From Felixounavirus LF110P4, in the sequence record OZ035790.1: DNA of 64,000 nucleotides; one strand, written 5' to 3'. Below, in pieces: positions 1-64,000 of the stretch. How positions within the stretch are numbered: position 1 is the stretch's first letter; each line of letters starts with the position of its first letter. The translations under genes and the position numbers were made by a program. Below the pieces are notes generated by a model, which saw only the letters and a program-made list of their open reading frames with translations, was not told the origin of the DNA and did not search any database.

Positions 1-29
1 CTGAATAATTCTATTTGCGGAGGCGCTTA

Positions 30-1631
30 ATGGACTTAAATGCTGTTAAGCAGAAGCGAGTGGAAGATGTTAGGAAAGTCCTAGCTGGAGAGTTGGGGCT
101 TTCTGATGAAGTAAAAGAAATTATCAAATCATTCGGTAAAGACCCCTCTAAATTCCTTCCAACTCAAATTCTGACTTTATTAAGATACACACCAGACCAA
201 GTTCGCCTCATCTTTAAATTGATGACTGATAAGAACTATGTAGCCCCTCAGCCGGGTTCTCAAGAGGTCTTTTTAAATACTAATGCTGACTTGGTTCTCT
301 ATGGTGGTGCTGCTGGTGCTGGTAAAACTGCCGCATTGTTAATGGACTCTTTAAGATTTATTGAAGACCCTAACTATAATGCTGTATATTTCCGTCGAAA
401 TACAACACAGTTACAAGGTGGTTTATGGCCTGCTGCAAAGAAACTATTTGGTAAGTTTGGTGGGATTCCTCACGAGCAGAAAATGACTATCACATTCCCT
501 TCTGGGGCGACTATCAAGTTTACCTACCTAGAACTTGAAAAGCACGCTGAAGGTCATCAGGGTATTGAATACTCAGCTATTTACTTTGACGAAGGTACAC
601 ACTTCTCTGCTTCACAGATTTCATACCTACAGACCCGTCTACGTTCTGGTGCTGAAGGTGATTCATACATGAAGATTTCTATGAACCCAGATAGAGACCA
701 CTTCATTTATGATTGGGTAGAGCCATTCTTAGATGAAGAAGGTTACCCAGACCCTGAGAAATGTGGTCGTATTCGTTGGTATGTTATGAATGATGGTGTG
801 ATGGTTTCTGATTGGGAGAGAGACAAGATTCTTGAAATGTTCCCTATTGAGATTCCTCAAACATACACCTTCATCTCTGGTACGATTGATGATAACCCAA
901 TCCTTGACTTCTTAGAGCCTAAGTACCGTGGTAAGTTGGAAAACAACACCCCTGTAAACGTTGCAAGACTTCGTTTCGGTAACTGGAAGGCTCGTGCAGA
1001 AGGTTCAAACTACTGGCAAAGACAATGGTGTGAGATTGTTGATTCACTCCCAGAAGATGTATTTGATGTTAGAGCATGGGACTTAGCAGCAACTTTACCA
1101 TCTGAGATTAACCCTAATCCAGACTGGACAGCAGGTGTTAAGATGGGTAAATCTAAAAAAGACGGTTGCTATTATATCATTGATGTAGTAAGATTTAGAG
1201 ATAGACCCTCTGGAGTCGAAACACAAATTAATTTGACTGCTGAAAGTGACGGTAAGCGAACTGGTATTTTTATCCCTCAAGACCCAGGCGCTGCTGGTAA
1301 ATCCTACGCAACATCCCTCATCAGGAAACTTGCCGAGAAAGGCTATCGAGCAAGAGCTAAACCAACAAATAAAGATAAAGTTACCCGCTTTGCGGGATTT
1401 TCTGCTGCTTCTGAGGCTGGACTTGTAAAAGTCTTGAGAGGTAGTTGGAATGAAGCTTACTTTCAAGAGCTTGAAGGCTTTTGTGGTGATGGCAAAACTA
1501 AAGATGACCAAGTGGATGCTACCAGTGATGCTTTCAACAGTCTTAACGAAGTTAAATTATTCAAGCCACCATCAATGGGTGCTCACACAGACTTAGTGAG
1601 GGGAAACCCATATGAGGGGCTTAGACGTTGA
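30..1631 (+). CDS. terL: terminase large subunit
   Basis: ORF 15..1631 (TTG in track; first ATG at 30). Walker A P-loop GGAAGAGKT near the N-terminus; first gene of the head module, followed by portal. Confidence 0.85.
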   Translation: MDLNAVKQKRVEDVRKVLAGELGLSDEVKEIIKSFGKDPSKFLPTQILTLLRYTPDQVRLIFKLMTDKNYVAPQPGSQEVFLNTNADLVLYGGAAGAGKTAALLMDSLRFIEDPNYNAVYFRRNTTQLQGGLWPAAKKLFGKFGGIPHEQKMTITFPSGATIKFTYLELEKHAEGHQGIEYSAIYFDEGTHFSASQISYLQTRLRSGAEGDSYMKISMNPDRDHFIYDWVEPFLDEEGYPDPEKCGRIRWYVMNDGVMVSDWERDKILEMFPIEIPQTYTFISGTIDDNPILDFLEPKYRGKLENNTPVNVARLRFGNWKARAEGSNYWQRQWCEIVDSLPEDVFDVRAWDLAATLPSEINPNPDWTAGVKMGKSKKDGCYYIIDVVRFRDRPSGVETQINLTAESDGKRTGIFIPQDPGAAGKSYATSLIRKLAEKGYRARAKPTNKDKVTRFAGFSAASEAGLVKVLRGSWNEAYFQELEGFCGDGKTKDDQVDATSDAFNSLNEVKLFKPPSMGAHTDLVRGNPYEGLRR

Positions 1632-1647
1632 TAGCTAGGTGAGAAGA

Positions 1648-3114
1648 ATGGCAGATATTACAGAAACACAAGAAAGCTTACCACCATTTAGAATGGGTGA
1701 AGTAGGTTCTTTGGGTCTGAAGGTTAAGAATGGAAGAATCTATGAAGAACCTCGTCAGGCACTAAGGTTCCCTGAAAGTATTAAAACTTTCCAATTAATG
1801 ATGCGTGACCCTGCTGTAGCAGCATCTGTAAATATTATTAAGATGTTTGTCAGAAAAGTCAACTGGAGATTCGTACCTCCAAAGGGAAAAGAGCAAGACC
1901 CTAAAATGCTTGAAAGAGCAGACTTCTTTAATTCTTTAATGGATGACATGGAGCATGATTGGGCAGATTTTATTAATTCTGTAATGTCATTCTGCACTTA
2001 TGGGTTCTGTGTTAACGAGAAAGTTTATAAGAAGCGTCAGGGTAAGAAAGGAAAGTACCAGTCAAAATTTGATGATGGTCTAATTGGATGGGCTAAATTA
2101 CCAATCAGAAACCAGTCAACGCTTGATAAGTGGTATTTTGACGAAGACTTTAGAAAAGTTACTGGTGTTAGGCAGAATCTTAGAAATGTTTCACATATTG
2201 CTGGAGCAATTAATCTTGGAGAAAGACCACTAACAAGAAAACTCCCACGAGCTAAATTCATGCTGTTTAAGTATGACGATGAATATGGAAACCCAGAAGG
2301 TCGTTCACCATTACTTAATGCCTATGTGCCGTGGAAGTATAAAGTTCAGATTGAAGAGTACGAAGCAGTCGGTGTTTCAAGAGACTTGGTAGGTATGCCA
2401 AAAATTGGTTTACCACCAGATTATCTGGATGAAAATGCAGAACCTGAAAAGAAAGCTTTCGTACAATACTGCAAAACTGTTGTTAACGATATGATTGCTA
2501 ATGATAGAGCAGGCTTAATCTGGCCTAGATATATCGACCCAGATACTAAAGAGGATATTTTCGAGTTCTCATTAGTTTCTAGACAGGGTGCTAAAGCATA
2601 CGATACAGGTTCTATTATTGACAGATATTCCAAGCAGATTATGATGGCATTTATGTCAGATGTTCTTGCTATGGGTCAGTCAAAATATGGTTCATTCTCT
2701 CTTGCAGATTCTAAGACAAGCTTACTAGCAATGTCAGTAGATATTCTGCTTAAGCAGATTAAGAACGTAATTAACCGTGATTTAGTTGCACAGACTTATG
2801 CTCTTAATATGTGGGACGATGAAGAACATGTACAAATCACTTATGATGATATCGAAACTCCAGACCTTGAAGCAATTGGTTCTTATATCCAGAAGACTGT
2901 TGCAGTAGGTGCTTTGGAAGTTGACAAAGAGCTATCTAACAAGCTTAGAGAGCATATTGGTCTTCCTCCTGCTGATGAGTCTCAGCCAGTATCTGAAAAG
3001 CTTTCTCCAAATAGCCAAAGTCGTTCAGGAGATGGTTATAAGACCGCTGGAGAAGGTACTGCAAAGACACCTTCAGCGAAAGACCCAAGCACAGCAAATA
3101 AGGCAAATAAATAA
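1648..3114 (+). CDS. portal protein
   Basis: ~490 aa ORF directly after terminase; ATG 1648 preceded by aggtga RBS; acidic/basic C-terminal tail; position and size typical of portal. Confidence 0.65.
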   Translation: MADITETQESLPPFRMGEVGSLGLKVKNGRIYEEPRQALRFPESIKTFQLMMRDPAVAASVNIIKMFVRKVNWRFVPPKGKEQDPKMLERADFFNSLMDDMEHDWADFINSVMSFCTYGFCVNEKVYKKRQGKKGKYQSKFDDGLIGWAKLPIRNQSTLDKWYFDEDFRKVTGVRQNLRNVSHIAGAINLGERPLTRKLPRAKFMLFKYDDEYGNPEGRSPLLNAYVPWKYKVQIEEYEAVGVSRDLVGMPKIGLPPDYLDENAEPEKKAFVQYCKTVVNDMIANDRAGLIWPRYIDPDTKEDIFEFSLVSRQGAKAYDTGSIIDRYSKQIMMAFMSDVLAMGQSKYGSFSLADSKTSLLAMSVDILLKQIKNVINRDLVAQTYALNMWDDEEHVQITYDDIETPDLEAIGSYIQKTVAVGALEVDKELSNKLREHIGLPPADESQPVSEKLSPNSQSRSGDGYKTAGEGTAKTPSAKDPSTANKANK

Positions 3115-3614
3115 TGGCTGAAGTTATCTCTATTTCAAATGCTACACGGGTGCATTCGTATAGAGGTGTTCTTATCATCACTGACAAGTTATCTGTAGAG
3201 GCTGGCTCAAGGGTCAGCCTTTCAGGTTATGTAAGTGATGGTGGAGCCTCTGACGTTTTCACTATTTGTAGGTTACTTGATGCACCAATGAGTGGAAAAC
3301 CGTTTATTTCAGGAAATTGTAGTGAAATTGTTAAAATTCCATTTGACAGTTCATGCCTTTTGGGTGTAAAGTTATATAACTGCGAGAATAAACGTATCAA
3401 TGTTAATAGCATTGAAGCCGCTTTCATTACCCTCGACACTGCATTTCAATCTCCAATGACAGTTAATAAAGAAACAAACAGACTTGAATACATTTTTTCA
3501 CAAAATGATTACAAAGTACTTGTCAAAGGCAAAGTATATGATATGATTGTAAATGTGGTAGATGAATCTGGTAACCATTCAACAGTCCTTAAACAAAAAG
3601 TAAGGTTTAATTAA
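3114..3614 (+). CDS. hypothetical head-module protein
   Basis: 166 aa ORF between portal and prohead protease; no recognisable motif. Confidence 0.4.
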   Translation: MAEVISISNATRVHSYRGVLIITDKLSVEAGSRVSLSGYVSDGGASDVFTICRLLDAPMSGKPFISGNCSEIVKIPFDSSCLLGVKLYNCENKRINVNSIEAAFITLDTAFQSPMTVNKETNRLEYIFSQNDYKVLVKGKVYDMIVNVVDESGNHSTVLKQKVRFN

Positions 3615-3946
3615 TGGGAACATTAACTATTGATGGTAAGAATAAAATCCTCGCCACGCTAACCCCAACGACTATTATTTTACACAATGTAGACCCAACG
3701 GCAGACCCTACAGCAAATAAGGTTACTCAGCCAGTGGCTATTTATTTTTCTGAACCGGATAATGGCTTAATTGCCTCAGAAGATACAGTTAATATTACTG
3801 TTCCAGCTTCTGCAACGGTCTCACACTATAGCTTGTGGGATGCTAACGATAAATGCGTGGCAACTGGTGCTCTTAGCAAACCTCAATTCTTTGCTGAAGA
3901 AGGTATCTATGTTATCTCTTCAGTCTCTGTAGATTTAAACAAATAG
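3614..3946 (+). CDS. hypothetical head-module protein
   Basis: 110 aa ORF, start overlaps upstream stop; head module context. Confidence 0.4.
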   Translation: MGTLTIDGKNKILATLTPTTIILHNVDPTADPTANKVTQPVAIYFSEPDNGLIASEDTVNITVPASATVSHYSLWDANDKCVATGALSKPQFFAEEGIYVISSVSVDLNK

Positions 3947-3957
3947 GGTGAGTAAAA

Positions 3958-5304
3958 ATGAGTTCGAATATCTTCAGACTTGCTGATAGATTATTCAACC
4001 AACCTTTACTAGCCACTGAATCATTAGCTCACTCAGCAGCAACTTATGTGAATAACAGATTGCTGGGTGATGTCCAAGCAGCAGTAAACTTTGATAAACC
4101 CAAAGGTGAAGCAAGAAGTCTTTTAAAAGTAAAAGATGACATTGCTATTATTCCTATTATGGGTGGTTTAACCCATCGTATGACATTCATTGATGCAATG
4201 TGTACTGGTGGATTAAGCTCTTATGAAGGTTTGCGTAGAGGCTTTGACGAAGCTTTAGCAGATGAGTCAATCAAGACTATTGTTCTGCATATTGATTCCG
4301 GTGGTGGTGAAGCTTCAGGTTGCTTTGAATTAGCACGTCACATTATGGCTTCAAGAGGCCAAAAGAAAATTATTGCTTATGTAGATGAGTTCGCTTGTTC
4401 CGCTGCATACGCTCTTGCATCTTCTGCTGAAGAAATTATTGCATCACCAGATGCAGATGTTGGTTCTATTGGTGTAATTATGGTTCATCAGGAATTAACT
4501 AAGGCATTTGAAAAGAATGGCGTAACAATTAACGTCATCAAAGCTGGTGAGTTTAAAGGTATGGGTTCACCATTCCAAGCACTCTCAGAAGAAAGCAAAG
4601 AAAGACTTCAAAAGAGAATTAATGATACCTACGCAACCTTTACAGGTTTTGTAGCCGAATCTCGTAATCTCTCTGAAGAAGCTGTAAAGAATACTGAGGC
4701 GAATGTTTATTCTGCTCAGGAAGCTCTTGAACTTGGTTTAATTAACTCAATCATGTCTCAAGATGATTTCTTAAATTACTTACAAGGTTCTGAAGAGGCT
4801 CCTGTAAGTTTAAACGTTAACAATTCAGGTGAAGAAATGACTGAACAAGAAAAGCAAGAACTAGAAGCTTTGCGTCTTCAGGTTGCTCAAATGAAAGCTA
4901 AAGAACAGGAAGCTGCTTTGTCAGATTTGACTAATAAGATTTCTGCTTCTGCTGAAGCTTTTGGATTTGATGCAAAAGAAGCTGCAACGACTATTTTAGG
5001 TGCTGGTCTTGATAACCCTCTGAGTGTTCTATTTATGAATGCTATGGAAGGTGCTAACCAGAAACTTAATGAAACTATCGCGTCCCATGCTTCTGCAATG
5101 GAAGAAAAAGAATCAGAAATTACCAAGCTGAAAGAAACTGCTGGTGCTGTTCTTGAACATTCCAACGCTATGGAAGAAGTGGGTAATGACGGCGAAGCTG
5201 ATTTGGTTGAAGAAGAAAAAGAACCAGCTAAGAATGCTTCCGAAGACACCGCTGAACAACGCAAACTGGCTCTCCAGAATGCTCTAAAATCTCTTATCAA
5301 ATAA
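3958..5304 (+). CDS. prohead protease / scaffold fusion (S49 ClpP-like peptidase with C-terminal coiled-coil acidic scaffold domain)
   Basis: N-terminal half resembles S49/SppA-type serine peptidases (HIDSGGGEASG, VDEFACSAAYALAS); C-terminal ~170 aa is E/K/A-rich and coiled-coil-like; sits between portal and capsid. Confidence 0.7.
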   Translation: MSSNIFRLADRLFNQPLLATESLAHSAATYVNNRLLGDVQAAVNFDKPKGEARSLLKVKDDIAIIPIMGGLTHRMTFIDAMCTGGLSSYEGLRRGFDEALADESIKTIVLHIDSGGGEASGCFELARHIMASRGQKKIIAYVDEFACSAAYALASSAEEIIASPDADVGSIGVIMVHQELTKAFEKNGVTINVIKAGEFKGMGSPFQALSEESKERLQKRINDTYATFTGFVAESRNLSEEAVKNTEANVYSAQEALELGLINSIMSQDDFLNYLQGSEEAPVSLNVNNSGEEMTEQEKQELEALRLQVAQMKAKEQEAALSDLTNKISASAEAFGFDAKEAATTILGAGLDNPLSVLFMNAMEGANQKLNETIASHASAMEEKESEITKLKETAGAVLEHSNAMEEVGNDGEADLVEEEKEPAKNASEDTAEQRKLALQNALKSLIK

Positions 5305-5315
5305 GGAACACAATA

Positions 5316-5693
5316 ATGGCATATCAAGGTTTTACTAAGTTAGGTAACAGAGAACCTCTGAATGATATCATTCTTTGGGAACAGATTACCCCAACAGGCC
5401 ACTCTCGTAAAGAGTACACTCCAGTTGCTTCAACAGAATACCGTGTAGGTGAAGTTCTGAAAGCAGATGGTACTAAGGTACAAGCTGGAGAAGAAGCCCA
5501 AGCAGACTCTGTATGTATCGTTAATTTCTACGCAGACCTGCAACTGTCTTATCATGGTCAGTTGAAAGTGGTAGGTATCCACCGTGATGCAGAACTAAAA
5601 GACCTGCTGACTCTTGAATCAAGCGTTAATGCTGATGAAGTCAAGAAAGCTTTGGCTGCTAAAGGTATCGATTTCGTACCAACTGGCCTGTAA
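5316..5693 (+). CDS. putative head decoration protein
   Basis: 125 aa ORF between protease and major capsid gene (lambda C-D-E-like order); optimal-codon-rich. Confidence 0.4.
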   Translation: MAYQGFTKLGNREPLNDIILWEQITPTGHSRKEYTPVASTEYRVGEVLKADGTKVQAGEEAQADSVCIVNFYADLQLSYHGQLKVVGIHRDAELKDLLTLESSVNADEVKKALAAKGIDFVPTGL

Positions 5694-5726
5694 TAACAAT
5701 AATAAGACCTTCTGGAGAATTTTACA

Positions 5727-6833
5727 ATGTTGACTAATTCTGAAAAAAGCAGATTTTTCCTTGCTGACCTGACTGGTGAAGTCCAGTCTATCCCAAATAC
5801 TTATGGGTATATTTCCAACTTAGGTCTGTTCCGTTCAGCACCAATCACCCAAACGACTTTCCTTATGGACTTGACTGATTGGGATGTTAGCTTGCTTGAT
5901 GCGGTAGACCGTGATAGCCGTAAAGCAGAGACTAGCGCACCTGAGCGTGTTCGTCAAATTAGCTTCCCAATGATGTATTTCAAAGAAGTTGAAAGCATCA
6001 CTCCTGATGAGATTCAGGGTGTACGTCAGCCAGGCACTGCAAACGAACTGACTACTGAAGCTGTAGTACGTGCTAAGAAGCTGATGAAGATTCGTACCAA
6101 GTTCGATATTACTCGTGAGTTCCTGTTTATGCAAGCTCTGAAGGGTAAAGTTGTCGATGCTCGTGGTACTCTGTACGCTGACCTGTACAAGCAGTTCGAC
6201 GTTGAGAAGAAGACTGTTTACTTCGACCTTGACAATCCTAATGCTGACATCGATGCTTCTATCGAAGAACTGCGTATGCACATGGAAGACGAAGCTAAGA
6301 CTGGCACTGTAATCAACGGTGAAGAAATTCACGTAGTTGTTGACCGTGTATTCTTCAGCAAACTGGTTAAGCATCCTAAGATTCGTGACGCTTATCTTGC
6401 ACAGCAGACTCCACTGGCTTGGCAACAGATTACTGGTTCTCTGAGAACTGGTGGTACTGACGGCGTTCAGGCTCATATGAACACCTTCTACTACGGTGGT
6501 GTTAAGTTTGTCCAGTACAACGGTAAGTTCAAAGACAAGCGTGGTAAGGTTCACACTCTGGTGAGCATTGATAGTGTAGCAGCAACTGTTGGTGTTGGTC
6601 ATGCCTTCCCTAACGTATCTATGCTGGGTGAAGCTAACAACATCTTCGAAGTGGCATATGGCCCATGTCCTAAGATGGGTTATGCAAATACACTTGGTCA
6701 GGAACTGTACGTATTCGAATACGAAAAAGACCGTGACGAAGGTATTGACTTCGAAGCTCACTCTTACATGCTGCCATACTGCACTCGTCCTCAGTTGCTG
6801 GTAGATGTTCGCGCTGACGCTAAAGGTGGCTAA
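5727..6833 (+). CDS. major capsid protein
   Basis: 368 aa ORF after protease and decoration genes; strongly biased codon usage (CTG, CGT, GGT, AAC) suggests high expression; synteny. Confidence 0.7.
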   Translation: MLTNSEKSRFFLADLTGEVQSIPNTYGYISNLGLFRSAPITQTTFLMDLTDWDVSLLDAVDRDSRKAETSAPERVRQISFPMMYFKEVESITPDEIQGVRQPGTANELTTEAVVRAKKLMKIRTKFDITREFLFMQALKGKVVDARGTLYADLYKQFDVEKKTVYFDLDNPNADIDASIEELRMHMEDEAKTGTVINGEEIHVVVDRVFFSKLVKHPKIRDAYLAQQTPLAWQQITGSLRTGGTDGVQAHMNTFYYGGVKFVQYNGKFKDKRGKVHTLVSIDSVAATVGVGHAFPNVSMLGEANNIFEVAYGPCPKMGYANTLGQELYVFEYEKDRDEGIDFEAHSYMLPYCTRPQLLVDVRADAKGG

Positions 6834-6853
6834 TAAACTTAGGAGGGTTATGA

Positions 6854-7303
6854 ATGTGTTATACAGGCGACCCAGCCAATAACCCTCTTGATAGAGTAAG
6901 AATCCTCTGCACAGACACCAATAATGATGAAATTCTTATTGAACAGTCTGTGCTAGAGTGGTTCTATCTAGAATCTGGAAAGGATGAAAAGAAAGCAGCC
7001 ATCAAAGCTCTTAAATATTTACTCTTTCAAGTAGCCAAGATGGGAGATGAGAAGGTTGGTGGTGTTTATTTACGTAACTCTTCCAGATTCAAATCTCTGA
7101 AAGCTGTTTATGATGACCTTGTTAAAAGCTCTGTTTCAGGACTACCCTATGCAGGTGGTATTAATCAGTGTGATATTGATATGCGTCGTCAGAATCCTTG
7201 CTCTGTCAAGAAATACACAGAATATGGTGATGCTGCCAGATACGAAGGCAGAGATTACTGCAACCGTGTTAATGGCGTATTTATTATCGAGCGAGATGAA
7301 TAA
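6854..7303 (+). CDS. hypothetical head-tail joining protein
   Basis: 149 aa ORF with strong aggagg RBS; between capsid and sheath. Confidence 0.4.
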   Translation: MCYTGDPANNPLDRVRILCTDTNNDEILIEQSVLEWFYLESGKDEKKAAIKALKYLLFQVAKMGDEKVGGVYLRNSSRFKSLKAVYDDLVKSSVSGLPYAGGINQCDIDMRRQNPCSVKKYTEYGDAARYEGRDYCNRVNGVFIIERDE

Positions 7304-7785
7304 TGGTTAAAAGGGTTATTCACCCCGCGAGAGCAAAATTAGTCGGGGCTATGAAGAACTTGCAAACGGCTAATGCTCAAGTTGGGTATTTTCAAGAACA
7401 AGGTCAACATAGCTCTGGTTTTTCTTATCCTGCTTTAATGTATTTACAAGAAGTTATTGGGGTTCCTTCAGCTTCTGGTAAAGTATATCGTAGGTTGTTT
7501 GAAATCACTATGATGCTAAACAAACAGACCTTGTTAGAGCAGACTAAGAAGAATCTATATAAGCAACTTAGCAGTCTCAACACAGACCCTTCAAATACCT
7601 TAGAAGCATTTGCAAAGAATGCTCAAAAGGCAATTAAAAGAGGTTTTGGTAATTCTGCTATCCTCCCTCCTAACGCACCTTCCACAGTCAAGAAAAAAGG
7701 CTTTAACGCACCTCTTGTTGAGACAGGTGACTTAAGAGATAACCTTGCTTATAAAATTTCTACTAAGAAGGGTATTAAGAAATGA
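7303..7785 (+). CDS. hypothetical head-tail connector/completion protein
   Basis: 160 aa ORF, start coupled to upstream stop; synteny. Confidence 0.4.
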   Translation: MVKRVIHPARAKLVGAMKNLQTANAQVGYFQEQGQHSSGFSYPALMYLQEVIGVPSASGKVYRRLFEITMMLNKQTLLEQTKKNLYKQLSSLNTDPSNTLEAFAKNAQKAIKRGFGNSAILPPNAPSTVKKKGFNAPLVETGDLRDNLAYKISTKKGIKK

Positions 7786-8183
7786 GACTCTTAAACAGAC
7801 ACAGCTTTGTAGTAAAGCGTAAAGTCTCTGAAGACGGCTATTATAATGATGATGGTGATTGGGTAGCTTCACAAGATATTGTAGAGGTTAACTGCAAAGG
7901 TAATATCCAGCCATATATCAAAGGTTCTGTAAAGAATGGTACACAGATTGCTTTACCGGAAGGTATTAGACTCACCGATACAAGAATCCTGTATACCACA
8001 TATAAACTTAGAACTTCAGATGATGTAGAGTGGAATGAGTCTGATATTGTTATGATTGATGGTCATGAGTATGAAGTATTTATGACTATGGATTGGTCAC
8101 AGCAATTAGCCCATACGTCCCATTATGAATATATCATTATTAGAAGGGATAAAATGAATGCAGTTAGAAACAGCAGAACTTGA
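7782..8183 (+). CDS. hypothetical head-tail connector/completion protein
   Basis: 133 aa ORF overlapping neighbours by a few nt. Confidence 0.4.
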   Translation: MRLLNRHSFVVKRKVSEDGYYNDDGDWVASQDIVEVNCKGNIQPYIKGSVKNGTQIALPEGIRLTDTRILYTTYKLRTSDDVEWNESDIVMIDGHEYEVFMTMDWSQQLAHTSHYEYIIIRRDKMNAVRNSRT

Positions 8184-8757
8184 AAAAGGTCTAGTTAGAA
8201 CCTTAGTGGATGTTATTGGTCACAGATTAGCTCGTGATAAAAATAATAGACCAAACGTAATTAGAGCTTACCCTTCTGATAACTCAAATGACAAAGGTTT
8301 AAAACCTGACCAGCCATTTATCACCGTATATTGTCAAGATGCTGCAACACCTTATGGTTGGGTTCTGGATAAGTTTGTTGAGGATGATGTAGTTTGCTAC
8401 AGAATTGCTTTTCAGATTCCAGTATTAATTACGGTGAATGGTAAAGGTGCTCACAGTATTATGCTTGAGCTTAAACAACGATTAGAGATGAGTTCAGTCA
8501 GAGATTTAATCCTTGAAGAAACAGGGGCTACAGTACTAGACACTGGAGCAATCCCGAATGACTATACTTATCTCAATACAGATTTCGAAAATTCTGCACC
8601 TCTTGTTGTAACTCTTGTAAAAAACTCAGTCCTGAAAGATGAACGTGGAAGTATTATTGAGCGTGTCATTGTTGATGGTGAGTTGGTTTATGAAGAAGGA
8701 CAAGAGCCACCAGAATATACTATCCATCTAGATGTAGACTCCAAAGGGGTAAAATAA
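8158..8757 (+). CDS. hypothetical tail completion protein
   Basis: 199 aa ORF directly upstream of sheath gene. Confidence 0.4.
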   Translation: MQLETAELEKGLVRTLVDVIGHRLARDKNNRPNVIRAYPSDNSNDKGLKPDQPFITVYCQDAATPYGWVLDKFVEDDVVCYRIAFQIPVLITVNGKGAHSIMLELKQRLEMSSVRDLILEETGATVLDTGAIPNDYTYLNTDFENSAPLVVTLVKNSVLKDERGSIIERVIVDGELVYEEGQEPPEYTIHLDVDSKGVK

Positions 8758-10110
8758 ATGTGGAATCCAATTGTTAATGTAGATATTACATTGAACACCG
8801 CAGGAACTACAAGAGAAGGTTTTGGCTTGCCACTATTCTTAGCTTCAACAGACAACTTTGAAGAAAGAGTCCGTGGTTACACTTCCTTAACTGAAGTTGC
8901 TGAAGATTTCGATGAAAACTCTGCTGCATATAAGGCTGCTAAACAACTTTGGAGTCAGACTCCTAAAGTAACTCAGCTTTATATTGGTAGACGTGCTATG
9001 CAGTACACTGTATCAATCCCTAATGCTGTTACTGAAAGTACTGACTATTCAATTACTGTAGCTGCTGGCGGTGGAATTTCTCAACCATACCAGTACACAG
9101 CACAAGATTCAGACACTGCTGAGAACGTGTTGCAACAGTTTAAAACACAGATTGAAGCTGACCCAACAATCAAAGATAAGGTTTCTGTGAACGTAACTGG
9201 TAGCAATGGTTCTGCCACAATGGTTATTACCAAAGCTGGTGATAATGACTTTGTGAAAGTAACAACTACAGCACAGACTGTATATATTGCAAGTACAACT
9301 GCCGATACAGCATCAACTGCTCTGGCAGCTATTGAAGCTTATTCTACTGACTGGTATTTCATTGCAGCAGAAGATAGAACTCAACAGTTTGTCTTAGCAA
9401 TGGCTTCTGAGATTCAGGCTCGCAAGAAAATCTTCTTTACAGCTAACTCCGATGTAACAGCACTGCAAGGTACAGAGTTAGCCAGTGCAAATGATGTTCC
9501 AGCACAGCTTGCTAAGAGTATGTATACTCGCACAGTTTGCTTGTGGCATCACACAGCGGCAGAAGATTATCCAGAGATGGCATACATTGCTTATGGTGCT
9601 CCATATGATGCAGGTTCAATTGCTTGGGGTAATGCTCAGCTAACTGGTGTAGCTGCTTCTCTACAGCCAGCTAATAAGAGACCTCTGACAAGTATTCAGA
9701 AGTCAGCTTTAGATGCACGTCACTGTAACTTTATTGACCTTGATGGTGGTGTTCCAGTGGTTCGTAGAGGGATTACTTCTGGTGGGGAGTGGATTGATAT
9801 CGTCCGTGGTGTTGACTGGTTAGAATCAGACCTGAAAACTTCTCTGAGAGACTTGCTAATTAACCAGAAGGGTGGTAAGATTACTTATGATGATACTGGT
9901 ATTACCCGTATTCGTCAAGTCATTGAAACCTCTCTACAAAGAGCAGTCAACAGAAACTTCCTGTCATCTTACACAGTTAATGTTCCTAAAGCCTCTCAAG
10001 TTGCTTTAGCAGACAAGAAAGCACGTATCCTAAAAGACGTTACCTTCGCAGGTATCTTAGCAGGTGCTATCTTGGATGTTGACTTGAAAGGTACAGTGGC
10101 TTACGAATAA
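8758..10110 (+). CDS. tail sheath protein
   Basis: 450 aa ORF followed by a ~150 aa tube gene, chaperone pair and tape measure: canonical contractile-tail order. Confidence 0.65.
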   Translation: MWNPIVNVDITLNTAGTTREGFGLPLFLASTDNFEERVRGYTSLTEVAEDFDENSAAYKAAKQLWSQTPKVTQLYIGRRAMQYTVSIPNAVTESTDYSITVAAGGGISQPYQYTAQDSDTAENVLQQFKTQIEADPTIKDKVSVNVTGSNGSATMVITKAGDNDFVKVTTTAQTVYIASTTADTASTALAAIEAYSTDWYFIAAEDRTQQFVLAMASEIQARKKIFFTANSDVTALQGTELASANDVPAQLAKSMYTRTVCLWHHTAAEDYPEMAYIAYGAPYDAGSIAWGNAQLTGVAASLQPANKRPLTSIQKSALDARHCNFIDLDGGVPVVRRGITSGGEWIDIVRGVDWLESDLKTSLRDLLINQKGGKITYDDTGITRIRQVIETSLQRAVNRNFLSSYTVNVPKASQVALADKKARILKDVTFAGILAGAILDVDLKGTVAYE

Positions 10111-10125
10111 TAGAGGTAAATTGGA

Positions 10126-10572
10126 ATGGCTATGTATCAGCAATATTCCCCTAAAGACGTTGTATGTAGCTGGAATGGTATTGCCATTGAAGGCTTTGCC
10201 CCAGACTCATTCTTGCGTCTACAGAGAACATCACCACTTGTGACACCAGTTGTTGGTGCAGGTGGTCAGGTTGCTCTGACAAGAAATGCAGACAAGACAG
10301 GTACTATCGAGATTGAGTTAATGCAGACTTCTCTCTCTAACCAGATGCTTTCTGCAATTCAAGCTAAACAAGACAATATGGAACTTGAAGAAGACATCTC
10401 TTCTAACTTCGTAATCTACGACCCATCAGGCTCTGTTCTGGCAACTGGTATTAATGCTTGGTTGCAGGAGTTACCACAGATTGAACTTGGTCGTGACCAG
10501 AACTCTAAAACTTGGATTTTTGGTTGTGAGAAGCTAGACTACACTTCTACAATTCCAGCGTCAAGTGTTTAA
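10126..10572 (+). CDS. tail tube protein
   Basis: 148 aa ORF after sheath; followed by intrinsic terminator. Confidence 0.6.
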   Translation: MAMYQQYSPKDVVCSWNGIAIEGFAPDSFLRLQRTSPLVTPVVGAGGQVALTRNADKTGTIEIELMQTSLSNQMLSAIQAKQDNMELEEDISSNFVIYDPSGSVLATGINAWLQELPQIELGRDQNSKTWIFGCEKLDYTSTIPASSV

Positions 10573-10584
10573 TAAATCCTATAA

Positions 10585-10616
10585 GGGGGAGACTTTAAAA
10601 GGTCTTCCCCTTTTTT
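10585..10616 (+). terminator. intrinsic terminator after tail tube gene
   Basis: gggggagac-loop-ggtcttcccc then TTTTTTGTTT. Confidence 0.65.
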
Positions 10617-10645
10617 GTTTCTTTTAAAAGTATTAAGGAATCACA

Positions 10646-11044
10646 ATGAAAACAGAATCTAGAGTAATTAATGGTAAGAAAGTAAATATCGTTCTGCTTG
10701 GGGCAAGAGATGGTATTAAGATGTCTATGAAGTTGGGTAAAATTGTTGTTCCAACTTTTGCACAGATGCTGTCAAGTCTGACTGACAAGGGTAAGAAAGA
10801 AGCTCCAATGGTTCCATTTAAAGAACTTGTTGAAGCTTGTTTTGACAGAATTGAAGAAATTAACCTTGAAGAAATGGCTACCCTGTTATTTCAAGGAGCA
10901 ACTGTTGATGACTTCCCACTTAATATTGATACATACTTCCAAGCAAACTATGGTGAATTTATTGATTACTTAGCATTTGCGCTGGAGGCAAACTTCGGAA
11001 GTTTTTTCGAAGCAAGCATTTTCAAAAGCCTAACTTCTCAGTAA
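10646..11044 (+). CDS. tail assembly chaperone (G-like, zero-frame product)
   Basis: 132 aa ORF between tube and tape measure; contains slippery heptamer near its 3' end. Confidence 0.6.
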   Translation: MKTESRVINGKKVNIVLLGARDGIKMSMKLGKIVVPTFAQMLSSLTDKGKKEAPMVPFKELVEACFDRIEEINLEEMATLLFQGATVDDFPLNIDTYFQANYGEFIDYLAFALEANFGSFFEASIFKSLTSQ

Positions 11045-11285
11045 ACATGGGTAACACTCTACAGACACCACTAACTGATGCTGCTGTAGAGGCAACCTAT
11101 GAAGAAGCAGACGAGATGAAATTTGTGCTTGCTATTTATGGTATGGAAGGGTGTAAAGAAACACTTGACCAACTCTTTGCTATGACATTCTCTGATTTAT
11201 TATCATTGAGACAATTTCTTGAAATTCAGAGGTCGTATAAAGAGGAAATTGCTTACAACGAACTTAGAAGAGCAGGAAAAATGTA

Positions 11286-11286
<1 letters not shown>
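10646..11286 (+). CDS. tail assembly chaperone -1 frameshift fusion product (GT-like)
   Basis: -1 frame is open from 10966 to 11286 and overlaps the end of the 10646 ORF; T_TTT_TTC slippery site at 11002-11008; canonical position upstream of tape measure. Confidence 0.5.
11002..11008 (+). other. candidate -1 programmed ribosomal frameshift slippery heptamer (T TTT TTC)
   Basis: zero-frame codons agT TTT TTC; -1 frame continues into the ORF annotated 11047..11286. Confidence 0.5.
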
Positions 11287-19305
<8,019 letters not shown>

Positions 19306-19307
19306 TA

Positions 19308-20495
19308 ATGGCAGTAGGTGAAATTCAAATTAGTGCCTTGCCTCAAGCAGCCTTACCAATTGACCTTAGCGATATCTTCCATCTTAAGCAGGGTATTGAG
19401 GATAAGAGGTGCACTCTTGAGCAATTGCTTGCTCCACACTCAAGCCTAAGAAATAACCCTCATGGTGTTACTAAAACACAAATTGGTTTAGATAATGTTA
19501 TTAATGCTCTTCAGTTAGTTGCTGCAAATAACTTATCAGATGTTGCTAATGTCGCTGAGGCAAGGGCAAATTTACAGATTATGTCTTCAGAAGAGGTTAA
19601 TAATCTTGTTCAACAGCATATTCAGGACAAGAGCAACCCACACAATACAACTAAGGCACAGGTAGGGTTGAGTAATGTTCAGAACTGGACAACATCGAAC
19701 CTTTATAACGAAGATGCAGATAAGTATGCTACAGCAAGAGCAGTAAATAACTTGTACAAGGCTGTTCAGGCTTCTTATCCAGTAGGTACTATCCATCTTT
19801 CCATGAACTCTGCAAACCCTTCTACGTATTTAATTTGTGGAGGAACTTGGGAGTTAGTTTCAAAAGGTAGAGCATTGGTTGGTTATGACTCTGAAACAAG
19901 ACCAGCAGGTTCTGTATTTGGTGCTTCAACTGTCACTTTGTCAGTTAATAACATGCCTCAACACTCTCACTCTGTGTCTCTTAGTGGTGGTGGTCACACC
20001 CATAATGCAACGGTGTCAATTTCAGCTTTTGATTATGGAACTAAGACTACCAACTCTTTTGACTATGGAACAAAGACCACTAACACGACTGGTAACCACA
20101 ACCATGTGGGCAGTGGGTCAACAAATGCGGCTGGTGCTCACAACCACAGATTGACCTATGAAGCAGGTGGTGGTTTATCGGAAAGACCTGCAATGGTTTG
20201 GTCTACAAGGAATGACCAATCATGGTACTCAGCAGATGCTGTCTGTGAAGTCGCTGGTTCACACACTCACTCTTTCAGTGTTACCACTAACACGACTGGT
20301 AACCACAGCCACACGGTTGGTATTGGTGCTCACAGCCATACGGTCGGTATTGGTTCACATACACACAATGGTACTGTGGCAGTTTCTTCTTCTGAGCATA
20401 CACATAGCGGGAACACTAACAGTGTTGGTGGTGGACAAGCTTTCAACATTGAGCAGCCATCCTTCGTACTGTATGTATGGCAGAGAACAGCTTAA
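19308..20495 (+). CDS. tail fibre protein (short) with phage tail-fibre repeat and HxH-rich tip
   Basis: Two NPHGVTKTQIGLDNV / NPHNTTKAQVGLSNV repeats; C-terminal HSHS, GHTHN, NHNH, SHTHS, AHSHT, SHTHN, EHTHS motifs resembling T4 gp37/gp12 metal-binding tips. Confidence 0.75.
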   Translation: MAVGEIQISALPQAALPIDLSDIFHLKQGIEDKRCTLEQLLAPHSSLRNNPHGVTKTQIGLDNVINALQLVAANNLSDVANVAEARANLQIMSSEEVNNLVQQHIQDKSNPHNTTKAQVGLSNVQNWTTSNLYNEDADKYATARAVNNLYKAVQASYPVGTIHLSMNSANPSTYLICGGTWELVSKGRALVGYDSETRPAGSVFGASTVTLSVNNMPQHSHSVSLSGGGHTHNATVSISAFDYGTKTTNSFDYGTKTTNTTGNHNHVGSGSTNAAGAHNHRLTYEAGGGLSERPAMVWSTRNDQSWYSADAVCEVAGSHTHSFSVTTNTTGNHSHTVGIGAHSHTVGIGSHTHNGTVAVSSSEHTHSGNTNSVGGGQAFNIEQPSFVLYVWQRTA

Positions 20496-20504
20496 TTTCT
20501 TTAC

Positions 20505-20527
20505 AGGGGCTTGATAGCCCCTTTTAA
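20505..20527 (+). terminator. intrinsic terminator after short tail fibre gene
   Basis: aggggc-ttgata-gcccc then TTTT. Confidence 0.5.
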
Positions 20528-20541
20528 GAGGAAAATTTATA

Positions 20542-22926
20542 ATGGCAGATTACAAGTTGAGTGAATTAAACTCAATCGATACAATCCGTTCAGATGACCT
20601 TCTTCATGTCAGAGTTAAAAAGAGACCTGAAATGCTGGGTGATGAAGACCGTCGAATGACCTATCAAGACTTCTTAGCTTCTTTTAAACTTGAAAGATTT
20701 GTTCAGATTGCTGGTAGCACTATGACTGGTGACTTAGGGATTGTTAAGTTACTTTATGGTGGTAAGGCAGTCTTTGACCCAACAGGCTCTTCTGAGATTA
20801 CTATTGGGGATGTTTTAAAGACTTTTAAAATCAACGCAAATGGCCTTAAACTAACTATTGCAGATGCTTCAAGGTCGGCAACTGTTTATCATACTCTGAA
20901 TAAACCAAGCCCTAATGAACTTGGGATGAGAACTAATGAAGAGAATGATGCAAGATACTCAAGATTAGCGGCAAATAACATCTTTACCTTCCAGCAAGTT
21001 ATCCAAGCAAATGGTGAAGCTATTAGGTTAAAAAACTCTTCTGAGAACTCACCGTTGTATATCAGAGGTCAGGATAGTGCTGGGGTTAATAGGTGGTATG
21101 TAGGTAATGGTTCAGGGAATGATGATGTTATTATCTACAACTACAAGACCGGTTCCCAAGTTAATCTTACTAATGATATTGCTATCAATAAAACACTAAG
21201 AATCACTGGTCAAGTTCAACCTTCTGACCTCTCTAACTTAGATGCTAGATACTTTACTCAGACAGCAGCTAATCAGAGATTTGCACAGTTAACTGCGAAT
21301 AACACTTTTAGTGGTTTAAACACCTTCAGCAACTATATTAGTGTTAGCTCTAATGCTGCTGCTATCATGCTAAAAAATAAAGCTGTTAATGAGTCTTTGT
21401 TCATCCTAGCAAAAGATGTTGAAAACAATAATCTGTGGTATATCGGTAAAGGTGATGCAAATGACAATATCACATTTTACGATTACAAAGGCAATACCTC
21501 AATTGTCTTAAACTTGTCTGGTGTTGCGTTTAATAAGGATGTAAAAATCACTGGCCAAGTTCAGCCATCTAATTGGTCTAACATTGATTCTCGATACATT
21601 CCAGCAGCTACTTTGAGTAATCTCCCTAAACTTAATGTGGCAAACACTTTCGTGAATGTGCAAACTATCGTATCAAATAACGAAGGTGTAGTATTAAGAA
21701 ACTTGACACAGGGGCAGCCACAATATATCCGTGGTGTTGATACTGCGAATGTATCTAGGTGGTGGGTAGGTGTAGGTGGCACAAATTCTACTGATGTAGC
21801 CTTAAACAACAGCTACTCTGGGACTCAAATTACTCTTATGCCTTCAGCGATTAAGGCTAATAAGAATCTAACCATTACTGGTCAAGTTCAACCTTCTGAT
21901 TGGTCTAACTTAGATGCTAGATATTTTGTTAAAACTCAGTTATTAAACCAATCCTTAATGACTGTCTCTGTAGATAACCTTGGAAACCCTTCAGGTTTTA
22001 ATCTTGGATATTCAGGTTTTGTCAGAAACAATCAGGTTACTAGTGGACTGAAAGAATTGGCAATTCATGTTGCTCACTCTAATAAGACTGCTGCACATGC
22101 AAGAGGAATCTCTTTTGTGTATGGCTCAAATGGACTGGCAACATTTACCTATGCCTATGACAAAGACGGCAGATATGCTGGAGAAGCACAGATTTATACA
22201 ACTGCCTTTAAACCAACCCCTTCAGATATTGGTGCATACACTAAAGCTGAAACTGACCAGAAGATTGCACAGGCAGTAAGTGACTCTACAGACCTTAATA
22301 AAATCTATCCAGTAGGTATTGTAACGTGGTTTAACAGCAACGTTGACCCTAATACAGCACTTCCTGGTCTAACTTGGACGTACCTGAACAATGGTGTTGG
22401 GAGAACTATTAGAATTGCAGCAGCAAATGGTTCAGATGTTGCTACAACTGGTGGTTCAGATTCTGTGACGTTAGCTGTTGGTAACTTGCCATCACACACC
22501 CATAGTTTCTCTGCTACCACTTCATCTTTTGATTATGGTACGAAGGGGACTAACAGTACGGGTGGTCACACTCACTCCGTAAGTGGCACAACAAGTGCTG
22601 CTGGCAACCACGCTCACCACTTAGGTCTGCTATTAGTTAACGGTGGTGATGCTCTGTACGGGTATACAACCGTTGGTAACAGTCTGCCTAGAACACTTGA
22701 CTGGCTTGACAGAAGAGACAATAAATTTCCTAACACTAACACGACTGGTAACCATACACACACATGGTCTGGTACTACAAGTGGTGCTGGTGACCATTCC
22801 CACTCTGTAGGTATTGGTGCTCACAGCCATACAGTTAGTGGTAACACTGGTAGTACGGGTTCTGGTTCAGCGTTTAGTGTTACTAACCAGTTCTACAAGT
22901 TAATGGCTTGGGTGAGGACTGCTTAA
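20542..22926 (+). CDS. tail fibre protein (long) with three internal ~110 aa repeats and HxH-rich tip
   Basis: 794 aa; three repeats each ending ITGQVQPS(D/N)(L/W)SN(L/I)D(A/S)RY(F/I); C-terminal HxH cluster; shares a 23-nt identical stretch with the 19308 gene. Confidence 0.8.
20950..21930 (+). repeat. three tandem ~330-340 bp coding repeats inside long tail fibre gene
   Basis: repeat ends at ~21203-21250, 21546-21600 and 21874-21927 encode near-identical ITGQVQPS...RYF motifs. Confidence 0.7.
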
Positions 22927-22933
22927 TCCCTTG

Positions 22934-22962
22934 TTGACTGATTGTTAAGATGGTGTTAATAT
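22934..22962 (+). promoter_or_regulatory. sigma70-like promoter (TTGACT-17-TAATAT)
   Basis: ttgact at 22934-22939, taatat at 22957-22962, upstream of 23006 ORF. Confidence 0.4.
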
Positions 22963-23005
22963 TCTTTATGGGTATTCTCACCATCTTGGCTGATGAGGTG
23001 ATTAA

Positions 23006-23200
23006 ATGCCTACAATCCTAGCAATTCTTCTAAAAAATCTAGGTAGCTTCTTCTGGAAACTCATTTTATCCCTTCTAAGTGAATACATGATTGAGAAAGT
23101 GTTCTTTAAGCTTGCAAGATACCTTGCGAGTAAAACAGACACACCTATTGATGATGAGTTCGTAGATAACTTAGAAAAAGCTTTTAAGGGGGAGAAATAA
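23006..23200 (+). CDS. small membrane protein (possible holin-like)
   Basis: 64 aa; gaggtga RBS; hydrophobic N-terminal segment ILAILLKNLGSFFWKLILSLL; downstream of tail fibres. Confidence 0.45.
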   Translation: MPTILAILLKNLGSFFWKLILSLLSEYMIEKVFFKLARYLASKTDTPIDDEFVDNLEKAFKGEK

Positions 23201-23566
23201 ATGAAGTGGCTAGAGGAAGCTTTTAAAAATAATATTGGTGCAATTGTAGTTGGTATTTTTAGTGTTATTGGGATGTATACCACCATGCAAGTTTCGGATG
23301 GTAAGCAAGAAGTGTCTGTCACAACAAAGTTACAGCAGCTAGATAATTACAGCAAAGCTAATTACTCAGCTATTCGTGATTTACAGTCTGACATGAGACT
23401 GATTCAGCTAGGGATGGAGAACCAGAAAGTTCAGTTAGAGAATGTTAAGGGTGAAAACGCAAAACTTACCAAAACTCTTGATAAATTCTCTGACAGTGTA
23501 AATAATCTGGCTCAATCAGTATCAGCCCTCCAAGCTATTACTGAGAAGAACACAAAAGAACACTGA
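23201..23566 (+). CDS. membrane-anchored coiled-coil protein (possible lysis-related or fibre assembly)
   Basis: 121 aa; aagggggag RBS; one TM helix (IGAIVVGIFSVIGMY) then coiled-coil-like region. Confidence 0.45.
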   Translation: MKWLEEAFKNNIGAIVVGIFSVIGMYTTMQVSDGKQEVSVTTKLQQLDNYSKANYSAIRDLQSDMRLIQLGMENQKVQLENVKGENAKLTKTLDKFSDSVNNLAQSVSALQAITEKNTKEH

Positions 23567-23574
23567 AAATAAAA

Positions 23575-23612
23575 TTTTAAGGCTCCTTTTTACGGGAGCC
23601 TTTTTTGTTTTT
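23575..23612. terminator. bidirectional intrinsic terminator between convergent gene blocks
   Basis: ggctcc-tttttacg-ggagcc hairpin flanked by an A-tract upstream and T-tract downstream. Confidence 0.7.
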
Positions 23613-24510
23613 ACTTACCTACTGACAAAGGTGCTTCAATCTTTCCTGCATGTTTGTAGTTGTTGATGCCACCAATAAAGTCACTTGCAGTAAGATGTTT
23701 AAGGTCACTTAGAGTGTTAAGCTGTACACCAATCTCAAAAGTAGGTGCATGGAACTCTTCATTGTTCATCAGTTCATAAACCTGCTTCATATGGTTCTGA
23801 TAAATTTGAGTATCTCCAAAGACACCTATCAAGTATCGTGGAGTGTATCCAGTCATCTTACAAAGAACTTCTAAGATAAAGCCATAAGACGCAATATTAA
23901 ACGGAAGTCCTAAAAAGGTGTCTACAGAACGCTGATACCATTGTAAGTCAACTTCACCTTCGTTAGTGATATAAATCTGAAACAGTACATGACAAGGTGC
24001 TAAAGCCATCGAGTTAGCTGCAATATCTGCTGCATTCCAAGCATTAACAAGCATGTAGCGGTCTGTAATATCACCCTTCATCTTCGTTACTAAGGTCTCT
24101 AACTGGTCTACAACACAACCATTATGACCTTCAAAGTTTCTCCACTGAACCCCGTAGATTCTCCCACCTGCATCTTCTAACCAGTCTTGTTCAGAAGAAT
24201 AGTTAGAGCTTAACCAGCGTTTAAAATCATCTGACCAGATAGTCCAGCGTTCCCCATCATTTTCACCCCAAGTACGGTAACGGAGTTCGCCAAGTTTATT
24301 CTCACCATTCAGGAACCATAAAGCTTCCCCGATAACTTGCCGTGTAAACACCTGTTTAGATGTTAAGAGTGGGAAACCAGTACGCATATCAAAACGAAAT
24401 TGTGGTGGAGCAAATGCAGAGATAACATCTCCAGTTCGTGTAGTACGCAGTTCACCAACGGATAAAACATGGTTCAGGATATTTTTGTAACTCAAATCAG
24501 CTTGTGACAT
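23611..24510 (-). CDS. thyA: thymidylate synthase
   Basis: ThyA signature including active-site ALAPCH and LQWYQRSVDTFLGLPFNIASYG motifs; 299 aa, colinear. Confidence 0.95.
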   Translation of the reverse strand: MSQADLSYKNILNHVLSVGELRTTRTGDVISAFAPPQFRFDMRTGFPLLTSKQVFTRQVIGEALWFLNGENKLGELRYRTWGENDGERWTIWSDDFKRWLSSNYSSEQDWLEDAGGRIYGVQWRNFEGHNGCVVDQLETLVTKMKGDITDRYMLVNAWNAADIAANSMALAPCHVLFQIYITNEGEVDLQWYQRSVDTFLGLPFNIASYGFILEVLCKMTGYTPRYLIGVFGDTQIYQNHMKQVYELMNNEEFHAPTFEIGVQLNTLSDLKHLTASDFIGGINNYKHAGKIEAPLSVGK

Positions 24511-24511
24511 A

Positions 24512-25057
24512 TCAAAAGTGTCCTTTTACTTGTGGAACATAAATCTCAAAGGTTGCTTTACCATCATCTGAGGGTCTTGACTGCACCTTTGCAAATACAC
24601 GGCTATCATACAGTTTATCGAAGAAGTTTTCAAAAGGTAAATGTACAGTGACCTCTTCAGTAACTTTATGGAAAACAGTATGGAACACTACATCAGCATA
24701 TGGTAAAGCATTGACAAGGACACCTGCACCACCAATTACAAAGACATCTTCATCAATAGAGCTATCAAGATACTTCAAAAATGCTCCAAAGGATTCTTTG
24801 CTGGCCTTAGCATACATTACATCATCTTTGCCAAAATCTATGCCTAAATATGGTACAGAATTTGTTAAGATTAGGTTTGCACGTTCTGGTAATGGTTTGC
24901 TACCCAGAGTCTTAAAAGTCTCATTACCCATCACTACTAAGTTGTTTTTAGTGAGTCTCTTAAACTCTTGCATATCTTGCTTATGTCGAGGCCACGGCAT
25001 ACCAGTTGGAGTACCAAATTCACCGTTTTCACCACTTGCAAATATTAGCTTAATCAT
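24512..25057 (-). CDS. frd: dihydrofolate reductase
   Basis: 181 aa; DHFR-like N-terminus IKLIFA...GMPW and VVMGNETFKTLG motif; adjacent to thyA. Confidence 0.85.
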   Translation of the reverse strand: MIKLIFASGENGEFGTPTGMPWPRHKQDMQEFKRLTKNNLVVMGNETFKTLGSKPLPERANLILTNSVPYLGIDFGKDDVMYAKASKESFGAFLKYLDSSIDEDVFVIGGAGVLVNALPYADVVFHTVFHKVTEEVTVHLPFENFFDKLYDSRVFAKVQSRPSDDGKATFEIYVPQVKGHF

Positions 25058-25314
25058 TTTGTAAACCCTTTCTTAATGAACCAGTTGATGACACTCTTCA
25101 CAACTTTACTACGATGGTAGATAAAATGTGGAGAGGGTTGGTATGAACCATAAGCCCAGAAAGCGATAATTTCATTACACCCTGTGCATCGGGTACTTTC
25201 TTCAGCAATATGACCGTTGACTATTTCACTTACCTCACCTTGTAAGTCTGTACACCCACAATGTGGGCATCGGATAGGTGTTCCATCAGACTCATAGCAG
25301 TGTTCAATTTTCAT
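25054..25314 (-). CDS. small zinc-ribbon protein
   Basis: 86 aa with CPHCGC ... CTGCNE cysteine pairs. Confidence 0.45.
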   Translation of the reverse strand: MKIEHCYESDGTPIRCPHCGCTDLQGEVSEIVNGHIAEESTRCTGCNEIIAFWAYGSYQPSPHFIYHRSKVVKSVINWFIKKGFTK

Positions 25315-25830
25315 TTACTTAACCTCAAAAACTGGCTCAAGAACCAATATAAAGTCTACACAGTCATCTTCTTCATCCAGAATACCATCAAAGTTCTTAG
25401 GAACGAAGTCGAAGAGGCTCATCACAAAGCAGTCAGAAGTGACCTTGATAGTTCCTCCCATGTTCTCTACAGTTAACACTGTACGACTTTCTTTTACCTC
25501 CCTCAGAAGATTACCCACAAAGTCATCTAAGAAGTACTTCATCAGTGACTTAAAACCTTTAGGATAATCTGTACCAGAGTATGTTTCAATCTGAGGCACA
25601 AGCTTAACATTTATACTAGTCTTTGTTAAGAACGTGTTAGAGAACATACTATCAGGTAGTTTGCAAACAATCTTTCCAGTACCTTCATGTTCAATCTCAA
25701 CAAAACCAGCTTCGTCGCCACATGTAACTATTTTAAAAGATGCTTCATTCTCATACTGTGAAGCCATAAACTTTTTAAGCATCTCTTTAAGGAAATCTGC
25801 ATGAGCATCTTGTAAGTAGATATCAATCAT
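25315..25830 (-). CDS. hypothetical protein
   Basis: 171 aa ORF in compact leftward operon. Confidence 0.4.
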   Translation of the reverse strand: MIDIYLQDAHADFLKEMLKKFMASQYENEASFKIVTCGDEAGFVEIEHEGTGKIVCKLPDSMFSNTFLTKTSINVKLVPQIETYSGTDYPKGFKSLMKYFLDDFVGNLLREVKESRTVLTVENMGGTIKVTSDCFVMSLFDFVPKNFDGILDEEDDCVDFILVLEPVFEVK

Positions 25831-25843
25831 AGTTAATCACCTA

Positions 25844-26203
25844 TTATGGGAACAGACACTTAATGTCATCATTTTTGAAAACGAAACTTGTGTAGTTGTG
25901 ACCGTCAACATCCAGCCAAACAGCCTGAACATCTACACCATCAAGATTCTGGTAAAGCTCTTTGATGAAGTGGTCTTTCACAACCTGACTGCTAGTTGTT
26001 TCCAGTTTAATGTTTGAGATTGCTGAGCCTACAGCCATATAGCCCATGACACGTTTCTTCTCAGTGTGCTTAATCTTACCATCTTTGTAAGCCATAATGA
26101 GATTGGAGAGAATCTTCACACCATAATACTTTTCAAGGTGAGTTGGTACGCCATAAAAGCCTAATGCGAAGTTTTCAGAGTGGATAATGTTTTCACGTTT
26201 CAT
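25844..26203 (-). CDS. hypothetical protein
   Basis: 119 aa ORF. Confidence 0.4.
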   Translation of the reverse strand: MKRENIIHSENFALGFYGVPTHLEKYYGVKILSNLIMAYKDGKIKHTEKKRVMGYMAVGSAISNIKLETTSSQVVKDHFIKELYQNLDGVDVQAVWLDVDGHNYTSFVFKNDDIKCLFP

Positions 26204-26204
26204 A

Positions 26205-26504
26205 TTAATCTGCCAACCTTAAATTGAAATTAACACCAAATTTTTCACATACTTCCAACATATACTCAAGGGAGACGTTACCAGTGAGATGGATTATGTT
26301 GGATACACGAGCCTGAGAGATACCACAAATTTTAGCAACTTGCTCTTGAGAAAGACCTCTGGATTTAATCTCTCTCTTAAAACGATGTGCAACGAAGTCT
26401 CTCATTTCGTCTACATCCATTGGACAAATATAACTCTCCATTTCAGCCTCTCTATCAGCCTCCCAATCATCTTGTGGGGCATAAGGGTCAAAAACCTCAT
26501 TCAT
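26205..26504 (-). CDS. XRE-type helix-turn-helix protein
   Basis: HTH-like segment GLSQEQVAKICGISQARVSNIIH; likely ATG at 26504 with ggaag RBS (track ORF extends to 26534). Confidence 0.5.
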   Translation of the reverse strand: MNEVFDPYAPQDDWEADREAEMESYICPMDVDEMRDFVAHRFKREIKSRGLSQEQVAKICGISQARVSNIIHLTGNVSLEYMLEVCEKFGVNFNLRLAD

Positions 26505-26709
26505 CTTTCTTCTTCCGTTTGCGTGAAGTGTCAATTAATGAATCTATGTTTGTAGCCCTAACCTTTTCACGTTCATCGTTAAGATAATCATCAAGAGCCT
26601 TTTCAATCTGTGAATCATCTTGACAGATGACTGTAAAGACTGTAAAGCCGTCTGTATCGTCAATTATCTTACCATAACCGCTTCTGGGATGTAACTTTTT
26701 AAGAGCCAT
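26497..26709 (-). CDS. hypothetical protein
   Basis: 70 aa ORF with basic C-terminus. Confidence 0.35.
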   Translation of the reverse strand: MALKKLHPRSGYGKIIDDTDGFTVFTVICQDDSQIEKALDDYLNDEREKVRATNIDSLIDTSRKRKKKDE

Positions 26710-26710
26710 A

Positions 26711-27094
26711 TCAGATACCTGTGCAGCTTCTGTTTTCTAAGAAATACTCAACACCATACATGGCTTTTTGCATCAAATCTTCTTTAAACTGAATACGATG
26801 ATTGAGCATAGTTTGTACATCAATATCGTCATGGTGTTTCTCTTTAATATTTGCAGATTGTAGGAAATACTCTGCAAGAACACGATACTGATAGTCAGTT
26901 ACCTTATCAGTCATCTCTGTTAAAGACTCTTCAGAGATTGGTTTCAGTAGCTCACCATTAGCTAGAGCAACACCTTTTACAATCTGGCAAGTATCTTCTG
27001 GAACACCTGACAAGTCCACATTTGGGAGTTCTGTTGCATTGACTGGTAAATTCATTGCCATAACCATTGCAGCAGCTAATAAAATCTTTTTCAT
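26711..27094 (-). CDS. secreted (periplasmic) protein of unknown function
   Basis: 127 aa; N-terminal Sec signal peptide MKKILLAAAMVMAMNLPVNA; has its own promoter. Confidence 0.55.
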   Translation of the reverse strand: MKKILLAAAMVMAMNLPVNATELPNVDLSGVPEDTCQIVKGVALANGELLKPISEESLTEMTDKVTDYQYRVLAEYFLQSANIKEKHHDDIDVQTMLNHRIQFKEDLMQKAMYGVEYFLENRSCTGI

Positions 27095-27132
27095 AATGAC
27101 CTCAAAGTTATATTAAATTTTGTATTACATTG

Positions 27133-27167
27133 AGTATAAAAATAAGCTATAACACCTGACTTGTCAA
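27133..27167 (-). promoter_or_regulatory. sigma70-like promoter (TTGACA-17-TATTTT, TATACT further downstream)
   Basis: minus-strand ttgaca at 27167-27162, ~40 nt upstream of the 27094 start codon. Confidence 0.45.
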
Positions 27168-27189
27168 CAGATTTTATAGCTTATTTGGC

Positions 27190-27592
27190 AGATTTTTTAT
27201 AAGGCTACTGCCATCCTTCCATACCCTACCTTACCACACCTAACCATACCTAACCAAACTACACCATACAATACCTTATTAAAAGACCCTCTTAAAGACC
27301 TTTTAAAAAGGTAAGTCTCATTTTAATGTAGCTCCGATTAACTACCCACACCTTACCTCACCTGACCTGACCTGACCCTACCTAGCATTACCGTGCCACA
27401 CCTCACTTAAAAACCCTCTTAGAAGACTCTTAAGTGATGTAATCGGATTTTAATGTAGCTCCGATTAACTACCCGCACTTTACCAAACCTCACCCTACCC
27501 TACCAGACCTTACCTAACCGCGCCGTACCTCATTAAAAGACCCTCTTAAAGACCTTTTAAAAAGGAGCCTCCGAAGAGGCTACCTAGTCAAC
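27190..27592. repeat. composite non-coding repeat region A (NNACC pentamer tracts, conserved hairpins, 33-nt and 37-nt direct repeats)
   Basis: no ORF; exact 33-nt repeat at 27279-27311 and 27533-27565; 37-nt block 27403-27439 recurs at 28969-29005; pentamer tracts 27211-27276, 27344-27402, 27471-27531. Confidence 0.8.
27560..27587 (-). terminator. intrinsic terminator after the 27593 gene
   Basis: minus-strand agcctc-ttcg-gaggct hairpin followed by TTTTT. Confidence 0.6.
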
Positions 27593-28033
27593 TTAGAAAG
27601 GTTTTCTACGTTGCTTGTTAATGTTAGCTTTCATAGCAGCTAAATGGTTTTGCTGTTCAATTAGTCGTGAACGTTCTTGATGGCTAAGTACCATAGTGTT
27701 CACATTCTCAATCGCTTGAGTGGCTTGCTTTAAAGCACGACCAATCTTACCAGACATTTTACGTTTTGCAATAGTTGCTTGATGCTTAGGTTCAACCACA
27801 CGATAACCAACACCCATTGAAGCAACCAGATAAATCTTCTCTTCTTTAAGAAGCTTCTCAATAAACTTCTCAAGTCGATTTAAGCGTGTAAGCGCATAAG
27901 CCTTCATTTCATCTTCGTACTTAACAATGTCACCTTGATAAGTTGGCTTCACAATACCTAAGAAGGTGTCCATCTCAGAATGTGATACAGTGTCACCGTA
28001 ACTAAACTTTGCTGCTAATGCTTTTGTATTCAT
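27593..28033 (-). CDS. hypothetical protein (repeat-flanked cassette gene 2)
   Basis: 146 aa, basic C-terminus; start is 2 nt from upstream stop. Confidence 0.5.
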   Translation of the reverse strand: MNTKALAAKFSYGDTVSHSEMDTFLGIVKPTYQGDIVKYEDEMKAYALTRLNRLEKFIEKLLKEEKIYLVASMGVGYRVVEPKHQATIAKRKMSGKIGRALKQATQAIENVNTMVLSHQERSRLIEQQNHLAAMKANINKQRRKPF

Positions 28034-28035
28034 AA

Positions 28036-28641
<606 letters not shown>

Positions 28642-28654
28642 TTAGTTGATTGTT

Positions 28655-29005
28655 AAGTTGTTTGTAAAGAACCCTCAATAGAAGACTCTTTAGAAACTTG
28701 GTAGATTTTTAACGTGGCTACTACCATCCACCCACACTTTGCCATACCTCACCGCGCCTTACCCGACCTGGCTGCACCTTGCCTTGCCAAACATCACTTA
28801 AAAACCCTATGAGATACCCTATCGAGTATAATTTAAAGGCTCTTAAGTGATGTAAGTCTCATTTTAATGTAGCTGAGACTAACTACCCATACCCTACTTT
28901 ACCTTGCCGTACCGTACTTTACCCGACCACACCGGACAATACTTAACCCTACCTCACCCGACCGGACATCACTTAAAAACCCTCTTAGAAGACTCTTAAG
29001 TGATG
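28655..29005. repeat. composite non-coding repeat region B (NNACC pentamer tracts plus hairpins with 10-bp arms)
   Basis: hairpins with catcacttaa / ttaagtgatg arms at 28792-28852 and 28967-29005; stem-loop 28855-28880; pentamer tracts 28724-28790 and 28884-28966. Confidence 0.8.
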
Positions 29006-29035
29006 CTGGTGAGTACCCGTTGGTCTATGCTGTTC

Positions 29036-29063
29036 AGTATACTCACCAAATTTTCTATGTCAA
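29036..29063 (-). promoter_or_regulatory. sigma70-like promoter (TTGACA-16-TATACT) driving the repeat-containing leader and cassette
   Basis: minus-strand ttgaca (29063-29058) and tatact (29041-29036), immediately downstream of the ligase stop. Confidence 0.45.
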
Positions 29064-29069
29064 CAACTT

Positions 29070-30173
29070 TTATTCATAATCTCGTATAATGAGACCAACA
29101 GGGAACTGTAAAGAACCCTTACGAGTCATCTTCTGGAACTGAACCGTTAAAGGTTTCCCGATAAACTCTTCAGGATGCTCAGCAAGATACTGTTTCTTCT
29201 CATGAGTAGTCTTCCATGAGACATCTACAAAGACGTTAGGAAGAGTCTCTACAACGAACTTACCATGACCACGTTTATCAGTCTTTACACCAGTAACTTT
29301 AAACTCTTCAGTGTGCATCTTCTTGTGCTTAATCAAGAAGTATGAACGGTGGCCACACTCATAGAAAGATTCTTCAGAGATTGAACGGTACATTGCACCT
29401 TCAAACTTAGCTTCAACCCACTTATCATGAGCTTCATCAAATTCTTCCCAAGAATTTACACGACGAGACTTAACAGGAATAACTTTACAGCCATCTCTGA
29501 AGTCATTCAATGGTGAAGTCTCAATAATATCTCTACGCTCAGGCCACGTCTTAGTGCTGTCACAGATATCGTACCAGTAAAACTTGAGTAAATGTCGGTC
29601 AGGATTGTCTTCATTTTTAATCATGGAGACAATATCTTCTAAGTCCAACCCGTGAGCATAGATTTCACCATCAAATTCATCAACGTCTTTATGGAGCCTC
29701 AACATTGCCATAATGTCAGGTATTAGCTCAGTAGGAATTTTATAAATAGTGTTCTCACGAGAATATGCTGTAAATACGCTGCCAATACTTAAGTGTCTTG
29801 AAATTCTACAACGGACACCATCAAGTTTTGGTTGAGCATCAGCAGGGAACTTCAGATACTTTGCATGGCTAACCTTTGCAGCATCATGAGCAAGCTGTAC
29901 ACCTACCTTCTCAGTATTCTGTGCAGACTCTTTTGTGTAAGAATAACCTTTGCGGTCAACTTGCTTTTTATACTTAGCAGCAACTTCAAAGAGGGCTTGC
30001 TGTTCAGTGTTACGCTCATTCTTTTTACCGATGTTTTTAGGTTCTGCTGTATACTCTTCAAACATCATCTTGCCATTTTCTTTACCGTAGGTTGTAATAA
30101 CTTTGTCACCTACAGCAACGCATGACCAGACGTTGAAGGAACCGTCTTTATTTTGTTTGTACAGAATTGTCAT
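29070..30173 (-). CDS. ATP-dependent DNA ligase
   Basis: adenylation motif KLDGVR; ATG at 30173 with gaggt RBS (track ORF extends to 30209). Confidence 0.85.
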   Translation of the reverse strand: MTILYKQNKDGSFNVWSCVAVGDKVITTYGKENGKMMFEEYTAEPKNIGKKNERNTEQQALFEVAAKYKKQVDRKGYSYTKESAQNTEKVGVQLAHDAAKVSHAKYLKFPADAQPKLDGVRCRISRHLSIGSVFTAYSRENTIYKIPTELIPDIMAMLRLHKDVDEFDGEIYAHGLDLEDIVSMIKNEDNPDRHLLKFYWYDICDSTKTWPERRDIIETSPLNDFRDGCKVIPVKSRRVNSWEEFDEAHDKWVEAKFEGAMYRSISEESFYECGHRSYFLIKHKKMHTEEFKVTGVKTDKRGHGKFVVETLPNVFVDVSWKTTHEKKQYLAEHPEEFIGKPLTVQFQKMTRKGSLQFPVGLIIRDYE

Positions 30174-30366
30174 TTTTAACCTCTGAGTGATACCAAGTGT
30201 CACAAGCATTACATGCGTAAAGCTCTAAGTCGTTTTTATCTGGTTTATGGAAACAGTTTGACCCACAACGACACCGGAATAACTTACCATCAACACGAAG
30301 AATGAATGTTTCAAGCTCACCATCTTCTGTAAGAACTGCGTTCTTAAATTTATCTTCTACAGTCAT
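30148..30366 (-). CDS. small zinc-ribbon protein
   Basis: 72 aa with CRCGSNC ... CNACD cysteine pairs. Confidence 0.4.
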   Translation of the reverse strand: MTVEDKFKNAVLTEDGELETFILRVDGKLFRCRCGSNCFHKPDKNDLELYACNACDTWYHSEVKNDNSVQTK

Positions 30367-30569
30367 TTTCTCTTACCACCAATCTCTACGTCAATAACTT
30401 GAACATCACCAGCAACATCAAACTTATGAATGATGCTTTCCACAGTGTAAGTCCAACCATCAATGCGAACCAACTCACCTTCTCGTGGAACTATTGGATT
30501 ACGTTGAGCTACGGTTGTAGTGGAGTGAACAACATCATAACAGTAGATATAGTTTACTAGAACTTCCAT
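30363..30569 (-). CDS. hypothetical protein
   Basis: track ORF 30363..30668 trimmed to internal ATG to avoid 89-nt overlap with the lipoprotein gene. Confidence 0.35.
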   Translation of the reverse strand: MEVLVNYIYCYDVVHSTTTVAQRNPIVPREGELVRIDGWTYTVESIIHKFDVAGDVQVIDVEIGGKRK

Positions 30570-30579
30570 CTTGAGCACC

Positions 30580-30837
30580 TCACTCAATAACAGTAGTGTG
30601 TGATTGACCATTTTTGCCATAGCTATAAGATGTTGTTGTTTGAGAGTTTGGACACCTGACAACAACAATGTCTCTGCTTATGGCATCACCATGTAACTTA
30701 TAGACTCTGCAATCTTGCATCTCTGGTGGGAGGCTATAAGAAGCGTTTTTGTCCTCGTAAGAGGGATTACAGCCAGATAGAAAAATTACTCCAAGTGCAA
30801 CCATTGCTTTCACACAACTCTCAACCTTATTGTTCAC
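30580..30837 (-). CDS. small lipoprotein
   Basis: 85 aa; signal peptide with lipobox LSGC; GTG start preceded by gagagg RBS. Confidence 0.5.
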   Translation of the reverse strand: MNNKVESCVKAMVALGVIFLSGCNPSYEDKNASYSLPPEMQDCRVYKLHGDAISRDIVVVRCPNSQTTTSYSYGKNGQSHTTVIE

Positions 30838-30969
30838 GATAGTCTACCTCTCTGTATGTTTTTAAATAGTGAGTGATGAGTTCTGGTAATTCACTACGTT
30901 TAACGTTTGAACGAAGAAGTGTCCAGTCAAAACCTTTACCAACCCTTCCCCAGAGACTGTACATTTTCT

Positions 30970-31203
30970 TCATAGCAACTCCAGAATATCAATACGTTCA
31001 CCTTTGAGTACTCCAGTACGGTCTTTTGCAATCTTACCTTCAACAATAAGAATGTGTGCAGACCTTAAAGTGTCACTGTTAAAGGCTTTTACGAACTTGC
31101 TAGGCATCACTACAATACACATCTCCTGAATCAACTCTGGAGTATAGCAGTTGTCGTGAAGTTGCTGAATAACGTCTGCAAGTGTCATTTTTGATGTCTC
31201 CAA
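30970..31203 (-). CDS. hypothetical protein
   Basis: 77 aa ORF. Confidence 0.35.
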   Translation of the reverse strand: METSKMTLADVIQQLHDNCYTPELIQEMCIVVMPSKFVKAFNSDTLRSAHILIVEGKIAKDRTGVLKGERIDILELL

Positions 31204-31394
31204 TACTCAATGTCAATAAGTTCTTGTGCAATGCTTTTCAGATTACCTTTCAAGAAAACCTTCTCAGAACCTGAAAGAGATGAATTGTCAATTAACCTGT
31301 TCATTCTCTCAAACAACTTCTGCTTACGATTTTTGATAGTCTCCTTTGAAGCACCTTTCATCATCGCTGCATGGGTTCTTCCACGATGGCTCAT
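31185..31394 (-). CDS. hypothetical basic protein
   Basis: 69 aa ORF. Confidence 0.35.
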   Translation of the reverse strand: MSHRGRTHAAMMKGASKETIKNRKQKLFERMNRLIDNSSLSGSEKVFLKGNLKSIAQELIDIEYWRHQK

Positions 31395-31445
31395 AAGCCC
31401 TCCTATACAAGATACAGTATAAGGTACTCTTCCCTGAGCACCTTG

Positions 31446-31961
31446 TCAACTTAGTTTTGCAAACTCTCCGTGGAGTTTCACAGCAGCTTCACAGTAAGCT
31501 TTATGGGCTTCTTCTTCCGTTGTGTATGTCCCTATATGTATAGTCTTGCCATTATGGTTAATCTGGGCTATCCACTTACCAGACTTGCTTCTACTTGTGC
31601 CTTTTAAGTTTTTTGATGTTCTAGGTTGTCTCCTGTTAGACATGTTCTGTTCTTTTGTGGCCTCTCTTAGATTGTCCCAAGCATTATTCAAACCATCTCC
31701 ATCTTTGTGGTCAATATGTTTATCAGGCCACTTACCTGTCATCCAGAACCAAGCAATTCGGTGATTACCTGTCCTGTACCCTAAAATCTGTGTGTGCATA
31801 TACACACCAGACCTTGTGCGCTTAATTGCTCCAGCTTGGCTTCCAATAACCACCCTACTACTATGTGGAGGTCTGCCAATCCATGTTAAGACCCCTGTTT
31901 CGGGGTCATAATCTAACCAAGACTTTAACTGTTCATGTGTGAATCCACAATCTCTCATCAA
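31446..31961 (-). CDS. HNH homing endonuclease with AP2 DNA-binding domain
   Basis: HNH_3-like IDHKDGDGLNNAWDNLR plus AP2-like GTSRSKSGKWIAQINHNGKTIHIGTYTTEEEA; overlaps DNA polymerase gene by 4 nt. Confidence 0.8.
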   Translation of the reverse strand: MMRDCGFTHEQLKSWLDYDPETGVLTWIGRPPHSSRVVIGSQAGAIKRTRSGVYMHTQILGYRTGNHRIAWFWMTGKWPDKHIDHKDGDGLNNAWDNLREATKEQNMSNRRQPRTSKNLKGTSRSKSGKWIAQINHNGKTIHIGTYTTEEEAHKAYCEAAVKLHGEFAKLS

Positions 31962-34657
31962 TGCACCTCATACCAGCTCTTACCAACCTTACCTGTGCCA
32001 GTTACAAGTGTCTCACTCTTCAAACCTAAATTCTTAGATGCCTGACCATACATCCAGTCAGTTATGGCTTTAACTTCTTGAGTCATACTTTCTGGGCATT
32101 CCCAACTGTTTTCATCGTGGTATGCCAGCAAAAGCCTAGCACCAATTGCTGGTTTTCGTCCATTTAATTTTGTCAGTCCTTCTTCACATGCTCTTCTACA
32201 AGCAAGGTTAATTGCCTCATTTTGAATCTGAGCCTCCGAACCCATAAGCAAATAATTCAATAACTTATGTGGAGATTTGCACCACAACCAAGCTCCAGCA
32301 ACTTTTACAAAGCCCCCTTTAGAGATTGCAGCAGTCTTACCAAACACCTCTTCAAGTGCCTTTTTAGTTGCTTTGTAGTCAGCTTCCAAATCATCCAGCA
32401 ACTTCTTAATTTTAGGCAAACGGATAAAGTAAGTCTGCTTAGTCAGTGCACCTTCCTGAGTAGTTGCAGCTTTAATCGTCTTAGCAAACTTCTCATCACC
32501 TGCACCGAACAGCAGTGCATAGATACCGTTCTTAGCTTTCTTACGACCTTTGCTAATCTCATGAAGAAGGTTCTCATCCTGAGTAGCTCGACAAGTCAAG
32601 ATGTCCTGCTCATCGTTCAAGCTAAAGTAAATACTGTTCAGTGTATGTGCATCAGTCCCTGAATAGACAACGTACAGGTCATTCTCAGAGTCATAGCGAA
32701 GGTACTTATCAATCTCTGGGTTGAGGTACTCATCAAAGTGTTTGCAGTAATAGCGTCTATCTTCTTGACGAATAAACTCAATCTCTTCTTTACCTTGCGT
32801 TACCGCTTTGGTGAAGTCTTTGTCACCCATAAAGTTACAAAGGAGGACTAGCTGGGCTGAGTTCATGTCTACAGAGACAACGTTAGTACCTTCTTCACAA
32901 ATCCACACTGCCCTCATTGGTTCCCCATAGACAGCAGCACCAGACGGTACGTTTACAATACCGTACTGTGTCATACGTCCAGTTGAAGTACCAAACACCA
33001 TTGCACCAGCACTAAGGCGACCATCTGGACGAATCTGGTTCAACCAACCTTTTTCATCATCCTTTGAGTTCTCAATAGTTCTGCGTCGGTGCATCAAAGT
33101 GTAGTATTTAGCAATCTTCTGTCCAAGCTCACCTTCAATCGTATCGTAAGATGATTCAGTAAGTTTTGGTGAAGTACGGATTAAGCAAGGCTCAAGCAAA
33201 TCTGTGTACTTCTTCACAGACCAGTTATGCTCAATGTACTGGACGCCTTCGTGTTCAACATAACTCAAACCACACCGCTCAACCATTTCCTGCCACTTAG
33301 GATGCTTTGTAATCATCTTTTTATTGTCTTTGAAACGACAAACTTTGACAGGGCGACCATCAGAGTCTTTCTTGTAGTTCCAGTCATCTGGAATCCAACC
33401 AACTGATTTCAAGTAGTCTTTAACAACTGCTACCTGAGTCATACGAGAAACTTCAAACTCAATTGGTGTATATGGTGCATCAATCAAACCTGTGTAGCGA
33501 CTTGACTCAAGTTCAAAGTGGTTAACAACGTGGCTGTTATAGTACTTCACAGTTTTGACTGTTTTTACTGGCTTCCAGTCTTTGCATTTCTTACCAATCT
33601 TTGCGTTCAACTCATTGCAAATTGCACGAGCATCCTTCATTGCTACAAAGCCTTCCTTGTACTCTTCACCAGTTACAGTGTTGGTTGGTGTATAGCAATT
33701 CCTTTTTTCAATGTTAAAAATCTTTGTAGTTGGCTTACCAAATGGTTTGATTTCGTATGTCTGCATCTCGCCATTACGTACCTGCTGACGATACTTTGTC
33801 TTAGGGTACTTGGTAATTCTTTTCAGTCCATCTGCATGACCAAATGTTTCAACATACTCATTCCAAGCTTTTGCAAACTCTTCTCCAGTGACTTTACCTT
33901 TGGTCTTAATAGTTGGAGGTAGATGCGGTTCAACTTCTGAAGCAAGTTCATTAGTCAACTTGTCAAGTTCCTTTACATGGAACTCCATAAGCTCTTTATC
34001 AGCTTTCCAACCATTGATAGCCTGTTGACTCATCCAGAAAGATGTTTCTTTAGCTCGCATGTAAGTTTCATAAGTGTCTATACCACACTTCTTAAGCTTG
34101 AGATACTCGTTATCAAGTGCCCGTTTAGTTTTGGCGTTAATACGGATATCTTCTACAACACGAGTGAAGATTTCTGCATTCCACACACCCCAATGCTCAA
34201 TCTCTGGCTTACGAACACCAACACGAGCACCCCATGCAGCCAAACCATGAGCACCTTTATAACCCTTTGGAGTTGGTCTATCCATCCACTGAACACGAGA
34301 CTGGATAAGAGAATCCTGAAAGTAATTACTCCACGGTTTACACTTTGGGTTATCAAAGTTCCATAAATCAGGTGCAATGTGATTAAAAACCCACCAGTCA
34401 TAACCGAGACCGTTATGGATGCAAAGACGTTTTGCCTTTAACGCAAATTCAACACCTTCACGTAAACCACCCTTAATGTACTTGGTATACTTGTGACCGA
34501 GGATAGGTTCATCTGTAAAGACCCATACAGGTGGCTCTTCATCGTCAGATTTATAGTCTGCGAAAGCCATTACGTGCACTTTAGTGAACTCAAGGAGTAA
34601 ACCATCAGTTTCTGTATCACCAACTAAATGTAAGTTTTTAAAATCTACGTTTTCCAT
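31958..34657 (-). CDS. DNA polymerase, family A, with 3'-5' exonuclease domain
   Basis: ExoI DTETDG; motif A DMNSAQL; motif B KNGIYALLFGAG; motif C YHDE; ATG at 34657 with agagggag RBS (track ORF extends to 34687). Confidence 0.9.
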   Translation of the reverse strand: MENVDFKNLHLVGDTETDGLLLEFTKVHVMAFADYKSDDEEPPVWVFTDEPILGHKYTKYIKGGLREGVEFALKAKRLCIHNGLGYDWWVFNHIAPDLWNFDNPKCKPWSNYFQDSLIQSRVQWMDRPTPKGYKGAHGLAAWGARVGVRKPEIEHWGVWNAEIFTRVVEDIRINAKTKRALDNEYLKLKKCGIDTYETYMRAKETSFWMSQQAINGWKADKELMEFHVKELDKLTNELASEVEPHLPPTIKTKGKVTGEEFAKAWNEYVETFGHADGLKRITKYPKTKYRQQVRNGEMQTYEIKPFGKPTTKIFNIEKRNCYTPTNTVTGEEYKEGFVAMKDARAICNELNAKIGKKCKDWKPVKTVKTVKYYNSHVVNHFELESSRYTGLIDAPYTPIEFEVSRMTQVAVVKDYLKSVGWIPDDWNYKKDSDGRPVKVCRFKDNKKMITKHPKWQEMVERCGLSYVEHEGVQYIEHNWSVKKYTDLLEPCLIRTSPKLTESSYDTIEGELGQKIAKYYTLMHRRRTIENSKDDEKGWLNQIRPDGRLSAGAMVFGTSTGRMTQYGIVNVPSGAAVYGEPMRAVWICEEGTNVVSVDMNSAQLVLLCNFMGDKDFTKAVTQGKEEIEFIRQEDRRYYCKHFDEYLNPEIDKYLRYDSENDLYVVYSGTDAHTLNSIYFSLNDEQDILTCRATQDENLLHEISKGRKKAKNGIYALLFGAGDEKFAKTIKAATTQEGALTKQTYFIRLPKIKKLLDDLEADYKATKKALEEVFGKTAAISKGGFVKVAGAWLWCKSPHKLLNYLLMGSEAQIQNEAINLACRRACEEGLTKLNGRKPAIGARLLLAYHDENSWECPESMTQEVKAITDWMYGQASKNLGLKSETLVTGTGKVGKSWYEVH

Positions 34658-34687
34658 TTTTACTCCCTCTAAAATCATTAACCTCAT

Positions 34688-34914
34688 ACATTACTGCAAA
34701 AAATTATAAAAAGCAAGTTGACAATGCACTTGACAAGGTGTTAATCTTTGCGAAGTGGGTTTTTACTTAAAAGGTTACTTAACAGTTTAACTATACAGAT
34801 ACTTTAAAACTCTTAAAAGATTATTTAATAGCTTTTAAAAAGCTTTAAAGTATAACGTATAGAATACGTTAAGATAAAAGATTAAAACTTAATAGTTACT
34901 TAAAAGAGGCTTAC
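34688..34914. promoter_or_regulatory. divergent control region between leftward and rightward gene blocks
   Basis: TTGACA boxes at 34718 and 34730 (+), minus-strand TATAAT at 34703-34708, repeated cttaaaag motifs, palindrome aacgtat-aga-atacgtt at ~34853-34869. Confidence 0.5.
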
Positions 34915-35337
34915 ATGCAGAAAATGTTTGTTCACCCAGACATAGCTGACTTTGTTAGAGCTTTGCAGAAGTTGGAAGAACTTGACATTGCTGCTCAACG
35001 GGAATATGCTCACCATCACAGGAGAATGGTTGATATACAACATGAAATAGAGTTGTCTGAAAACTATGAAGATGACTTAAAATGCTCTGTATTTGAGCAT
35101 ATGAAAGATGTTGCTACAGCAAGACGTAAAGCTAAAGACACAGTTGCTTTACTAGATTCTCTTAAAAAGAGGTTGCAAAGTGGTACAGACCTGTGTAATC
35201 TAGCGTCACTGATTAACGATGTTGAAACTTCTTGGGATAGGCACTATTATCCACGTTCTGAAAAGACACTTGACTTTTCTTCATCAGAAAACTTAAAATG
35301 TTCTAGAAAGAAACTTAACCAACTGAGAGAGAAATAA
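34915..35337 (+). CDS. hypothetical protein
   Basis: 140 aa ORF, first gene of rightward block. Confidence 0.4.
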   Translation: MQKMFVHPDIADFVRALQKLEELDIAAQREYAHHHRRMVDIQHEIELSENYEDDLKCSVFEHMKDVATARRKAKDTVALLDSLKKRLQSGTDLCNLASLINDVETSWDRHYYPRSEKTLDFSSSENLKCSRKKLNQLREK

Positions 35338-35338
35338 T

Positions 35339-36151
35339 ATGAATATCAATGTGGAACAGATGCTTGAAGAGAAAGGTGTTGATGAAGCATTCTTAATCAA
35401 TGCCGTAGAAAGCATGGCTATGATTCTTCGTGGAAATAACTACACAGAACAGTTTATGCCTGCAAGCTACAACTTACCTGAAGACAAGTCTGATAGTAGT
35501 GCTTTTGCAGAGCAGGTTAATATGATGCTGTGTGACAAAACGCTTGCTTTAGCATCTATCGTTGTAGGTGTCGATGCTCTTGCAGAGTTCATTTTTTATG
35601 AGATGCAGAAAAATGACTATATTGCCATGACATCTGAAGAAAAAGACTCGCTGCTGCTCTTAGATAATGATGAGCTAGTTGGCCTGTTAATTTCTTCAAC
35701 GAGTGCTGTTATGGCTGCTCTTGAGAAGCGTATGAATGAGAAGTTGTCACGGTATGAAAAACTTGATTGGGGCGTAGAAGAATTAAACCCACGAATCAAA
35801 GAGATTATCCAGCAAACCAAAGCTTCTTTGGAAGAAGCTGTGAAAGATGATTATGTAGCTGGCATAGAACCACTACAGGTGAAAGTTGCATTGATGATGC
35901 CAGCTATCTCTACGATGATGAATATCGTTGCATTAATCCAGCTTTCACAGATGATGGGTACAACCATCGAGTTCATTGAGAGTATGACTGGTGGTGTCAG
36001 TATGCAAGCAATCAATGATGTTTTGGTGAGCATTGGAGCTTCAATCATTGAAGAGAAACTGCGCATTAACTTTGGTGACGATTTTGTGAAGCAAATCGCA
36101 GCTATGGCTGAAAAAGAACACTCACAGATTACCACTGAACAACTGCACTGA
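35339..36151 (+). CDS. hypothetical protein
   Basis: 270 aa ORF, coupled to upstream gene. Confidence 0.4.
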   Translation: MNINVEQMLEEKGVDEAFLINAVESMAMILRGNNYTEQFMPASYNLPEDKSDSSAFAEQVNMMLCDKTLALASIVVGVDALAEFIFYEMQKNDYIAMTSEEKDSLLLLDNDELVGLLISSTSAVMAALEKRMNEKLSRYEKLDWGVEELNPRIKEIIQQTKASLEEAVKDDYVAGIEPLQVKVALMMPAISTMMNIVALIQLSQMMGTTIEFIESMTGGVSMQAINDVLVSIGASIIEEKLRINFGDDFVKQIAAMAEKEHSQITTEQLH

Positions 36152-36169
36152 GTTTTTATAAATATTACA

Positions 36170-36196
36170 AGCCTCCTTAGTTGGGGGCTTTTTAGT
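36170..36196 (+). terminator. intrinsic terminator
   Basis: aagcctcc-ttagtt-gggggctt hairpin then TTTTT. Confidence 0.5.
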
Positions 36197-36212
36197 AATT
36201 AAGGGAGATAGA

Positions 36213-36956
36213 ATGAGTAATATTATCGCATTTACTGGAAAGGCACGCTCTGGAAAAGACACCTCATGTTCTATTGTGAAGAACATCTTAGAGGATGAGT
36301 ACGGCTACAATGTTGCTGTAATGGCCTTTGCAGACAACCTTAAAATGTCTGCATCAAAGATATTTGACCTGACTTGGAATGACCTGTATGGTGAAACTAA
36401 AGAGACTCCACAGGTATTTGACTTATCATATCCTGAACTGATGTTTAAAGTTACGGAAGCTATGGAGTTCACCTTCAGAGATGAACGTTACCATATGGAC
36501 TTCAAGCTTATGTCAGAGTTAACCGGACGATTAATCATGGAGCTTAAGAAGGTTGCTAAACCGACTCTATTGACACGTCTGGGGTTTAGTAAAAAGTATA
36601 AATTCTCATCAAGACAAATTCAACAGATTTGGGGTACTGAAGTTGTCCGTAAAGTAATGGGCGACAAGTTCTGGTCTAAAGACCTTGAAAAAAGAATGGT
36701 TAGATTCCATGAAATGTGCTCACTTAGAAATCAATATGGTTTTGTCTTAATCAGTGATTTAAGATTTGACTCTGAAGCTGAATGGCTGAGTAGATTTGCA
36801 CACCAAACTATTGAAGTAAAAAGAGACAATGTGGACAAAGTTTCATCACATGTTTCAGAAAATGGGATTTCTACAAAATATGAGCGTGACATTATTCATA
36901 ATAATGGTACTCTTGCAGACCTTGAGAACAAGCTAAGAGCCATCATTAAAGTTTAA
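36213..36956 (+). CDS. deoxynucleoside monophosphate kinase (T4 gp1-like)
   Basis: N-terminal P-loop IAFTGKARSGKDT and C-terminal HNNGTLADLENKLRAIIK resemble T4 dNMP kinase. Confidence 0.7.
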   Translation: MSNIIAFTGKARSGKDTSCSIVKNILEDEYGYNVAVMAFADNLKMSASKIFDLTWNDLYGETKETPQVFDLSYPELMFKVTEAMEFTFRDERYHMDFKLMSELTGRLIMELKKVAKPTLLTRLGFSKKYKFSSRQIQQIWGTEVVRKVMGDKFWSKDLEKRMVRFHEMCSLRNQYGFVLISDLRFDSEAEWLSRFAHQTIEVKRDNVDKVSSHVSENGISTKYERDIIHNNGTLADLENKLRAIIKV

Positions 36957-36964
36957 AAGAGAGA

Positions 36965-37165
36965 ATGAAGATGAGAGTAAAAGACAATTTTAAAGTTATT
37001 GACCACCGTTTAGTGGAACTCTCATCTCTTTCCAATGAGGTAATGATTGAACGTCTTAAGAGAGTTGAATCACGAAGGAAAGAGATTGCAGATGAAATTC
37101 ATGAACTGGACAAGATTGAAAACGGATTGAAGGCAGAACTACAACGAAGAGGTGCTAATGTCTAA
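36965..37165 (+). CDS. hypothetical coiled-coil protein
   Basis: 66 aa ORF. Confidence 0.35.
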   Translation: MKMRVKDNFKVIDHRLVELSSLSNEVMIERLKRVESRRKEIADEIHELDKIENGLKAELQRRGANV

Positions 37166-39143
37166 AGGTCGTAAATTGAAAGAGGCTGGTCAGTTTGTTG
37201 GTCATTGCGCATGTCCACGTTGTGGTTCATCAGATGCTGGTTCAATCTATCATCATGACGATGATTCTTATTCAATGACTTGCTTTAGTTGTAACAAAGG
37301 TTTCCCAGAGTGGGATTTTGATAAAGGACAAATCGTGAGCACTTATTCTACTGGTTCAGACAATAAAAACCGTACTTTCCGTGGAATGGATTTAGACGAT
37401 GTAAAAGAAAACCTTGAAGCAATGGACTTAAAAGACAGGAAGATTCCTGCAAAAGTTCTTGAGCGATTGGGTATCAAGGTTGACATTGACAGTGACGGTG
37501 AAATTGACGCACATTTCTACCCAACTTACAAACGCAATGAAGATGGCAAGCTAGAGCATGTTGGCTACCGTGTTCGGCACCGTTACCCAGAAGACCATCC
37601 AAAAGAGCACCTACGTGGTAAGTTAAAAGACTTTTCTGGTGGTGTTGGAGACATTAAAGGTGAGCTGGCAATGTTCGGTTCATGGATTGCTCCAGAAGGT
37701 GGTAACCGTCTATTCATCTGGGAAGGTGAGATGGAATGTGCGACAGCAATCTATATGACTTCTCTTGCGATTAAAGACAAGTCTCGTCGTAAGAATTACT
37801 GTCACGTATCTGTTCCATCAGGTGCAAACATCAAGTCTATCAAAGATAACTATCAGTACATTACATCATTTGATGAAATTTACTTGTGCTTTGATAACGA
37901 TGAAGCAGGTGCTAAAGCCACTAAAGAGGCTGCTGGTATCCTACCTATTGAGAAGGTTCGTTTATTCCAGTATCCAGAAGGTGTAAAAGACCTTAACGAA
38001 TGGTGGACAAAGTTCTATAAAGAGAAAGACACAGTTCTGGAAGGATTTAAGCAGCGTATCTACAATGCACCTCGTTACTGTCCTGCTGGTATCAAGAACT
38101 TTGCAGACGGTTTTGAGGCAATGAAGAATCGTGGTCAGATTCCATTGATTCCTTTCCCAGAATCTTTCGGGGATTTGAACAGACTGACTTATGGTGGTTA
38201 CGGTTTAGGCGAGATTACGACTATTGCAGCACCATCTTCAGTAGGTAAGTCAGCTTACACTCGTGAGATGATTTATTCAGCTTGGAAAGAGACTGAATAC
38301 AACATCGGTGTAATTCCGGTAGAGGATACCTATGAAGAGTTGATGGAGATGCTCTGTGCAATCCACCTGAGCAAGCAGATTTCTGAGATTCCTTATGATG
38401 AACGAGATTGGGATGAATTAAAGGGAGCACACGCCGAGCTTTCAAAAGGTCGTCGCATTCATATCGTTGACCATCAAGGGGCAATTGACCAAGATAACCT
38501 GCTGGAGTTTGTTGACTATCTTGTTAATAGTTTAGACTGTAAGATTATCATTCTTGACCCTATTACGTTGGCTCTGTCACGTTCTGATACGGATGAAGAA
38601 GAAGTCTTGTCTGAGTTATTGCGTCGTTGCAAACGCTACCAGTATGCGCAGGTAAACGTATGTCACGTTCGTAAGAGTGCAGGTGGTCAGAAAGCTAACT
38701 CTGAAGGTGGGGATATCTCTGAAGAGGATATCAAGGGTTCTGGTGCGTATTTCCAGATTTCCATGAATAATATTTTGTTAATGCGTAACAAGGTTGACCC
38801 AGACCCTGTTAAGAAAAACTTGACAAAAATCAAGTTAACTAAGTGTCGTCGTCATGGTAAGTCAACAGGTATTGCTGGTCATACTTGGTACAATCCAGAT
38901 ACAGGTCGTCTTATCAAAGCTTCTGGATGTGGTGTTGACATTGATGGTGCAGCAGAAAATATTCGTCAACAGTTTGGTATTGGCGAAGCTGAAGACCATT
39001 ATGATGACTCTTTGCCACATTATGAGGATGAAGTGTTTGACCGTGAGACTGGTGAAGTCTATACTGAAGAGCAGCGTCAAAGCTCAACGATTCCACCTGT
39101 ATTAAGTGAGGATGCAGATGACTGCCCGTTCGAAACTGAGTGA
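37158..39143 (+). CDS. DNA primase-helicase (T7 gp4-like)
   Basis: zinc ribbon CPRCGSSD ... CFSCNKG; TOPRIM-like CFDNDEAG; helicase Walker A APSSVGKSAY and Walker B IIILDP; ATG 37158 with gaggtg RBS. Confidence 0.85.
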   Translation: MSKGRKLKEAGQFVGHCACPRCGSSDAGSIYHHDDDSYSMTCFSCNKGFPEWDFDKGQIVSTYSTGSDNKNRTFRGMDLDDVKENLEAMDLKDRKIPAKVLERLGIKVDIDSDGEIDAHFYPTYKRNEDGKLEHVGYRVRHRYPEDHPKEHLRGKLKDFSGGVGDIKGELAMFGSWIAPEGGNRLFIWEGEMECATAIYMTSLAIKDKSRRKNYCHVSVPSGANIKSIKDNYQYITSFDEIYLCFDNDEAGAKATKEAAGILPIEKVRLFQYPEGVKDLNEWWTKFYKEKDTVLEGFKQRIYNAPRYCPAGIKNFADGFEAMKNRGQIPLIPFPESFGDLNRLTYGGYGLGEITTIAAPSSVGKSAYTREMIYSAWKETEYNIGVIPVEDTYEELMEMLCAIHLSKQISEIPYDERDWDELKGAHAELSKGRRIHIVDHQGAIDQDNLLEFVDYLVNSLDCKIIILDPITLALSRSDTDEEEVLSELLRRCKRYQYAQVNVCHVRKSAGGQKANSEGGDISEEDIKGSGAYFQISMNNILLMRNKVDPDPVKKNLTKIKLTKCRRHGKSTGIAGHTWYNPDTGRLIKASGCGVDIDGAAENIRQQFGIGEAEDHYDDSLPHYEDEVFDRETGEVYTEEQRQSSTIPPVLSEDADDCPFETE

Positions 39144-39399
39144 TAGTTATAAAAGAGAGGGGTTCACACCCTTCTTTGAAGAAAAAAGTTTAAATAAATT
39201 TCAGGAAGAGTGTTTGACAAAGATTGATAGGTTCTATAGAATGCTCTACATGAAATGTGATGGAGGTGTTGAGGTAGAAGAAAAGTTCCATCACAGCATA
39301 ATCACAGTCACTATTACTACACCTAAACATAATATTGGTTGGCTGTTTGTAATAAAAGAAAATGTGTTTGAATATCAAGTATATCGGAGAATATCATGA
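39118..39399 (+). CDS. hypothetical protein
   Basis: track ORF 39106..39399 trimmed to ATG 39118; overlaps primase-helicase 3' end. Confidence 0.35.
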   Translation: MTARSKLSDSYKREGFTPFFEEKSLNKFQEECLTKIDRFYRMLYMKCDGGVEVEEKFHHSIITVTITTPKHNIGWLFVIKENVFEYQVYRRIS

Positions 39400-39545
39400 A
39401 ACACTCTAAAGCATTTGAAAAAGTTTTTGGGGATTCCTTAAAAGCCACTGCTGGAAAACCAGCAAAATACTATGAAGAAAAACGTGTAAGAACTGGAAAA
39501 ACTGCACGTAAAGCAGCTTCTAAAGATAAGCACAACTTCCAGTAA
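39396..39545 (+). CDS. small lysine-rich protein (49 aa, absent from the >=60 aa track)
   Basis: ATG 39396 preceded by ggaga RBS; MKHSKAFEKVFGDSLKATAGKPAKYYEEKRVRTGKTARKAASKDKHNFQ. Confidence 0.45.
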   Translation: MKHSKAFEKVFGDSLKATAGKPAKYYEEKRVRTGKTARKAASKDKHNFQ

Positions 39546-39552
39546 TTAGTGT

Positions 39553-39581
39553 TTGACAATAGAGTATCAACAAACTAGAAT
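39553..39581 (+). promoter_or_regulatory. sigma70-like promoter (TTGACA-17-TAGAAT)
   Basis: ttgaca 39553-39558, tagaat 39576-39581, upstream of the SSB-like gene. Confidence 0.5.
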
Positions 39582-39617
39582 TGGTACTCTTCATAAATTG
39601 AGATAGAGGTTTAAATA

Positions 39618-40475
39618 ATGTCTAAAGTTGTTAAAATGAAAGCTCCGGTAGAGAAGTACAACGGTACTGAACGCCAAACTCTGCGTTACCTGCTGAAAGA
39701 TGTCTGGTTTTATTACCTGAACACTTCACCACGTCCGGGAAAAGGTAAATCCATTGATAAGAAATTCCCAGGAAAAGACTGTAACTACAGCGTATCAATT
39801 CTGGCAGAAGACGGTAACAAGCTCTTTAAAGAGTTTACTAAGTCTAAGAAGAACCCAGAAGGTTGGGATAAAGTTACTACTGAAGCAGTTGATGCAGATG
39901 ACTTCGAAGAGAAGTTTGGTTGCAAACCACCATTTGAAGCAGACACTTACTACATCTTGAAAGTAAGTCGTGCAGCAGCTTATAAAGATGGTGCTGTGTG
40001 GACAGCTAAACAGTCATTCCCTGTAATGCTGATTGAAGAAGTAAATGGTAAACGTGTAGCTGTTAAACAGCCGATGAAGAAAATCAAAGCTCAAGCATCC
40101 GATAAACATGAAGATGACAAGAACTATGATGTAATTCATCCAGATATTGCAGTTGGTAACGGTTCTTTTGGTAGTGTGATTCTTTCTACTCACTTCTACA
40201 CTTTTGAGAACAATGTTCTGACAAAACCTATTCAGGAACAGTTTATCATTGATACTCTTGTCCCTTACACTGGTGGTAATGGTGCTAACGGTGAACCTGA
40301 ACTGGATGAAGATGAACTGGCTATGCTTGGTCTTGATGGTGTTGAAGATAACGGTGAAATCACTGAAGAAGACGCAAAAGACCACAAACCTTCGAACGAT
40401 TCTGATGATGGTGATGATGAAGATTTGCCAGACCCAGATGACGAAGAAGATGAAGACTTCGATACAGAAGACTAA
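39618..40475 (+). CDS. single-stranded DNA-binding protein (T7 gp2.5-like, acidic C-terminal tail)
   Basis: 285 aa, biased codon usage; extremely acidic C-terminus DDGDDEDLPDPDDEEDEDFDTED; replication module context. Confidence 0.55.
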   Translation: MSKVVKMKAPVEKYNGTERQTLRYLLKDVWFYYLNTSPRPGKGKSIDKKFPGKDCNYSVSILAEDGNKLFKEFTKSKKNPEGWDKVTTEAVDADDFEEKFGCKPPFEADTYYILKVSRAAAYKDGAVWTAKQSFPVMLIEEVNGKRVAVKQPMKKIKAQASDKHEDDKNYDVIHPDIAVGNGSFGSVILSTHFYTFENNVLTKPIQEQFIIDTLVPYTGGNGANGEPELDEDELAMLGLDGVEDNGEITEEDAKDHKPSNDSDDGDDEDLPDPDDEEDEDFDTED

Positions 40476-40493
40476 TCTCTAAAAGTTACTTTA

Positions 40494-40522
40494 AAGCCCT
40501 GTACTTAGTATGGGGCTTTTTC
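40494..40522 (+). terminator. intrinsic terminator
   Basis: aaagccc-loop-gggcttt hairpin then TTTTT. Confidence 0.55.
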
Positions 40523-40537
40523 ATATGGAGAGTCACA

Positions 40538-41584
40538 ATGGAGAAGTACACATTAAAAAAACTTCCCGATTCAGTTACACATGTCTTTATTGACTCTGAC
40601 AGTATTGCCTATAAAGGTGCTTGTGTAGTTGAGAAAGCAAAATATAAATATGTCAATAAACTCACAGCAGAAGAATCTGAATCATTTGATAATGCAAAAG
40701 ATGCTGCAAGATGGTTAGCAGACCAGAGAATCCTTGTAGAAGAGCTTGGCCTAGCATTTGATGAAGATGAATGGGAAAGACAGACTTGGAAAGAAGCTAA
40801 GAGTGAAAAAGAAGCTATCATGGCTACTCAGCAGGTTCTTCAGGAATGGCTTAAGGTTGTTGGTAAAGAAAGAACTTGGGTAGGTTATTTAACAGAGAAA
40901 GGTGTGCATAAACATAAAGACATTAAAGGTCTTGAGCACCAATATCAAGGGAACCGTAAAGATGCTGTCACACCAACACACTTAGTTGCTTGTCGTGAAT
41001 ACCTTCTGTCAAGACCAGAGTTCAAATTGATTCTTGATGGATTTGAAGCTGACTCTATCGTTATTGCTAAAGCTGAAAAGATGGGTAAAAAGGCTGCCTT
41101 AATGAGTATTGATAAAGACCTTCGCCAAGCTGAAGGGACTTACTGCATTGATATGACCTATGAAAAGTCGCCTTTGATTTTCATTGCTGATAACAACGTA
41201 GGTGAAATTTGGGATTGCCCAATAAAATCGACACCAAAAGCTAAGAAGACAGTTGGGGTAGGTTTTAAATTTCTTTGCTATCAAGCCGTGGCTGGTGATA
41301 ATGCGGATAATTATTTTGGCTTAAAGGGTGTTGGCAAGGTTACTATAATGAAAGCCCTTGAAGGCAAAACCACCTACAAAGAGTGTCTTGATGCAATTTA
41401 TGAGCTTTATGCTAAGAAAGAGTCATACACTTATATCTCGTGGGATGGTCAAACAATTACCAGAACACCTTTAGAGTTAATGCAGCAACACTTTTTCTTA
41501 GCTTATCAGGAAAGAAACAAGAAAGATGATTTCACTTTTGATAAGTATGGATGGACACCAAATGTTAACCCAACAAACTCTTAA
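40538..41584 (+). CDS. 5'-3' exonuclease / flap endonuclease (RNase H-like)
   Basis: N-terminal acidic PIN-like FIDSDSIAY; H3TH-like GLKGVGKVTIMKAL. Confidence 0.6.
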   Translation: MEKYTLKKLPDSVTHVFIDSDSIAYKGACVVEKAKYKYVNKLTAEESESFDNAKDAARWLADQRILVEELGLAFDEDEWERQTWKEAKSEKEAIMATQQVLQEWLKVVGKERTWVGYLTEKGVHKHKDIKGLEHQYQGNRKDAVTPTHLVACREYLLSRPEFKLILDGFEADSIVIAKAEKMGKKAALMSIDKDLRQAEGTYCIDMTYEKSPLIFIADNNVGEIWDCPIKSTPKAKKTVGVGFKFLCYQAVAGDNADNYFGLKGVGKVTIMKALEGKTTYKECLDAIYELYAKKESYTYISWDGQTITRTPLELMQQHFFLAYQERNKKDDFTFDKYGWTPNVNPTNS

Positions 41585-42053
41585 AGAATACCTACACTAT
41601 GACCCCGAAACAGGGGTCTTTACTTGGATTAAGAAGTCTGCTAGACACACAAAAATTGGCTCTGTTGCAGGTACAAACTTAAGAGGGTACACCAGAATTT
41701 ATTTGTTTGGTAAGGGTTATTATGCACATACTCTAGCTGTTCTGTATATGGATGGATACCTACCTGAGTGTGTTGACCATAAAAATCATGTAACACTAGA
41801 CAATCGATGGGTAAATCTTAGGGCATGTACATTATCAGAGAACCAATGCAATAGGTTGCTCAATAAGAACAATAAATCAGGTGTTAAAGGTGTGTACTAC
41901 AAAAAACAGTATGGTAAGTGGTCTACACAGATAACTTTTAAGAAGAAAGTTTACTTCTTCGGAAACTATGACACTATTGATGAAGCAGCAGAGGTTGTAA
42001 ATAGGGAACGCCAACGTTTACACAAAGAGTTTGCTAATAAAGGTGATGAATGA
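41547..42053 (+). CDS. HNH homing endonuclease with AP2 domain
   Basis: YDPETGVFTW, HNH_3-like VDHKNHVTLDNRWVNLR, AP2-like GVKGVYYKKQYGKWSTQITF; paralog of the 31446 and 55269 genes. Confidence 0.75.
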   Translation: MDGHQMLTQQTLKEYLHYDPETGVFTWIKKSARHTKIGSVAGTNLRGYTRIYLFGKGYYAHTLAVLYMDGYLPECVDHKNHVTLDNRWVNLRACTLSENQCNRLLNKNNKSGVKGVYYKKQYGKWSTQITFKKKVYFFGNYDTIDEAAEVVNRERQRLHKEFANKGDE

Positions 42054-42550
42054 GAAAAATAAAAGGTTTTGGCAATTGCCCTGAATATGGACATTGGGTT
42101 TCACTATGTGGTGAAGTTGACCCAGCAAAGCACTTTGGTTTTGTCTACCTAGTATACTGCAAAAAGACCGGACAGTACTATTTGGGTAAGAAACAGCTTA
42201 ACAGTGTGACCAAAAGAAAAGTTGCTGGGAAGACTCGGAAGAAGGTAGTCACTAAGGAGAGTGATTGGATGACTTATGAGACTTCTTCTGAGTATATTAA
42301 AAAAGATATTGAGAGCTTTGGAAAAGAATTTTTTGACTTTTACATTATCCAAACCTACTACACAAAAGGTGGCCTAGTCTATGGTGAAGCAAACCTTCAA
42401 CATAAATTCGATGTAATGACAAAAAGGATTGACTCTAAGCTCAGACTCTTCTACAATGCCAACATTGCAGCAATTAAGTTTATCACTAAAGAAACTTATG
42501 AAGATGCTGAAAAAAGAATCCATAAGGTAATGAAAGCGAATTGTGCTTGA
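42050..42550 (+). CDS. hypothetical protein, possible GIY-YIG-like nuclease
   Basis: FGFVYLVYCKKTGQYYLGKK loosely resembles a GIY-YIG motif. Confidence 0.3.
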   Translation: MRKIKGFGNCPEYGHWVSLCGEVDPAKHFGFVYLVYCKKTGQYYLGKKQLNSVTKRKVAGKTRKKVVTKESDWMTYETSSEYIKKDIESFGKEFFDFYIIQTYYTKGGLVYGEANLQHKFDVMTKRIDSKLRLFYNANIAAIKFITKETYEDAEKRIHKVMKANCA

Positions 42551-42571
42551 TAACTATTGAGAGAGAATAAA

Positions 42572-42802
42572 ATGTTTAACAAAAGTAAAGCTGTGAGTCA
42601 TGTAGCAAAGGTTGACAGCAAGATTGAAGAACTTGAGCGCATTCTTGCAAATGCCAGAGAGTCAATAATTAAAGAAGTTGAAGCTGTTGAATCTCAAATG
42701 CAACACCTAATGCTTAAACGTCAAGAGTTACGTGAGCATCTGGAATATATTGAAACACGAGAGCTAAAGGTTAACAGATTTTTAAGGAGTCCAAATGTTT
42801 AA
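42572..42802 (+). CDS. hypothetical coiled-coil protein
   Basis: track ORF 42557..42802 trimmed to first ATG. Confidence 0.35.
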   Translation: MFNKSKAVSHVAKVDSKIEELERILANARESIIKEVEAVESQMQHLMLKRQELREHLEYIETRELKVNRFLRSPNV

Positions 42803-43550
42803 CTCAAGAGAAGCAGTAAAAAACTGGAATCTTCGTTGTGGAAACACTCAAAAGCAACCTTACAGTGATGAGTATTGGGAATCTTTAAAATCCCAGTCTC
42901 TGTGTATGCTTGAAGAAGCAAAAGAGCTTGTAAAAGCAATTGAAGAGAAAGACCCCATTGAGACACTGGATGCTCAGGCAGATTTGCAATATGTTCTTGA
43001 TGGTCTGATTTATCTGTCACAACATGACCATAACGGTGCTATGAAAGCTGTTTGCCATAATAATGACCTGAAGTACACAGATGACTATGAAGAAGCTTTA
43101 AAGCGTCTTGTAGATGTTGAGAAGCGTACTGGTCAAGAGTGTATCATCAGAATGTCAGTGGTTGATGGTAAAGAGTGGTATGCGATTGTCCGTGCAGCCG
43201 ATGGGAAGATTATGAAGCAATCAAACCTCCCTAAAGTGCAGCTTGGTGAATACATTGTAGAGCTTGAAAGCCAAGAACTTTTTGTGGTAGTATCTGAGAC
43301 ATGCGTTATCTGCAAAGGTATTGTAGGTAGCTTAAAGGATTTGGGTGTAGATGGTTTTGTAGAAGTTAATCCAATTACCTCTAAAGCAGATAAAGATTTC
43401 TGTAAAGAGAATGGACTATGGATTGCAGATATTGTCTACTATGATGGTGAGCAGTTCCATGTAACCTCATACCCGAAACTGAATTATGATGCTAATAACC
43501 TGAAGTGCTGGTTAAAAGGGGTTGGTTATAATGGATTCACAGAACATTAA
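42795..43550 (+). CDS. hypothetical protein (N-terminal region with weak MazG-like acidic helices)
   Basis: 251 aa; EEAKELVKAIEE ... DLQYVLDGL pattern only weakly suggestive. Confidence 0.3.
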   Translation: MFNSREAVKNWNLRCGNTQKQPYSDEYWESLKSQSLCMLEEAKELVKAIEEKDPIETLDAQADLQYVLDGLIYLSQHDHNGAMKAVCHNNDLKYTDDYEEALKRLVDVEKRTGQECIIRMSVVDGKEWYAIVRAADGKIMKQSNLPKVQLGEYIVELESQELFVVVSETCVICKGIVGSLKDLGVDGFVEVNPITSKADKDFCKENGLWIADIVYYDGEQFHVTSYPKLNYDANNLKCWLKGVGYNGFTEH

Positions 43551-43854
43551 TAAAGAGGGTGTGGCTCAGAAGAGCCACTTCTCAAACTACAATATTTCTA
43601 TGACGGTGTTTATGAATGACCCGTTACTAGAAAAATATGGTGAGACTCCAGATACACTTCTGGACAATGAACAAGTTTTAAAAGCAGTCCTGTACAAATA
43701 TGGGATTGATATTGAGAAAGAGTATTCTTTTGAAATCTGCCAACACAGGAATACTTTCGGTAAAGTTGTGATGGCTCCGCTCTTTATGGGTGTAGAAAGG
43801 ACTGACTATGGTTGGCTGTATCTGAAAAGAAACTTGGAGAAATACCGTGTTTAA
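43531..43854 (+). CDS. hypothetical protein
   Basis: track ORF 43522..43854 (TTG) trimmed to ATG 43531. Confidence 0.35.
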   Translation: MDSQNINKEGVAQKSHFSNYNISMTVFMNDPLLEKYGETPDTLLDNEQVLKAVLYKYGIDIEKEYSFEICQHRNTFGKVVMAPLFMGVERTDYGWLYLKRNLEKYRV

Positions 43855-44182
43855 AGCAAAAAAGCTATCTTATGATGATATCATTTCTGGCGCTAAATTA
43901 GGTGTTGACAGTCTCGGACAAGACGTTAAACACGGAGACACAGTGATGTACTGTGATGACCGAAGAGGAAGAAGTGCAATCTTGTTTGGAAAAGTTGTAT
44001 GTAAAATACGCGGTAATTATGTTGTTTCAGATATGGATGTCAACGTCGCACAAAAGCTCAAAACAATCATGGATAGCAAGATTTCATCATGGCTCTTAAA
44101 TTGTATGCACGCATCGTCAATCACAAAGGTAAGTGATAAGTTTTACGATATGTGGCAGAATGAGCAAATTTTCAAGATTTAA
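43847..44182 (+). CDS. hypothetical protein
   Basis: 111 aa ORF followed by terminator. Confidence 0.35.
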   Translation: MFKAKKLSYDDIISGAKLGVDSLGQDVKHGDTVMYCDDRRGRSAILFGKVVCKIRGNYVVSDMDVNVAQKLKTIMDSKISSWLLNCMHASSITKVSDKFYDMWQNEQIFKI

Positions 44183-44187
44183 ACTAG

Positions 44188-44212
44188 GGAGCCTCTTCGG
44201 AGGCTCTTTTCA
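44188..44212 (+). terminator. intrinsic terminator (UUCG tetraloop)
   Basis: gagcctc-ttcg-gaggctc then TTTT. Confidence 0.65.
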
Positions 44213-44228
44213 TCTGTAGGATTTAAAA

Positions 44229-46463
44229 ATGATTAAGACAATTAAAAAATCAAACGGTACAGTAGTAAGCTTTGACCCAGAAAGACTGAATAAATGGGCA
44301 TCATGGGCAGATAAGCGTGGAATTATCTGGTCAGAAGTCACTATGGAAGCTATGAAACGTGTCTATGAAGGTTGCACTACAAAAGAGATGCACCAAGCCA
44401 TGATTGATGTTTGTGTTGATAAACAAACTCAAGAGTACTCAGATATGGCTGGACGGCTACTTCTAGGAATTATCTACAAAGAAGCCTTTGGAGGCTTTAC
44501 TAAGGTTCCTACGCTGGTTACCTTCGTTAAAAATATGGAGAGAGCAGGACTTTGGGAGAAGATGGACTATTCTCAGGAAGAGCTTGAATACCTGCAAGGG
44601 TACATTGTGCACTCAAAAGATATCTCTTATGGTTATGCAGTCCTGAAACAGTTCAGAGACAAGTATGGTATCCGTGATATTAAAACTGGAAGACTTTTTG
44701 AGTCACCACAATTTATGTTTATGGGTATGGCTATGAAAGCCTTTGAGAAGCAACCAAAGCACCGTAGACTGCAAGATGTTATCAAGCTGTACACTTACCT
44801 ATCTGACCTGAAGATTAACGCTCCTACGCCCTATTTAAACGGTTTAAGAGCAACTAAATCGGGCTATGCGTCATGCTGTTTGATTAAGGCAAATGACACT
44901 GCTGAATCACTTGGTATTGCTGCAAAGGTTGCTTATGATATGACTACAAAGCAAGCTGGTATCGGTATGCTGATGGAGACTCGCACTATTGGTGATGGTA
45001 TCCGTCAAAACACTATCGAACACATGGGTAAACTGCCTTATTACAAGCTTGTACGTTCATCTGTAGAGGCAAACAAACAGAAGAGTCGTGGTGGTTCAGC
45101 TAATAACTTCTACACTGCTCTAGACCCGCAGATTGAAGATTTACTGCGTTTGAAGCACCCTACAACGGTTCCTTCTAAACGTATTAATGAGATGGACTAC
45201 TCATTCGGCACAAACGATTATTTCTGGCAGTGTGTTCAGTATGATACAGATTGGTTGCTATTCTCTTACAAAGATGCACCAAAACTCTATGACATGTTCT
45301 ACACAGCATCTGCTGATGAGTTTGCTATGGCAGTTGGTCACGCAGTACATTCAGGAGTTAAGCACAGACGAGTCAAGGCTCGTGAAATTGCTAAGCTGTT
45401 TATTCAACAGCGTTATGCTACAGGTCGTGTGTATCCATTCTTCACTAACAATGCAAACACACATACACCATTTAAAGAACCATTGAAGATGTCAAATCTT
45501 TGTATGGAAATTGTGTTGCCAGTGTATGGTTTTGAGAAAGAGACAGACCTTTACAGAGACGATGCTGTGAAAGAGGATGGTGAGGTGGCTCTTTGCTTCC
45601 TAGCTAGTTTGGTTGCAGGGAGAATTTCAGAAGATGAATACGCTGACGTTGCTTATTATGCTCTTGCAATGGTTGACTCCGTTATTGACCTTATGGATTA
45701 TCCGTATCCGTCGATGTGTAACCATGTTCAGAAGCGTCGTTCTGTTGGGATTGGCCTTACAAATGTGGCTCATTACCTTGCGAAGAACTACGTGAACTAC
45801 TCTTCACGAGCAGGTAAAACGAAACTTCATGAACTTGCAGAGATGCACTCTTACTATCTGCATGAAGCCTCGCTGAGACTTGCTAAAGAGCGTGGCGTTC
45901 CAGAGTACATGAAGTTCACTAAGTATCCTGAAGGCTGGGTTCCTCCAAAGACAGCTAACAAGAAGATTGATGAGAAGCATGATGCAAAACTGAGATATGA
46001 TTGGGATGACTTAGCACAACGTATCAAAGAAAACGGTGGCATCCGAAACTCTGTACTTGAGGCTTATATGCCTAATGAGAGTTCTTCACTGGCAACTAAT
46101 ACGACAAATGGCTTGTACCCAATTCGTGACTTTATTTTAACTAAAAAGTCTGCAACTGGTAACGTGCTGTTTATTGTTCCAGATTATGAAGAGTTGAAGT
46201 ATGTATATGAAATTGCTTGGGGTATTGACACCTTTGACCTGATTGATTGTTATGCAATTGTTCAAAAGTTCACTGGTCAAGCTATCTCTTCAGATTTCTA
46301 TGTTGACTACGCAAAAGCTAAGAAGGTATCATTGGCTCAAGCTTTGAAGTACATGATTTATGCCAACTCGGTAGGTATGAAAACCATGTACTACCTTAAC
46401 AGTCGCATTGGTGTAGGTAAATCTGCACTGCAAGATGCTTATTGCGAGGGCTGTGGTGTTTAG
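44229..46463 (+). CDS. nrdA: ribonucleoside-diphosphate reductase alpha subunit (class Ia)
   Basis: N-terminal ATP-cone; catalytic NLCMEIVLP; C-terminal cysteine pair CEGCG; 744 aa colinear. Confidence 0.9.
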   Translation: MIKTIKKSNGTVVSFDPERLNKWASWADKRGIIWSEVTMEAMKRVYEGCTTKEMHQAMIDVCVDKQTQEYSDMAGRLLLGIIYKEAFGGFTKVPTLVTFVKNMERAGLWEKMDYSQEELEYLQGYIVHSKDISYGYAVLKQFRDKYGIRDIKTGRLFESPQFMFMGMAMKAFEKQPKHRRLQDVIKLYTYLSDLKINAPTPYLNGLRATKSGYASCCLIKANDTAESLGIAAKVAYDMTTKQAGIGMLMETRTIGDGIRQNTIEHMGKLPYYKLVRSSVEANKQKSRGGSANNFYTALDPQIEDLLRLKHPTTVPSKRINEMDYSFGTNDYFWQCVQYDTDWLLFSYKDAPKLYDMFYTASADEFAMAVGHAVHSGVKHRRVKAREIAKLFIQQRYATGRVYPFFTNNANTHTPFKEPLKMSNLCMEIVLPVYGFEKETDLYRDDAVKEDGEVALCFLASLVAGRISEDEYADVAYYALAMVDSVIDLMDYPYPSMCNHVQKRRSVGIGLTNVAHYLAKNYVNYSSRAGKTKLHELAEMHSYYLHEASLRLAKERGVPEYMKFTKYPEGWVPPKTANKKIDEKHDAKLRYDWDDLAQRIKENGGIRNSVLEAYMPNESSSLATNTTNGLYPIRDFILTKKSATGNVLFIVPDYEELKYVYEIAWGIDTFDLIDCYAIVQKFTGQAISSDFYVDYAKAKKVSLAQALKYMIYANSVGMKTMYYLNSRIGVGKSALQDAYCEGCGV

Positions 46464-46518
46464 TTTTAACAACTATGAGGGTCGTAAAAGACCCTCTAAA
46501 AATAACTTTGGAGAGACC

Positions 46519-46776
46519 ATGAAAGATTTAATAGAAAAACATGAGCGACCAATATACTTGCTCTACAAACCCCGCAAAACATTGTACTATGTGAGCAGCA
46601 CAGGTATCATGATAAAGCAGAATGATGACTTATGGGTCACTGGAGCCTCTTACATCTCTACAGCAGATGGTAAAATCTACGCAAGACCTTATGAGATGTT
46701 TAACAAAGAGAATTGGGAAGTTTTAGACAGAAAACAAGCCTTAGAAATGATAAAGAAAGGAGAAATCACGCTATGA
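46519..46776 (+). CDS. small protein between nrdA and nrdB
   Basis: track ORF 46435..46776 trimmed to ATG 46519; stop overlaps nrdB ATG (ATGA). Confidence 0.4.
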   Translation: MKDLIEKHERPIYLLYKPRKTLYYVSSTGIMIKQNDDLWVTGASYISTADGKIYARPYEMFNKENWEVLDRKQALEMIKKGEITL

Positions 46777-47846
46777 TTAACCAGCACCCAATCTTTTTAG
46801 GTGGTGAGAGAAAAACTTTTGACTCACTCAATAAGCACTACCCAAAAATCTTTGAACTTTATAAACAACAAAAAGCACAAGACTGGTCAGAAGATGAGTT
46901 CCCTTTTGAACAATCACGTCTTGATTTTGAGAGTGTCCCAGCATCAATGTCAGGTGTAATGCTTGAGATTCTTAAGTGGCAATGGGAAGCAGACACTCAA
47001 GTTGCTAAGAGCTTGGCATTTGCCTTTGCACCTTTTATCTCTGATGACATTTATGCAACTGCAATTATGAAGCAGTCTGAGATTGAAAACCTACATGCTC
47101 TTACTTACTCAGAGATTGTAAGACAATGTATTAAAAACCCTGAAACAATCTTAGATGAGATTAACCAGAATGTTGCTGTGCAAGACCGATTAAAAACTGT
47201 GAATCGTGTTCTTGAAGAATTACTGGATGAAGGTATAAACTATCGTCTGAGTTATGTGCGTGACTCACTTCTGGACAAAGACCCTTTACACTTCCATAAA
47301 GTGATTCTGAAAGGTCTATTTGCAGTGACTGCACTGGAAGGAATATCTTTTATGGCATCCTTTGCATGTACTTTTGCACTTGATGCTCAAGATAAATTTC
47401 AAGGTATTGCTCAAGCTGTCCAGAAAATTATGCTTGACGAAATCCTTCACACTAAAATTGATATTGAAGTTTTAAAAGAAACTTTAAGAGATGATGAGTG
47501 GCAAAAAGCTTTCCAACAAATTCTTCCAGAGATTAAAGTAATCTTAGATGAAGTAGTTGAAAGTGAAGAGAAATGGTCGTATTATATCTTCTCCGAAGGA
47601 CGTGCTGTAGTTGGGTTAAATACAAAGCTTCTTCATGAGTGGGTTTACTATAATGCTGCCCCACTGTATGATATGTTTGGCATTCCCAGAGATTTTGTAG
47701 CTCCTAAAGAACCACCTTTGAAGTATATGATTAAGAAGATGGAAATTGATAAAGAGCAGAATGCTAATCAGGAGCAACAGAACGGTGCGTATTTATTGAA
47801 TACTGTTGTAGATGATTTGAATAGTGGATTTTTAGAGGTTCCTTAA
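46773..47846 (+). CDS. nrdB: ribonucleoside-diphosphate reductase beta subunit
   Basis: 357 aa after trimming to ATG 46773; ferritin-like helical protein between nrdA and a glutaredoxin-like gene. Confidence 0.8.
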   Translation: MINQHPIFLGGERKTFDSLNKHYPKIFELYKQQKAQDWSEDEFPFEQSRLDFESVPASMSGVMLEILKWQWEADTQVAKSLAFAFAPFISDDIYATAIMKQSEIENLHALTYSEIVRQCIKNPETILDEINQNVAVQDRLKTVNRVLEELLDEGINYRLSYVRDSLLDKDPLHFHKVILKGLFAVTALEGISFMASFACTFALDAQDKFQGIAQAVQKIMLDEILHTKIDIEVLKETLRDDEWQKAFQQILPEIKVILDEVVESEEKWSYYIFSEGRAVVGLNTKLLHEWVYYNAAPLYDMFGIPRDFVAPKEPPLKYMIKKMEIDKEQNANQEQQNGAYLLNTVVDDLNSGFLEVP

Positions 47847-48088
47847 TGACTTATGTAATTTACTCCAAAACTGGATGCCCTCAGTGTGAGACTGCAAAGA
47901 ATTTTGCGAAAGCTCGTGGTATTGACCATGTTGTGAGAATGTTAGGGCAGGATTATGAACTGCCAGACCTGATGGATATTGCACAGATGCCAGTTCGTCA
48001 GATGCCATTCATCATGAAAACTGACGGTCAAAACCTAAAACCTGTTGGGACGCTACAGAATTTTATGGCAGAGGTGAATAATGCTTAA
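47846..48088 (+). CDS. glutaredoxin/NrdH-like redoxin
   Basis: 80 aa with N-terminal CPQC active-site motif; adjacent to nrdB. Confidence 0.75.
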   Translation: MTYVIYSKTGCPQCETAKNFAKARGIDHVVRMLGQDYELPDLMDIAQMPVRQMPFIMKTDGQNLKPVGTLQNFMAEVNNA

Positions 48089-48287
48089 ACGCATTTGGGA
48101 AGGTTTGGTTGTTGATGCACCAGCTATTGTGATTGGTATGCTGATTGTTAACCTATTTACTGACTTTGAACAAGGTTCATTGTTTGGAGCCATGTTACTA
48201 TGGGTTATCTTCGAAATATTAGAGATACAGCTAGGCATCACTGAAAAACTAAGAAAACTCGTTTCAAAGTTTTCTAAAAAGATTTAA
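48081..48287 (+). CDS. small membrane protein
   Basis: 68 aa, two hydrophobic segments; gaggtga RBS. Confidence 0.4.
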   Translation: MLKRIWEGLVVDAPAIVIGMLIVNLFTDFEQGSLFGAMLLWVIFEILEIQLGITEKLRKLVSKFSKKI

Positions 48288-48292
48288 AATGA

Positions 48293-48318
48293 AAGGGTCT
48301 CTTCGGAGACCTTTTTAG
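48293..48318 (+). terminator. intrinsic terminator (UUCG tetraloop)
   Basis: gggtctc-ttcg-gagacc then TTTTT. Confidence 0.65.
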
Positions 48319-48335
48319 CATGTAAAGGGGCAATA

Positions 48336-50480
48336 ATGAACAAAGTACAGATTATTAAAAAGAATGGCTCACTTGAAGAACCTGATATCAAAAAAGTTTT
48401 AGCAGCAGTAACTAAGTCAGCTAACAGGGTTGGATATAAAGAACTCCCACCAGATGTTACCCAAGCTCTTGAGTCAGCATTTATGAGGATTCTGGTAAAG
48501 TCCACTAAACAGAATAATTTGCTAATTTCGGTAAATGATATTCACAGTATTGTTGAGGGTGCTTTGGCAGAAGTCAATCACGAAATCTATGAGTCTTACT
48601 CAACATATAGAAATTACCGTAAAGAAGTTGCTCAAAATTGGGATGAACTCTACCAGAAGACCAGAGATACACTCTTCTTAGGTGACAGAGAGAATGCTAA
48701 CTTTGACAGCAGTTTAATTTCTACAAAAGGTTCAATTATTCGTGGTTACCTGACTAAAGAAATCTTTAAGCAGTACCATTTAACACCAGAGGAACTTGAA
48801 GCCATTGAAAAAGGGTTTATCTATATCCACGATTTAAGAGACCTGATTTTTGGCGGCATTAACTGTTGCTTGTTTGACATTGGTAAAGTACTGAAAGGTG
48901 GCTTTGAGATGTCTGGCATCGAATACTGTGAACCGAAGTCTGTGCTGTCAGCCTTACAGGTTATTGGTGATGTAGTTCTTTCAGCAACTGCACAGCAATT
49001 TGGTGGATTTACTTTAGCAGAGATTGATAAGGTGCTTGTACCGTATGCTAAAAAGTCTCTACGCTACCATGCTGAGAAAGCAGCATCTTACGGTATTCCT
49101 AAAGAACATTACCACAATTATGTCATGGAGCAGCTACAGCTTGAATTAACTCAGGGTTTCCAGTCACTCGAAATGAAACTAAATACTGTACCTTGTAGCC
49201 GTGGTGATTTTGCATTTACAACTTTGACATTTGGATTACTTGACTCAGATATGTCTAATGAAGACAACCGACTGCAATACATGATTGCAAACACCATTCT
49301 TGATGTTCGCATGAATGGACAAGGTAAGAGTAAGAAGCCTGTTGTATTCCCTAAACTGGTTTATATTCATGACCAGAAGAGACACGATGAGAATATCTGT
49401 CAAGGCCAACTGTACAGTAAAGCTATAGAGTGTTGCTCTAAAGCGATGTATCCAGATTTCTTAAGTGTATCTGGTCATGGTGCTGTAGCAGAAGCTTTTG
49501 AGCGTTCTGGCAAGGTAATCTCGCCGATGGGTTGTAGAGCCTTCTTATCTCCATATCTTAACGAGGATGGGGAAGAGTTCTACGTTGGTCGTGCTAACAT
49601 TGGTGCTGTATCTTTGAACTTACCAATGATTTACCAGTATTCTAAAGAGAATGGTTTAGATTTCTGGAAAGAGCTTGATAAGTACCTAGAGATGATTCGC
49701 AACTTCCACAAGAAACGCTACGAAATGATTGCTAATATGCCAGCAAGTTCTAACCCTCTTGCGTTCACACAAGGTGGTCTGTACAAAGGAACTAAGAAAC
49801 CTACTGACAAGGTTGGTTGGGATATTGTGAAGTCCTTCACAGCTTCTTTTGGTGTTACTGCGCTTGATGAGTTGTCTGTTCTTGCTGAAGGTAAACGACT
49901 TCATGAAGTTGGAAGCTATAGTTTTGCATATGATGTTCTGGCATACATTAACATGAAAACCGAAGAGTTTAAAAATGAAGATGGCTTCTTATATGCCGTC
50001 TATGGTACTCCAGCAGAATCACTATGTGGGACTCAGCTAAAACAGTTCAGAGATATGTTTGGGGTTATCAAAGGTGTTTCCGATAAGGAATACTTTACAA
50101 ACAGTTTCCATATGAATGTTGTAGCAGACATCTCACCATTTGAGAAGCAGGACTTAGAAGAGCCATTCTTCCATATCTGTAGAGGCGGTAGAATCCAGTA
50201 TGTAAGAGTAGCTAACCCAGAAAACTTATCAGCACTTAAGAGCTGTATTACAAGAGGAATGTTGAAAGGTTTCTATCAGGGACTTAACTTTGACTTAGCA
50301 ATCTGTGAACATTGTGGTAACAGGCCAAAGGCTGATGTTGAAGAATGTGAAGTTTGTCACTCACATGATATCTCTGTGATTAACAGGGTGTGCGGGTACT
50401 TGTCATTCACAAAAATTAAAGGTCAGTCTCGAATGAATGACGCTAAGATGGCAGAAATTAAGGATAGGGTTTCTATGTAG
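48336..50480 (+). CDS. nrdD: anaerobic ribonucleoside-triphosphate reductase
   Basis: N-terminal ATP-cone; zinc ribbon CEHCGN...CEVC; glycyl-radical motif RVCGYLS near C-terminus; 714 aa colinear. Confidence 0.9.
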   Translation: MNKVQIIKKNGSLEEPDIKKVLAAVTKSANRVGYKELPPDVTQALESAFMRILVKSTKQNNLLISVNDIHSIVEGALAEVNHEIYESYSTYRNYRKEVAQNWDELYQKTRDTLFLGDRENANFDSSLISTKGSIIRGYLTKEIFKQYHLTPEELEAIEKGFIYIHDLRDLIFGGINCCLFDIGKVLKGGFEMSGIEYCEPKSVLSALQVIGDVVLSATAQQFGGFTLAEIDKVLVPYAKKSLRYHAEKAASYGIPKEHYHNYVMEQLQLELTQGFQSLEMKLNTVPCSRGDFAFTTLTFGLLDSDMSNEDNRLQYMIANTILDVRMNGQGKSKKPVVFPKLVYIHDQKRHDENICQGQLYSKAIECCSKAMYPDFLSVSGHGAVAEAFERSGKVISPMGCRAFLSPYLNEDGEEFYVGRANIGAVSLNLPMIYQYSKENGLDFWKELDKYLEMIRNFHKKRYEMIANMPASSNPLAFTQGGLYKGTKKPTDKVGWDIVKSFTASFGVTALDELSVLAEGKRLHEVGSYSFAYDVLAYINMKTEEFKNEDGFLYAVYGTPAESLCGTQLKQFRDMFGVIKGVSDKEYFTNSFHMNVVADISPFEKQDLEEPFFHICRGGRIQYVRVANPENLSALKSCITRGMLKGFYQGLNFDLAICEHCGNRPKADVEECEVCHSHDISVINRVCGYLSFTKIKGQSRMNDAKMAEIKDRVSM

Positions 50481-50487
50481 AATACAA

Positions 50488-51066
50488 ATGAATTACGAAC
50501 TAATATATAATGCAATTATTAAAAAGGCACATTCTGAAAGGGGTGTGCCTCTCACATACTACAAATGTCAAGGTAAGGGTTATGAAAGACACCATATCAT
50601 ACCAGTATGTCTAGGTGGCGATAAAATTAGTGGAGATAACATTGCTTTACTTACACCTAGAGAGCATTATATAGCTCATAAATTACTGGTTAAGATGTAT
50701 CCAAACAATCATAAGTTATGGTTTGCATGGAGCAGGTTAGCTCATGATGGCCTAGATAGGAAAATATCATCCAGAGACTATGAAAAGGTAAGGGCTTTAA
50801 ACTCGAAAGCTCTATCGATTGTGAATAAAGGTAGGGTTTTCACTGAAGAGCATCGAAGACGATTAGGAGAAGCTCAAATAGGTAATACAAAGTCAAAAGG
50901 TTGTAAAAGGTCTATGGAAACAAGGAAGAAGATGTCAGAAGCCGGAAAAAAGCCAAAGAAAAAGAAAACTTGCCCGCATTGTGGCATGACTGGTGGTGCT
51001 GGTAACATGACTCGATATCATTTTGACAATTGTAAGAAAAAAAAAATAACCTTATGTAAAACTTGA
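50488..51066 (+). CDS. HNH homing endonuclease with NUMOD-like repeats
   Basis: HNH motif RHHIIPVCLGGDKISGDNIALLTPREH; NUMOD3-like FTEEHRRRLGEAQIG and SMETRKKMSEAGKK; between nrdD and nrdG. Confidence 0.75.
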   Translation: MNYELIYNAIIKKAHSERGVPLTYYKCQGKGYERHHIIPVCLGGDKISGDNIALLTPREHYIAHKLLVKMYPNNHKLWFAWSRLAHDGLDRKISSRDYEKVRALNSKALSIVNKGRVFTEEHRRRLGEAQIGNTKSKGCKRSMETRKKMSEAGKKPKKKKTCPHCGMTGGAGNMTRYHFDNCKKKKITLCKT

Positions 51067-51121
51067 CAAGGTGGTGTGGGTCTTGATAGGCTTACATCAC
51101 CTTTTTATTTGGAGTTACATT

Positions 51122-51457
51122 ATGGACTTGTGGCTTTATGTAGCAGTTTGTGGGATTGTATGTCTGATAATCTTATTTATTCTTGGAATAATGCGATTTA
51201 GAGACATCATACAGTCAGATTTTTTGCCTGAGTTTGCCATGATGGTTGGAGTTATTGCACTTTGTGTCTTGGCGGTGTTCTATTCATACAAAACTGTGAT
51301 ATGGATGAAGTCAAACAATTGTGTAAAAACTCATCAACATCGTGAGGTTACTTATTTTGTGAGTGTACTTAGTGGGAACACCACTGTACTTGTCCCACAA
51401 ACTTCTGTAGAGTATCTTTACACATGTGATAATGGTAAAACTATATGGTGGAATTAA
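51122..51457 (+). CDS. small membrane protein
   Basis: two predicted TM helices; track ORF 51071 (GTG) trimmed to ATG 51122. Confidence 0.35.
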   Translation: MDLWLYVAVCGIVCLIILFILGIMRFRDIIQSDFLPEFAMMVGVIALCVLAVFYSYKTVIWMKSNNCVKTHQHREVTYFVSVLSGNTTVLVPQTSVEYLYTCDNGKTIWWN

Positions 51458-51459
51458 CA

Positions 51460-51660
51460 ATGGCAACACTCTTAAAGGTATTGACACCCACACTACACAT
51501 AGTAATCTTCTTCTTTGGGGTTAGTGTTATGGTATGGGGTTTTTCAGACCCACAATGGAGTTTCTCATATCATGGTCAGATGGATTTATGGTCATGCTTC
51601 AAACCATTTTTAGGGTTAGTCATAGCATTCAGTGCATTACCAACTAAGGTGAAATTATGA
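51460..51660 (+). CDS. small membrane protein
   Basis: hydrophobic segment HIVIFFFGVSVMVWGF. Confidence 0.35.
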   Translation: MATLLKVLTPTLHIVIFFFGVSVMVWGFSDPQWSFSYHGQMDLWSCFKPFLGLVIAFSALPTKVKL

Positions 51661-52052
51661 TTAAGTTGAGCCAAAAACAGTTAGAGTGGATTAAAGATTA
51701 TGCCTCAGAGTGTGGCTCTTGTGAAAAGAATCACGTAAGATACTCAACATTCCACACGGTCTTCACATTGTATATCGGCGACAATGTTCTAAGTGATTCT
51801 GTAGAAGATGGTGTAGCATTGCCTAATGAATTGCTTGACAAATTAGCTGTAGTCACTGGAACTTGGTCTGAAGAAGATGGTCACGAACTATCTGATGATG
51901 TTGTCTTCTACAGTCTTGAAAACATCATGAATCCAGAGTACATTATGCTAATGACTTGCGCACAAGATTGTGTACCATTACAAAACTTCATTAAAGAGCA
52001 CTGTGAAGAATTTATTACTAAACAGGTTCCTTGTCAGGTGGTGTTTGAATGA
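51657..52052 (+). CDS. hypothetical acidic protein
   Basis: 131 aa ORF. Confidence 0.35.
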   Translation: MIKLSQKQLEWIKDYASECGSCEKNHVRYSTFHTVFTLYIGDNVLSDSVEDGVALPNELLDKLAVVTGTWSEEDGHELSDDVVFYSLENIMNPEYIMLMTCAQDCVPLQNFIKEHCEEFITKQVPCQVVFE

Positions 52053-52348
52053 GTAAAACAATTCGAAGAAAAGGTTTAAAGAACGTTCATGGACTCTATG
52101 AGTGGAGAAATGAGGTACGTAACAGAGAAAATGCTTCAGATGTCTACTTCCATTCTGATATGATGTCCAGAAAAGGTGGCTCTTACGACTTCACAAGCCA
52201 GCCTTGTAGAGAGATTAAGAAGGCCACTAAACGTCTTACAAGAACACAAATAAGGCAGCTTTCTAAGACATCCTTCTTAGATGAAGATTTTGATATTGAT
52301 AGCAAGTCTCCAAAGAAATCCGCTAAGAACACTTATATGTATTGGTGA
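52049..52348 (+). CDS. hypothetical basic protein
   Basis: 99 aa ORF. Confidence 0.35.
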   Translation: MSKTIRRKGLKNVHGLYEWRNEVRNRENASDVYFHSDMMSRKGGSYDFTSQPCREIKKATKRLTRTQIRQLSKTSFLDEDFDIDSKSPKKSAKNTYMYW

Positions 52349-52357
52349 GGTAACTAG

Positions 52358-52843
52358 ATGAATTACATGGAGATTCGACCATTTGACACAGCTAATGGTG
52401 AAGGGGTTCGTGTAAGCCTCTTCGTAGCTGGTTGTAAGCATCACTGTGAAGGTTGCTTTAATAAGGAATCTTGGAAGTTTAATGCTGGTAAAGAGTTCAC
52501 TTATGCAAACCTTTATGGCATCATTAAGTTAATGGATGATAATGCCATCAGTGGGCTGTCAATACTTGGTGGAGAACCTCTGGATGATAGAAACATTCAA
52601 GAGGTTACCAACATATGCAAACGTATTAAAACCGTTTACCCAGAAAAATCTATCTGGCTCTGGACAGGTTTTCAGTTACATGAAAAAATTCACCTTGATG
52701 TGATGAAATATGTTGACGTGGTGATTGATGGTAAGTATGATTCATCTAAACCAACAGTTAAACCGTATCGTGGTTCAGATAACCAAAACCTCTGGAGAAA
52801 AGAGTACGGATGGCAAGGTGATTGTCAGTGGAGAGCAGAGTGA
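52358..52843 (+). CDS. nrdG: anaerobic ribonucleotide reductase activating enzyme (radical SAM)
   Basis: radical-SAM cluster motif CKHHCEGC near N-terminus; 161 aa; ggtgagg RBS. Confidence 0.85.
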   Translation: MNYMEIRPFDTANGEGVRVSLFVAGCKHHCEGCFNKESWKFNAGKEFTYANLYGIIKLMDDNAISGLSILGGEPLDDRNIQEVTNICKRIKTVYPEKSIWLWTGFQLHEKIHLDVMKYVDVVIDGKYDSSKPTVKPYRGSDNQNLWRKEYGWQGDCQWRAE

Positions 52844-52939
52844 TTATTCTGGCAAATGGACTAAGGTATAACTCCAATTGGTATCACTGAAGAAGAACTT
52901 CATAAGTTCTGTATTAAACTTTAATGAGAGAGACTAAAA

Positions 52940-53206
52940 ATGGGAATTTTAGGTAATATGAAAGCTGGATTCTTAAAGGCACTGGAAAAAGCAGCAGCAA
53001 TTGTTTCTATGACTGGAAAGCAGGTCGGTGTAGATGCTTCAGCGGTTGCACAGGTTCTTGCAAGCCAAATTGAACAGCAGCCTTACATCTACGTAGGACG
53101 TGGTAAAGGTGGTAAGAAACAAGCCCACCGCCAATCTGGTGCAGCAGCTATTAAACGAGCAGCTAAGAAAGCTCGTAACCGTAAACGTAACAAGAAGGTT
53201 AAATAA
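52940..53206 (+). CDS. hypothetical protein with basic C-terminal tail
   Basis: 88 aa ending KKARNRKRNKKVK. Confidence 0.35.
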   Translation: MGILGNMKAGFLKALEKAAAIVSMTGKQVGVDASAVAQVLASQIEQQPYIYVGRGKGGKKQAHRQSGAAAIKRAAKKARNRKRNKKVK

Positions 53207-53208
53207 CC

Positions 53209-53529
53209 ATGAGCAAAGTTTATAACACTCGTAAATTACAGATTTTCGTACTGTGCCAGTTTATGGCTAAAGAATGCAACTTCTACTATTGTGGTACAGG
53301 TTTTATTAGCGATGATGATGGCTCATACCTCCCATTCAAAGAAGCTGTAAAACTCTTTAATGAAGAGAAAAGCTCTAAGAAAGATATTGAAAAGGTTAAG
53401 CTAACCTACAGCAAGAAAGATAAGAAGATTATCTGCCTAGATAACTTTGTGAAAGTTACTGGAGAAGCAAAAGAGTTTATGGATGAGAGTGAGATTTCAT
53501 TCACAAGCATCTTGAAAGTAGCTCAGTAA
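53209..53529 (+). CDS. hypothetical protein
   Basis: 106 aa ORF. Confidence 0.35.
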   Translation: MSKVYNTRKLQIFVLCQFMAKECNFYYCGTGFISDDDGSYLPFKEAVKLFNEEKSSKKDIEKVKLTYSKKDKKIICLDNFVKVTGEAKEFMDESEISFTSILKVAQ

Positions 53530-53540
53530 ACAGATACTAT

Positions 53541-53573
53541 AAGGGGACTGTAAAGGTTCCCTTTTTATTTTGG
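53541..53573 (+). terminator. intrinsic terminator
   Basis: aagggga-loop-tccctt then TTTTTATTTT. Confidence 0.5.
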
Positions 53574-53580
53574 AGGTAAA

Positions 53581-54096
53581 ATGTATCTGTCAAACCTGAA
53601 ACGTTCGGTTGCAATGTCAGTTCTAAGACTCAGCTTTGATGAGCGTCAAGAGTTTATAGACTCCCACAAATATGACCCTTCAAATTCTAATCACATGGTT
53701 CTTTGGAATCGTGATAACTTCCGTGAAAGAGCACTTGTCCGTTATTACCCACACTACACAATAGATAACCTGTATGAATGGTGTGTTGTGAAGAACACCA
53801 TTGCAACACTGAACAATCTTTGCAGGTATACGGGTAAGCAAACATTTACATTAGGTCATCACAAACCTGTTACAAAAGGTGGTGAACATCACTGTGCAAA
53901 CTGGTTTATCCAAACTAAAGCTGATAACCAGAAGCAAGGAGATAGCCTCCTAAGTATCCCTAAGATGACCTATGAAGAGCAAGAGAAATATATCAAAAAT
54001 AATATGCCAGATGTGCTTGACAACAACTATACAGATTTGGCAATATCTCTCCTGTTGAAGTTCGAGACAGTTTATAGGGCAACTTATAATGGCTAA
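53581..54096 (+). CDS. hypothetical protein with HNH-like motif
   Basis: LGHHKPVTKGGEHHCANWFIQTKADNQKQG resembles an HNH nuclease core. Confidence 0.4.
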   Translation: MYLSNLKRSVAMSVLRLSFDERQEFIDSHKYDPSNSNHMVLWNRDNFRERALVRYYPHYTIDNLYEWCVVKNTIATLNNLCRYTGKQTFTLGHHKPVTKGGEHHCANWFIQTKADNQKQGDSLLSIPKMTYEEQEKYIKNNMPDVLDNNYTDLAISLLLKFETVYRATYNG

Positions 54097-54367
54097 AGAA
54101 AAGTGGGAGATTTTAACATTAGTCAGTGAAGGAGGTAATGGTTGTGAAATGTACATGATACGTGGTCATGTTCCAGAGCCAATTGCACTTGAGATGGTAA
54201 ACAACTTTACAGATGGTTCTTACAAAGACTTAGGCGAACCAACTGTCAAGCAACAATGGGTTAAACCTGTACCAGACAGCACAGGTAACTGTAGTGTACT
54301 TTATCACGTTGTAGACCCTGCAAAATGCAAATCTGCAATGGCAGTAACAAACGTAACTTTTGATTGA
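54089..54367 (+). CDS. hypothetical protein
   Basis: 92 aa ORF. Confidence 0.35.
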   Translation: MAKEKWEILTLVSEGGNGCEMYMIRGHVPEPIALEMVNNFTDGSYKDLGEPTVKQQWVKPVPDSTGNCSVLYHVVDPAKCKSAMAVTNVTFD

Positions 54368-54378
54368 GAGAGAAAACT

Positions 54379-55260
54379 ATGAAAACATCTATCCGTGTTA
54401 CAGTTCATTCACCAACTAAAGGAACTCATGAAGAAGAGTTTAACATCATCCAATTTCCTTCTGGTGAGATTGGTGGACACTTTTCGCCAGAGTTTGTTGA
54501 TTTCACTGCTTATGCAGCATCATCCATCAACAATGTGATTATGATTGTAAAAGGTTATGATAAGGACACTTTGTTTGCTGTGGCACTTGCTAAAGAAGCA
54601 ATTGATGATTTAATTCCTCATGATTATGCTTTAAAGACTGTCATCTTTTACTACTTACCAAATGCACGTTATGACCGTCACATGTTTAAAGGCGACGCAG
54701 CAGCTTTAAAGGTTTTTGCTAAACAGGTAAATGCAATGGGATTTGGTGCAGTCTGTGCAGTTGACCCTCACAGTTACGTTCCAGATAACCTGTTTAACTG
54801 CTTCCAGAGTATTCCTCAAAAGGAGATTGCAGTCCACTATGCAAATGACCCACTGGTTGATTACTTAGTAGCCCCAGATGCAGGTGCTGCTAAGAAGGTT
54901 GCAGAGACCGCTAAAGAGGTGGATAAACCATATATCACAATGTCTAAGGTGCGTAACCTTAAGACTGGTGAAATTACTGGTATGCGAATCCTTGATGATG
55001 TTGATTTGACAGATAAAACCGTCATGATTCTGGATGATATCTGTGATGGTGGTCGAACCTTCATAGAAGCAGCTAAGCATCTTCGTGAAGCAGGTGCAAA
55101 ACGTGTGGAACTCTATGTAACACATGGTATCTTCTCTAAAGATGTTGAAAACCTTCTTGACAATGGTATTGACCACATCTACACTACAAACTCTTTAGGG
55201 GAAGCTAAAGACCGTGGTTTAACACATTATGGTCAAGTTACTGTAGCAAATTTGGACTAG
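54379..55260 (+). CDS. prs: ribose-phosphate pyrophosphokinase-like protein (PRPP synthetase family; candidate NARP1 Adps)
   Basis: phosphoribosyltransferase PRPP-binding motif VMILDDICDGGRTF; ~294 aa; paired with NAMPT-like gene. Confidence 0.75.
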   Translation: MKTSIRVTVHSPTKGTHEEEFNIIQFPSGEIGGHFSPEFVDFTAYAASSINNVIMIVKGYDKDTLFAVALAKEAIDDLIPHDYALKTVIFYYLPNARYDRHMFKGDAAALKVFAKQVNAMGFGAVCAVDPHSYVPDNLFNCFQSIPQKEIAVHYANDPLVDYLVAPDAGAAKKVAETAKEVDKPYITMSKVRNLKTGEITGMRILDDVDLTDKTVMILDDICDGGRTFIEAAKHLREAGAKRVELYVTHGIFSKDVENLLDNGIDHIYTTNSLGEAKDRGLTHYGQVTVANLD

Positions 55261-55268
55261 GTAACAGT

Positions 55269-55760
55269 ATGAATAAGGGTTATTTTGAAAAATACCTAAT
55301 ATATGAACCAGATACAGGTTTATTAATTTGGAAAGTAACCCTTTGCAGTACCGCTATTGCTGGTAATGTGGCTGGCACAAGGTCTAAGAAGGGTTATATC
55401 CAAGTCCAGATAAATAAGAAGAGGTACTATGCACATAATATTGCATGGATTATGTCTGGGGGTGAGATACCAAGTGGATATGAGATAGACCACATAGACC
55501 TTGATAAAGCTAATAATAAGTTGGAGAACTTAAGACTTAGCACAAAGTCACAAAATCAGAGGAATAGGGGTATACACAAGAATAATAAGACTGGTGTGAA
55601 GGGTGTAAGTTTTTGTAAACAAACAGGTCTTTACAAAGCAAGAGTCATGCTTTACCATAAAGAATACTTTTGTGGAAGATTTAAAACAGTAGAAGAAGCA
55701 AAAGAAGCTGTAATTAAAAAGCGAATAGAACTTCATGGTGAGTTTGCAAGACATAACTAA
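55269..55760 (+). CDS. HNH homing endonuclease with AP2 domain
   Basis: YEPDTGLLIW, HNH_3-like EIDHIDLDKANNKLENLR, AP2-like GVKGVSFCKQTGLYKARV; inserted between prs-like and NAMPT-like genes. Confidence 0.75.
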   Translation: MNKGYFEKYLIYEPDTGLLIWKVTLCSTAIAGNVAGTRSKKGYIQVQINKKRYYAHNIAWIMSGGEIPSGYEIDHIDLDKANNKLENLRLSTKSQNQRNRGIHKNNKTGVKGVSFCKQTGLYKARVMLYHKEYFCGRFKTVEEAKEAVIKKRIELHGEFARHN

Positions 55761-55776
55761 GAGAGAGAGATAAAAT

Positions 55777-57558
55777 ATGAGTAAGTCACTTTACGCAGTA
55801 CCAGCAGGTCTTAATGCAGATGCTTACAAGGCATCACATATATATCAGTATCCAGATGCTACACAGTATCTTATGTTGAACCTGACACCACGTAGTGACA
55901 AATGGTTTAACAGCCCCTTAGCAATTGACGGTGTAGTGGCTTTTGGTATTCAACGTTTTGTTAAAGACTACCTGATAGACCACTGGAATGCCACCTTCTT
56001 TGAACGTGACAAAAAAGAAGCAATTGACGAAATCTTAGAAGTCATGAACGGTGTTCTGGGTAAAGATGCTATTGGTCGAGAACATTGGGAAGCACTTCAC
56101 GACTTAGGTTATCTACCAGTTGAAGTATACGCTGTAGAAGAAGGTACAGTTGTTCCTATGCGTGTACCAATGATTGTCTTCCAGAATACTGTTTCAGGTT
56201 TCCATTGGGTAGCGGGGTATCTGGAAGATGCTTTCTCTGCTGAGATTTGGAAGGCTTGTACCATTGCAACTATTGCATTGCACTACAAACGTATCTGTAA
56301 GAAGTGGTCTGACCTTACTTGTGACAACGACTTGCATTTGCCTTATCAGTGCCATGATTTTGCTATGCGTGGTATGTCCGGCTTTACCGATGACGCATTT
56401 AACGCTGTAGGCCACTTAACCAGCTTTAAAGGAACTGATAGCTTCCCTGCTGTGTATACGGCTAAACGAATCTATGGACAGTCTTACCCAATATCTGATA
56501 TTGGTAGCTCTGTACCAGCCACTGAGCACTCTGTAATGTGTGCAAACATTGCTTGGGAAGGTGGTAATGAGTTGATTGAAGAAGAAAGACGCTTTAAAGG
56601 TGAGTTACAAACCTTCCGTCGTTTCTTAACAGAAACTTACCCAACTGGTATTGCAAGTATTGTTTCAGATACTTATAACTTCTGGAGAACTGTGTCAGAA
56701 ATCTTACCAGCACTCCGTAAAGAAATTATGGAACGTGATGGTAAACTGGTAATTCGCCCTGACTCTGGAGACCCTGTACATATTGTCACAGGTTATAAAG
56801 CAATCCACTTAGAGTGTGCTAAAAAGGCTTATTACGAGCACCTAAGCAAGCTTGAAGCCAGCGACACAATGTTGAATGCTGTTCTGAACATGAAGCTTGA
56901 AAACATCAACTATGGTATTGCTGGATGGCTACTGTCAGAAGGCTACGAAATGGTTGTTGACAGAGAAGACTTTGAAGTTGCTGATACAGTGCTGTTGAAA
57001 AACGCTTATATGGTTGGTTCTGCAAACGTTGTAACACGTCCTGTAGCGGAGATTGATGGAGCTATCAAGACACTGTATAACATCTTTGGGGGAACTATTA
57101 ACTCTAAAGGGTTTAAGGTACTGGATGAGCACATCGGCCTTATCTATGGTGACTCTATCACGCTGGAACGTGCAAACGAAATCCTGAAGCGTCTGTATGA
57201 AATGGGTTTTGCAAGCTCTAACGTAGTATTTGGTGTAGGCTCTTACACTTACCAGTACATGACTCGTGACACCTTTGCATTTGCTGTCAAAGCAACTCTT
57301 GCAAGCATTGGTGGTAAAGAGATTATGCTTGCAAAAGACCCTAAAACAGATAGTGGTGTTAAGAAATCTGCCTTTGGTGGTGTAGCACCTATGTGGGATG
57401 GTGAAAATCTGAAAGCTGTAGATGGCTATGGGTTCCAGAGCTTTGCAGATGCACTTGAACACCCAGCTTGTGCTTTACGTCTAGTCTTTAGTGACTCTGA
57501 GCAGTTCGGCTACACAACTCTTGGTGATATTCGAAATAATATTGACAAGCAGCTTTAA
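55777..57558 (+). CDS. nadV: nicotinamide phosphoribosyltransferase-like protein (NadV/NAMPT family; candidate NARP1 Namat)
   Basis: 593 aa; overall resemblance to NAMPT and genomic pairing with PRPP-synthetase-like gene. Confidence 0.7.
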   Translation: MSKSLYAVPAGLNADAYKASHIYQYPDATQYLMLNLTPRSDKWFNSPLAIDGVVAFGIQRFVKDYLIDHWNATFFERDKKEAIDEILEVMNGVLGKDAIGREHWEALHDLGYLPVEVYAVEEGTVVPMRVPMIVFQNTVSGFHWVAGYLEDAFSAEIWKACTIATIALHYKRICKKWSDLTCDNDLHLPYQCHDFAMRGMSGFTDDAFNAVGHLTSFKGTDSFPAVYTAKRIYGQSYPISDIGSSVPATEHSVMCANIAWEGGNELIEEERRFKGELQTFRRFLTETYPTGIASIVSDTYNFWRTVSEILPALRKEIMERDGKLVIRPDSGDPVHIVTGYKAIHLECAKKAYYEHLSKLEASDTMLNAVLNMKLENINYGIAGWLLSEGYEMVVDREDFEVADTVLLKNAYMVGSANVVTRPVAEIDGAIKTLYNIFGGTINSKGFKVLDEHIGLIYGDSITLERANEILKRLYEMGFASSNVVFGVGSYTYQYMTRDTFAFAVKATLASIGGKEIMLAKDPKTDSGVKKSAFGGVAPMWDGENLKAVDGYGFQSFADALEHPACALRLVFSDSEQFGYTTLGDIRNNIDKQL

Positions 57559-57570
57559 AAGTATATGATA

Positions 57571-57597
57571 AGAGGCTCCTACGGGAGCCTTTTTAAT
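57571..57597 (+). terminator. intrinsic terminator
   Basis: gaggctcc-tacg-ggagcc then TTTTT. Confidence 0.65.
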
Positions 57598-57611
57598 TTC
57601 TGGAGAATGCT

Positions 57612-57956
57612 ATGGACAACCTTTCCATATGGTTTAACAAGAAACCTGTGCAACCGAAATACTTACAAGTTGCCTATACAGACATCCTTGAAGTTCTCGG
57701 TAAAGAAAAGTTTGAAAAGTTTTGTGAAGGTATCTACAATCACCACTGCCAATTTGCTACAAAAGAAGGTATGTTTGTCATAGAACAGTTCTTTGGCAGA
57801 GACCCAGATGACTACGAAGAGATTAGCTTTGTAATGAAATACATGATAGAGTATATTGAAAATCGTGGATTCGAAGTTAATCCTGAATTTTATGAACATG
57901 AGGGTGTGCCTTTAGCAAAAGGTTTTGATGGCATACTCGTTAACTGGACTTGGTGA
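57612..57956 (+). CDS. hypothetical protein
   Basis: 114 aa with ggag RBS. Confidence 0.4.
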   Translation: MDNLSIWFNKKPVQPKYLQVAYTDILEVLGKEKFEKFCEGIYNHHCQFATKEGMFVIEQFFGRDPDDYEEISFVMKYMIEYIENRGFEVNPEFYEHEGVPLAKGFDGILVNWTW

Positions 57957-57961
57957 AAATT

Positions 57962-58297
57962 ATGAAAATCAAAGAGATGAACATCAACATTGTCTTAGAA
58001 GAGCGTTGGGAGAACATCAAGAAACCTGAAAATGGTCATAAGTTCCTTAACAAAATCTTGGTAGCAGCTAAAGAAGAACTGACTGGAAAGGTTGCAGCAG
58101 CAATCACAATAAAGGTTTGTGTAAAAGGTCTTCCACAACATCACCAGTTTGCACTTGACGAGTTTAAAGAAAGCTTCTACAATCCAAACAAACAGATGCT
58201 TGAAAGTAACTTTGCAGTATCTACAAGTATCGTTCATGACAGAAGCTTTATCCTTTACAAAAATATGAGAGGTGAGTCATGCAAGCATATTGGATAG
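57962..58297 (+). CDS. hypothetical protein
   Basis: track ORF 57950 (TTG) trimmed to ATG 57962. Confidence 0.35.
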   Translation: MKIKEMNINIVLEERWENIKKPENGHKFLNKILVAAKEELTGKVAAAITIKVCVKGLPQHHQFALDEFKESFYNPNKQMLESNFAVSTSIVHDRSFILYKNMRGESCKHIG

Positions 58298-58455
58298 AAA
58301 TTTTACTGTCACTTGGTAGTGTAGCAGTATTTGTTTACCTCCTTTGTAAGTACTTTGCAGAGCACAAAAAATGTGACTACTGTAATGGAGAGGGGTACAT
58401 AAGGGCAGGATGTTGCCCTATGTGTGGTGGTTCTGGTAAAATGTTTAATAAGTAA
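58279..58455 (+). CDS. small membrane-anchored cysteine-rich protein (58 aa, absent from the >=60 aa track)
   Basis: ATG 58279 after aggtgag RBS; one TM helix (WIEILLSLGSVAVFVYLL) then two DnaJ-type CxxCxGxG motifs (CDYCNGEG, CPMCGGSG). Confidence 0.5.
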   Translation: MQAYWIEILLSLGSVAVFVYLLCKYFAEHKKCDYCNGEGYIRAGCCPMCGGSGKMFNK

Positions 58456-58483
58456 TTTAACAGTAAACTAAGAGGAAAGTATT

Positions 58484-60850
58484 ATGCGCATGGTAAACGA
58501 CCACGCAGAAGTGATTAAGAGTTCAACTTCTTTAGAGACGTCTCAAGCACAGATTACAATGACACCTGAAATGTTCAGCCTTTTGAGTTCTGGTGTATAT
58601 ACCTTTAAAGAGAGGGCAGTGATTCGTGAACTGTCATGTAACGCAGTAGATGCTCAGAAAGAAGCTGGAAAAGAGAACATCCCGTTCCATGTGCATTTGC
58701 CTACTCGTTTTGAGCCTTACTTTGAAGTTCGTGATTTTGGAACTGGATTGACTCATGATAAAGTTATGAGTTTGTATCTGAACTACGGAGCTTCTACGAA
58801 GAATGACTCTAATGATTACATTGGTGCAATGGGTATCGGCTCAAAGTCACCATTTGCAATTGCTCAGTCATTCACAGTATCTAGCTATGTTGATGGTGTT
58901 GTTAATAAGTACTCTGTTTATCTTGAGAATGGTATTCCTCAAGTAACTAAGCTGACAACTAACCCAACAAAAGAACCTAATGGTTTAGCTGTACGTGTGG
59001 CAGTTGCTGACCACCGTATCTCAAAGTTCTTTGAAGAAGCTGGTAATGTATACTCATACTTTGCTGTAAAACCAGAAAGTAATATTGTGTACGACGATGT
59101 ATTAGCAGATATGAACGTCATTGCCCGTGAAGAGGGTGTTTATGATGCCATGATTCATAAGCTAAGCTGGCGTTCTAGTGATAACAGGACAGAGTTTAAT
59201 GTGGTGATGGGTAACATTGCCTACCCTGTTAACATGGAAGCATTACTTGGTGATGATTTCTTCAAAGTATTGCCAGAATTTTTCCGTAGGAGCGTAGACC
59301 TTGTAAACATCTACATGCCTATTGGTTCAGTTGCTATTGCAGCTTCTCGTGAAGCATTGCAGATGAATGATACGACAAAAAATGTCATCATTGAGGCTAC
59401 CAAAAAGATAACTGAAGCCATTACAAAGGATGTTATCAAGAAAGTTAATAACCAACCTACACTCATGGATGCTGCACAGGCTTATGCTGAGTTACGTTTG
59501 AACTCACGAGAGATGTTTAATGCTGTGTGTCCAAAGCTAGAGTGGGGCGGTGTTAAGCTTGATTCTCTGGAAGAAGAATTGCTAAACATTCGTCGTGGGA
59601 TTATCTACGCAGAAGACGGCTCAGTCATTTATGAACGTGACGGTAAAGGTAATATTAAGGTTGATAGGAACGGAAACAACATCCCTAAAGTAGATTATCT
59701 TTATAACCCAGTTGCTTATGTCAAGTTCAACTCTTTAGAGAGTAAGATTCGTGCAACAGCACTTTCCTACACTCAAGAGGCAAGTATGTTCAATATCTTT
59801 GGTGCAATGCGTAAAAGCCAAATTGAACAGTTTTTGTTCGTGATTAATGACCGTCGCAATAAAAACGGTACTGAGAAGACTGTAGGACGCAATCAAATCT
59901 TGCGTGGTGCATGTCGAGACTACGCTAACGAGTCAAGTCTGTTCCACAGATACAATGGTATTGTGTTTGTATTCTCGACTGAAAAAGAGTTAGATGATTT
60001 AATCAATCTACACAAACTTGATAAAAGCTTGTTAAAGATTGTGAAAATGTCTGATAAGGAGCACCATTACCAGCGCAAAGAAGCTGTAAGGGGTGTGGTA
60101 AAACTCTGGAAAGCTGTTCCAGCAGAAGGTGTAGCTGCCTATAAAGAGGTTTCAGAGGACTTCGATACAATTGAAGAACCTCAGCTTTACATTAAGGCAG
60201 TTGGTGATACAGTTGATGGCGAATGTTTTTGCTCATCTCCAGAAGATGTAGCCAAGTCAGTTGCTAATGTTACAGGGAAGACAGTCTATGTTTTCCGAAA
60301 AGCAAATTGGAAAAAGATACCAGAAGACTGGATTGAAGTAGATGAGAAACTCTTGAACGACAGCTTAACTGATGTTCATTGGATTAATCATAACAGGTAT
60401 ATGACACGTATCTATATGAATGGTGTCCTTGACCTTACAAGCAGTTGGATTATTGCCAGAAACTTTACGTTCAATAACAGGAAGATTTCTCGTGGCTATT
60501 GCTATTCACGGGATACAAACAAAACTATCTTCCTAGAAGGAAATGAAGAGGCTGTAGAGGCAATGTTCGGTAAAATCCAATACGTTGCTGCACCATTTGC
60601 ATACACTTATACCATTAGTGTATTGAAAACTTTGAAAGACTGTCTTGACAACGATACAAAGCTTTACAAGAAAATTAAGAAAGCTGGTGACCGTATGGTT
60701 ATTAAGGTGACAAACTATCTTTCAAAAAGAAAACAAGAAAACTTCTTGCTTTCTCATTTAGATTGGAATAAAGTGTCACCCATCGAAGTGAGTAAGTTCT
60801 TAGGTTTTGATGTAAAATGTGTTCCAGAAGGGACTACAATTTACGATTAA
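58484..60850 (+). CDS. rIIA: rIIA-like protein (GHKL ATPase domain)
   Basis: GHKL motifs: N-box ELSCNAVDA, G1 VRDFGTGL, G2 GAMGIGSKS; 788 aa; followed by rIIB-sized gene. Confidence 0.7.
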   Translation: MRMVNDHAEVIKSSTSLETSQAQITMTPEMFSLLSSGVYTFKERAVIRELSCNAVDAQKEAGKENIPFHVHLPTRFEPYFEVRDFGTGLTHDKVMSLYLNYGASTKNDSNDYIGAMGIGSKSPFAIAQSFTVSSYVDGVVNKYSVYLENGIPQVTKLTTNPTKEPNGLAVRVAVADHRISKFFEEAGNVYSYFAVKPESNIVYDDVLADMNVIAREEGVYDAMIHKLSWRSSDNRTEFNVVMGNIAYPVNMEALLGDDFFKVLPEFFRRSVDLVNIYMPIGSVAIAASREALQMNDTTKNVIIEATKKITEAITKDVIKKVNNQPTLMDAAQAYAELRLNSREMFNAVCPKLEWGGVKLDSLEEELLNIRRGIIYAEDGSVIYERDGKGNIKVDRNGNNIPKVDYLYNPVAYVKFNSLESKIRATALSYTQEASMFNIFGAMRKSQIEQFLFVINDRRNKNGTEKTVGRNQILRGACRDYANESSLFHRYNGIVFVFSTEKELDDLINLHKLDKSLLKIVKMSDKEHHYQRKEAVRGVVKLWKAVPAEGVAAYKEVSEDFDTIEEPQLYIKAVGDTVDGECFCSSPEDVAKSVANVTGKTVYVFRKANWKKIPEDWIEVDEKLLNDSLTDVHWINHNRYMTRIYMNGVLDLTSSWIIARNFTFNNRKISRGYCYSRDTNKTIFLEGNEEAVEAMFGKIQYVAAPFAYTYTISVLKTLKDCLDNDTKLYKKIKKAGDRMVIKVTNYLSKRKQENFLLSHLDWNKVSPIEVSKFLGFDVKCVPEGTTIYD

Positions 60851-60854
60851 AGTG

Positions 60855-60884
60855 TTTGACAAGGGGCTTCAAAGCCCCTTAAAA
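60855..60884 (+). promoter_or_regulatory. candidate promoter whose spacer is a stable hairpin (TTGACA-hairpin-TAAAAT)
   Basis: ttgaca 60855-60860; aaggggcttcaaagcccctt hairpin; taaaat; upstream of rIIB-like gene. Confidence 0.35.
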
Positions 60885-60929
60885 TAGCATCACAAAATGA
60901 TTTATTAACTAACAAGAGAGAGTAATAAG

Positions 60930-62039
60930 ATGACTACTAAAACTAAAGCACAGATTGACGCAGAAATTTACAAACTGGTTAAAGAAGGTAAGCTGACTAA
61001 AACAGCTATTGCACAGAAATTTAATACTTCAACCCGTTCAGTCGGTCGTGCTGTAGAGCGTCATGAAGCAACCTTAAAAGGGAATAAGAAGGCAACTTCT
61101 ACACCAGCTACGAAGACTTTGAAACAAGTTGCTAAGACCTTTAAGAAGAAAGCTGGAAAACCAGTTGAAAAGGTAGTTAAAGACGCTGTACAGAAAGCTC
61201 CAGTAAATAAACTGCACGAAGCTATGCAGAAAGATGACAAGATTGAGTACATGATTACTGGTGATTCTGTAATTATGACTTATGGTTCAGAATCTGAAAT
61301 TGTTGAGTCTACTCATCCGAACTATCAAGAGATTGTAGTTCATGTTGTGAAAGGTGAGTTCAAGAAAGCATTTGAACTGATGAACATTCGTAAGTCTATC
61401 GAAAACTTCACTCAGGGTGCTATCACAATCAAAGGCGACAAGCTATTCTACGGTGCTGTTGAGATGCGTTCTACTCTGGTTGACCGTATTCTTCACATGA
61501 TGAAGACTGGAGACAAAGGTTTTGAACGCCTTGTGATGTTCTTCGAAAAACTGATGGAAAACCCATCTAAAGACTCTGTAGAACAACTTTGGGGCTTCGT
61601 ATCTCACCTTGATGTCGAAATTGATGAGGAAGGCTACATCATTGGTTGGAAGAAAGTATCCACTCGTGAAGGCAAGCTGGTTGACTCCCACACCTACAAA
61701 GTACCTAATGATTTGGGTAACGTTGTAGAAATGCCACGTTGGATGGTTGATAATAACCGTAACGTGACTTGCTCTCAAGGTCTTCACGTTGGTGCTTGGG
61801 ATTATGTTCGTTGCTTCTCAGGTGATACAATTCTGAAGGTTCGTGTCCATCCACGAGATGTTGTATCTGTTCCAACTGATTACAATGATATGAAGATGCG
61901 CTCGTCTCGTTATGAAGTTGCAGCAATCGTTGATAATCAACGTAAGGTACTGAAAGCGTGGGATGGCAAGACTGAAGCTCTGCATGTCATCGTTGGCACT
62001 GCTGGTGAACTTATCTCTCAGCGTAAACGTGAAATCTAA
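60930..62039 (+). CDS. rIIB: rIIB-like protein
   Basis: 369 aa directly downstream of rIIA-like gene; biased codon usage; call by synteny only. Confidence 0.45.
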   Translation: MTTKTKAQIDAEIYKLVKEGKLTKTAIAQKFNTSTRSVGRAVERHEATLKGNKKATSTPATKTLKQVAKTFKKKAGKPVEKVVKDAVQKAPVNKLHEAMQKDDKIEYMITGDSVIMTYGSESEIVESTHPNYQEIVVHVVKGEFKKAFELMNIRKSIENFTQGAITIKGDKLFYGAVEMRSTLVDRILHMMKTGDKGFERLVMFFEKLMENPSKDSVEQLWGFVSHLDVEIDEEGYIIGWKKVSTREGKLVDSHTYKVPNDLGNVVEMPRWMVDNNRNVTCSQGLHVGAWDYVRCFSGDTILKVRVHPRDVVSVPTDYNDMKMRSSRYEVAAIVDNQRKVLKAWDGKTEALHVIVGTAGELISQRKREI

Positions 62040-62053
62040 TAAGTAATTTCTTA

Positions 62054-62083
62054 AAAGGCTGCTTCGGCGGCCTTTTTTATTTG
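62054..62083 (+). terminator. intrinsic terminator (UUCG tetraloop)
   Basis: ggctgc-ttcg-gcggcc then TTTTTTATTT. Confidence 0.65.
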
Positions 62084-62108
62084 TATTTTGTGCAGAGTGC
62101 TGTATAAT
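62081..62108 (+). promoter_or_regulatory. sigma70-like promoter (TTGTAT-16-TATAAT)
   Basis: ttgtat 62081-62086, tataat 62103-62108, upstream of 62140 gene. Confidence 0.45.
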
Positions 62109-62139
62109 TGTTGTCACGATAAACTAAACAGGAGAACCA

Positions 62140-62688
62140 ATGAAGAAATTGATTCTAGGTTTGTGCTTAATGTTTACAGCACACTTATCTTATGCAGTTG
62201 ACTGCCCAGAGCTATCAATTAGCCAAAAAGTAAACATGTTAAAAGCTTACCAGTATGGTGAGAATAACATGGGTAAAGGTTGGGGTATCACTCTAGCTGC
62301 TATAGCCTTACAAGAGTCAGAGTTAGGTCTGAAGGTAGAGAATAAAAAGACACATGATTATGGTATTTTCCAGAATCACTTGAAGACTGTTGTAAAGCGT
62401 AACAAAATTAGTCCTAATGTGGCTAAAAAGAAACTCTTAAAAGACTTTGACTATGCTGCAAAGGAAACGCACAAAGAACTTGAATTTTGGACAAAGGTGC
62501 ATGGTCAGCCAAAGTCAAAGAAGACTTTACAAAAAGTTTTAGCATCATATAATGCTGGGTATTCGTACAGAATCCCTAAAGCTAAGAAATATTCTCAAGA
62601 TGTCTATAACAACATGAAAGTCATCGCTCAATGTGAATTTGCAACAAACATTTCTAAGGTAAACCATGAAAAAATTAAGAAAGTCTGA
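62140..62688 (+). CDS. secreted lytic transglycosylase (SLT domain)
   Basis: signal peptide MKKLILGLCLMFTAHLSYA; SLT family-1 motifs: catalytic ES (IALQESELG), GIFQ (GLMQ-like), SYNAG (AYNAG-like). Confidence 0.65.
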   Translation: MKKLILGLCLMFTAHLSYAVDCPELSISQKVNMLKAYQYGENNMGKGWGITLAAIALQESELGLKVENKKTHDYGIFQNHLKTVVKRNKISPNVAKKKLLKDFDYAAKETHKELEFWTKVHGQPKSKKTLQKVLASYNAGYSYRIPKAKKYSQDVYNNMKVIAQCEFATNISKVNHEKIKKV

Positions 62689-63361
62689 TGAAGTCCTGTG
62701 TCATGCTTATGACTTGCATCCTCATGAGTTTGGTCTTGATTCCTGTGTATGGACTCCAGAACAGTGCAGGGATTTTGAAGACACAGCAAGAGAAGTTGTA
62801 TGTTCACTTGAAGAGTTCCACACATCAGAGCCAATTGTGAATGTTGTAGATAAAGAGACTGGACAAACTATAGGGGTAAGTCGTGATAGTTTAGTCATAG
62901 TCAATAAAGACCTTGTAGAAAAAGGTAACCTCATCTTAGCAGATATTGATGGTGTTCTTACAAATTTTAATCACGAAGATTGCTCAACGGAATTGACTGA
63001 TGGGTCATTCTCACAGTACACTAATCTTCTTGACTCTGTAAGAGCAAAACCAACGTATGTTTTTAGTATTATTGATGCAATTGCTAATCATGCTGCCATT
63101 GGACTCTTGACAGCGAGAGGTGAATCTCAGAGAATACCTACTGAGATGTTTTTAAGGCATAACATAGAGCATGACTACATGCTTTTTATGCGTGGTTTTG
63201 GAACTAACTCTATAAGTGCAGAAAGTTTGAAAGTGAGGATGATTCAGTCTTGCATCCTGCCTTACTTTAATATAGTATGTTTTATAGAAGACACAGAGAA
63301 GAATGTGCAGAAGGTGAACAGAATCCTTCCACACATTAAAACCATGTTAGTTAAACATTGA
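62666..63361 (+). CDS. hypothetical protein, possible HAD-like phosphatase
   Basis: LILADIDGVLTNF resembles HAD motif I (DxDGx); weak. Confidence 0.3.
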   Translation: MKKLRKSDEVLCHAYDLHPHEFGLDSCVWTPEQCRDFEDTAREVVCSLEEFHTSEPIVNVVDKETGQTIGVSRDSLVIVNKDLVEKGNLILADIDGVLTNFNHEDCSTELTDGSFSQYTNLLDSVRAKPTYVFSIIDAIANHAAIGLLTARGESQRIPTEMFLRHNIEHDYMLFMRGFGTNSISAESLKVRMIQSCILPYFNIVCFIEDTEKNVQKVNRILPHIKTMLVKH

Positions 63362-63371
63362 GAGAAAACTT

Positions 63372-63836
63372 ATGAACAATATCATTACGGTAGCACTGGA
63401 CGATACGGTAAACAAATCTGCAATAGTTCGTAAAATGATTCAAGGTAACTTTGAAGGTAAAATTTTTCGTGCTGTTAATGTAAAAGCTGATGGCAGCATT
63501 CGTGAATATCGTGCATTATTGAATGTTAAAAAACACGTAAAAGGTGCTGGTTCAACGACTGCACACAAAGAAAACCTGATGACTATCTATGATATGGGTA
63601 AGGCTTCAGAGTTAGGTGCTGAAGGTATCGTTAAAGAAGGTGCTCCGTATCGCTCTTTCAATCTGGAAACTACTCTTATGCTTTCCTTTACAAGTGATTC
63701 TAAAACAATCACTTACCTCTTTACTGATGCTGCAACGGTATCTGCTATTAAGGATAGCACTGTCAAAGCTGGCGTAGTTGCTGCTGCAAAAGCTTCTTCG
63801 ATGGCTGCGAATATCCTTGCTAAAGTCCTCGGTTAA
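63372..63836 (+). CDS. hypothetical protein
   Basis: 154 aa ORF followed by terminator. Confidence 0.4.
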   Translation: MNNIITVALDDTVNKSAIVRKMIQGNFEGKIFRAVNVKADGSIREYRALLNVKKHVKGAGSTTAHKENLMTIYDMGKASELGAEGIVKEGAPYRSFNLETTLMLSFTSDSKTITYLFTDAATVSAIKDSTVKAGVVAAAKASSMAANILAKVLG

Positions 63837-63846
63837 GGTTAAGATA

Positions 63847-63873
63847 CAGGCTCCTTCGGGAGCCTTTTTCATT
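63847..63873 (+). terminator. intrinsic terminator (UUCG tetraloop)
   Basis: ggctcc-ttcg-ggagcc then TTTTTCATTTT. Confidence 0.65.
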
Positions 63874-63888
63874 TTAGGAGATTGTTAA

Positions 63889-64000
63889 ATGACATTTAAA
63901 GAGTTCTGTCAAGCTACTTTCATAATTGTTTTCTTAGTTGGGGCAGGTGTCTGGGGAGGATACTCTTACAGAGACTACCAAGTTGCTGAAACTGAGCTAA
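63889..64000 (+). CDS. hypothetical membrane protein, 5' fragment truncated by window end
   Basis: ATG 63889 after aggag RBS; hydrophobic N-terminus; no stop before window end. Confidence 0.4.
   Translation, partial: MTFKEFCQATFIIVFLVGAGVWGGYSYRDYQVAETEL

Follow-up and report, generated by a model that had tools for sequence, protein, structure and literature searches.

The 58-aa open reading frame (ORF) that lies directly upstream of rIIA in the window (the whole 64,000-nucleotide stretch of phage DNA analysed here) is a real protein-coding gene under purifying selection, and its product appears from its sequence to be a transmembrane (TM)-anchored zinc knuckle of the anti-TRAP/DnaJ type in minimal form. 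The reading that we favour, with a probability of roughly 0.6, is that the protein serves as a small binding module on the cytoplasmic side of the inner membrane, where it would tether or block a partner and confer a conditional benefit, the protein-binding mode of action being one that we infer. The ORF, its membrane helix and the annotation of a DnaJ-like motif are already public; the gene is a catalogued accessory gene, and our finding therefore mainly corrects a gap in an ORF track with a 60-aa cutoff. The first-pass annotation, made from the letters of the window, had called the ORF unannotated, which is true of that track but not of the public records: the gene is Felix O1 ORF131 (Felix01p243, NP_945023.1), recorded as “hypothetical membrane protein”, and databases list the identical protein on 315 contigs, where it is called “membrane protein”, “DnaJ-class molecular chaperone” or “Phage protein”. 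The features discussed below are collected in Table 1.

Table 1. Positions in the window of the 58-aa gene, its parts, its neighbours and the candidate transcription signals around it
Position	Strand	Feature	Basis or remark
57542-57569	+	sigma-70-like promoter, TTGACA-16-TATGAT, 11/12	consensus scan only
57570-57593	+	10-bp-stem terminator hairpin just past nadV, abutting the promoter	consensus scan only
57962-58297	+	111-aa gene overlapping the 58-aa ORF	phrog_4262; Felix O1 ORF130
58270-58276	+	Shine-Dalgarno sequence AGGTGAG	read from sequence; AGGTGA core ends 3 nt 5' of the ATG
58279-58297	+	19-nt overlap of the 58-aa ORF start with the 3' end of the 111-aa gene	other frame
58279-58455	+	CDS of the 58-aa protein, stop codon included	translation; orthologue of Felix O1 ORF131 / Felix01p243; phrog_3931
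58291-58353	+	transmembrane helix, about residues 5-25	Kyte-Doolittle and AF2 helix 3-27
58372-58395	+	first CxxCxGxG motif, CDYCNGEG, residues 32-39	
58411-58437	+	Cys45 and second CxxCxGxG motif, C-CPMCGGSG, residues 45-53	CPMCGGSG itself from 58414
58484-60850	+	rIIA	phrog_612, E = 3e-189; starts 28 nt past the 58-aa gene
60930-62039	+	rIIB	phrog_609, E = 5e-89
62053-62076	+	terminator-like hairpin after rIIB	consensus scan

Coding status, start site and overlap with the upstream gene

Over a 2-kb region around the ORF, about 170 Felix O1-like phages of Escherichia, Salmonella and Shigella are 93-97% identical to the window, which is therefore assigned to Felixounavirus (Ounavirinae). The protein matches the phrog_3931 profile with E = 1.5e-33, residues 1-58 aligning to profile positions 1-59 of 59, and the orthologue of phage SUSP1 has been placed in the same family with a cross-reference to Felix01p243 (Adler et al.; PMC11879866 supplements). 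Family members, among them Felix O1 ORF131, SUSP1 gp080, phiEa21-4 gp117 and RB49p046, are 52-60 aa long and combine a TM helix with the two motifs.

To assess selection, we used 35 Ounavirinae copies comprising the window, five GenBank records and 29 IMG/VR contigs, and all 35 were found to be intact with 58-60 codons. Among the 20 distinct nucleotide versions from Felixounavirus, pooled pS is 0.241 and pooled pN 0.022 (pN/pS 0.09), and between genera dN (0.35-0.46) stays well below dS (1.1-1.9), which is saturated at this distance. Variable sites in the 58-aa gene are distributed over the three codon positions as 7/5/29 (chi-square p = 2e-6), and the flanking genes are likewise biased towards third positions (10/3/44 in the 111-aa gene, 21/12/164 in rIIA). 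Conservation in related phages, together with the synonymous versus nonsynonymous pattern, was the check that the first-pass annotation had proposed, and both parts of it came out in favour of the gene.

The idea of a chance ORF, or of a non-coding spacer between the 111-aa gene and rIIA, could draw on the short length, on frameshifted database versions (the 63-aa products P0003 and P0005-P0007) and on single-base deletions in the phiWec174 and GE_vB_NS7 records, but it is effectively refuted by the clear purifying selection, by the concentration of variation at third positions, by the absence of the paired motif from all shuffled sequences and by the error-prone nature of the two frameshifted records that were checked, in which the codons after the shift fit the original frame. 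Pseudogenisation, considered on account of the same four products and two records, was rejected as well. The phiWec174 record carries its single-base deletion in the ORF alongside another CDS that is flagged as frameshifted, and the GE_vB_NS7 record, with a single-base deletion of its own, bears the label UNVERIFIED; 3' of either deletion, the sequence still agrees with the original frame. Because the copies are intact and the frameshifted records are error-prone, we do not regard the ORF as broken in related phages.

The position and strand of the ORF, its ribosome-binding site and its overlap with the upstream gene are all as first described, and the translation is identical. Positions 58271-58278, which lead from the Shine-Dalgarno sequence to the ATG, are without variation in 18 Felixounavirus copies, and orthologues in other genera are preceded by GGAG-type sites. 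Within the overlap, one of the 19 positions is variable among Felixounaviruses, and the overlap between the 111-aa gene and the 58-aa gene is itself retained in Felixounavirus, Mooglevirus and Suspvirus. Translational coupling of the 58-aa gene to the upstream 111-aa gene is likely. A fusion of the two products by -1 frameshifting was also considered and rejected: the overlap contains no X_XXY_YYZ slippery site, the ORF has a conserved Shine-Dalgarno sequence and ATG of its own, and in phiEa21-4 the two genes do not overlap.

Membrane helix and paired cysteine motifs

The single N-terminal TM helix that had been proposed was confirmed. Residues 5-23 reach a 19-residue Kyte-Doolittle mean of 2.11, the corresponding value is 1.97-2.55 across 13 family members, and residues 3-27 form the sole helix of the AF2 model (pLDDT 76-88). 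Two polar residues in this helix, E7 and S11, are conserved in at least 90% of family sequences, and their near-invariance suggests that the helix may be more than a passive anchor.

Matches to C..C.G.G in the six frames of the window number two, and both lie in the 58-aa ORF; in 200 composition-matched shuffles the paired motif never arose, and single motifs averaged 0.13 per window. Across 15 family representatives C32, C35, G37, G39, C46, C49, G51 and G53 are invariant. Cys45, which gives a vicinal CC, is common in the family but missing from P0031 (PCPYC), and since P0031 does without it, Cys45 is not a required ligand and the core is a four-Cys site. We read the two CxxCxGxG motifs as jointly forming a single Zn(Cys)4 centre of the anti-TRAP kind, with zinc binding predicted from the motifs. 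The earlier description of two DnaJ-type zinc-finger repeats holds as far as the motifs are concerned, the family profile matching the DnaJ Cys-rich domain 1EXK in the PDB with E = 3.6e-5, but the repeats would make up one centre and not two fingers.

An AF2 model built with seven sequences had a zinc domain at pLDDT ~50 and was unusable, and the model was taken from a 15-sequence alignment (pLDDT 78), in which helix 3-27 is followed by short beta pairs. The top three Foldseek matches of this model in the PDB are the anti-TRAP structures 3LD0, 3LCZ and 2BX9 (23-29 columns, rmsd 1.0-1.9 Å, 34-39% identity, probability 0.89-0.94), at E-values of 0.2-0.6 that are not significant because the module is tiny; 1EXK aligns over 38 columns (rmsd 3.6 Å, 29% identity, probability 0.33, E 1.7). 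The family profile aligns to anti-TRAP (3LCZ, 2BX9) ungapped and with the same inter-motif spacing. In Pfam, NCBIfam and PADLOC, only sub-threshold matches to the motif were obtained. The curated anti-TRAP models PF15777 (cut-off 32 bits) and NF058604 (cut-off 65 bits) gave 11.7 and 14.4 bits, respectively, the DnaJ Cys-rich model PF00684 scored 18.3 bits against 32.7, and the NCBIfam DnaJ models scored 12-19 bits against cut-offs of 338-548; a J domain was not matched in Pfam even at E <= 10. Among the defence and counter-defence models of PADLOC the sole match was PDC-M01B, which is not significant (E = 0.018, 12.3 bits) and falls on the motif region.

Like the phage protein, anti-TRAP (RtpA) of Bacillus is very short, at 53 aa, and has exactly two CxxCxGxG motifs, and in both proteins 10 residues separate the second Cys of motif 1 from the first Cys of motif 2. 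The two motifs of anti-TRAP form a single zinc-binding segment, zinc is needed for its function, and it works by binding and blocking TRAP (PMC2896485). Anti-TRAP differs in that it is soluble, that a C-terminal helix assembles it into trimers and dodecamers, and that it targets TRAP, a protein of Bacillus, whereas the phage protein has no such helix, carries an N-terminal TM helix instead and ends five residues past motif 2. With DnaJ/Hsp40 (PF00684, 1EXK) the phage protein shares CxxCxGxG with its invariant Gly, but DnaJ has four motifs, two interleaved zinc centres, a J domain and C-terminal substrate-binding domains, and the phage protein has two motifs, one predicted centre and no J domain.

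Genomic context, knockdown data and the rII genes

The strong candidate promoter at 57542 and the next strong terminator-like hairpin at 62053-62076 make a five-gene unit probable, in which hyp114, hyp111, the 58-aa gene, rIIA and rIIB would be transcribed from the 57542 promoter. On the + strand between 57593 and 62053, terminator-like sites amount to one weak candidate inside rIIA, at 59122. RT-PCR of Felix O1 found that ORFs 125-130 and ORF1 (rIIA) peak at 25 min, ORF131 being outside the reported ORFs (PMC3185647).

The order nadV, one to three small genes, 58-aa gene and rIIA-rIIB was found in the four Ounavirinae genera examined, and the gene adjoins rIIA in Felixounavirus (Felix O1 and the window), Mooglevirus (Sf14, HP1), Suspvirus (SUSP1, mistaenkt) and Kolesnikvirus, where the orthologue is phiEa21-4 gp117 (54 aa). 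As this synteny was inherited within one subfamily, it counts as one evolutionary observation. The neighbouring genes are annotated as lysis inhibitors. T4 rIIA.1, which lies in the corresponding position, was also considered as an equivalent and rejected, since it is unrelated and has neither Cys nor a TM segment.

Data from a genome-wide CRISPRi-ART knockdown screen are available for SUSP1, in which the orthologue AVU07_agp080 (57142-57321) was scored “Not Fit” (seven guides, mean 1.05, p = 0.11), rIIA “Semi-Fit” (mean 1.83) and rIIB “Not Fit”, and in which the genes upstream of AVU07_agp080 scored -0.5 to -0.6 (PMC11879866 supplements). The “Not Fit” score of the orthologue marks the gene as accessory under laboratory conditions. 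Knockdown of rII lowered plating only on RexAB-expressing cells (PMC11879866).

These data bear on an alternative role that we consider unlikely, namely that the protein is a third component of rII, its sole integral membrane part, which anchors or positions RIIA and RIIB at the inner membrane or engages a Rex-like membrane effector. The location directly 5' of rIIA-rIIB in all four genera speaks for such a role, and the 58-aa protein has the only TM-grade segment of the five-gene unit (Kyte-Doolittle 2.11; RIIA reaches 1.29 and RIIB 0.69). On a host without Rex it can be dispensed with, as can rIIA and rIIB (PMC11879866), and its guide fitness is nearer to that of rIIA than to those of the upstream genes. 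However, the synteny reflects one arrangement passed down by descent, the homologue in Krischvirus adjoins nrdC and not rIIA, polarity on rIIA may account for the raised guide score, and the equivalent slot in T4 is occupied by the unrelated rIIA.1, which means that T4 rII works without a protein of this kind. In a three-part version of rII, which we hold to be just as doubtful, the zinc knuckle would hold RIIA/RIIB at the membrane, or the E7/S11 face of the helix would engage a membrane effector of Rex-like abortive infection. Were this version true, it would give a physical handle on rII action at the membrane, and any functional link to rII would open a fresh approach to how rII and Rex work at the membrane. 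How the rII proteins act at the membrane has, to our knowledge, been an open question since Benzer's time.

Orientation, proposed mode of action and distribution

According to the binding-module reading, the protein would be bitopic in the inner membrane, with a very short periplasmic N-terminus, a TM segment at about residues 5-25 and a cytoplasmic module of 27 residues. The four Cys of both CxxCxGxG motifs would bind one zinc ion and thereby form a knuckle of the anti-TRAP/DnaJ-Cys-rich type, which is predicted to sit about 3-8 residues off the membrane surface. Such a module is too small for an enzyme, and most likely binds another protein where the inner membrane meets the cytoplasm, with tethering or blocking as the effect; the polar helix face of E7 and S11 may add helix-helix contacts. 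The first-pass annotation had conjectured that the target could be a host chaperone or membrane complex. The protein would be translated from its own Shine-Dalgarno sequence and ATG, probably coupled to the 111-aa gene, and its gene probably shares a middle-phase transcript with rIIA-rIIB, a co-transcription that we infer. The benefit would be conditional on particular hosts, prophages or defences and would not concern basic replication.

The distribution of charges favours an N-out/C-in orientation. None of the 13 family members has K/R before the helix, most have K/R immediately after it, and the C-tails contain one to six K/R. This pattern argues against a signal peptide and for N-out/C-in, but since Mooglevirus and Suspvirus have an approximately neutral or acidic C-terminal domain, the positive-inside rule gives no more than moderate support. 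The opposite orientation (N-in/C-out), with a periplasmic, disulfide-bonded Cys domain that acts in superinfection exclusion or lysis timing, comparable to small T4-type membrane proteins, is in our view quite unlikely. It would fit the five to six Cys of the soluble part, including the vicinal CC, the acidic to neutral C-terminal domain of some genera and the annotation of adjacent genes as lysis inhibitors. Yet N-termini free of K/R (0/13 with such a residue) resemble neither a signal peptide nor a signal anchor, invariant Gly within CxxCxGxG is the mark of a zinc knuckle, and the extra Cys is dispensable in P0031.

Plants have several membrane-anchored DnaJ-like zinc-finger proteins, such as LQY1, CYO1 and Orange, and thylakoid FIP (FtsH5-interacting protein) bears a resemblance to the phage protein that we do not take for homology: it has one hydrophobic membrane anchor and two CXXCXGXG repeats and lacks a J domain. 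The C4 zinc finger of FIP faces the stroma, which corresponds to the cytoplasm, and FIP binds FtsH5, as found by two-hybrid and pull-down assays (PMC5915565). FIP differs from the phage protein in being eukaryotic, plastid-targeted, larger and confined to land plants (PMC5915565), and motif aside, the two are likened by description. No plant protein was present among the 25 matches of the exhaustive HMMER search. FtsH5, the partner of FIP, is a lead for the phage protein and not evidence.

By analogy with FIP, the 58-aa protein could modulate host inner-membrane quality control (FtsH) or the DnaK system, a role that we judge to be improbable. It would be compatible with the layout that both proteins share, in which an anchor precedes a C4 finger made of two CXXCXGXG repeats and a J domain is lacking (PMC5915565), and with the DnaJ type of the motif. 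The argument is one of analogy, though, drawn from motif and layout, and FIP is reported only from land plants; furthermore, the genomic context contains no pointer to FtsH or DnaK, and the knockdown in SUSP1 gave no toxicity or fitness signal.

Disulfide-isomerase-like activity has been reported for DnaJ-type zinc fingers, and a membrane-proximal redox or holdase factor, in place of a simple binding module, is a further candidate, albeit a very improbable one. Some annotators call the protein a chaperone, in Krischvirus the gene of the homologue overlaps nrdC, which encodes a thioredoxin/glutaredoxin, and the extra Cys is conserved beside motif 2. Against this, the module has just 27 residues and a single zinc centre, the “chaperone” names stem from motif matches under the family thresholds, and the extra Cys is not universal.

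An exhaustive phmmer search of 1.84 billion representatives and a profile search of 5.8 billion proteins recovered 18 clusters with members of 52-60 aa, besides truncated or frameshifted versions, and all clusters with a source name come from phages. The remaining matches are generic CxxCxGxG pairs inside unrelated larger proteins, for example DnaJ or long phage proteins without an assigned function. The distant homologue in Krischvirus (RB49 group, T4-like) has 52-55 aa and the same layout, and it overlaps nrdC and is not beside rIIA; conserved neighbours common to the Ounavirinae and Krischvirus loci were not found. In the literature we found no paper characterising the 58-aa protein.

Small membrane-tethered zinc-finger proteins had been described as uncommon in the first-pass annotation, which is not obviously the case. 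A fold search of BFVD returned 181 matches at E <= 10. Of the best 50, most are phage proteins of short length, almost all of them without a name or characterisation, and a TM anchor followed by two CXXCXGXG is also the layout of plant FIP; given so many fold neighbours, the class lacks study, not members. A single knuckle of the DnaJ/anti-TRAP type seems to be the basis of many small phage proteins, with none characterised, and a well-conserved and easily manipulated example in coliphages (SUSP1, Felix O1 group) offers a good entry point to the class. Several among the best 50 of the 181 BFVD matches are named as DnaJ-like or anti-TRAP-domain proteins.

Homologues and look-alikes of the small membrane protein

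The small gene, which encodes a 58-aa predicted membrane protein with two CxxCxGxG motifs (phrog_3931), has homologues that differ in their details and surroundings (see table for coordinates). In gp117 of Erwinia phage phiEa21-4, the additional cysteines are placed differently (SCCKHC and CVCPFC) and the C-terminal tail is an acidic GEDD in place of the Lys-rich tail, so that both the accessory cysteines and the tail charge are variable across the family. In Escherichia phage Ec_Makalu_002, the distant homologue lies away from rIIA and shares 11 nt with the 3′ end of nrdC, the thioredoxin gene; a search of this Krischvirus locus for homologues of the Ounavirinae neighbour genes found none. 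Among the BFVD fold matches listed (50 of 181 at E ≤ 10), a helix-plus-zinc-knuckle shape is predicted for very small proteins of many unrelated phages, including Pseudomonas phage ZC03 (64 aa), Pectobacterium phage Arno18 (52 aa) and several uncultured Caudovirales (52–65 aa), all of them uncharacterised.

An open alternative frame

The +1 frame contains no stop across the zinc-finger half of the small gene and remains open until 16 nt past its stop codon. Therefore, any single-base deletion gives a 63-aa product ending in "...IQEQVVALCVVVLVKCLISNLTVN", which recurs in a few database entries. Single-base deletions were found in both frameshifted records examined (2/2).

Upstream gene content and predicted transcription signals

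Features of the window and homologous loci
Feature	Position	Strand	Remarks
HNH homing-endonuclease gene, phrog_99	55269-55760	+	between PRPP synthetase and nadV genes
Near-consensus sigma-70 promoter (predicted), abutting terminator hairpin	57542-57593	+	TTGACA-16-TATGAT, 11/12, consensus scan
114-aa ORF, phrog_20372	57612-57956	+	mosaic slot
Open alternative frame, one base downstream (+1) of small ORF	about 58347-58471	+	
phiEa21-4 gp117, Kolesnikvirus orthologue	L050 3839-4003		
Ec_Makalu_002 (Krischvirus) 52-aa homologue	L006 2495-2653		

A predicted terminator hairpin with a 10-bp stem starts exactly at the end of the predicted promoter, both just past the nadV stop codon. As transcripts from this promoter would start inside the hairpin, they would escape termination there, whereas read-through from nadV would stop. 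The 114-aa ORF interval aligns inconsistently among 18 Felixounaviruses, with 79% variable columns and no codon periodicity. In several close relatives, coverage of the 2-kb query is just 83% and split in two pieces, which suggests that some relatives carry other genes, or none, in this slot. The HNH gene, which separates the PRPP synthetase gene from nadV, also occurs in Felix O1 and SUSP1, but Sf14 and mistaenkt lack it at that site, the patchy presence expected of a putative mobile insertion.
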